Shown: positions 1 to 64,000 of the stretch, piece after piece
Position numbering within the stretch: position 1 is the first letter of the stretch
Layout: each line of letters starts with the position of its first letter
DNA from: Macrostomum lignano
Lineage: Eukaryota
Assembly: GCA_002269645.1 (NCBI GenBank)
Contig: NIVC01001638.1
Coordinates: forward strand, 62,001 to 126,000
Reading direction: 5' to 3'
DNA length: 64,000 nucleotides
Position numbers and translations under genes: made by a program
The notes under the pieces: model-generated
What the model saw: only the letters and a program-made list of their open reading frames with translations
Told to the model about the DNA's origin: nothing
Database searches by the model: none

Positions 1-196
1 TAGAACAGAGGATCAAATTGGGGTAGAACAGATGATCAAATTGGGGTAGAACAGATGATCGAATTGGGGTAGAACAGAGGATCAAATTGGGGTAGAACAG
101 ATGATCAAATTGGGGTAGAACAGATGATCAAATTGGGGTAGAACAGAGGATCAAATTGGGGTAGAACAGATGATCAAATTGGGGTAGAACAGAGGT
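1..196. repeat. 23-bp tandem repeat (TAGAACAGA(G/T)GATCAAATTGGGG), probably intronic to the PP2C gene
   Basis: About 8.5 near-identical copies, running off the left edge of the window. Confidence 0.95.
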
Positions 197-234
197 TCAG
201 ACAGTATCCCAAACAAGCATAAGAATTGGACTAG

Positions 235-1915
235 AGATTAAATTATGAAAGAAAAGTCTCTCAAACTCGTCAAACAAACAGGCAAGCGCAAAAAAATCGC
301 GGCCGACGCAATGAAGATCGCCTATTGGTGTCGGCATTCTCGCCGGACGCCAATAGCCAGGCGAATTTCTTGGCCGTTCTGGACGGTCACGGCGGCAGCG
401 ACGGAGCCGACTTGGCCGCTTCCTATCTGCTGCCATTGTTCCTGTCTTATTCTTTTCATAGCGACTCTGATAGCAAGTCAGAATTGGTTGAAAAACTTCG
501 TCGAACGTTTGTCGATGCCGACGCGAAATTGGGCGAAGCCGCTAGCCAATGCGGAGCATCGGGCGGAGCCACTTGCACGGTTTGTTCGGGGCATGAAAAT
601 TTTATTTGTGTCCCAACTGTGGGGAAATACTTCAGTGTTTTTCTTATGGTAATCTCCGATATCCCGATATTCATCCTGATCCCAAATATCCCTACAAATC
701 CCTATCAAATCCCAAATATCCCTACAATCCCTATCTTATCCCCGATATCCATCCTAATCCCAAATATCCCTACAAATCCGTATCTAATCCCAAATATCCC
801 CACAAATCCCTGTCTAATCCTAATTATATTCTAGAAATCCCCTAATCTCAAATGTCCTCACAAATTCCTATCTAATCCCAAATATCCCTACAATCCCTAT
901 CTTATCCCCGATATCCATCCTAATCCCAAAAATCCCTAAAAATCCGTATCTAATCCCAAATATCCCTACAATTCCTATCTTATCCCCGATATCCATCCTA
1001 ATCCCAAAAATCCCTAAAAATCCGTATCTAATCCCAAATATCCCTACAATCCCTATCTTATCCCCGATATCCATCCTAATCCCAAAAATCCCTACAAATC
1101 CGTATCTAATGCCAAATATCCTAAGAATCCCTATCTAACCCCAAATATCCCATCCCATCTACTTCCAAACATCCCTACAAATCCCTATCTAATCCCAAAT
1201 GTCCCCCAAAATCCGTATGTAATCCCAGATATCCCTAAAAATCCCTTTATAATGCCAAGCGTCCCTACGTAATCTCAGATATCCATACAAATGGTTATAT
1301 AATCCCAAATATCCCCGCAAATCCTTTTCTGTTTGAAATGTTGCATCCTAAGTTGGGATGCCTAACTGCTGGTAGCGGATTAAACATGTAAGTATAATGT
1401 CTTCACTCTTAAAAAAACAGGTGTGCATCTTATCCGGTGATCAGTTAACTGTAGCCTGGGCTGGCGACTCGGAAGCCTGGCTAGTGCATAGCAACGGCCT
1501 AGCAACCCAGCTGACAGCGCCGCCGCATAGGCCCAGCATCCCGGCTGAGCGTAGCCGAGTGGAATCTGCTGGCGGCTTCGTGATGGACGGCAACCCGCCA
1601 AGACTGAATGGCGTGCTGGCTGTCACTCGCAGTCTGGGCGATCGCGGAGTTACAGGATCAACACCTGAACCGGAAGTCGTGCATCGGCAATTGAAACTCA
1701 GCGAAGATGCAGACGGAAGTAAAGATGTCTGCGTAGTGCTGGCTAGCGATGGGCTGTGGGACGCTGTGGCGCCTAACGATGCAGCCGCCGCGCTAGTTGC
1801 TATGCAAGCTGATGACTCAACTAAGAGCGAAGCTGCAGCTGCTAATGCTCTGATTGATATGGCTGTGGCTGCCGGGTCAACCGATAATGTGACCGTTGTT
1901 GTAGCTTGGTTGTGA
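235..1915 (+). CDS. PP2C-family Ser/Thr phosphatase, PPM1E/PPM1F-like (3' exons; 5' end uncertain)
   Basis: Exons ~235-579 and 1421-1915, joined by a phase-0 intron (GTTTGT...AAACAG). Motifs: GRRNEDR, FLAVLDGHGG, GATCT|VCILSGDQLTVAWAGDS, ERSRVESAGG, RLNGVLAVTRSLGD, VVLASDGLWD, GSTDNVTVVV. The W in AWxGDS is typical of PPM1E/F. In-frame stops at 220 and 232 limit the upstream start of the first exon. Confidence 0.88.
650..1320. repeat. Degenerate ATCCC-rich minisatellite in the PP2C intron
   Basis: Repeated ATCCCAAATATCCCTACAAATCCCTATCT units, plus larger duplicated blocks. Confidence 0.9.
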
Positions 1916-3568
1916 CTGCTTGCAGTCTGCTGAAGTGCGTGTCAATACTGATTAGTTCATGTACACCCGAAAAGTTCGTTGAAAACAACTGAAGTTTAAA
2001 TTAGCCCTAACACACTATACTACTTTCTTTTAGTAGTTAAAAGCTGAAATAATTTTTGTGCTCCTAACATTTAGTTGAAAATTAAACGTTATTGAACGTA
2101 AAACGTTATCGTGACAAGATTCGCTTAAAGAGTCATTGTAAACTGGGGCGACGCTTGAGTCACGAGTGCATCACTTCTTGAGTTGTAGAAGATTTGTTGT
2201 GTTAGCTCTTAACTTTCTACTTACTCAAGTAGACTCATTAGGGTTTTTATCAATGGGAAATACAATACTTCCTGAGTCAGAGCCTGATGCGCGTCGTCTG
2301 AGCTGCTCTCATCTGCCCACATTAATTCATTTTGTTTATATCAGCAATATATCAGGCTTATTTATTGTTTGTTGTGAGTTTAAATCATTTCTATTAATTA
2401 GGCATAGATTGCTGGTACATATACTCACTTCAGACTCAAAAATTTGAATAGCTAATCGACACAAAACGTTTTGTTCATTGCGGTGCTTCAAGTAATTGGA
2501 CTTTGAAATTCAAACGAGTGCGGTTATACATATAGGCATATATATATACTTACTGAATACTTTTAGTAGCATAATAATCGTTAGGTTTTACACTCTTCTC
2601 TTCTCTCATACACACACAAAGTATGTGTACTTATGTAATTATGCCTACTATTTCCTTTGTAAATCTTTCTCAGGCAGCGATATGGGCGAGCCAGTGTATC
2701 CAGAACGAAAATTTAATCTCTGTTATTGTTTTACTGTTGTCAGGAATTGTTTACATCGATGACAATTAATGTTAAACGTGTTACGCATTCGTGTTAACTG
2801 CCATTTGCATATACAATATATAATGTGCACAAATTTATCTGTAAAATATAAACTGAGTTATTTATTTTATCTTTCTGCTTTTTTAGTAAATCATATGGTA
2901 ACGTTGGTATAGGTCTCATTAGTAGCACTTACATATGCTACTCATTTGCTATAATCTATTATCTATTCAGTAGTGAGATTAGCGTTTCTTGCCTTTAAAG
3001 CAAGAGTAAGTAGGATAGGCCAAATAGTTTTTTTCACAATTTTAATTTCGAGTGCTAATTGGTTATATCAGTGACTCAAACCATTTTTAGTAGACACTCT
3101 CTGTTCAAAGTAGAGAGTAGCAAAAGTACTCTCTGTTCAGTAGTATGAGCGTAAAAAGCAATTATTAAGTTATTCAGCTAGCTCCACTATAGTATTTTGA
3201 TCCACTGCTAGGCTATAGGCTTGGCCATAGACAAAACAATTGAAAGCGGCAAATTTTGGCGCCGCAGGCAGGCAACTCATTTTTGCGTCGCAGAGAGGCG
3301 CTTATCTTGGCGCCGAAGACGCTATATTTTGGCGCCTGAAGCAAAATTATTGATTCCCATGACAGGTCACAAGGTGGTGAATCCTAAAGATTCCTGATCG
3401 AACGGTGCAAGTTAAGTAAAAATCGGTTGAATCGTTTTTGCTAACAATTAAACGTATGAGAAAGAACTCATCTTTAGTATAGTGATGAACTTTCTTTAGT
3501 TTTATTAAACCTAAGACCATATTTGAAATTTATGATTGTTGCATCAAAGCATCAAAAAACCAACAACA

Positions 3569-5461
3569 ATGGACAATAAGAAACGCGGCAATAGATCAAA
3601 GAATACCGCCGCTGGAAAACGCAAAGCCTCTGAGCAGAAACGAGCTCAGAATCGGGACAGACGGGTTTACCGACACGACAAAACTGACAATGGCAGTGAT
3701 AATGAAGGCTTAGCGCACAGAATTGCAGGCGCAACAGCTGCATCCGACAATGGCAAGAGTAGCGACGAAGATTTGAATCAATCGAAGCTTTCCATACCCT
3801 TAGCAATGTGGGATCTAGGTCATTGCGATCCGAAAAAGTGCACCGGACGTCGTCTGACCCGACTGGGATTAGTGTCGGAACTTCGACTTGGTAGTCGTTT
3901 TGGCGGCGTAGTTTTGACGCCAGTTGCTACGGAGCAGATTTCTCCAGCCGATGCCGAAATCGTTCGTCGGGGAGGCCTAGCCGTAGTGGATTGCTCCTGG
4001 GCACAGTTGCAATCGACTCCCTGGTCGCGTATGAAGTGTCACAATGAACGACTGCTTCCTTACTTGGTAGCTGCTAATCCTGTCAATTATGGCAAGCCGA
4101 TTAATCTATCTTGCGTAGAAGCATTCGCTGCTGGGTTATCCATAGTGGGATTGGACTCCGATGCCGATATTGTGCTATCAAGATTCGGCTGGGGTGAAGC
4201 ATTTCGTCAGCTCAATGCCGACTTGTTAGACGCCTATGCTGCTTGTCGCGATGCTAATGATGTTAAGGAAGTGCAGTCGCGTCATCTTGCTAGTTTGGCC
4301 GCCGAAAGTGATAACCGTAGGCGCCTGTCGTATGGAGAGCTGGCCAAGGAGTTAGAGGAGCAGCTGGGCGGAGAGCGTAGCGATGATTGTCATGATGCTG
4401 ATGATGAGGAACACGATGAATCTTTCCAGATTCAGACTCGCGAATCTACATCAGTAAGGGAGGCTGATGCTGCCGACCAGCATAGAGAGAAAGAGATTGA
4501 CTCTAGTCAGACTGATGTCCAGATTGAGACGCCTTCTGAGAACCAGACTCGCGAGACATCATCACCAACAGAGGCCGAAGCTGATGACCATCAAAAAGAC
4601 CAAGCTGATGACGAGTCATCTTTCCAGAATAAAACCCGCGATCCTCGTCCGCTGACAGAAACGGAGCAACAGTTGCTGTCCAGTCAGCAACTAGTGAACG
4701 ATTTTCGTGCCAATAAAATTGACTCAGAGGTGCAGCGTAATTGGGACAAATTCTACAATCGCAATGGCGATAGATTCTTTCGCGATCGGCATTGGACTAA
4801 GAGGGAGTTTGTAGAGCTGGCTGGTAGGCAAAACGATGGTGGCGACCAGCCGCTGATCCTGGCTGAGCTGGGCTGCGGCGTTGGCAACTTTGCCATGCCG
4901 CTGCTAGCTGAGCTGCCCAATCTGCGATTGTTGGCTTGCGATTTCTCTCCTCGGGCAGTGAACATGGCTGTGCAACGTTGGCAACGAGAACGAACTGACG
5001 AGAATGACAATCGGTTCAAAGCATTCTGCGCCGATTTAACTTCGTCTGATTTTGTCTTGTTGGCTGCTGGGCATCTGGACGATTGGAATGAAAGCAGCGT
5101 TCACTTAGCCGCTATGGTGTTTGTACTGTCGGCTATTAAACCCGCGGAAATGCCAACCGCAGTTGCTAATGCCGCAGCCCTGTTGTGCTCGGGTGGTCGA
5201 TTGTTAATTAGAGACTACGGCTTGCACGACCACTGCCAGCTGAGGTTTGGTCGAGGCACCAAGCTAGCCGAGTCGCGCTACGTGCGTCAGGACGGCACCT
5301 GTTCGTATTTCTTCACTGTTGAAGAGTTGGAATCGCTGTGCCAAGGTGCCGGTCTGCGAGTGCTGCAGTGCTGCTACGTGCTCAGGGAGACAATTAATAG
5401 GCGGGAAGGTGTTCGAGCTGATCGAGTGTTTGTACAGGCTGTAGCTGAGAAGATTGCCTAA
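3569..5461 (+). CDS. TSR3-METTL6: Intronless fusion protein (630 aa): N-terminal TSR3 18S rRNA aminocarboxypropyltransferase, acidic linker, C-terminal METTL6-type tRNA m3C32 methyltransferase
   Basis: ATG at 3569 (the ORF track starts at a TTG at 3536). TSR3 part ~3790-4300: LAMWDLGHCDPKKCTGRRL, AVVDCSWA, RLLPYLVAANPVNYGKPINLSCVEAFAA, FGWGEAF. METTL6 part ~4630-5461: NWDKFY, FFRDRHWTKREF, ELGCGVGN, ACDFSPRAV, FVLSAI, LIRDYGLHDHCQLRF, YVRQDGTCSYFF, RVFVQA. There is no stop codon between the two domains. Confidence 0.93.
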   Translation: MDNKKRGNRSKNTAAGKRKASEQKRAQNRDRRVYRHDKTDNGSDNEGLAHRIAGATAASDNGKSSDEDLNQSKLSIPLAMWDLGHCDPKKCTGRRLTRLGLVSELRLGSRFGGVVLTPVATEQISPADAEIVRRGGLAVVDCSWAQLQSTPWSRMKCHNERLLPYLVAANPVNYGKPINLSCVEAFAAGLSIVGLDSDADIVLSRFGWGEAFRQLNADLLDAYAACRDANDVKEVQSRHLASLAAESDNRRRLSYGELAKELEEQLGGERSDDCHDADDEEHDESFQIQTRESTSVREADAADQHREKEIDSSQTDVQIETPSENQTRETSSPTEAEADDHQKDQADDESSFQNKTRDPRPLTETEQQLLSSQQLVNDFRANKIDSEVQRNWDKFYNRNGDRFFRDRHWTKREFVELAGRQNDGGDQPLILAELGCGVGNFAMPLLAELPNLRLLACDFSPRAVNMAVQRWQRERTDENDNRFKAFCADLTSSDFVLLAAGHLDDWNESSVHLAAMVFVLSAIKPAEMPTAVANAAALLCSGGRLLIRDYGLHDHCQLRFGRGTKLAESRYVRQDGTCSYFFTVEELESLCQGAGLRVLQCCYVLRETINRREGVRADRVFVQAVAEKIA

Positions 5462-6001
5462 GTCTATAGTTGCTTTTTAAACTATCCAGTAGTCTTTAAA
5501 ACACTTGATGACGGCATTTTGTTCTGAAACATCTGTAAAACAGCATTGGTTTAACTGGTAAAAGGTGTATAAAAGTTTCGGTGATTTAACACTGACATCA
5601 AAATAAGGCATGAAGAAATCTATTGATCGCTTGTTGCAGTGGCACAACGTAATGATTAAAATGCTTTAAAATTGTTGTTCAAACAGGAATTGTAAATAAA
5701 TCTTGAGATATATGCTAGCTAGTTCCTGACAGGAAGTTTGGAGTTTCATTCGTCATTGTTGCTTTATTTCAATTTGATTGTCTTCTGTAATCTATGATTA
5801 TAATTGTGTAGGATAGGAATAAAGAAACCGTTATATATTTACTTTATTGTGATTTTAAAATATATATATTAGAACCATACTTTTGTTAGTTCTTATCGAA
5901 TAGTTTGGTAGACTGATTGTTGAATTGCTGACAACTCAGCTTGGTTGGTAGTTTAATCATGCAGAGAAGCTACTGAGATTGCCTCACGTTGCTTGAATTT
6001 C

Positions 6002-9000
6002 ATGACAGTTGACAGTTCAGAAACCTGTCAATCAATGGCTGAAAATCAGACGTCAATCAATCAGTCGTCGCCGCATCCATCGGATCCCGATGCAGTCTCA
6101 GATTTGTGTCAGAGTCTGGCTGCAGCCAATACTCGACACGCGGTGCCCGTCAGTTGCGCCATGGACCGGCACCAGTCCATGTACAAGAACCGCGGCCGGG
6201 CGGCCCTCGATCAGGTTGAACGACGTCGAAAAGAATTGGAGTTGCAAAAGCAGCGTCGATTTAATGCAATGTCGCTGGCCCGACGTCTTGCCGAGGACGA
6301 TTGGACTACTAAAGATGTCGATGAAAATGACGATCTTGACGATGATTTAGTATCCGTGGCCGATACTAACGAAACTCTGGCCACCGAGGAGCTCACAGCC
6401 GACGATACAGCCGAGAGCCTTCAGCGGAAACGTCGACCTGGCAAGAATTATCGAAATCAGCTGATGCTGTCCGAATGGTTGATGGAAATACCGGATAATT
6501 TGGAAACTGAATTCTTATTGAAACTCTGTCCGCAGGGCAAGCGAGTGCTAGTTGTGGCTGCTAAGGTTAGTAAGGTTACATGAAAAAGATCTACGGTCCA
6601 TTTTCTTTGAAATGAGGATAACAAAATTCTTTTTTCTTAGAAATTAAGATAGGAATTCAGTTTCTTAAAAATTGAGATGGAAAATCCAGTTTCTTAGAAA
6701 TTGAGATGGAAAATCCAGTTTCATGAAATTGAGATGGAAAATTCAGTTTCTTAGAAATTTGAGTTGGAAAATTCAGTTTCTTATAAACTGAGTTGGAATA
6801 AATCAGTTTCTTATAAACTGAGTTGGAATAAATCAGTTTCTTATAAACTGAGTTGGAATAAATCAGTTTCTTATAAACTGAGTTGGAATAAATCAGTTTC
6901 TTATAAACTGAGTTGGAATAAATCAGTTTCTTATAAACTGAGTTGGAATAAATCAGTTTCTTATAAACTGAGTTGGAATAAATCAATTTCTTATAAACTG
7001 AGTTGGAATAAATCAGTTTCTTATAAACTGAGTTGGAATAAATCAGTTTCTTATAAACTGAGTTGGAATAAATCAGTTTTTTATAAACTGAGTTGGAATA
7101 AATCAGTTTCTTATAAACTGAGTTGGAATAAATCAGTTTCTTATAAACTGAGTTGGAATAAATCAGTTGCTTAGAAATTGAGTTGGAATAATTCAGTTTC
7201 TTAGAAATTGAGATGGAAAATTCAGTTTCTTAGAAATTGAGATGGAAGAATTCAGTTTCTTAGAAATTGAGATGGAAGAATTCAGTTTCTTAGAAATTGA
7301 GATGGAAGAATTCAGTTTCTTAGAAATTGAGATGGAAGAATTCAGTTTCTTAGAAATTGAGATGGAAGAATTCAGTTTCTTAGAAATTGAGATGGAAGAA
7401 TTCAGTTTCTTAGAAATTGAGATGGAAGAATTCAGTTTCTTAGAAATTGAGATGGAAGAATTCAGTTTCTTAGAAATCGAGATGGAAGAATTCAGTTTCT
7501 TAGAAATCGAGATGGAAGTATTCAGTTTCTTAGAAATTGAGATGGAAGAATTCAGTTTCTTAGAAATTGAGATGGAAGAATTCAGTTTCTTAGAAATTGA
7601 GATGGAAGAATTCAGTTTCTTAGAAATTGAGATGGAAGAATTCAGTTTCTTAGAAATTGAGATGGAAGAATTCAGTTTCTTAGAAATTGAGATGGAATAA
7701 TTCAGTTTCTTAGAAATTGAGATGGAAGAATTCAGTTTCTTAGAAATTGAGATGGAAGAATTCAGTTTCTTAGAAATTGAGATGGAAGAATTCAGTTTCT
7801 TAGAAATTGAGATGGAAGAATTCAGTTTCTTAGAAATTGAGATGGAAGAATTCAGTTTCTTAGAAATTGAGATGGAAGAATTCAGTTTCTTAGAAATTGA
7901 GATGGAAGAATTCAGTTTCTTAGAAATTGAGATGGAAGAATTCAGTTTCTTAGAAATTGAGATGGAAGAATTCAGTTTCTTAGAAATTGAGATGGAAGAA
8001 TTCAGTTTCTTAGAAATTGAGATGGAAGAATTCAGTTTCTTAGAAATTGAGATGGAAGAATTCAGTTTCTTAGAAATTGAGATGGAAGAATTCAGTTTCT
8101 TAGAAATTGAGATGGAAGAATTCAGTTTCTTAGAAATCGAGATGGAAGAATTCAGTTTTTAAGAAAATGAGATGGAAGAATTCAGTTTCTTAGAAATTGA
8201 GATGGAAGAATTCAGTTTCTTAGAAATCGAGATGGAAGAATTCAGTTTCTTAGAAATTGATATAGAAGATTCTAGTGTCGTAGAAAGTGAGATGAAAGAT
8301 TCTATTTTCTTTAAAATGGTTGCTGAAGAAAGGTTACTTGTGGTGGGATGTACTTCCATGTATAACGTAATCTTAAGATAATTGACTGCTATTTTTGTGC
8401 TCATAATTGTCTCAATGACTCAAAATATAGCTGCGTTTGTTAGTATTTTAAGCTATTAATAATACTAAAAATTGATTACACCTGCCCTAATTGGGCCAGA
8501 TGTGCAACCGACAGCTCAGCCGCAGATTGCGCGGCGCATCTGAAGGCTGCGTACGGCTGTTCAGTCCAAGGACTGGGGGGTCGCCACACACACCCTCAAT
8601 TACCCCAGCTAATGCAGAGTTAAGTTTCTTGCTCAAGGATACAATTTCTTCTGAGTGGGTGGGTCGAGAATCGAACCCCGACCTTTCAGTCGTGAGTCCG
8701 ACAATGTAACCACTAGGCTGACTATAGCCCCTACTGTTTCAAGCCAGCTGTCTCAATATGGCGCTTTCTCCTAAGACTGAATATGCCACCATCCTGACGC
8801 TTCAATGCGCGAATTGGCAGGGCATCACCAAGACTTTCGATCGTCGAGGCCGCTGCATCATGACCTTCCCGTCTGAGCTGCCTGGCGGCTGCCGCCAGTT
8901 TAGGGCGGGCCTGACAGTGCTGGACTGCATCTGGGACACCAGCAGCTTCCACGTGTTGGACATCATGCACTGGAGAGACCTGCAGCTCTACGATACTGAG

Positions 9001-9566
9001 GTGACCCGGTGTGTTTGAGGCTGGTTCTGTGTCTCTGAGGCTGATTCTGTGTGTCTGAGGCTGATTCTGTGTCTCTGAGGCTGATTCTGTGTGTCTGAGG
9101 CTGATTCTGTGTGTTTGAGGCTGATTCTGTGTCTCTGAGGCTGATTCTGTGTGTCTGAGGCTGATTCTGTCTCTGAGGCTGATTCTGTGTGTCTGAGGCT
9201 GATTCTGTCTCTGAGGCTGATTCTGTGTGTCTGAGGCTGATTCTGTGTGTCTGAGGCTGATTCTGTGTGTCTGAGGCTGATTCTGTGTGTTTGAGGCTGA
9301 TTCTGTGTGTTTGAGGCTGATTCTGTGTGTTTGAGGCTGATTCTGTGTGTTTGAGGCTGATTCTGTGTGTTTGAGGCTGATTCTGTCTCTGAGGCTGATT
9401 CTGTGTCTCTGAGGCTGATTCTGTGTGTCTGAGGCTGATTCTGTGTGTCTGAGGCTGATTCTGTGTGTCTGAGGCTGATTCTGTGTTTCTGAGGCTGATT
9501 TTGTGTTTTCTGAGGCTGATTCTGTGTTTTCTGAGGCTGATTCTGTGTTTTCTGAGGCTGATTCTG

Positions 9567-9601
<35 letters not shown>

Positions 9602-10492
9602 GTCCATCTGTCTGTCTGTCTGTCTGTGTCCATCTGTCTGTCTGTCTGTCTGTCTGTGTCTGTCTGTCAGCCAAATCGGCAATCGTACTGGCTTAGAACT
9701 GCTAAACTATTCATTGGTTTCAATTTGAAACCTAAAAAAAACACAGTCATTATTTGTTTCCACCTCAGACTTCCCTCCGCTTCCACTGGCTGGAGACCAA
9801 CTTTGTCGAATCTGCGCCGAACGTTTGCCGACGAACGCCGAAAAATCGACATCCGTTTCTCATTGTTGAGTCGCACTCCTGCCAGCGAGAGCGTCTGGCG
9901 GAATTCCTGACGTTGCAGCCGCCCTTCCCGGTGAGTGAAAGCCTTCTTAGGAAGATTCTTAGAAATAGGGTTTGTTATATGCCTAACGATAAAAGGGCCG
10001 CTGTACACTCCTGTGTGAGTGTGTGCCTGTGCGTTTGACTGCGTACGTATCCGCGCGCTTGTGTGCCTGCTCAGGGGAGTCGGCGTAATGGGCAGCAATG
10101 TCTCTGATCGGTTGTGTGACAATTTCGCTTGAAGTTCACATGGCTCCTGTCTCTATGATAACACACCAAAATTTCAATATGATGCATCACCTGATCTCTC
10201 GCCAACCCAGCTAGATGGAGTGCTGTTCTATCATCAGCGCGGCGCTTACACATTCGGGCACACATCGCTGGTTGGCTGGCTGAAGCCGTACATGCTGACG
10301 GAGGTGCTCGGACTGCCCTGCCATCAGCACTACTCCATCGGATTGCCAGCTGACTATCAGGGCTGGCTGGTCGATGTCGAACGATTTGAGGCCACTCGAA
10401 GGCAGATGGCTCTGGCCTATAGTCAGGATAGGCAACTGCGGCGGCAGCAGCAACAGACTCGATCGGAGAATTCTCACTCCATGGTTGACTGA
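6002..10492 (+). CDS. SNUPN: Snurportin-1 (m3G-cap-specific snRNP import adaptor)
   Basis: Exons 6002 (or 6035)-6565, 8821-9000, 9769-9930 and 10211-10492; all introns are phase 0 and GT-AG. IBB region DQVERRRKELELQKQRR...ARRLAEDDW, then NQLMLSEWL, LCPQGKRVLVVA, ELPGG, TVLDCIW, VLDIMHW, LRFHWL, DGVLFYH, LVGWLKPYML. Confidence 0.95.
6655..8275. repeat. 30-bp satellite in SNUPN intron 1, with two successive variants
   Basis: TCAGTTTCTTATAAACTGAGTTGGAATAAA (to ~7170), then TTCAGTTTCTTAGAAATTGAGATGGAAGAA. Confidence 0.97.
8503..8732 (-). mobile_element. tRNA-derived CORE-type SINE copy with an internal deletion
   Basis: The reverse complement has an A box (AGCCTAGTGG), a B box (GGTTCGATTC) and CCTTGAGCAAGAAACTTAACTCTG. 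It shares its 3' body with the copy at 25112 but lacks the second half of the CORE. Confidence 0.85.
9010..9668. repeat. ~20-bp minisatellite (GAGGCTGATTCTGTGTGTCT) followed by (GTCT)n, SNUPN intron 2
   Basis: Direct inspection of the sequence. Confidence 0.95.
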
Positions 10493-10644
10493 TTTTCAAT
10501 TTCTCTATTGAACTGTTCGAATTATATGATCCGGTGTGATTATTCAGTGTTTCAGTTTTATATTTTTTTCTTGCTTACTTTGACTTTCGAAAAAAATGAT
10601 TAAAAATGGAGATAATACAATCAGTTTTCCTAAATATTGGCATG

Positions 10645-11660
10645 TAGGAATCCACTTTCTTAGAAACTGAAATGGAAGAATCCACTTTCTTAGAACCTGA
10701 GATAAAAGAATCCATTTTCTTAGAAACTGAGATAGAAGAATCCATTTTCTTAGAACCTGAGATAAAAGAATCCACTTTCTTAGAAACTGAAATGGAAGAA
10801 TCCACTTTCTTAGAAACTAAGATAGAAGAATCCACTTTCTTAGAACCTGAGATAAAAGAATCCATTTTCTTAGAAACTGAGATAAAAGAATCCACTTTCT
10901 TAGAAACTAAGATAGAAGAATCCACTTTCTTAGAACCTGAGATAAAAGAATCCATTTTCTTAGAAACTGAGATAAAAGAATCCACTTTCTTAGAAACTGA
11001 GATAGAAGAATCCATTTTCTTAGAACCTGAGATAAAAGAATCCATTTTCTTAGAAACTGAGATAGAAGAATCCATTTTCTTAGAACCTGAGATAAAAGAA
11101 TCCACTTTCTTAGAAACTGAAATGGAAGAATCCACTTTCTTAGAAACTAAGATAGAAGAATCCACTTTCTTAGAACCTGAGATAAAAGAATCCATTTTCT
11201 TAGAAACTGAGATAAAAGAATCCACTTTCTTAGAAACTGAGATAGAAGAATCCATTTTCTTAGAACCTGAGATAAAAGAATCCATTTTCTTAGAAACTGA
11301 GATAAAAGAATCCATTTTCTTAGAAACTGAGATAAAAGAATCCACTTTCTTAGAAACTGAGATAGAAGAATCCATTTTCTTAGAAACTGAAATGGAAGAA
11401 TCCACTTCCTTAGAAACTGAGATAAAAGAATCCATTTTCTTAGAACCTGAGATAAAAGAATCCATTTTCTTAGAAACTGAGATGGAAGAATCCACTTTCT
11501 TAGAAACTGAAATGGAAGAATCCACTTTCTTAGAAACTGAGATAGAAGAATCCACTTTCTTAGAAACTGAAATGGAAGAATCCATTTTCTTAGAAACTGA
11601 GACGGAAGAATCCACTTTCTTAGAAACTGAAATGGAAGAATCCACTTTCTTAGAAACTCT
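10645..11660. repeat. 30-bp satellite (TCCA(C/T)TTTCTTAGAAACTGAGATAGAAGAA) related to the SNUPN intron 1 array
   Basis: About 34 copies sharing TTTCTTAGAAA...GA(G/A)AT.GAAGAA with the intron 1 unit. Confidence 0.95.
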
Positions 11661-12104
11661 TTGATTTCTTAGAAACGCTGCATCAAAGTTTTGGCAGTAG
11701 CTTTAGTTCTGGTTCAGCTTAGGCTAATCATTTTTAAGCTGCTAATATTTGTCTTTGCCGAGTATTTTCGTCCTTAAAATAAAAAAATTTGCGTATGCAC
11801 GGCACTTGTTAATGATTTTGTCTTGTCCTATATTTTCCGAAATCTGCACGATTGTCATGCAGCTTTAACCTGCCTTATCACTTAACTAAATAAGTGAGTT
11901 ACTTTTTGTGATTGTATTTGCAAATAAAAAAACTATATGTGCTGATAAACTACTGTAGTATTTACTACTTAACACTCCGTGTGTTTCACTACTGTGGCCT
12001 GCTGTCTGCGATGCGAGTTCATCGTTTGCTTAAAATTTTTAGCAAAAAAAGGTGTTTCTTCTTTGTTTTTTCAAGATTTTCGCAAATCAACTTTTTCGGG
12101 GTCT

Positions 12105-12810
12105 CACTCTTGAAAATCTCACCCTTGACAGTCTTGCCTTTGAGAATCTCAACTTGGAGACTCTTGCCTTTGAAAATCTCACCCTTGACACTCTTGCCTT
12201 TGAGAATCTCAACCTGGAGACTCTTGCCTTTGAGGATCTCACCCTTGACACTCTTGCCTTTGAGAATCTCAACCTGGAGACTCTTGCCTTTGAGGATCTC
12301 ACCCTTGACACTCTTGCCTTTGAGAGTCTCACCCTTGACACTCTTGCCTTTGAGAATCTCACCCTTGACACTCTTGCCTTTGAGAATCTCAACCTGGAGA
12401 CTCTTGCCTTTGAGGATCTCACCCCTGAGAATCTCACCCTTGCGAATCTCAGCTTTAAGACTCTTTCCATTGAGGATCTCACCCTTGCGAATCTCAGCTT
12501 TAAGACTCTTTCCATTGAGAATCTCACCCTTGCGAATCTCAGCTTTAAGACTCTTTCCATTGAGAATCTCACCCTTGCGAATCTCAGCTTTAAGACTCTT
12601 TCCATTGAGAATCTCACCCTTGCGAATCTCAGCTTTAAGACTCTTTCCATTGAGAATCACAACCTTAAAATCGAGATGTCTATGGGACCTCAATGGGACT
12701 CTTCCCCTAGAGGATATCGCTCTTGAGGATCTCACCCTTGAGACTTCCCATTGAGAATCTCAAGCTTGAGAATATCACCCTTGCGAATCTTCCCCTTGAG
12801 AATCTGCCCA
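12105..12810. repeat. 15-bp-based minisatellite with 30- and 45-bp higher-order units (GAGAATCTCACCCTT...)
   Basis: Direct inspection of the sequence. Confidence 0.9.
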
Positions 12811-13137
12811 GACAATCTTCTCCTAGATTATCTGCCTCTCGATAAACCACCCTAGAAAATCTCCCCCCAGGATTATATCGTTTACTTCGAATGAAAATAA
12901 TTTTTCCATTCGTTACTTTTTACGAGCCTAAAATATGCCAGAGCTGAAGCTAATCTTGAACTCACAAAATTAGCTTGCTATTTCGCTCGTGTAAATAGAC
13001 GGTAGTGGCTCTGTAAATTATTTTTCATACTGAACTTTTATGAGAATGTGGGGTTGCATGGTCATTTTTCGTTGACTTATGCTGAAGTATATAATTCATT
13101 TTTGATTTAGTAAAACATTGGAAACCTTGGAGCCATT

Positions 13138-16100
13138 AATTCTCAGGCGCCAAAACCACAGATTCTCAGGCGCCAAAACCACAGATTCTCAGGCGCCAAA
13201 ACCACAAATTCTCAGGCGCCAAAACGACAGATTCTCAGGCGCCAAAACCACAGATTCTCAGGCGCCAAAATCTCGAATTCTCAGGCGCCAAAACCTCGAA
13301 TTCTCAGGCGCCAAAACCAAAGATTCTCATGCACCAAAACCACAGATTCTCAGGCGCCAAAATCTCGAATTCTCAGGCGCCAAAACCTCGAATTCTCAGG
13401 CGCCAAAACCACAGATTCTCATGCACCAAAACCACAGATTCTCAGGCGCCAAAATCTCGAATTCTCAGGCGCCAAAACCAAAGATTCTCATGCACCAAAA
13501 CCACAGATTCTCAGGCGCCAAAATCTCGAATTCTCAGGCGCCAAAACCTCGAATTCTCAGGCGCCAAAACCACAGATTCTCATGCACCAAAACCACAGAT
13601 TCTCAGGCGCCAAAATCTCGAATTCTCATGCGCCAAAACCACGGATTCTCGTGCATCAAAACCACGGATTCTCATGCGTCAAAACAGCGGATTCTCATGC
13701 GTCAAAACCACAGATTCTCATGCGTCAAAACCACGGATTCTCATGCGTCAAAACCACAGATTCTTAAGCGTCAAAACCACGGATTCTCATGCGTCAAAAC
13801 CACGGATTCTCATGCGTCAAAAACACAGATTCTCATGTGCCAAAACAGCAGATTCTCATGCATCAAAACCACGGATTCTCATGCGCCAAAACCACAGATT
13901 CTCAGGCGCCAAAATCTCGAATTCTCAGGCGCCAAAACCTCGAATTCTCAGGCGCCAAAACCAAAGATTCTCATGCACCAAAACCACAGATTCTCAGGCG
14001 CCAAAATCTCGAATTCTCAGGCGCCAAAACCTCGAATTCTCAGGCGCCAAAACCACAGATTCTCATGCACCAAAACCACAGATTCTCAGGCGCCAAAATC
14101 TCGAATTCTCAGGCGCCAAAACCAAAGATTCTCATGCACCAAAACCACAGATTCTCAGGCGCCAAAATCTCGAATTCTCAGGCGCCAAAACCTCGAATTC
14201 TCAGGCGCCAAAACCACAGATTCTCATGCACCAAAACCACAGATTCTCAGGCGCCAAAATCTCGAATTCTCATGCGCCAAAACCACGGATTCTCGTGCAT
14301 CAAAACCACGGATTCTCATGCGTCAAAACAGCGGATTCTCATGCGTCAAAACCACAGATTCTCATGCGTCAAAACCACGGATTCTCATGCGTCAAAACCA
14401 CAGATTCTTAAGCGTCAAAACCACGGATTCTCATGCGTCAAAACCACGGATTCTCATGCGTCAAAAACACAGATTCTCATGTGCCAAAACAGCAGATTCT
14501 CATGCATCAAAACCACGGATTCTCATGCGCCAAAACCACGGATTCTCATGCGTCAAAACCACGGATTCTCATGCGTCAAAACCACAGATTCTTAAGCGTC
14601 AAAACCACAGATTCTCATGCGCCAAAACCACGGATTCTCATGCGCCAAAACCACGGATTCTCATGCGCCAAAACCACGGATTCTCATGTGCCAAAACCAC
14701 AGATTCTTAAGCGTCAAAACCACAGATTCTCATGCGTCAAAACCACGGATTCTCATGCGTCAAAACCACAGATTCTCATGCGTCAAAACCACGGATTCTC
14801 ATGCGTCAAAACCACGGATTCCCATGCGTCAAAACCACAGATTCTTAAGCGTCAAAACCACAGATTCTCATGCGTCAAAACCACGGATTCTCATGCGCCA
14901 AAACCACGGATTCTCATGCGCCAAAACCACGGATTCTCATGTGCCAAAACAGCAGATTCTCATGCATCAAAACCGCGGATTCTCATGCGTCAAAACCACA
15001 GATTCTCATGCGTCAAAACCACAGATTCTCATGCGTCAAAACCACGGATTCTTATGCGTCAAAACCACGGATTCTCATGCGTCAAAACCACGGATTCTCA
15101 TGCGCCAAAACCACGGATTCTCATGTGCCAAAACAGCAGATTCTCATGCGTCAAAACCACGGATTCTCATGCGTCAAAACCACAGATTCTTAAGCGTCAA
15201 AACCACGGATTCTCATGCGTCAAAACCACGGATTCTCATGCGTCAAAAACACAGATTCTCATGTGCCAAAACAGCAGATTCTCATGCATCAAAACCACGG
15301 ATTCTCATGCGCCAAAACCACGGATTCTCATGTGCCAAAACAGCAGATTCTCATGCATCAAAACCACGGATTCTCATGCGTCAAAACCACGGATTCTCAT
15401 GCGTCAAAACCACGGATTCTCATGCGTCAAAACCACAGATTCTTAAGCGTCAAAACCACAGATTCTCATGCGCCAAAACCACGGATTCTCATGCGCCAAA
15501 ACCACGGATTCTCATGCGCCAAAACCACGGATTCTCATGTGCCAAAACCACAGATTCTTAAGCGTCAAAACCACAGATTCTCATGCGTCAAAACCACGGA
15601 TTCTCATGCGTCAAAACCACAGATTCTCATGCGTCAAAACCACGGATTCTCATGCGTCAAAACCACGGATTCTCATGCGTCAAAACCACAGATTCTCATG
15701 CGCCAAAACCACGGATTCTCATGCGCCAAAACCACGGATTCTCATGTGCCAAAACAGCAGATTCTCATGCATCAAAACCGCGGATTCTCATGCGTCAAAA
15801 CCACGGATTCTCATGCGCCAAAACCACGGATTCTCATGTGCCAAAACAGCAGATTCTCATGCATCAAAACCGCGGATTCTCATGCGTCAAAACCACAGAT
15901 TCTCATGCGTCAAAACCACAGATTCTCATGCGTCAAAACCACGGATTCTTATGCGTCAAAACCACGGATTCTCATGCGTCAAAACCACGGATTCTCATGC
16001 GCCAAAACCACGGATTCTCATGTGCCAAAACAGCAGATTCTCATGCGTCAAAACCACGGATTCTCATGCGTCAAAACCACAGATTCTTAAGCGTCAAAAC

Positions 16101-16976
16101 CACGGATTCTCATGCGTCAAAACCACGGATTCTCATGCGTCAAAAACACAGATTCTCATGTGCCAAAACAGCAGATTCTCATGCATCAAAACCACGGATT
16201 CTCATGCGCCAAAACCACGGATTCTCATGTGCCAAAACAGCAGATTCTCATGCATCAAAACCACGGATTCTCATGCGTCAAAACCACGGATTCTCATGCG
16301 TCAAAACCACGGATTCTCATGCGTCAAAACCACAGATTCTTAAGCGTCAAAACCACAGATTCTCATGCGCCAAAACCACGGATTCTCATGCGCCAAAACC
16401 ACGGATTCTCATGCGCCAAAACCACGGATTCTCATGTGCCAAAACCACAGATTCTTAAGCGTCAAAACCACAGATTCTCATGCGTCAAAACCACAGATTC
16501 TCATGCGTCAAAACCACGGATTCTCATGCGTCAAAACCACGGATTCTCATGCGTCAAAACCACAGATTCTCATGCGCCAAAACCACGGATTCTCATGCGC
16601 CAAAACCACGGATTCTCATGTGCCAAAACAGCAGATTCTCATGCATCAAAACCGCGGATTCTCATGCGTCAAAACCACAGATTCTCATGCGTCAAAACCA
16701 CAGATTCTCATGCGTCAAAACCACGGATTCTTATGCGTCAAAACCACGGATTCTCATGCGTCAAAACCACGGATTCTCATGCGCCAAAACCACGGATTCT
16801 CATGTGCCAAAACCACAGATTCTCATGCGTCAAAACCACAGATTCTCATGCGTCAAAACCACGGATTCTTATGCGTCAAAACCACGGATTCTCATGCGTC
16901 AAAACCACGGATTCTCATGCGCCAAAACCACGGATTCTCATGTGCCAAAACAGCAGATTCTCATGCGTCAAAACCC
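13138..16976. repeat. 23-bp satellite, ~165 copies, with higher-order repeats
   Basis: The unit TTCTCAGGCGCCAAAACCACAGA grades into TTCTCATGCGTCAAAACCACGGA. A marker variant recurs at 644-bp and 897-bp spacing. Confidence 0.97.
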
Positions 16977-17499
16977 TAAATTTTTTATAACTTTCGGCGC
17001 CGAAAGCACTGATTATAAACTCAACACTATATGGATGGATTACCCATTTACGCTCAATCTGTAGTGCATGCTAATTATTGTCTCGTCTATAACGTATTTA
17101 TCTTTAATCCTTTAATTAGCAAACATCTTCCATGCTGCACCTGGCGCCTCTGGGAGTCGATCTCGTTCGTATATTACATATTTATCCCAAGTCACGATGC
17201 TACTATAAATCACGACTGACTGTTGGAGTGTGTGCTTTTTTCAATATGAAATTCTGCATCAACCCCTGGGAGGTCACGTTTGGGATCTGCGTTCGAGGAT
17301 AATGAAATAGGAAATTAGGGGAAGATGCTGTGGATCGTTTGTAGCTAAAAACAAGTATTGCGTTAGAATTTCGATTTTGAGTAGTGCCTTGGAGTTTTCT
17401 AAACATATAAAAATCAAAACTCGGTCTTAATAAATATTTTGGTGTGGGAAGGAACTGCAGACGTGGACAGTCAGTAAACAAGAATAGTTAAAGAATATA

Positions 17500-17935
17500 G
17501 GGGCGCCATCGAGATCCTTAGGGGCGCCATTGCTATCCTAGGGTGCCATTGCTATCCTAGGGGCGCCATTGCTATATTAGGGGCGCCATCGCTATCCTAG
17601 GGGCGCCATAAAGATCATAGGGGCGCCATTGCTATCCTAGGGGGTGCCATTACTATCCTAGGGGTGCCATTGCTATCCTAGGGGCGCCATTGCTATCCTA
17701 GGGGGTGCCATTGCTATCCTAGGGGCGCCATTGCTATCCTAGGGGGTGCCATTGCTATCCTAGGGGGCGCCATTGCTATCCTAGGGGCGCCATTGCTATC
17801 CTAGGGGCGCCATTGCTATCCTAGGGGTGCCATTGCTATCCTAGGGGCGCCATTGCTATCCTAGGGGCGCCATCGCTATCCTAGGGGCGCCATTGCTATC
17901 CTAGGGGCGCCATTGCTATCCTAGGGGCGCTATAA
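17500..17935. repeat. ~20-bp minisatellite (GGGGCGCCATTGCTATCCTA)
   Basis: Direct inspection of the sequence. Confidence 0.93.
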
Positions 17936-18315
17936 ACATCTCTTCGAACGGTTAATATCTTGAACACGGCCAGGTAATGCCGGGCCCCCATTGGACAAGA
18001 CCATAAATATACATCTAAGAGATTTTTGGGCGGGGCAGGAGACCAGGTCAGTTGATCGCTTTCTGAACAGGCAAGATACACGCATGGCAGGGTTTTTGGC
18101 TTCGGTTGTGAGACCGCAGATTGGATGCACCCGCCTTCGCCACCGCTCCTGGGGACACTGCAACAGGTGCCTTGTCTCCCTAGCCAATCATGCTCATACC
18201 TTCCTTTACATCCTTGGTGCCTAAAAGCACAGGTCTGGGAGCCCGAGCGAGATCTCTCCTATCTCCGCCTCATCAATATCCAGCATCTTCAAACAGCCCC
18301 CTCCCTCCCCCCAAC

Positions 18316-37870
<19,555 letters not shown>

Positions 37871-38631
37871 AAATTAAGATAATAGAATCGTCCAGACTAC
37901 TGAATCTCAATAGTACTATATGTAGTACGTGTTTTTCTAAAATATCAAAAAATCTTATTAAATAAGGTTCTGTCAGCTCTCTATTGTCAAAAAAAACAAA
38001 ATTAGCTCTGCGTTTTTGTCCTTGTTTTGTACTTTTATTCACCTCTGTTAGTGGTTCGATTCGGCCATCGTAAAGCAGTTTAAGTTGGATTTAATTTTTA
38101 TAGGGTTATAAGCTTTTGGGGTGTCCAGGGGCTTTCAAGGGTGTCTAAAGGTTTTTTAGGGTGTCCGAGGGGTTTCAGGGGTGTCCGGGGATTTTAGGGA
38201 TGTCCGAGGGGTTTAGGGATGTCCAAAAGGGGCTTCAGGGGCTCTGGTGTGTTTTAGGGGTGTGTCCGGAGGGTTTTAGATGGTTTTAAGAAACTAAGAT
38301 GGTTTAATGCTGTCCGGGCAGGGCTTAGGGGTGTCCGGGTATCCAGGTGTCCAGGTTTTAGGGGTATACAGGTAAATAAATATAACAAAAAAAAGCGTTT
38401 TTTCGTCTTGTCCTGCGGCTTCATTCATAGCGTACTTATACATATATGTACCTTATTAGTAAAAGTAAAACGATACTTCACTATCTGATATTCTGTATAA
38501 TAAATTTGACTCCTATAGTAACAAAAAAAAATAAATTATGGGTCGTAATAACAACTGTTCGTTCACGACCAGAAATTAAACAACGAATTTTGTGTTTTAA
38601 CTGTTTTATGACGAATATTGTAATGTTTTCA

Positions 38632-38750
38632 GGGGGTTGCAGCCTGTTAGAGCGCCAGACTCACGAATAGAAGGTGGGGGGGGGGTGGGGTTCGATCCCG
38701 ATCCCACTGGAACAATTTGTGCCCTTGAGCAAGACTAGAACCCCTGAAGT
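38632..38750 (+). mobile_element. Diverged, truncated copy of the CORE-type SINE
   Basis: GGGGGTTGCAGCC...GGTTCGATCCC...ACTGGAACAATTTGTGCCCTTGAGCAAGAC. Confidence 0.75.
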
Positions 38751-39429
38751 TTTTAGTAGACTGTCAGCATATTATTGATAAATAAATAAATTAATTAAAA
38801 ACATTTTTATGAAGAGTTTGTGTGTACAAACAGTATTTATAATGATAATAATTTATTATCGTTTATTAGGCTACTAAACGCTTCATAATTAAAATGATTG
38901 TATCTTTTACTTCAATGAAACTGTTTATCATATCATGCGAGTAGCTGACATAGACAGGGGTTCCTGGAAAATCATAGCAGTACACAACACTATTCAGTAC
39001 TGTACATAAGTACATATATAATTACAAAATTGACTGGAAAGACCAATTTAAGTGCTATGCATGCTAAAAAAATATTTTATAAACTGAAGTTCAACAATCG
39101 TGGACAATTGACAAAATATACTGAACAACATCTAATATTTGCGGCGTTTATAGCGGACAGGAGAACAGAATAATCATCTTATATGGTATTAAAAAACGTA
39201 AGCAAAAACGACACACACACACAGACACAGGTATTTACACACGAACACTCAAGTGCCTGTCTGGATGACGTTAAATTTCAATGCTAATAAGTCTGCAAAG
39301 GCTGCAATACCTTATCGTACATACAAACTTTAATTAGCAACCAAATGTACACATCAGCTTTAAAATATACTGAAATGTACAACCAAGCCTTTATGTACAC
39401 TCAAACGTACATATACAGGCCTTAATGTA

Positions 39430-39960
39430 CACCCTCATGTACGTACAAGCCAAGATGTACACCCAAATGTACACACAAGCCTCAGTGTACACCTAAATGT
39501 ACACACAAGCCTCAGTGTACACCCAAATGTACATACAAGCCTCAGTGTTACACCCAAATGTACATACAAGCCTCAGTGTACACCCAAATGTACATACAAG
39601 CCACAGTGTACACCCAAATGTACATACAAGCCTCAGTGTTACACCCAAATGTACATACAAGCCTCAGTGTACACCCAAATGTACATACAAGCCACAGTGT
39701 ACACCCAAATGTACATACAAGCCTCAGTGTACACCCAAATGTACATAAAAGCCACAGTGTACACCCAAATGTACATACAAGCCTCAGTGTACACCAAAAT
39801 GTACATACAAGCCTCAGTGTACACCCAAATGTACATAAAAGCCACAGTGTACACCCAAATGTACATACAAGCCTAAGTGTACACCCAAATGTACATGCAA
39901 GCCTCAGTGTTCACCCAAATGTACATACAAGCCTCAGTGTACACATAAAATGTACACAGC
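39430..39960. repeat. 30-bp minisatellite (GTGTACACCCAAATGTACATACAAGCCTCA)
   Basis: Direct inspection of the sequence. Confidence 0.92.
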
Positions 39961-40033
39961 AATAGCATAGCAACACACCCAAATGTACACAGGAAACCCC
40001 CAATAATCGACTATCAGTCATATCATATCACAG

Positions 40034-41527
40034 TCAGGATTCGCTTGAGCTGTCAAGCTGCATAGCGGAGCTCTCGCCATCGCCGGCGCTGTTGCACCTG
40101 CCGGGCTGCAGCACCAGGTGTAAGAAATTATCGGGATAAGCCAGCTTATCGTAGGCCCAAGCCAACGGCGTCTCCATTGGCAACGAGACGCCGTGCGTTG
40201 CCAATGTGACCGGATCGGTGAAATTTGGCAGACAAATTCTTAATAGGTCCGATAAGGTCAACGGAGTTGAGTCTTCACGGTGAGGCTTGGCCAGGCACTG
40301 CAGAACAGACAGGCCGCCTGCGGGATGGCAGAGAGTTAAAGGCGATTCTCAGGTGAGATTTTAGGCAGGGCGAATTTTAGAGGAGATTTTAGGCAGGGCG
40401 ATTCTTAAAGGAGATTTGAGGCAGAGCGATTCTCAGGTGAGATTTTAGGCAGAGCGATTCTCAGGTGAGATTTTAGGCAAGGCGATTTCCGGGTGAGTTT
40501 AAAAGGCGATTCTCAGGTGAGATTTTAGGCAAGGCGATTCTCGGGTGAGTTTAAAAGGCGATTCTCAGGTGAGATTTTAGGAAAGGCGATTCTCCGGTGA
40601 GATTTTAGGCAGGGCGATTCCCAGGTGAGATTTTAGACAGCGATTCCCAGGTGAGATTTTAGACAGAGCGATTCTCAGGTGAGATTTTAGACAGGGCGAT
40701 TCTCGGGTGAGTTTAAAAAACGATTCTCAGGTGAGATTTTAGGAAAGGCGATTCTCAGGTGAGATCTTAGGCAGGGCGATTCTGAGATGAGATTTTAGGC
40801 AGGGCGATTCTCAGGTGAGATTTAAGGCAGAGCGATTCTCAGGTGAGATTTTAGGCAGGGCGATTCTCAGGTGAGATTAAAAGGCGATTCTCAGTAGCAT
40901 GGAGATTAAAGAAGCGATACTTAGGATTAATTTAGGACACTTCTCCCCACGCTTACCATCGGCTTCCTGCTGATAGATACGAAACGGCAAGTACTTGGCT
41001 TCGCCTTCCATCAATTTCCGGTTGACAACTGAGAACTGATCGAACTGATCATTCAGCAGACCCTGCCAAAGCTGGCGATGCTCCCGCTCGCCCATCTCGT
41101 TAATCACCCGAGCCCGGTGCTTCAAAGCGTCCGCCTCCTTGAGGCAATACAGAAAATACGATTCCAAACTGTTATTAGGTCCGAAGGATACTAGTTCGTC
41201 AGTTGGAAAGTCGCGAGTTCGAATCTCCACTTCCCATGGCAACGGAGGAGGTTTCGGTCGTTCCAAATCGTACAGGAGGCCGACTGGTAGGTGCCAGCGA
41301 AGTGGACGACCGGCGCTGCGAAGCCAAAGCTGTTGAGCACCTGGGGAGTCCTCGTCAATTCCGGCGTGCCGCGACAGGTGCGCCCGGAGCCGGTCCAGCA
41401 GAGCGGGGAAGTAGCCGACTCGAGGCACCAGCGAGTAGAGCGGCGGCACGTCTGGGTCTTCGGGCAGAACGAAACAGACAGGCAGCTTGCCGTCCCACAC
41501 CTGGCGTTGAATAGAGTCCGGGGTCGT
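40034..41527 (-). CDS. ATG5: Autophagy protein 5
   Basis: Exons 41527-40957 and 40317-40034, joined by a phase-1 intron (GTAAGC...CCCGCAG). Motifs: RQVWDGKLPVCF, VPRVGYF, PLRWHLPVGLLYDL, LPWEV, CLKEADALKH, QLWQGL..DQFDQF..VNRKLME, YLPFRIY, ETPLAW..DKLAYPDNFLH. The source of the initiator Met is uncertain (see findings). Confidence 0.93.
40340..40895. repeat. ~28-bp minisatellite (GGCGATTCTCAGGTGAGATTTTAGGCAG) in the ATG5 intron
   Basis: Direct inspection of the sequence. Confidence 0.9.
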
Positions 41528-41594
41528 CTGCGGGGCGTTGGCGGGGGTGCAGGATGGCGTGTGACCCTTATACGACCATAAATTGTAATTTTTG

Positions 41595-42240
41595 ACCTTC
41601 ATATGACCCAGAGCTGTGACTCATTGACTTTTATAAAGACCTTAACCAGTGATTCTTTAACCTTCACATGACCTTAACCAGTGATTCTCTGACCTTCACA
41701 TGACCCTAAGCTATGATTGTTTGACTTTCATAAGACCCTAAGCTATGATTGTTTGACCCTTATATGACCTTAACCTGTGATTCTTAGACCTTCATACAAC
41801 CTTAACCTGCGATTGTTTGACCTTCACATGACTCAAGCAGTCATGTGCTGCTTCAGTCCTGTGAGCTGTGATTGTTTGACCTTTACATGACCCTAAGCTA
41901 TAATTGCTTGACCTTCATATGACCCTAAGCTATGATTGTTTGACCTTCATATGAACTTAACCTGTGATTCTTTGACCTTCATACAACCTTAAACTGCGGT
42001 TGTTTGACCTTTACATGACCCTAAGCTATGATTGCTTGACCTTCATAAGACCCTAAGCAATGATTGTTTGACCTTCACATGACCCTAAGCTATGATTGCT
42101 TGACCTTCATAAGACCCTAAGTTATGATTGTTTGACTTTTATATGACCTTAAACTGTGATTCTTTGACCTTCATACAACGTTAACCTGCAATTGTTTGAC
42201 CTTCACATGACCCTAAGCTGTGATTACTTGACCTTCATAA
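41595..42240. repeat. ~31-bp minisatellite (TGACCTTCACATGACCCTAAGCTATGATTG..)
   Basis: Direct inspection of the sequence. Confidence 0.88.
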
Positions 42241-42392
42241 TAATAATAATTGATTGAACTGAAGCAATTCAGAGTTAAGTGTCTTGCTTAAGGACATAAA
42301 TTGTTCCAGTGGGTCAAGAATCGAACCAACAACCGACAACCAACAACCAAGCGTCGAGAGTCCGACGCTCTGACCACTAGGCTACAACCCCT
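42238..42392 (-). mobile_element. 3'-truncated CORE-type SINE copy ending in (TTA)n
   Basis: Reverse complement: GGGGTTGTAGCCTAGTGGTCAGAGCGTCGGACT...GGTTCGATTC...GCAAGACACTTAACTCTGAATTGCTTCAG. Confidence 0.82.
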
Positions 42393-43189
42393 TCCTTCCA
42401 AACCCTACAACCCCCTGACCTTCATAAGACCTCAAACTGTAACTCCAATTTACTTTATGCGACCTTAAGCCATGATTATTTGACCTGCAATTGACATTTG
42501 GCCTTCGATTACTTGACCTTAAAATGACCCCAACTTTGACCACAATAAAAAGATTCCAAGTCTATTTTAAAATCGATAAAAATGAGTATATATGGATATA
42601 TGTCATATATTATTAAGGCGGTGGTATCTGCAGGTGATACAAACAAAAGCATATAGATACATCATTATAAGCAGTTTAGATATAAAAACAGAACTTAATA
42701 AAAACATTGAATAAAAGAAGACAATTATGTACAAAACAGTTGCCTAATAATCAGTGAAAGGCCGCAGTTAAATATTTAATTTAAAAACCTGCTCAAGTTA
42801 ACATTAATGCACAATATGCAGGAGAAAGTGTAATATAAGTATTGCATTAGTAGTAAAAATCAAGCAGTAATAACAAGTTCGGCATAAAATAAACATTTTC
42901 GCTACTTGAAGTAGAATAAAAGAATTATATATTTTTTCGTAATTTAGTCTACAGTCATTGTGAAGTTGAAAGATGTGTATTTGAAGAAATTAAACATAAA
43001 TAATTGAAAAAGGGCACAGCTGGAAAACTAAGATTAACTTTGTAATCGGAGCAAGGCAAGTGCGCTGTGCAATTCTTACTACAGTTAATAAAACAATTAT
43101 TAATACATAACAAAATATGCGCTTTTACTACAAAGGCAACCATGGTGTTTAGGACTTGAGATCTTTTAGGGGATTAGACTAGAATAGAT

Positions 43190-43650
43190 TTGGGATCTGG
43201 GACTTTGAGGATGGGGATCTGGGATTTTGAGGATGTGGATCTGAGATTTTGAGAGTGGAGATCTGGGATTTTGATAATGAGGATCTGGGATTTTGATAAT
43301 GAAGATCTGGGATTTTGATAATGAGGATCTGGGATTTTGATAATGAAGATCTGGGATTTTGATAATGAGGATCTGGGATTTTGATAATGAGGATCTGGGA
43401 TTTTGATAATGAAGATCTGGGATTTTGATAATGAGGATCTGGGATTTTGATAATGAGGATCTGGGTTTTTGATAATGAGGATCTGGGATTTTGATAACGT
43501 GGATCTGGAGTTTTGAGATCTGGGGATTTTGATAATGGGGATCTTTGATATTGATAATGGGGATCTAGGATTCGAAGGATGGGATCTGGGATTTTGAGAA
43601 TGGGGATTTGAGATTCAAAAATGGGGATTTGGGATGTTGGGATTTTAGAA
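43190..43650. repeat. 22-bp minisatellite (GATCTGGGATTTTGATAATGAG)
   Basis: Direct inspection of the sequence. Confidence 0.9.
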
Positions 43651-43741
43651 TTGAAGAATACAATGACCTAAACAGCGGTGAATTATGATCTATATCCATC
43701 TAGCACCCAGTCGAATGATAACTATTAAAGCTGATTAAAAC

Positions 43742-46700
43742 CTAACAATTGCCATCAGCCTCAGCTCCTTGTACATCACTTCGACGAAACGACTCGTCCA
43801 AATCCCGAAGGCATTTCTTCACCCGAAGGGAGGTCAGCCGAGCGCTAGCCCTGTGCTGCCAGCATTCGGTCATCATTTCAACAACAGCTGATGAGTAGGA
43901 ACTCGTCAGCCAGTGCTGGCACACGGTCGGCCTGAGTGCCTGTTCGCAGACTAGAGATTGCATCAGCTCGACAGACGGGTCGTTGGGAGCGTGCTCGCTG
44001 AATGGCAGCCGATAGGGCACGGGATCGGAGTCCGGGAGACGGCAGCGCAGCAGAGTCTCCCACACTACCAGCGCAAAGGCGTACATGTCAGCCTGGGTCA
44101 GAGACTCGAAGCAGCGGGTGTCCAGGCTGGAGTCCAGGATCTCAGGAGCAAAGTAGCGCTTGGTGCCTTGGACCAGAGGCGGCGAAGGGTCGATCATGCC
44201 GTTGATGCTGCGGGGTGGGGTGTGATGGAGAGTAACTGACTGGCCCAGCAACTGAGGATCTGGGAGGCTGGCCCAGCAACTGAGGATCTGGGAGGCTGGC
44301 CCATCAAGTATCTGGGAGGCTAGTATCCCACAGCAACTGAGGATCTGGGAGGCTAGTATCCCAGCAACTGAGGATCTGGGAGGCTAGTTTCCCAGCAACT
44401 GAGGATCTGGGAGGCTAGTTTCCCACAGCAACTGGGATCTGGGAGGCTAGTATCCCAGCAACTGAGGATCTGGGAGGCTAGTGCCACAGCAACTGAGGAT
44501 CTGGGAGGCTAGTGCCACAGCAACTGGGATCTGGGAGGCTAGTATCCCAGCAACTGAGGATCTGGGAGGCTAGTGCCACAGCAACTGAGGATCTGGGAGG
44601 CTGGCCCAGCAACTGAGGATCTGGGAGGCTGGCCCAGCAACTGAGGATCTGCGAGGCTGGCCCAGCAACTGAGGATCTGGGAGGCTGGTCCAACAACTGA
44701 GGATCTGGGAGGCTGGTCCAACAACTGAGGATCTGAGAGGCTGTCTGCCCAGCAACTGAGGATCTGGGAGGCTGGCCCAGCAACTGAGGATCTGGGAGGC
44801 TGGTCCAACAACTGAGGATCTGGGAGGCTGGTCCAACAACTGAGGATCTGAGAGGCTGTCTGCCCAGCAACTGAGGATCTGGGAGGCTGGCCCAGCAACT
44901 GAGGATCTGGGAGGCTGGCCCAGCAACTGAGGATCTGGGAGGCTGTCTGCCCAGCAACTGAGGATCTGGGAGGCTGGCCCAGCAACTGAGGATCTGGGAG
45001 GCTGGTCCAACAACTGAGGATCTGGGAGGCTGGTCCAACAACTGAGGATCTGGGAGGCTGGCCCAGCAACTGAGGATCTGGGAGGCTGGTCCAACAACTG
45101 AGGATCTGGGAGGCTGTCTGCCCAGCAACTGAGGATCTGGGAGGCTGGCCCAGCAACTGAGGATCTGGGAGGCTGGCCCAGCAACTGAGGATCTGGGAGG
45201 CTGGCCCAGCAACTGAGGATCTGGGAGGCTGGGAACTGAGGATCTGGGAGGCTGGTCCAACAACTGAGGATCTGGGAGGCTGGCCCAGCAAGTATCTGGG
45301 AGTCTAGTATGCCACAGCAACTGAGGATCTCTCTCCCCAATGAGAAACCGCAAGACTCCAGCAGCTCACCTAGAGTATCGCACAGCCAGGCCCAGATCGG
45401 CAATGCAGCAGACACCACCAGTCTTCACCAGTATATTCCTGCTCTTGATATCCCTGTGCGCCAGTGCGGGCTTGCCTGGGCTGCCGCAGATCTCAGTGTG
45501 CAGAAATGCCAGACCCTTGGCAGCGGAGAACAGCAGTCGAATCGTGTTGCCGAGCGTCAGCACGGGCTGCTGGCTTAAGAAATCGTGCAAAGAGCCAAGC
45601 GGATGATACTCAGTGATGAGCACCATCTGAGTCCAGCCGCCTGTCCCGCAGATGTCGGAGGCCAGAAACGCCAGCACATTCTCGTGTCGCATGAGGCACT
45701 GCTCATAGATTGACGACTCTCTGGCCCAGCTGGCCTCTTCGGTTGAGTAGAACACCTTCACTGCCACGTCTTCGTGGCGCCATTCGCCGCGCCAAACTTC
45801 GCCAAAACGGCCCCGGCCAACGGCTTGAAGATGGCACACCTGAATTTTAGGTAGGAAAACATGTCAGGGCCTTGTGTCATTTTGATTCTGTCAGAGCATA
45901 GAATATTTATTAGACCTGTTATTAGAATGGCAAACGAATGTAACAGGGATCTTGACAATATATGAAGTAAGAGTAGGGGCGCAGAGAGAGACAATGAATG
46001 AGATATTAGACAGAACATCAGATGAAGATTAGAGGTGAGATATATATATTTAATAGATCAGGGAAAAGGATGAGGGGATAATTGAAGCGAAATTATAGAC
46101 AAAGGTGAGAAAGTAGATTTAGATAGATAGGAAAATCTGAGAGAGAGATAAAGAGAGATAAGAGGGGAGATTACAGATTACAGAAACCAAAGGGGAGATT
46201 AGAGACCAGAGGGTGAGATTACAGAAATTAAAGGGAAGATTAGAAATCAGAAGGGTGAGATTACAAAACCAAAGGGGAGATTAGAGATCAGAAGAGGGAG
46301 ATTACAGAAATCAAAGGGGAGATTAGTGATCAGAAGAAGGGTGAGATTACAGAAACCAAGGGGGAGATTAGAGATCAGAAGAAGAGATCAGGAGATAAGA
46401 GATCTGAGGGGAGATTAGAAAGATAGAGAGAGATATTAGAGATCAGAGAGGAGACCAGATCAGATGACTGCAATCCAATTCACCTCTTTAGCAATGGTCC
46501 GCTGTACAATTTTGGGGACACCGCTGCCACTGCCGCTGCTGAACTCCAGACCAGGCGGACTGTACAAACTCTGAGTCATTGGCTCCTGCTGGCTGTCAAC
46601 ATTAGTCAGAGGAGTTGTCACCGTGTGCTGATCCCCATGCTGACCAATGGGTCTCAGCTCCATCATGTCTGTAGTTGTCAATGACTTGCCACCGCCGCCG

Positions 46701-47371
46701 CCGCTGCGACATTTTCGTCTTAGACGGCGAACGATAAAGTACAAAGCCGCTGTTAAAAGTACAATGACGAATGCTACACTGACTGACACCAGAGCAATCA
46801 TAGTGAGTGCCGACCCGGAACCTATTGCTAATTGACCTTTATTGTCATCACTATTGGTTCCCGTGGTAAATGAAGGCGGATTAGACGATGGCAAAGGCGA
46901 CAGTCCATCCGGTAGGCGAGGATTAAAGTACAAATTGCACAGATTGCTACTGTTGCAGCACTGCAGAGCTCTGGGAGTCGAGTGTACACCAGCTGAGGTG
47001 CCGATGCACTGCAATACGTTGCTATCCTTGGCTAAGCAACCGTATTGAACTACAATTCTACTGCCGACCAAATGCTTCGACGCGTAACAGTGAGGCCTGG
47101 CACCGCGTGCTTTGCATACTAACAAATTTCTAACATCAACATCAGTTGCTAGGCTATTCGTGCTGCTTTGATTGCTACTAACAGTAGTAGGGGCTGGTGG
47201 AACACTCAGATTTGCTGACAATGGTTGGCAGTGATTGTGGTCATTGCAGCGACACAGTAAACTGACTGTAGAAGAGGCGGCGCTGCTGGGACTTGGGGTA
47301 GAAGGCGCTTCATCAGTGGTGCCCGACGACAGAACAGCAAGAACTGTGATTGCAACGCCAAGTTGGTTCAT
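43742..47371 (-). CDS. BMPR1: TGF-beta-family type I receptor Ser/Thr kinase, BMPR1/thickveins (ALK3/6) type, 607 aa
   Basis: Exons 47371-46484, 45839-45370 and 44207-43742 (1824 nt, consistent phases). Signal peptide, Cys box CCNSSNLCN, transmembrane helix, GS box [42 protein letters not shown]45 loop [12 protein letters not shown] (ALK3/6-like DIKGTGSWTQ), [22 protein letters not shown]. Confidence 0.92.
44240..45330. repeat. 28-bp minisatellite (GGCCCAGCAACTGAGGATCTGGGAGGCT) filling BMPR1 intron 2
   Basis: Direct inspection of the sequence. Confidence 0.95.
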
Positions 47372-47489
47372 TTTTCATTTTTTATACATTCAATTTTTTT
47401 GCGCTGAAAAGTATTAATAGAAAAACTATGTGAAGATAAAGCCATTGTAAAATTTACATTTGAACGGGTGAAACTTTATGAATTCCACA

Positions 47490-47880
47490 TTAATACCCCT
47501 AGCAATCGGAATTAACTCCCCATTAATAACCCTAGCTATCTGAACAAATTCCTCATTAATACCCCTGGTTATATGAATAAATTCCCCATTAATACCCCTA
47601 GCTATCTGAACAAATTCCTTATTAATACCCCTGGCTATCTGAATAAATTCCCCATTAATACCCCCAGATATCTGAATAAATTCCCCATTAATACCCTTAG
47701 ATATCTGAGCAAATTCCTCATCAATACCTCTAGCTATCTAAACAAATTCCCCATTAATACCCCAGCTATCTAAATAAATTCCCTATTAATACCCCCAGCT
47801 ATCTAAATAAATTCCCTATTAATACCCCTATCCCCTAGCTATCTGAAAAATTCTAATTAATACCCTTAGCTATCCGAAAA
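47490..47880. repeat. 33-bp minisatellite between GATD3 and BMPR1
   Basis: AAATTCCCCATTAATACCCCTAGCTATCTGAAT-like units. Confidence 0.88.
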
Positions 47881-48273
47881 ATGTCTCTATCGATAACCCT
47901 ACTACTAACTACTAACTGCTGACTTGGAAAAAAATTATTAAGATATTTTTTTTTCGTAATTACTAATCTAAACACTATCAGCAACTAATGGATGAACTTG
48001 ATTTATTTTTACGGTTTTTTCAAAAAGCATTCTAAATATATGACGAAATTTAGAAGAAAAAAAACAAAGCCTAATTGTTGGCTTCTTAAAAATTACCGGT
48101 ACCTGTTTAGAAGGATGAAATGACGGGAGGGTAAATGACTGGAGGGTAAATGACTGGAGGGTAAATTTAGGCGGGTATGTAGAGAGAGTTAAGTTGGACA
48201 AATTGAATTAAACAGCAAAGGAAACACGGGCAAACGCTACGTGATTCTAGATGATTACGAATCAATCAAATCT

Positions 48274-51200
48274 CTAGGCCAGACGCAGCACTTCTCGAAC
48301 CAACGCGCCGACTCCTTCGTAGATCTGATGCAGCGGAGCTTCGCACATGAACGCGGGCGTGGTAACCACTTTTTTAGCGTCGTCAACGAGGCACTCGGTG
48401 ACCCCGCGGATTACGTGTTGGCCACCGAGCGGCCCGATGGCCTGGGTAGCTCCGGCGTGAGGCCAGAGGCCGCCCTCTTCTGACTCGGAGCCCATGGTTA
48501 CCTGGTCGAGATTTAGGCGGGGTGAGATGAGAGCAGACGGTGAGATTAGAACAGATAGTGGGATGAGGACAGATTGTAAGATGAGACCATATTGAGATAA
48601 AAGCAAATGGTGAGATGAGAGCAGAGCATGAGATGAGAGCAGAGCGTGAGATGAGAGCAGATGATGAGATTAGAACATATTGTGAGATAATATCAGAGCT
48701 TGGGATAAGATCAGAGCGTGAGATAAGACCACAACGTGAGAGAAGACCAGAGCATGAGATAATATCAGAGCGTGAGGTGAGATTAAAGTGAGATAAGATC
48801 AGAGCGTGAGATGAGATGAGATCAGAGCGTAAGATGAGATGAGATCAGAGCGTGAGATGAGATAAGACCAGAGCATGAGATAATATCAGAGCGTGAGGTG
48901 AGATTAAAGTGAGATAAGATCAGAGCGTGAGATGAGATGAGATCAGAGCGTAAGATGAGATGAGATCAGAGCGTGAGATGAGATAAGACCAGAGCATGAG
49001 ATAATATCAGAGCGTGAGGTGAGATTAAAGTGAGATAAGATCAGAGCGTGAGATGAGATGAGATCAGAGCGTAAGATGAGATAAGACCAGAGCATGAGAT
49101 AATATCAGAGCGTGAGATGAGATCAGATCAGAGCGTAAGATGAGATAAGATTAGAGCATGAGATGAGATAAGAGCGTGAGATAAGATAATAACGTGAGGT
49201 GAGATTAAAGTGTAAGAGAAGATTGGAGCGTGAGATGAGATGAGGTCAGAGCGTAAGATAGATGAGATCAGAGCGCGAGATAAGATTAGAGCGTGAAATG
49301 AGAGCAGATGCTGAGATGAGAGCAGATGCTGAGATGAGAGCAGATGCTGAGATGAGAGCAGATGCTGAGATGAGAGCAGATGCTGAGATGAGAGCAGATG
49401 CTGAGATGAGAGCAGATGCTGAGATGAGAGCAGATGCTGAGATGAGAGCAGATGCTGAGATGAGAGCAGATGCTGAGATGAGAGCAGATGCTGAGATAAA
49501 TAGAAACGCATAAGCATGAAGCAATGAGATGAGATAAAATGAATAAAAAGTCTGAGCTCACCTGACAGCCTGGCAGCAATTTAGCAGCCAGCACGGGAGC
49601 AATGCAGCACAGACCGACAGGTTTCCCGGCCTTATTAAACTCGCCGATGACCCTGGCGGTATCCGCTTGCACCATGCAGTCCTTGCCGCTGACTGCAAAA
49701 TCGCAAAGATTTTTAGCTGCGCCGAAACCGCCAGGAAAAATGATGGCGTCGAAATCTGAGGCGCGCAGTTGCGACAGAGGCGCAGCCTTGCCGCGAGCGA
49801 TTCGGGCAGACTCGATCAGCACGTTGCTGGGCAGGGTACGAGGGATTCTGAGAATCAATTATCCATCATTGAATCAGGGACTCTAAAATCCCCATCAATC
49901 AATCAATAAATCAATCAATCAGGTATTTTAAGTCTCCATCAATCAACGGATTCTGAATCTCCATCAATCAACGGATTCTGAATCTCCATCAATCAACGGA
50001 TTCTGAATCTCCATCAATCAAGGGATTCTGAATCTCCATCAATCAACGGACTCTGAATCTCCATCAATCAACGGATTCTGAATCTCCATCAATCAACGGA
50101 TTCTGAATCTCCATCAATCAAGGGATTCTGAATCTCCATCAATCAAGGGATTCTGAATCTCCATCAATCAAGGGATTCTGAATCTCCATCAATCAACGGA
50201 TTCTGAATCTCCATCAATCAAGGGATTCTGAATCTCCATCAATCAACGGATTCTGAATCCCCATCAATCAAAGTATTCTGAATCCCCATCAATCAAGGGA
50301 TTCTGAATCTCCATCAATCAACGGATTCTGAATCTCCATCAATCAACGGATTCTGAATCTCCATCAATCAATGGATTCTGAATCTCCATCAATCAACGGA
50401 TTCTGAATCCCCATCAATCAACGGATTCTGAATCTCCATCAATCAAGGGATTCTGAATCTCCATCAATCAATCAATCAGGTATTCTAAATCTCCATCAAT
50501 CAAGGGATTCTGAATCCCCATCAATCAACGGATTCTGAATTTCCATCAATCAACAGATTCTGAATCTCCATCAATCAAGGGATTCTGAATCTCCATCAAT
50601 CAACGGATTCTGAATCTCCATCAATCAAGGGATTCTGAATCTCCATCAATCAAGGGATTCTGAATCTCCATCAATCAAGGGATTCTGAATCTCCATCAAT
50701 CAATCAATCAGGTATTCTAAATCTCCATCAATCAACGGATTCTGAATCTCCATCAATCAACGGATTCTGAATCTCCATCAATCAATGGATTCTGAATCTC
50801 CATCAATCAACGGATTCTGAATTTCCATCAATCAACAGATTCTGAATCTCCATCAATCAAGGGATTCTGAATCTCCATCAATCAACGGATTCTGAATCTC
50901 CATCAATCAAGGGATTCTGAATCTCCATCAATCAACGGATTCTGAATCTCCATCAATCAACGGATTCTGAATCCCCATCAATCAAAGTATTCTGAATCCC
51001 CATCAATCAAGGGATTCTGAATCTCCATCAATCAACGGATTCTGAATCTCCATCAATCAACGGATTCTGAATCTCCATCAATCAATGGATTCTGAATCTC
51101 CATCAATCAACGGATTCTGAATCCCCATCAATCAACGGATTCTGAATCTCCATCAATCAACGGATTCTGAATCCCCATCAATCACACAAGAGATCCTAAA

Positions 51201-51722
51201 ATTTACTTTAAAACAAATACCAAAAAAACTTTACAAGCACACAAAATAGTCACCAACCGTTTCTCCGACATAACATCGCCATTCAGATGATTAATAACGT
51301 GCATCTGGTCAATGTCTGGTGCAAACATTGACACGGCTGAACCCTCGCGGCTTAGGTGTACAAGGCAGCTGAAATAACAGTGTTGAATTCAAACATGAGC
51401 TGAAGTTATAGATAGTTACAGGCGGATGTAATTTTTAAGAGAAAACAATGAACTCACGAAGATGCCTCGTGTACTTCAGTGCCATCATAGACACCACATC
51501 CAGACAGAACCTAAAAAAATAAATCACAAATTTGTGTGAATTATCAATATTTATACTAGATAAAATATTTTATATAGCACTTACCACAGCCACTTTCTTT
51601 TGCGAGCTCATGCTTCTAAATAGAGCTTTCAAGCCGAAACTGTTAGCGTTGATGCAGCTTTTAATAGTACTTCTGGCAAACACAGTATTTGTACGACCCA
51701 ATATGTGCAGTGAAAAGCTCAT
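48274..51722 (-). CDS. GATD3: ES1/GATD3 (DJ-1/PfpI-family mitochondrial protein), 264 aa
   Basis: Exons 51722-51585, 51510-51458, 51368-51258, 49826-49562 and 48501-48274 (795 nt, consistent phases). Basic N-terminal presequence, KVAV|[65 protein letters not shown]. Confidence 0.95.
48520..49500. repeat. GAGAT-rich composite array ending in an 18-mer (GCTGAGATGAGAGCAGAT), GATD3 intron 4
   Basis: Direct inspection of the sequence. Confidence 0.88.
49900..51185. repeat. 25-bp satellite (CTCCATCAATCAACGGATTCTGAAT), GATD3 intron 3
   Basis: About 50 copies. Confidence 0.95.
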
Positions 51723-52245
51723 CTAGTTATTATTGCGATTGTTGTACCTGAAAAAAAAACAAAAAAATATCTGATTAACTATGAACACTTAGTGTAGCAA
51801 ATGGTTATTAAAATGAGCTAGATATCTACAACTGTATGCCAAGTTATTTGTCTAGTAGATATTTGTCAGATGTATCAGGGGTTGCAGATGGGCCTATGCA
51901 TATATGCATCTAGATCAGCAGTTGACTATATTTTGACCCAAATGGCCAAGTAGAGAACTTTACCCTTTGTGCATGATTTCAGGCCAGTGAAAAGAGAAGA
52001 GGAAAGGAGAGGAGAGGAGAAAGGATGAAAGAGGAGTGGAGAAAGAAGAAAAAATAAAGAGAAGAGAAAGAGCAGAAGAGAAGAGAGAAATATCCTTTTA
52101 AATGTCTTTTTTCAAGCAAAATATATTAGAAATATTGAATATTACCTATGTAATAACTAATATCTTTATTTATTTTTTTGTCTAGTACATAGCTATTATA
52201 GGTATAGAATCAGAATTATACAAAAAACTTATTAATTAAACTATA

Positions 52246-54120
52246 TTAACCCTCAAACAATAAATGGGGGTCCATTGGACCCCACTGAGCAATAAGCAAT
52301 CATCCATAGTATTATGGCATGCATTAGCTGAATAATTTTCTTGGAGAATTACAAATTTTAGGGTCTTTCTATGCATATAAATTAATAACACTCTGTCATG
52401 TATAGAAGCTTGAATAATTGAGCTTATTTGGTTTCTGATTTCTGCTTTCCAAGTATGTATGGCCAAGTATATTATAAGTAAATGTCTATGGCCAATGCAC
52501 CAGCATATATAAAGGCCATTGCAAACCAAAAATCATTACTTTTGACTGTCAGCTTTGACAAAAAATTTCTGATGCTGTAGTGCCACTTCTACACTGTGAT
52601 AAGGATGGCCAAACCAATGCAGGAAGCCAAATCTCATACGCCACAGAAAATTCTTTCTCAAGACATTAGTATTCCTGATGCACATGTTGACTTAGAAGAG
52701 TCTGGCCAAGAAGAAGCTCTGTCTGACATTGAGAAGGCAAAGCTTGAGGTGGAGCTTTATGGTGTTCCTGGAAGCTTATCTAGTGACTCTTCCAGGATAG
52801 AGTCACCAGAACCTGCAGCACAGGCCAGAAATGTGCTATTTTGCTACGCGAGCCTAAGCAGTCAAGCCTAGAACACAAATTCCCTGCCATAAGTTGGGCA
52901 GAGGCTCCAGCCTCCAGCCTGGCATAATGCAATTTGCTGTAGCAAGACTGCATGATAAAGAGTCTGCCTTCAAACTCTTGTTTGACACTGATATAATAGA
53001 CACCATTTGCAAAACAAATTGAGAAGCCATTAGTGTTTTTAGTTGCACTTGGTCTTTAATAACATGAAATAAGATATATGGCTACATTTAGTCTTTGCAT
53101 CTTCTGCAGTATATTCAAGGGCAATATGGAGAGCATTGAGAAGCCTTGGAGCAAGTACTATAGATGAAAGATATTCTCTGAGACAATAGGCTTGTCTTGC
53201 TTCAAGAGGCTTCTTCATTTCCTTTGTTTTGACAACTGAGTAACAAGGGAAGCACAGCTGCTAAGAGACAAGCTTGCAACTATTTGCCTCCTACTTGATA
53301 GATTTGTGAGCAACTCCTTCTGGAGCAATGACAGCTAATGAACAACTATTTCCTTACTGAGGCCACTGCCAGTATGTCCAATACATGCTAATGAAGCTGG
53401 CAAAGTATGGTCTCAAGTTCTGGTGCCTAAACAATGTAGCCACCACTTGTTGCTAGAACCTGGAGATATATGCTAGATGTGAAAAGTATTAAGAGGTCAG
53501 TCTTGGTGAGCATATGGTGTTAAAATTGGCTGAAGGTCTGCAAGGATCAGGCATAAGGATCATGGTAGACAATTTTTTCTACTCACTTAGCCTGGCATAA
53601 AGTCATCAGCACTGGAACCTTATTTTTCTAGGCAGCATGTAAGCATATTTCCAAGAGGTTTCGCTATAGATATAAACCTGCCAATATAGGAAGCTTCACT
53701 CAACTGAATTTGCTTGTACGAAAGAGGACAAAATTCAGTTGGTTTCACATATAAGGCCAAGACAAATAAGCTAGTACTGATTCTGTCATTGCAGCATAAC
53801 AGTCTAGACATTTCAGCATATCTAGCTTAGAAGCTGCAGGTTATCCTCGACTACAATGCAATCAAGGGTGGCACAGACCAGATAGATCAAATGAAATCCT
53901 TGAATATTGCTAGTATAAATGCTTTCCTGTTTCACAAGGCTGTCTTTCCAAATAGCTTTGCTAATACTCCCTATTGATGTAGGCTATACTTGATGGCAGG
54001 GCAAGGCTTTGATGTAGCCTTTGAGGTACTAGGTAAAAGCTGTTAGGCGCAAGCCTGCTATAGTATTTTTAGTTCAGAAAGGCAAGTGTTACCTATATAG
54101 CCACTCAGCTGATAGCAAGT
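52246..54120 (+). mobile_element. Decayed piggyBac transposon (transposase pseudogene)
   Basis: Left end TTAA|CCCT...GGGGTCCATTGGACCCC. Relic peptides: FKRLLHFLCFDN, MTANEQLFPY*GHCQYVQYMLMKLAKYGLKFW, IMVDNFF, VILDYNAIKGGTDQIDQM, NIASINAF. I did not identify the right end. Confidence 0.85.
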
Positions 54121-55935
54121 ATTTATTTTGCTAAGATCTATAATAATTGTTAATAATATAATACTACTATTAATTGTTATTTATTTGTATGGTTATTCAC
54201 TATTTAAACCATGGTCACTAGACATAGTAATTGCCTTTTTATAAATATTAATTAGGCTTACACAGACAGCACTAAGCCTATTCTATAGTTTAGGTGACTT
54301 TTATACTGGGATTTCCCAGCATATAACAAGGGTACTCTACTTGCCATTTTTAGCACATATCAATATATATTCCAACATATAAAATACAACAAAAACATTG
54401 TGTCAATGCCATAGTCTGGATCATGCTTGGTATATACCTAAACAAAAATTGATACTTACAAATATATGCCAAAAAATAGTGCATGCCCATTCTCAAAATT
54501 ACACTCAGTGTTGCGACAGTACATGACTTTTTAATATTGTGACAATAAATGACCTTTTTTGAACTGTATAATCAACCTTTTTGGCAAATAATTTGGTTTA
54601 TTTCTCTATTTCTTTGACAATAGAGGCCTACTTTTCACAGTAGACAATCAATATACACAAAGGTTTATTTAAATGCTAAATTATAAGCTTTAAAAACTTA
54701 GAAGGCTTGAAGTTTATGCTTAAAATGAATCTTTTTTCATCCTTTTTCTACTTCACGATAAATTTTCCACGTGATTCTATGAGGTGCATGCCAGGTATAC
54801 ACGCAGGCTATTTTCTTAGGAGTGATTCACGCCTACTGTGCAATGAGTCCTAGACCCTACTTTTGATATGCAAGGCCAATGCATGGCTAGATAATGAGAT
54901 ATAGACATACATTGTGATAACATTTATGAAATGTTATAGGCATAGTACAATATAATAAATTAAAAAATGCCTAGACCTAGCAGTTAGTCTAGACCCCCTA
55001 ATCATCAATTTAGCCTTAGGTATAGGCCTAGGGCAAAAGGGATAGTCTACAATTTTGTAGATAATAATAAATAAGATGGTGTGGCAGGCGGGATGCCACA
55101 AGTAATTGATTGAACCTAATTTTGAATAATTTAAAGCGCAATCAAAACTATAATATACCGTCCCATCCGCTGTCTTTTCACCCCAATTTTTGTCCATCGT
55201 TTGCCCAGCTCCCCTTCCTTTCCGTGGCCTGGTCGCGTCCCTTCACTGTTATTCGTCGTTCCCTATGTTGAATTTTGTTTATCCGCGCGGTGTCCCAACG
55301 TATTTGAGCCTATTCCATCCCGTGAATTTTGTTGCCCAACGTCTGTTTCCAGTGTTTGTCAGCGTCCCCTTTTGATTATTTATGCCGCTTTTTGAGCCCT
55401 GTTTTCCTCAAACCTCCTCCGCCCTTCCTCCACCACCACGACCACTTTCTTTTATTTTCGCCTCCTTCAATTTAATAGTTGTTTTCATTAATTAACCGTT
55501 TCGTTTATTAAGTTCAACCTAGCGCACCGGCGCCGCAGCAAGCGAATCCATCTCTCGTGCATTAATAATAATATTATCTTTATCCCATGCTCGCCTGCTG
55601 TTTATCTTAAACCGAGCTCAATAATAACCGGCATTATTAAATTAGCCATTAATAATTCATTCGTTAACGTTCAGCCGTAGTATTTCTTGAGTCATTTGGC
55701 CGTGGGGCGTAAAATAACCAAGTTCTCATCCCAAAGATAGCTCTGAGACTTATCCGTTCCGTAATACGTAAATTACGGTGGTGGCAGCAACTACCCTACT
55801 GAAAGTATAACCACTCAGCTATTTGACGCATTATTTTACGGAGTCAGGAATCTCCGACTACGGTGTTTCATCGATTTGAACGACCTCGCCGCTACACGAC
55901 CGCTCCGCTACGATTACGACTACCCTCCCCCCGGA

Positions 55936-56125
55936 CAGGGGCGTAGCCAGGAATTTCCTACGGGGGGGGATACACCAAGGTGAATTTCCTACGGGGGGGA
56001 TACACCAAGGTAAAAGTGCTCACATGGTAGCATGTATAGCGAAAAAGTGCAACAAAAAAGTTTTGGTCAGGCTCTTCGGGGGGGGGATACATCCCCCCTG
56101 ATCCCCCCCCCTCCCTACGCCACTG
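55936..56125. mobile_element. 190-bp hAT MITE
   Basis: TIRs CAGGGGCGTAG...CTACGCCACTG with an exact 8-bp TSD, CCCCCGGA (55928-55935 and 56126-56133). Confidence 0.9.
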
Positions 56126-57119
56126 CCCCCGGAACTTGAGGACCCCGGCTGTCGGAGTAAAACAGGAGAAGAATTTCGTTGTGATTCGTCTGTGCGATTT
56201 CCGGCTTGATTCGTGCGAACACAACGCTAACCGGTTTCGAAGAAAACCCGAACAACCCCATTTCAATTTTTTATTTTCTTTCTCCGCCCCCACCTTAATG
56301 GGATGGGCCTAGTCTAACCTAGTCCCTAAGGTATTACTCAAATCTATATGAGAATAAGAAATATGTAAATAAATTTGACATAATCCAAACTATATAATAA
56401 GTGCAGTTAAGTTACAGTTTTCTTCATTAAATAGTTATAAAAATTCAAACCAGGGCCAGTAGCGGATTTAGAGGGGGGCGCACAGGGCGAGCGCCCCCCC
56501 GTTGAGTTTGATTTTTTTGATTTTTTATATGGAAAATACAAATACAAATAGGGAATACATATGTACCTTAGTAGTCTGCGCCCCCCCCCGTTCAAAATTT
56601 TGGGTCCTAGTCATTTCGTCAACTGGCGTTTCGTCAACTGGCCATTTCATCCACTCGGTTTTATCACTGGTCGTTTCGTCAACTAGCCAATGAAGCGATC
56701 TCAAACCTCGGTCACTTCGTCAACTGGCCAATAGGAAGTGTTCCAACATTGGTCACTTCGTCAACTGCCAATAAACTACCCGCCGCAGCCGCAAAAAAGT
56801 AAAACTGAACCCTGAAATGACTAAGTCGACAGGCTAATTAATATGCATACCCTCTGCAACATCTGCCGGCTTTCGATCGATGCGTCTCTATTATACGCTT
56901 GTACATGTACTAACAAAATATAATGCGCCCATGTGTTTGAAACGTGTGCAGCACGACGGGGTTGACATCCCGTGTGCAATTTGTATATGTTAAATTTTGA
57001 ATGCAGAAGTTAATTAAGAAGTAGTACATGTAGTTGAGGAGAACCCCGACCAAAGATAACGCTTGAATTGTGGCCGGGTCCTCTATTCGCAAAACATACA
57101 TATATAGAAAGCATTCCAA

Positions 57120-57430
57120 ATCAAGCCATTACATACATGAATGTGGCCATGTGACTGCGCAGCAGGTCGAATTGGACGGAACAGGTCGGCGAGGTGATAC
57201 AAAAGCCGCGTTGGTCACTCGCGTAGGCGATCTTGAAGGCGGCGCGCAGCAGGCCAGCGTGCGCCGCGTCAACAATTGTTGCTCGAGCGACTTCATCAGC
57301 GTCCAGGTCTTGACAGTATACAGCAGGACGGTCTCGATCACAGCCTCGCCTGGAACAACGCTGCCCTCTAGCGGTCAGCTGTATATTAAGCTGGCCTCGG
57401 ACTGCAGGACTCCCCAGACTAACATGTAAA
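57120..57430 (-). mobile_element. RTE-clade LINE 3' fragment
   Basis: IETVLLYTVKTWTLMKSLEQQL resembles the RTE C-terminal VxxVLLYGxETWTL motif. Confidence 0.65.
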
Positions 57431-57931
57431 TGTACTGTAGCTCAAGCCAGTAGTGTCGGAACATATTTCAGAGTGTGGGGGGCTAATGATGGGAGGGCAC
57501 ATTGCACATAATTTCTTCTAATCTAAGGGCACCCAAACTCCTGCTGTTAGTTTGTGGCATTATGACATAACCAGGCCAATATTCAATTCTGTGTTGAAGT
57601 AGCCGAAAGTCTAGCTGAAAATGCTCAAATTTTCAACTAATTCAAACATTGCGCAACTGTACTGCACTCATTTCAAGGACTGCGCTTAAGTGACTTCCTA
57701 GTGGTCTTTGACTAATTTATTTAGTATAGTCATAGATATCTCAAATGAATGAAAATTTCAAGCGCAAGACCAGTAATTTTCTGGATCTCTTGGCGCTGTC
57801 TATTCTTTTAGCTGACGGCATTTTAGTGATTTTGGTTGCAGCGCCCGCAGCGGTTTAATTAAGTCTTGGGATTGCGGCAGACTCGAAATTTCGATCAGAG
57901 GCCCCAAAGGAGAAGGGCTAAATAGCTAAAA

Positions 57932-58500
57932 CAGGGGTCGTCAAACTCCAGTTCGCGGGCCACATGTGGCCCGCAAAGTCTCTACCCGGCCCTCGGGTCC
58001 TTTGAATCTTCACAATAGAAATCCGGACTGCTCAATTTTTGTGTCTCGATCTTTTTCAGCTCTCTTTTCTCACCTCTCTCTTCTCTCTCACCTGTCCTCT
58101 CCTCTCCTCTCTCCTTTCCTCTCATCTCTATCACCTCTCTCCTCTCTTATTCCTTTTCTTCTCCATTCTCTTCTCCCCTCCCTCCTCTCTCAATCCTCTC
58201 CTCTCCTCTCTTCTCTATTTCGTCTCTCCTCTCCTCTCAATCGATCCTCTCCTATTTCATCTCTCCTCTCGATCGTAATACTCTCTTATCCTTATTCCTT
58301 CGCCTCTCCTTTCTTCTACGAGTACGCCAGCTCGTATTTCTCTTCTCTATTCCCTATCCTCTCTCCCTCCTTTGGCTTGCAATCATCAGGGACTCCTGGG
58401 CGCATTTTGCTTAGGGGCCCAGCGAAGCGGACCCAGAAGGGCAGTCATTTGCGCTAGGTTCTCAATCTGGCCCTTGAGGTAAAAAGTTTGCTGACCCTAC
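57932..58500. mobile_element. hAT (Charlie-like) MITE containing a CT-rich tract
   Basis: CAGGGGTCGTCAAACT...GCGGGCCACATGTGGCCCGC...AAGTTTGCTGACCCT. The flanks AGCTAAAA and ACGTAAAA form only an imperfect TSD. Confidence 0.55.
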
Positions 58501-60479
58501 ACGTAAAAGCACTAGGCTTAGGCACATGGCCAAGGCTTGTGCAGCTGCATGAGCAGGAAAGCACGAATCAAGAGCACGCCGCTGTGGTACTGCACCCAAT
58601 ATCGCCGATCGGTTTGCGCGTCTGCCTGTGCCTTTGCGTCTGTCTGCTCGTGTCTGCTTGTGCCTTCTTACAGTGCATTGTACATTTTAGTGTTAAGCAT
58701 GACAGGGAGTGAAATACCTTAATACATGTACGGCATGATCAATCGATGAGCGCGCGTGAATCGTGCGTAATTATACACTACGATCAAGAGCATTACCCGG
58801 ATATCAAGATTCGCTGCGGGGCTTCGGTTGACTGTGCACATCGGGGTGGAGGGGTGGGAATTAGGCGCACGCAGTCCACCAATTTTCACGGCTCCATATA
58901 TAGGGGACTTTATAGCAGTCCTCGACGCGTTTTGATAGGAGAAATACCCATGTTATGTAGTCGCGTGTATGGTCGCATAACACACAAATACTCAATATTC
59001 ATTAATGCCCGCGGACGCATATGGGTATGAGTGCGCATGGGGTGACGCATTTGCATAGAATATTTGCATCGAAACATTTAACCTAGTGGACATGCAGTCT
59101 GGTATTGCAATTTTTTAATTGCAAAAATTTTTGTTTTTAAAAAATAAGGCAAACAATAAAACAAGTCATCGATATAACAATAATTGTAAGCTATACAAGA
59201 TATGCAGCTGTATCAGCTACATACGTTAGGCCTATCATTCATATAATGAAAATTTTAGTCACTTCGTCAAAAAGCAAATGGGAAGGACCTAGGCATTGGT
59301 CACTTCGTCAACCACCAGTAAAGTCGCCCCAACACTTTGGTCACTTCGTCAACCGAGTTGACGAAACGCCAGTTGACGAAATGACCATCACCCAAAATTT
59401 TCTGGATCCGCTACTGACCAGGGCCTAGGGGCCTAGCAAAAAAACTTTGCAGCATCAAGATTAAAAAACAATCTGAGTTAGGGGCCTAGAGAGAACAGAG
59501 ACAAGAGTGAGTGCAGACCACAGACTGTAGAGAACCAATTATCTGGCGAAAAAATATTGTTATGCCACTACACTAGGCCTACACCCCGAGGCCTGGGCTT
59601 GGCCACTTCCGATAGGAGATTGGTAGGTAACCTAAATCGGGCTTGGCCACTTCCGCTTGGATAGTGAGATTGGTAGGTAACCTAAATCGGCTAAATGTGT
59701 TAGTCAGTTCAACCAATTCAATCGGCCAATCGTCTATCAGTAACAGTAGGCCTAATCATAAACAGACAATTTGCAGGGCCTTGCGCTGGTGGCACAGTAG
59801 TGACCGATCCGATCAGTATTCCTACTATATTTAGTGTATTATGGTCAAGAAATGCGAGTTCTAGAGCGTTATGGACAAACATACAAACCTTAGAGATTTA
59901 GTATATTTACCTCGTACAAAAATTTAGAATAAATAATTTATCGTGAAAATTTCTAAAATTAAAATACTCATTTTGATGCCATCCATTCGCAGCTGTGCAA
60001 AAAAGTTAAGGTGGTGGTATTGCATGTCAATGATCTACATGTAACGACTAAATCCAGGAATATTCAAGATCTTACTTAAGGAATACTTAAATCAAGGACT
60101 GGAACAACTTGTGGCGGATATTTCTGCTAGTATAGCCATGCTAAATGTGCCATGGAGCAACTTAACACTTCGTGCAATTAACCAGCAGACTGGCATGGAG
60201 TGCTCCAAAAGTGCTGCTGTGCAGGCAATTGGCATCCATACGTGTTACAATTCGACGCAATCTAGTCTCTAACGGACACGGCAGCTGTGGCTGTGCAATG
60301 CGCCTACCAGCGGAAAGACGGAGTCAAATGCTGAAAATCGACTTGGACATCGCGGAGCCATGCATTCACAAGGATGGGATTGTAGGGGTATACATGTAGT
60401 ACTGCAGTGTGTGCATTTTTCTGACGTCGAATTATACAGCGGCATGAAGAAAGCTATGACACGTTTGCGGTGGAAATGC

Positions 60480-60795
60480 CGTTCCAGACAGGTGCCGAGT
60501 GGCACCGGGGACCACGAGGCCAATCTCATACCAGGTGAGCACGATGAGCTCCCGAACTCTGAAGGCCCCCCTGGAGTGTCGCATCATTCTCGTCCAGCTA
60601 GCTCACAACCTACAGCTAGAGCGTCAGTTGAATTTGACGCACTCAGGCTGCTCCGTGAGGCCTTTCGAGCTGACGAGAGCGTCATGACCGAGGCCCTGTA
60701 CGATTGGGCCAAGCTGCAGCGCCCGTCCATCATCCAGCGCCGGCGGCGACTTCAACTGGAGGGCCACGTGATCCGGGCCGAGGATCATAGATAGG
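60480..60795 (+). mobile_element. Degenerate RTE-like LINE 3' fragment
   Basis: LERQL...LLREAF...EALY...RPSIIQRRRRLQLEGHVIR resembles the RTE C-terminus (RRRLxxxGHxxR). Confidence 0.55.
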
Positions 60796-61209
60796 TGAGC
60801 TAATTACAATACATTTAGCATATTCGGCTTCCAGACTTTGGTTAGCAAAACTACTCTCTAGCGGTTTGATAGTGTGAGCGTAAAAAGCAACATGACTGAA
60901 AGTGTGACATGACTTCTTAGGCTAAAGTACAAATAATTTACTGTCTGCGATCATAAGTCGAACTTTGAATGTTTAGTAAATTAAGCTCGTTATAGTAATG
61001 AAGCACTATATTCAGTCATTCCGTAAATCTAGCCGCGCATGCCATCCTCATTAAAATTTTAATGCTTTCGAGTTGCGAGAGCAAAAAACGGGTATTTTGA
61101 AAAGATTTGAACACTTTAATTGTTCATGCAAAAGAGGGTTTCAAAGCATTCCAAGTAATTGGCTTGTCTTTGGGAGAGCGTTAAAAATTGGTTATTTGAT
61201 CATTCAAGA

Positions 61210-64000
61210 ACTTGACTTAACTGACTTAGCTGCAGGGCTGCCCCGGAGAGGGACACAGCGGGAAGGCGCGGACGCCCATTCCGCAATCCCTGAACAGCCG
61301 ACGCATCGCTATGAACGGAGGGTTGACGCCGCCCAGGGAGGTCCCCCTGTGTCGCCAGCAGCTATGGTGCTCTCTGGAAAGGAGAGTTCAGCCCTGCGGG
61401 TGGCCCGGAGGTAGCGCATGAGCTGATTAAAGTTTTTTGGGTTTGCACGCTTCAGTAATAGATGTATGTGGCCCGAGGTAAGTGAGTCTGGCTCGCGTAA
61501 AGTCGGGACAGATGCTGACGAAGTGCTCAGCGGTTTCGTCACCTGAGTTGCAAAAACTGCAGATGGAGTTGCCCTGCAGGTACTGGTGCCTGGAGAAGCA
61601 GCCGTGGCCTGAGAGGGTCATGGTGGCAGCCCGAATGTCTCTACGCGAGAGGCGCAAGATGAGCTTCCGGAGCTGGTGAGAGGGCTGAGTGAGGGACAGC
61701 GCCTCTTGATTGCCTGCAGGTAGTGCATTTCGCATAAGTCGAGTGGTGCTGAGTTCTGATCCACGTTTTGATGCGCGAGACGATGACGCAGCCGGGGATC
61801 GGGACAATGGGTTCAGGCACGAGAGAGGAGCCGGAGATACCAACTTTCGCTAGGGCGTCAGTCAACTCATTTCCTCGGATCCCCACATGCCCCGGAACCC
61901 ACTTAAGGGTGATTTTGTTGGTGGAGCGCAACATGTTGAGGAGTTTGATACAGTCGAGGACTGTAGCAGAATCGGTACTACAGCCACTGATGGCGTGCAA
62001 GGCAGCTTGGCTGTCCGAATGGAAAATGATGTTCTCACAGGTAACGCCAGTGGCGAGGAGCTCTGCGGTGCAGGAGCTGATGGCAAGAACTTCATTTTGG
62101 AAGACACTAGAGTTGACCCCAGTGTACTGAGCGTGGGTTGCGATAACCCTCCCGTTCAGGAAGATTCCAACACCAAACCGGTGTTGGCTGACTGCTTAGA
62201 ACCATCGGTGTAGCAGTGAAGCTCACCAGGGTTCTAGTGGTCATTGATGGTTTCGCGCGAGTCGATAGCTACGGAGTAGCGTTGTCTCAGGTTGAGCGTT
62301 GAGGCAATGCCATCGGTGAAGACGCGATTGGCCTGACACTCGTTGAGAATGTTGAGGCACAGGTCGCTATGCGGGACGAGGTTCCGCTTAGCAGGTGCCC
62401 TCATGTAAAGGAATTTGACACCGGCATCAAGTAAACGCCGCGTCGTTCTAGCCGCCTCACCCCTGACGAAGAGGTCAAGAGGCGGTAGATTAAGGAAGGC
62501 CTCCATGCCGGCAAAGGGCGTGGACCTGGTGGCGTTGCAGATAAGCCAACACGCTCTGCCCTCGATCGTGTTGAGCAAATCTGCATGGCTTTTGACCTGG
62601 GTAGCGCTAACCCAGACAATAGAAGCCGTAATGGCAGGTCTAACTACGGAAGTATAGACCCACCAAAGCCGTTTTGGGGATAGACCCCAAAAAGTGCCAA
62701 ATACTTGTCGGAGCTGGGCCAGAATGGCTGAGGCACGCCTGACTTTTGCTTTCACGTGGAAGGACCAGTTGAGCCGGTGGTCAAGTATGACCCCGAGACA
62801 TCTGGTCTGGTGCGCGAAGGCAATATCTCTGCCGTATAACTGTAGAGGTCGTATGTTCCAGCGTATTCTGCTGGTGAATATAATAGCAACAGTTTTGGGC
62901 TCAGAGAGTTCCAAACAATTGTCATTGGCCCAGAATTCTGTTTTGCGGATAGAGCTCTGCATCAGATCCCTGAGCGTGCTGGGGGACGGCCCTGCCACAA
63001 TGCCAGTGACATCGTCAGCATACCCGACTTTGAAGACGGAATCAGGTCGGGAGTCGCCCAGAAGAGCGTCCATGACTGCTCTCCCAGAAGAGCGTCTTGG
63101 TGAGGACTCCGCCTTGGGGTCCACCCTTACAGACTCTGGCGGAGGCAGTTTGCCCTAGGAGTTGGGCAGTGACCATACGGGTGGACATCACGTACATGAT
63201 CCACCGTATGAGAGTAGCATGAGCTTTGCGATTTTGAAGGGCCCTCTGAAACGCTTCAAAAATGACGTTGTCGAAGGCGCCAACAATGTCGAGAAAAAGA
63301 GCCAGGGCGTAACCGTCGTCCGTCACCCAGTACCGCCCGTTTAATCTTCTCGACTATCGCATGCAGGGTGCTATCAGTCGACCTCCCGGTACGGAAGGCG
63401 TACTGATTATTGCTGAGGGGCATCGCTGTCAGCTCGCATGAAACCATGCAGCCGCCTCTCAGTGAGCTTAAGCATTGCTGATGTTAAGCTAATTGGCCTG
63501 AGTGCCTTGACGCTCTTGTAGTCACCCTTCCAAGGTTTGGGAATGAAGACTACCCGAGCTTCGGGCCAGCACTTGGGAACGTATCCCCCCAGCTGGATAG
63601 AGGCCCGCATGAGATTGCGGGTAAGTCTCAAGAACGAGGGTATCTTAGCTGCTTCACAAAGAAGAACAGGGTAGATACCATCAGGTCCATGAGATTTGAA
63701 AGGCTTGAAGGTTTTGCGAGCGATCAAGTCTTCAGTGATAATGCCCGTCGCTAGGGTGGCTCCATCCATCGAATGGTTGGTTCCGATCTAGCAGTGGGTA
63801 CCCTCGGGAAGAATGTGCTGAGCATATGTTGAAGCACTTCTTCAGGGTTTTCAGTAAGAGAGCCATCATCTTTTCTGATCATAGCTAATTTGGACATTTG
63901 TCCATTGTAAGGGCCTTGACAAGCCTAAAAGTAAGGTCTGTCTTGATCAGACTCATTGCAGAACTGGCGCCATTTACATTCCTTGGCCTTGCGCACTTCA
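61210..64000 (-). mobile_element. Frameshifted non-LTR retrotransposon (R1/LOA/I-group-like) with RT, RNase H and a C-terminal Zn finger
   Basis: RT: KSHGPDGI, WPEARVVFIPKP, RPISLTS, QYAFRTGRST, LFLDIVGAFDNV, GGPQGGVL, VGYADDV, CLGVILD..LNW. RNase H: YTDGS, FQNEVLAI, HSDSQAAL, LKWVPGHVGIRGNELTDALAK. C-terminus: CSFCNSGDETAEHFVSIC. Tail (AAGTC)n near 61210. The element is split over several frames and continues past the window edge. Confidence 0.9.

Follow-up and report, generated by a model that had tools for sequence, protein, structure and literature searches.

We analysed a 64,000-nt window of the Macrostomum lignano genome in which a single uninterrupted frame, opening with an ATG at 3569 and closing with a stop codon that ends at 5461, encodes a 630-aa protein joining a complete TSR3 to a complete METTL6 (Table 1). 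TSR3 is the 18S rRNA aminocarboxypropyltransferase, which transfers the acp group of SAM to m1-pseudouridine in late pre-40S particles, and METTL6 is the tRNA-Ser m3C32 methyltransferase. The first-pass annotation had described one intronless ORF fusing the two enzymes, with no stop across an acidic linker, and this description was borne out by the Pfam and PDB matches and by the frame itself.

Table 1. Features of the TSR3-METTL6 locus of M. lignano, in window coordinates.
Feature	Position	Strand	Evidence
TSR3-METTL6 fusion CDS, complete, intronless	3569..5461	+	630 aa + stop; 100% (rounded) identity to M. lignano PAA71245.1
Basic N-terminal extension, disordered, aa 1-71	3569..3781	+	AF2 pLDDT <50; K/R-rich
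TSR3 module, aa ~72-267: Fer4_RLI-like N-terminal part, Ribo_biogen_C, C-terminal helix; key residues T92, D141, W144	3782..4369	+	Pfam; PDB sequence matches 5ap8/5apg; Foldseek TMt 0.70-0.80; residue mapping
Acidic inter-domain linker, disordered, aa ~268-355	4370..4633	+	AF2 pLDDT <50; composition; repeats; length variation among flatworms
Second copy of acceptor-like motif	4424-4429	+	Motif scan
In-frame TTCCAG matching the M. lignano trans-splice acceptor motif YTNCAG	4622..4627	+	Motif scan; candidate site
METTL6 module, aa ~356-630: N-terminal helices with F379, WDKFY 392-396, R398, FFRDRHW 403-409, GCGVGN 435-440, D458, D549/Y550, QDG 574-576	4634..5458	+	PDB match to human METTL6, E 1e-63; Foldseek 8p7b TMt 0.86; residue mapping

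The stretch between the two domains behaves as coding sequence. Its GC content is 0.51, like that of coding DNA, against 0.32-0.36 in the flanks, and one alternative frame across it holds 22 stops, which together indicate a maintained reading frame; Asp and Glu make up 31% of residues 245-360. The same full-length protein is encoded at three independent loci of the public M. lignano assembly, making a misassembly of the linker very unlikely. One of these loci differs from the window at 3 of 1905 nt. The frame is stop-free across both domains in the window and likewise at a second locus (L010). An exact-sequence look-up of the window protein among assemblies returned no record.

A fusion of this kind might nevertheless arise by misassembly, or from a chimeric model that merges neighbouring or operonic genes, as parasitic-flatworm annotations often contain chimeric models of operonic genes (PMC12582326) and the neodermatan entries are mostly gene predictions. 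This explanation has to contend with the stop-free genomic ORF at three or more M. lignano loci, with the coding composition of the linker and with transcripts. An mRNA contig from a fasciolid (L001) has the final 20 nt of the Fasciola spliced leader at its start and contains a complete fusion ORF of 628 aa, so that the fusion is an artefact neither of assembly nor of gene modelling, and a second, short contig (L002) also carries the fusion ORF without interruption. In M. lignano, the GenBank models span both halves; these models are transcript-based, and spliced-leader and poly(A) sites both served as cutting points (PMC5730564). A mature mRNA spanning both domains is thus seen directly in the fasciolid and indirectly, through transcript-based annotation, in M. 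lignano. Given the multiple loci, the coding composition and the spliced-leader-capped mRNA, we regard an assembly or annotation artefact as effectively refuted.

The N-terminal module matched Pfam Fer4_RLI (PF04068) over aa 77-109 (E-value at the 5e-14 level, 53.7 bits against a gathering cut-off of 23) and Ribo_biogen_C (PF04034) over aa 114-239 (4e-49, 165.9 bits, cut-off 29.9), two families that together define TSR3. Among solved structures it matched archaeal Tsr3 (E 1e-24), and its AF2 model, which is a prediction, superposed on archaeal Tsr3 5ap8/5apg with a TMt of 0.70-0.80 (E ~1e-12) in a comparison that leaves the trefoil knot aside. The module accordingly shares the Pfam architecture and SPOUT-like fold of yeast Tsr3, human TSR3 and archaeal 5AP8/5APG, together with the residues of the active site. 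W144 corresponds to the SAM-pocket Trp (Vd W73, Ss W66, Sc W114), which buries the methyl group of SAM, and D141 to the proposed catalytic Asp/Glu base (Vd D70, Sc E111), and both are invariant in all 17 aligned fusions; T92, equivalent to the conserved Ser/Thr (Vd T19, Sc S62), is Thr or Ser throughout the same set. As in eukaryotic TSR3, the domain is preceded by a basic N-terminal extension and followed by an acidic tail at its C-terminal side, but in the fusion this tail has no stop codon and continues into the second enzyme. Nearly all of the fusions also have a short conserved helix, SYxDxYAELD (aa ~254-267), behind the TSR3 domain.

The C-terminal module matched Pfam class-I methyltransferase models over aa 426-600, and residues 3-268 of human METTL6 in the PDB aligned to aa 347-624 (E 1e-63; 47% identity over 262 aligned residues), the alignment starting at human residue 3 and hence covering the very N-terminus of METTL6. 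Its resemblance to human METTL6 (7EZG, 7F1E, 8OWX, 8P7B) and S. pombe Trm141 extends to the full set of m3C-specific RNA-binding elements, with the WDLFYK helix present as WDKFY, the FFKDRHW loop as FFRDRHW, D189/Y190 as D549/Y550 and the Q214-G216 hairpin as QDG. Across the 17 aligned fusions, Y49, D189/Y190, the FFKDRHW substrate loop and the WDxFY motif of METTL6 are kept, and motif I (GCGVGN, aa 435-440) and D458, which corresponds to the SAM-binding aspartate D110, are invariant. The named proteins among the 120 best matches to this half were all METTL6. Two residues of the seryl-tRNA synthetase (SerRS) interface, F32 and R51, are exclusive to enzymes targeting tRNA-Ser (PMC11479938); F32 is represented by F379 (F in 15 of the 17 fusions, with D or Y in the remaining two) and R51 by R398, invariant in all 17. 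These sequence features support the assignment of this half to METTL6, made in the first-pass annotation against METTL2, rather than to the METTL2/METTL8 type. What sets the fused module apart is that it lacks its own initiator Met, that its N-terminus, beside the SerRS-contacting helix, is tethered to TSR3, and that neodermatan fusions carry a variable insertion after motif I.

The conservation of both active sites in the 17 fusions speaks for the bifunctional enzyme that had been proposed. One half could instead be a catalytically dead appendage, a pseudo-enzyme serving as an RNA-binding or targeting domain, which is a frequent fate of fused domains. We consider this very improbable: the cofactor, catalytic and substrate-loop residues tested in the two halves are invariant or nearly so, and no stand-alone paralogue was seen that would supply a lost activity.

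The same order of domains, TSR3 followed by METTL6, was found in 31 protein clusters, and those with names were all from flatworms (trematodes, cestodes and a monogenean). In the search, the first single-domain protein from outside the flatworms scored 314 bits, a drop from 442, and there were only 7 two-domain representatives among 1.84 billion proteins. Protein database searches returned no TSR3-METTL6 fusion from outside the flatworms. Stand-alone flatworm TSR3 or METTL6 was not found either, in word-seeded protein searches of a kind that misses some proteins, such as the Anoplocephala protein P0127, which surfaced in one search only. The closest stand-alone METTL6 proteins were P0128, from a marine metagenome of Tara Oceans, and P0279, from NCBI assembly GCA_029980165.1. 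The fusion occurs in Macrostomorpha and in each of the three neodermatan classes, which makes it at least as old as the rhabditophoran ancestor; planarians, polyclads and catenulids did not turn up in the databases, so both this age and the universality of the fusion among flatworms are matters of inference. Ancestral adjacency of the two genes was considered as an origin, and old synteny proved unsupported: in Amphiura filiformis, the sole non-flatworm examined with both genes on one chromosome, TSR3 and METTL6 lie 42 Mb apart, and Nucella and Littorina carry them on separate contigs. The novelty claimed for the fusion holds only in part. Databases already contain it, under automatic names, from about 25 named species of flatworm, yet we found no publication describing it; literature searches for TSR3 with METTL6, and for METTL6 or TSR3 with Schistosoma, led to general reviews or to nothing.

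The region joining the modules, ~90 aa long in M. lignano, was confirmed as acidic and is predicted to be disordered. It contains a degenerate in-frame duplication of ~111 nt, with copies beginning at 4413, 4524 and 4611. Across flatworm fusions the linker ranges from 18 to 94 aa without conservation of sequence, and the AF2 model offers no confident packing between the domains (pTM 0.46); for these reasons the two modules most likely act autonomously, tethered by a variable linker. In Schistosoma mekongi an intron lies within the linker, ~18 aa ahead of the METTL6 helices.

These observations bear directly on the earlier proposal that the protein physically couples 40S maturation to tRNA modification. 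Under such a mechanism, the TSR3 half might dock beside the P site of late pre-40S, leaving the METTL6 half to act on tRNA-Ser; alternatively, one half might control its partner, or the two might handle SAM jointly. The retention of the fusion across a very old clade with a constant domain order and no stand-alone copies seen, the cytoplasmic, SAM-using nature of both enzymes, and the conserved helix behind the TSR3 domain would all fit this scenario. However, a disordered linker that is free to vary in length and sequence, together with the lack of a confident interface in the model, runs counter to the claim, which we could not sustain; the literature we searched yielded no report linking TSR3 and METTL6 functionally, and fusions of unrelated housekeeping genes can reach fixation neutrally. 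We therefore judge mechanistic coupling to be unlikely. We found no evidence that the linker itself has gained a function.

Whether the METTL6 half is always made as part of the fusion is a separate matter. Methionines occur at positions 1, 80, 155, 443, 466, 516 and 528, so that, as had been noted, none lies between residue 155 and motif I, and METTL6 has no genomic AUG of its own from which to start. The further conclusion that it must be translated as a fusion does not follow in flatworms, because here a spliced leader can supply the AUG: the M. lignano leader ends in ATG, with YTNCAG as the acceptor motif (PMC8629364), and every flatworm spliced leader has an AUG at its 3' end that is usable as a start codon (PMC12582326). 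An acceptor-like motif is indeed found in frame at the METTL6 N-terminus, where TCTTTCCAG/AAT (4619-4630; the slash marks the cut) would be cut at the point to which human METTL6 residues 5/6 align. An exon beginning at 4628 (aa 354) and joined to the AUG of the leader would encode M-NKTRDPRPLTETE..., a predicted product of METTL6 length.

The locus might then have a dual output, with a fusion mRNA alongside a stand-alone METTL6 of ~278 aa made by internal trans-splicing at 4622-4627; in neodermatans the corresponding site would be the one where the linker intron, such as that of S. mekongi, has its acceptor, and such a locus could be what remains of a TSR3-METTL6 operon in an ancestor. True internal acceptor sites do exist in flatworms, and cis- and trans-splicing share acceptors (PMC12582326). 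Against this, the motif is short: there are 5 sites in 1893 nt, and chance alone would place ~0.05 in-frame sites within 10 codons either side. TTC-CAG also simply codes for the F-Q of a duplicated peptide. The annotation that cuts at spliced-leader sites left the gene unsplit, a shorter isoform is absent from the protein cluster, and the supplements of the study on flatworm trans-splicing (PMC12582326) do not mention the gene by name. Dual output thus appears improbable, about as much so as coupling. The same low likelihood attaches to a broader functional link between late 40S maturation and modification of the tRNA-Ser anticodon loop, be it through coupling on pre-40S or through a switch between fused and free METTL6 by alternative cis- versus spliced-leader trans-splicing, the leader donating the start codon.

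We consider it quite probable that the locus represents a genuine ancient gene fusion encoding a bifunctional cytoplasmic RNA-modifying enzyme, a single polypeptide with two autonomous SAM-dependent modules. The TSR3 module would transfer the SAM aminocarboxypropyl group to m1-pseudouridine of 18S rRNA in late pre-40S, and the METTL6 module, with seryl-tRNA synthetase as its partner in recognition, would methylate C32 of tRNA-Ser; the modules would be connected by a flexible acidic linker that arose from the tail of TSR3 and the N-terminus of METTL6. The yeast enzyme Tsr3 resides in the cytoplasm (PMC4872110), and METTL6 acts together with the SerRS-tRNA-Ser complex of the cytosol (PMC11479938), so one location would suit both halves. 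The fused gene is apparently the sole source of both activities in flatworms, and its minimal effect would be obligatory 1:1 co-expression and co-localisation rather than a shared catalytic mechanism, although the halves could still become separate proteins through post-translational cleavage of the linker or internal trans-splicing. The closest parallel is the glutamyl-prolyl-tRNA synthetase of animals, a Rosetta-stone fusion in which a flexible linker likewise connects enzymes that are autonomous elsewhere and which has become fixed in one large clade, but the partners here are an rRNA acp-transferase and a tRNA methyltransferase.

As both halves are well-understood enzymes, the interest of the protein lies in its architecture, a very old and phylum-wide fusion that joins an rRNA acp-transferase to a tRNA m3C methyltransferase and that no paper we found mentions. 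The locus also illustrates that in flatworms the lack of an internal AUG is not in itself enough to rule out a separate product from the downstream half. Once catenulids, polyclads and planarians have been checked, the fusion could provide a clean, synapomorphy-type character for flatworm phylogeny, and in schistosomes, liver flukes and tapeworms it constitutes a parasite-specific protein architecture that their hosts do not have. For other eukaryotes it offers the hypothesis of a functional link between TSR3 and METTL6, which, if true, would mean that the two enzymes might cooperate also where their genes are separate.

A single forward-strand open reading frame encodes both TSR3 and METTL6, as the first-pass annotation had proposed. 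In addition to the Pfam matches (see table), searches against solved structures matched the N-terminal half to two archaeal Tsr3 crystal structures (E = 1e-24 and 1e-22) and the C-terminal half to human METTL6 (E = 1e-63), with an alignment covering human residues 3–268 and hence almost the complete enzyme, N-terminus included. Across the linker, GC content is coding-like (0.51 vs 0.32–0.36 in the flanks), and the other two forward frames contain 22 and 2 stops, respectively; the composition and the 22 stops in one alternative frame indicate that the fusion frame is maintained, not accidental.

Features of the window, with residues numbered on the fusion protein
Feature	Position	Strand	Remark
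Fusion ORF	3569–5461	+	ATG at 3569, stop ends at 5461; 630 aa
Fer4_RLI (TSR3)	aa 77–109		N-terminal half; Pfam
Ribo_biogen_C (TSR3)	aa 114–239		N-terminal half; Pfam, E = 4e-49
Class-I methyltransferase models	aa 426–600		Pfam
Human METTL6 F32, R51	F379, R398		kept; SerRS contacts, exclusive to tRNA-Ser-targeting enzymes
Human METTL6 WDLFYK helix	WDKFY 392–396		kept; contacts SerRS, SAH and tRNA variable arm
Human METTL6 Y49	Y396		kept; putative SAM binding
Human METTL6 FFKDRHW loop	FFRDRHW 403–409		kept; substrate binding
Human METTL6 D110	D458		kept; SAM binding
Human METTL6 D189/Y190	D549/Y550		kept; D189 structural scaffold, Y190 near C32 and needed for full activity
Human METTL6 Q214–G216	QDG 574–576		kept; hairpin contacting SerRS
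Linker repeat	4413–4641	+	tandem duplication
YTNCAG, upstream match	4424–4429	+	in frame
YTNCAG, downstream match	4622–4627	+	in frame
PP2C phosphatase exon	1397–1915	+	upstream of fusion
Snurportin-1 first exon	5993–6583	+	530 nt downstream of fusion, same strand
Minisatellite array	6633–8311		30-nt unit
Minisatellite array	10648–11658		related 30-nt unit
Minisatellite array	13139–16975		
Minisatellite array	18511–19866		
Minisatellite array	24057–25126		
Minisatellite array	26498–28003		
ATG5 gene fragment	40877–41602	-	
TGF-beta type-I receptor GS-motif exon	46460–47371	-	

The window protein and PAA71245.1 of Macrostomum lignano, a free-living flatworm, differ at one residue (identity rounds to 100%). 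All four members of the window protein's 90% cluster (630–636 aa, on three different scaffolds) are full-length fusions a handful of substitutions apart. A second public locus of this species (L010, on NIVC01001178.1) has PP2C, the fusion and snurportin-1 in the same order and orientation, and differs from the window at 3 of 1905 coding nucleotides, with flanks just 92–96% identical. Because L010 and the cluster members keep the full-length fusion, the frame is intact in independent copies of a duplicated genome. The GenBank models of this M. lignano assembly are transcript-based, with transcriptional units cut wherever experiments support a spliced-leader or poly(A) site (PMC5730564), and this pipeline made no cut within the fusion gene.

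The two-domain architecture also occurs in related species. A whole-protein search recovered about 30 two-domain proteins, always in the order TSR3 then METTL6, from trematodes (Schistosoma spp., Trichobilharzia, Heterobilharzia, Opisthorchis, Clonorchis, Paragonimus, Fasciola, Fasciolopsis, Echinostoma and Calicophoron), cestodes (Schistocephalus, Spirometra, Sparganum, Mesocestoides and Anoplocephala) and a monogenean (Cichlidogyrus). With a profile built from 17 fusions, 31 clusters contained both halves, beyond which the score fell from 442 to 314 bits and the next matches were single-domain proteins from other phyla; no stand-alone flatworm TSR3 or METTL6 was found among the matches to this profile. 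When 1.84 billion cluster representatives were scanned exhaustively with HMMER, only seven two-domain proteins emerged, all from flatworms or transcript contigs. Macrostomorpha branch as sister to the rest of Rhabditophora, and because the fusion is present on both sides of this split, it most likely predates the rhabditophoran ancestor, judging from a sample of Macrostomum, trematodes, cestodes and one monogenean.

Mis-fused operonic genes are frequent in parasitic-flatworm annotations (PMC12582326), and the neodermatan fusions might likewise have been gene-model chimeras. Direct mRNA evidence against this explanation comes from L001, a fasciolid transcript contig (2,641 nt, SRR5929441) whose protein falls in the same 90%-identity cluster as that of the Fasciolopsis buski fusion. 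L001 is a mature trans-spliced mRNA: its 5' end, GCCCTGTATATTAGTGCATG, matches the 3'-terminal 20 nt of the Fasciola spliced leader as published (supplement 17 of PMC12582326), after which comes an uninterrupted 628-aa fusion ORF. The 561-aa fusion ORF of a second short contig, L002, is also intact. In Schistosoma mekongi the gene extends over 16 kb and has six or more introns, one of them inside the linker. Within nucleotides 1–35 of L001, the leader AUG (nt 18–20) shares its frame with the annotated start codon (nt 33) and no stop intervenes, so the leader could extend the protein by five residues (MPYLV).

Judging from conserved residues, both halves are likely active, each showing every testable feature of membership in its own family. 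The METTL6 residues listed by Throll et al. (PMC11479938) were mapped onto the Macrostomum protein and are kept (see table); together with a best-hit list for the C-terminal half that contains METTL6 only, they support the original assignment to METTL6 over METTL2. For TSR3, Meyer et al. (PMC4872110) singled out three residues: a Trp (Vd W73, Ss W66, Sc W114) that buries the methyl group of SAM, an Asp or Glu (Vd D70, Ss D63, Sc E111) that is the proposed catalytic base, and a Ser or Thr (Vd T19, Sc S62) that holds the carboxylate of the acp group. Alignment to 5AP8 identifies these as W144, D141 and T92; the first two are invariant in 17 of 17 fusions, and position 92 is always Ser or Thr.

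Two further features emerged from the alignment of fusions. After the TSR3 domain, a predicted helical SYxDxYAELD motif (aa ~254–267; LSYGELAKELEEQL in Macrostomum) is near-invariant, whereas the remaining linker is not. In trematode and cestode fusions, motif I is immediately followed by a variable insertion of at most ~45 aa (alignment columns ~507–555), which is missing in Macrostomum and human METTL6 and nearly so in a MetaClust protein, P0021 (7 aa).

The AlphaFold2 model comprises two folded modules, aa 72–267 and 356–630, which superpose on Tsr3 (TMt 0.70–0.80) and METTL6 (TMt 0.86), respectively; disorder is predicted for aa 1–71 and for the linker (aa 268–355). Given this linker and a pTM of 0.46, the two modules are not predicted to adopt a fixed relative geometry. 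The linkers of flatworm fusions are all net acidic, but range from 18 to 94 aa and are not conserved in sequence. In Macrostomum the linker has roughly double the length seen in other flatworms owing to a degenerate in-frame 111-nt duplication. The repeat copies, with start-to-start spacings of 111 and 87 nt, encode DESFQIQTRES, SENQTRETS and DESSFQNKTRD; METTL6 begins within the last of them. In yeast, Tsr3 is a cytoplasmic enzyme that acts on pre-40S particles at a late stage (PMC4872110), and METTL6 targets the cytosolic SerRS-tRNA-Ser complex (PMC11479938), so one compartment would suit both halves. The physical coupling of 40S maturation to tRNA modification originally envisaged finds no support in such a disordered, variable linker with a low pTM, and we consider it improbable. 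The fusion would instead be a "beads-on-a-string" bifunctional enzyme, each half performing its canonical job independently, with stoichiometric co-expression as the certain consequence.

The window protein has Met only at positions 1, 80, 155, 443, 466, 516 and 528, confirming that none lies between the TSR3 domain and motif I (GCGVGN, aa 435–440). This holds for the window copy but not every copy, since paralogue g4 (P0121/P0123) has an Arg-to-Met change at the position of aa 422 in the window protein, 13 residues upstream of motif I; a product begun there would lack essential N-terminal RNA-binding elements. The further argument that METTL6, lacking a genomic AUG of its own, cannot be made separately is weaker in flatworms than elsewhere, because all flatworm spliced leaders end in an AUG usable as initiator codon (PMC12582326). 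That of M. lignano is CGGTCTCTTACTGCGAAGACTCAATTTATTGCATG, with acceptor motif YTNCAG (PMC8629364), and its terminal ATG makes a stand-alone METTL6 mRNA, produced besides the fusion by internal trans-splicing, conceivable. The linker contains two in-frame YTNCAG matches, the downstream one exactly at the METTL6 N-terminus: an exon from aa 354 joined to the leader AUG would give M-NKTRDPRPLTETE..., of METTL6 length and starting opposite human residues 5/6. The match may nevertheless be fortuitous: ~0.05 such sites are expected by chance within 10 codons on each side, the hexamer also encodes Phe-Gln of the duplicated linker peptide, and the transcript-based annotation has no cut at this motif. 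The putative acceptor site suggests a possible operonic origin of the fusion.

Positions 1–30000 of the window are dense in long minisatellite arrays (e.g., 30 nt x 56, 23 nt x 167 and 7 nt x 213); that at 6633–8311 lies just past the first snurportin exon. Long multi-frame ORFs at 10575–11664, 13118–17064 and 26458–28043 were rejected as genes, being tandem-repeat translations; Pfam matches there (pentapeptide repeats, SV2 luminal domain, Med28, SUZ, Clp1 and others) are repeat artefacts.

As for novelty, the Macrostomum gene is not unique, and the fusion is widespread in databases under automatic names ("18S rRNA aminocarboxypropyltransferase", "METTL6", "ribosome biogenesis protein tsr3"); full-text literature searches found no paper noting the TSR3-METTL6 architecture. 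As a variant form of two known enzymes that defines a clade and had gone undescribed, the fusion is a solid, moderately surprising comparative-genomics observation, but not evidence of a new mechanism.
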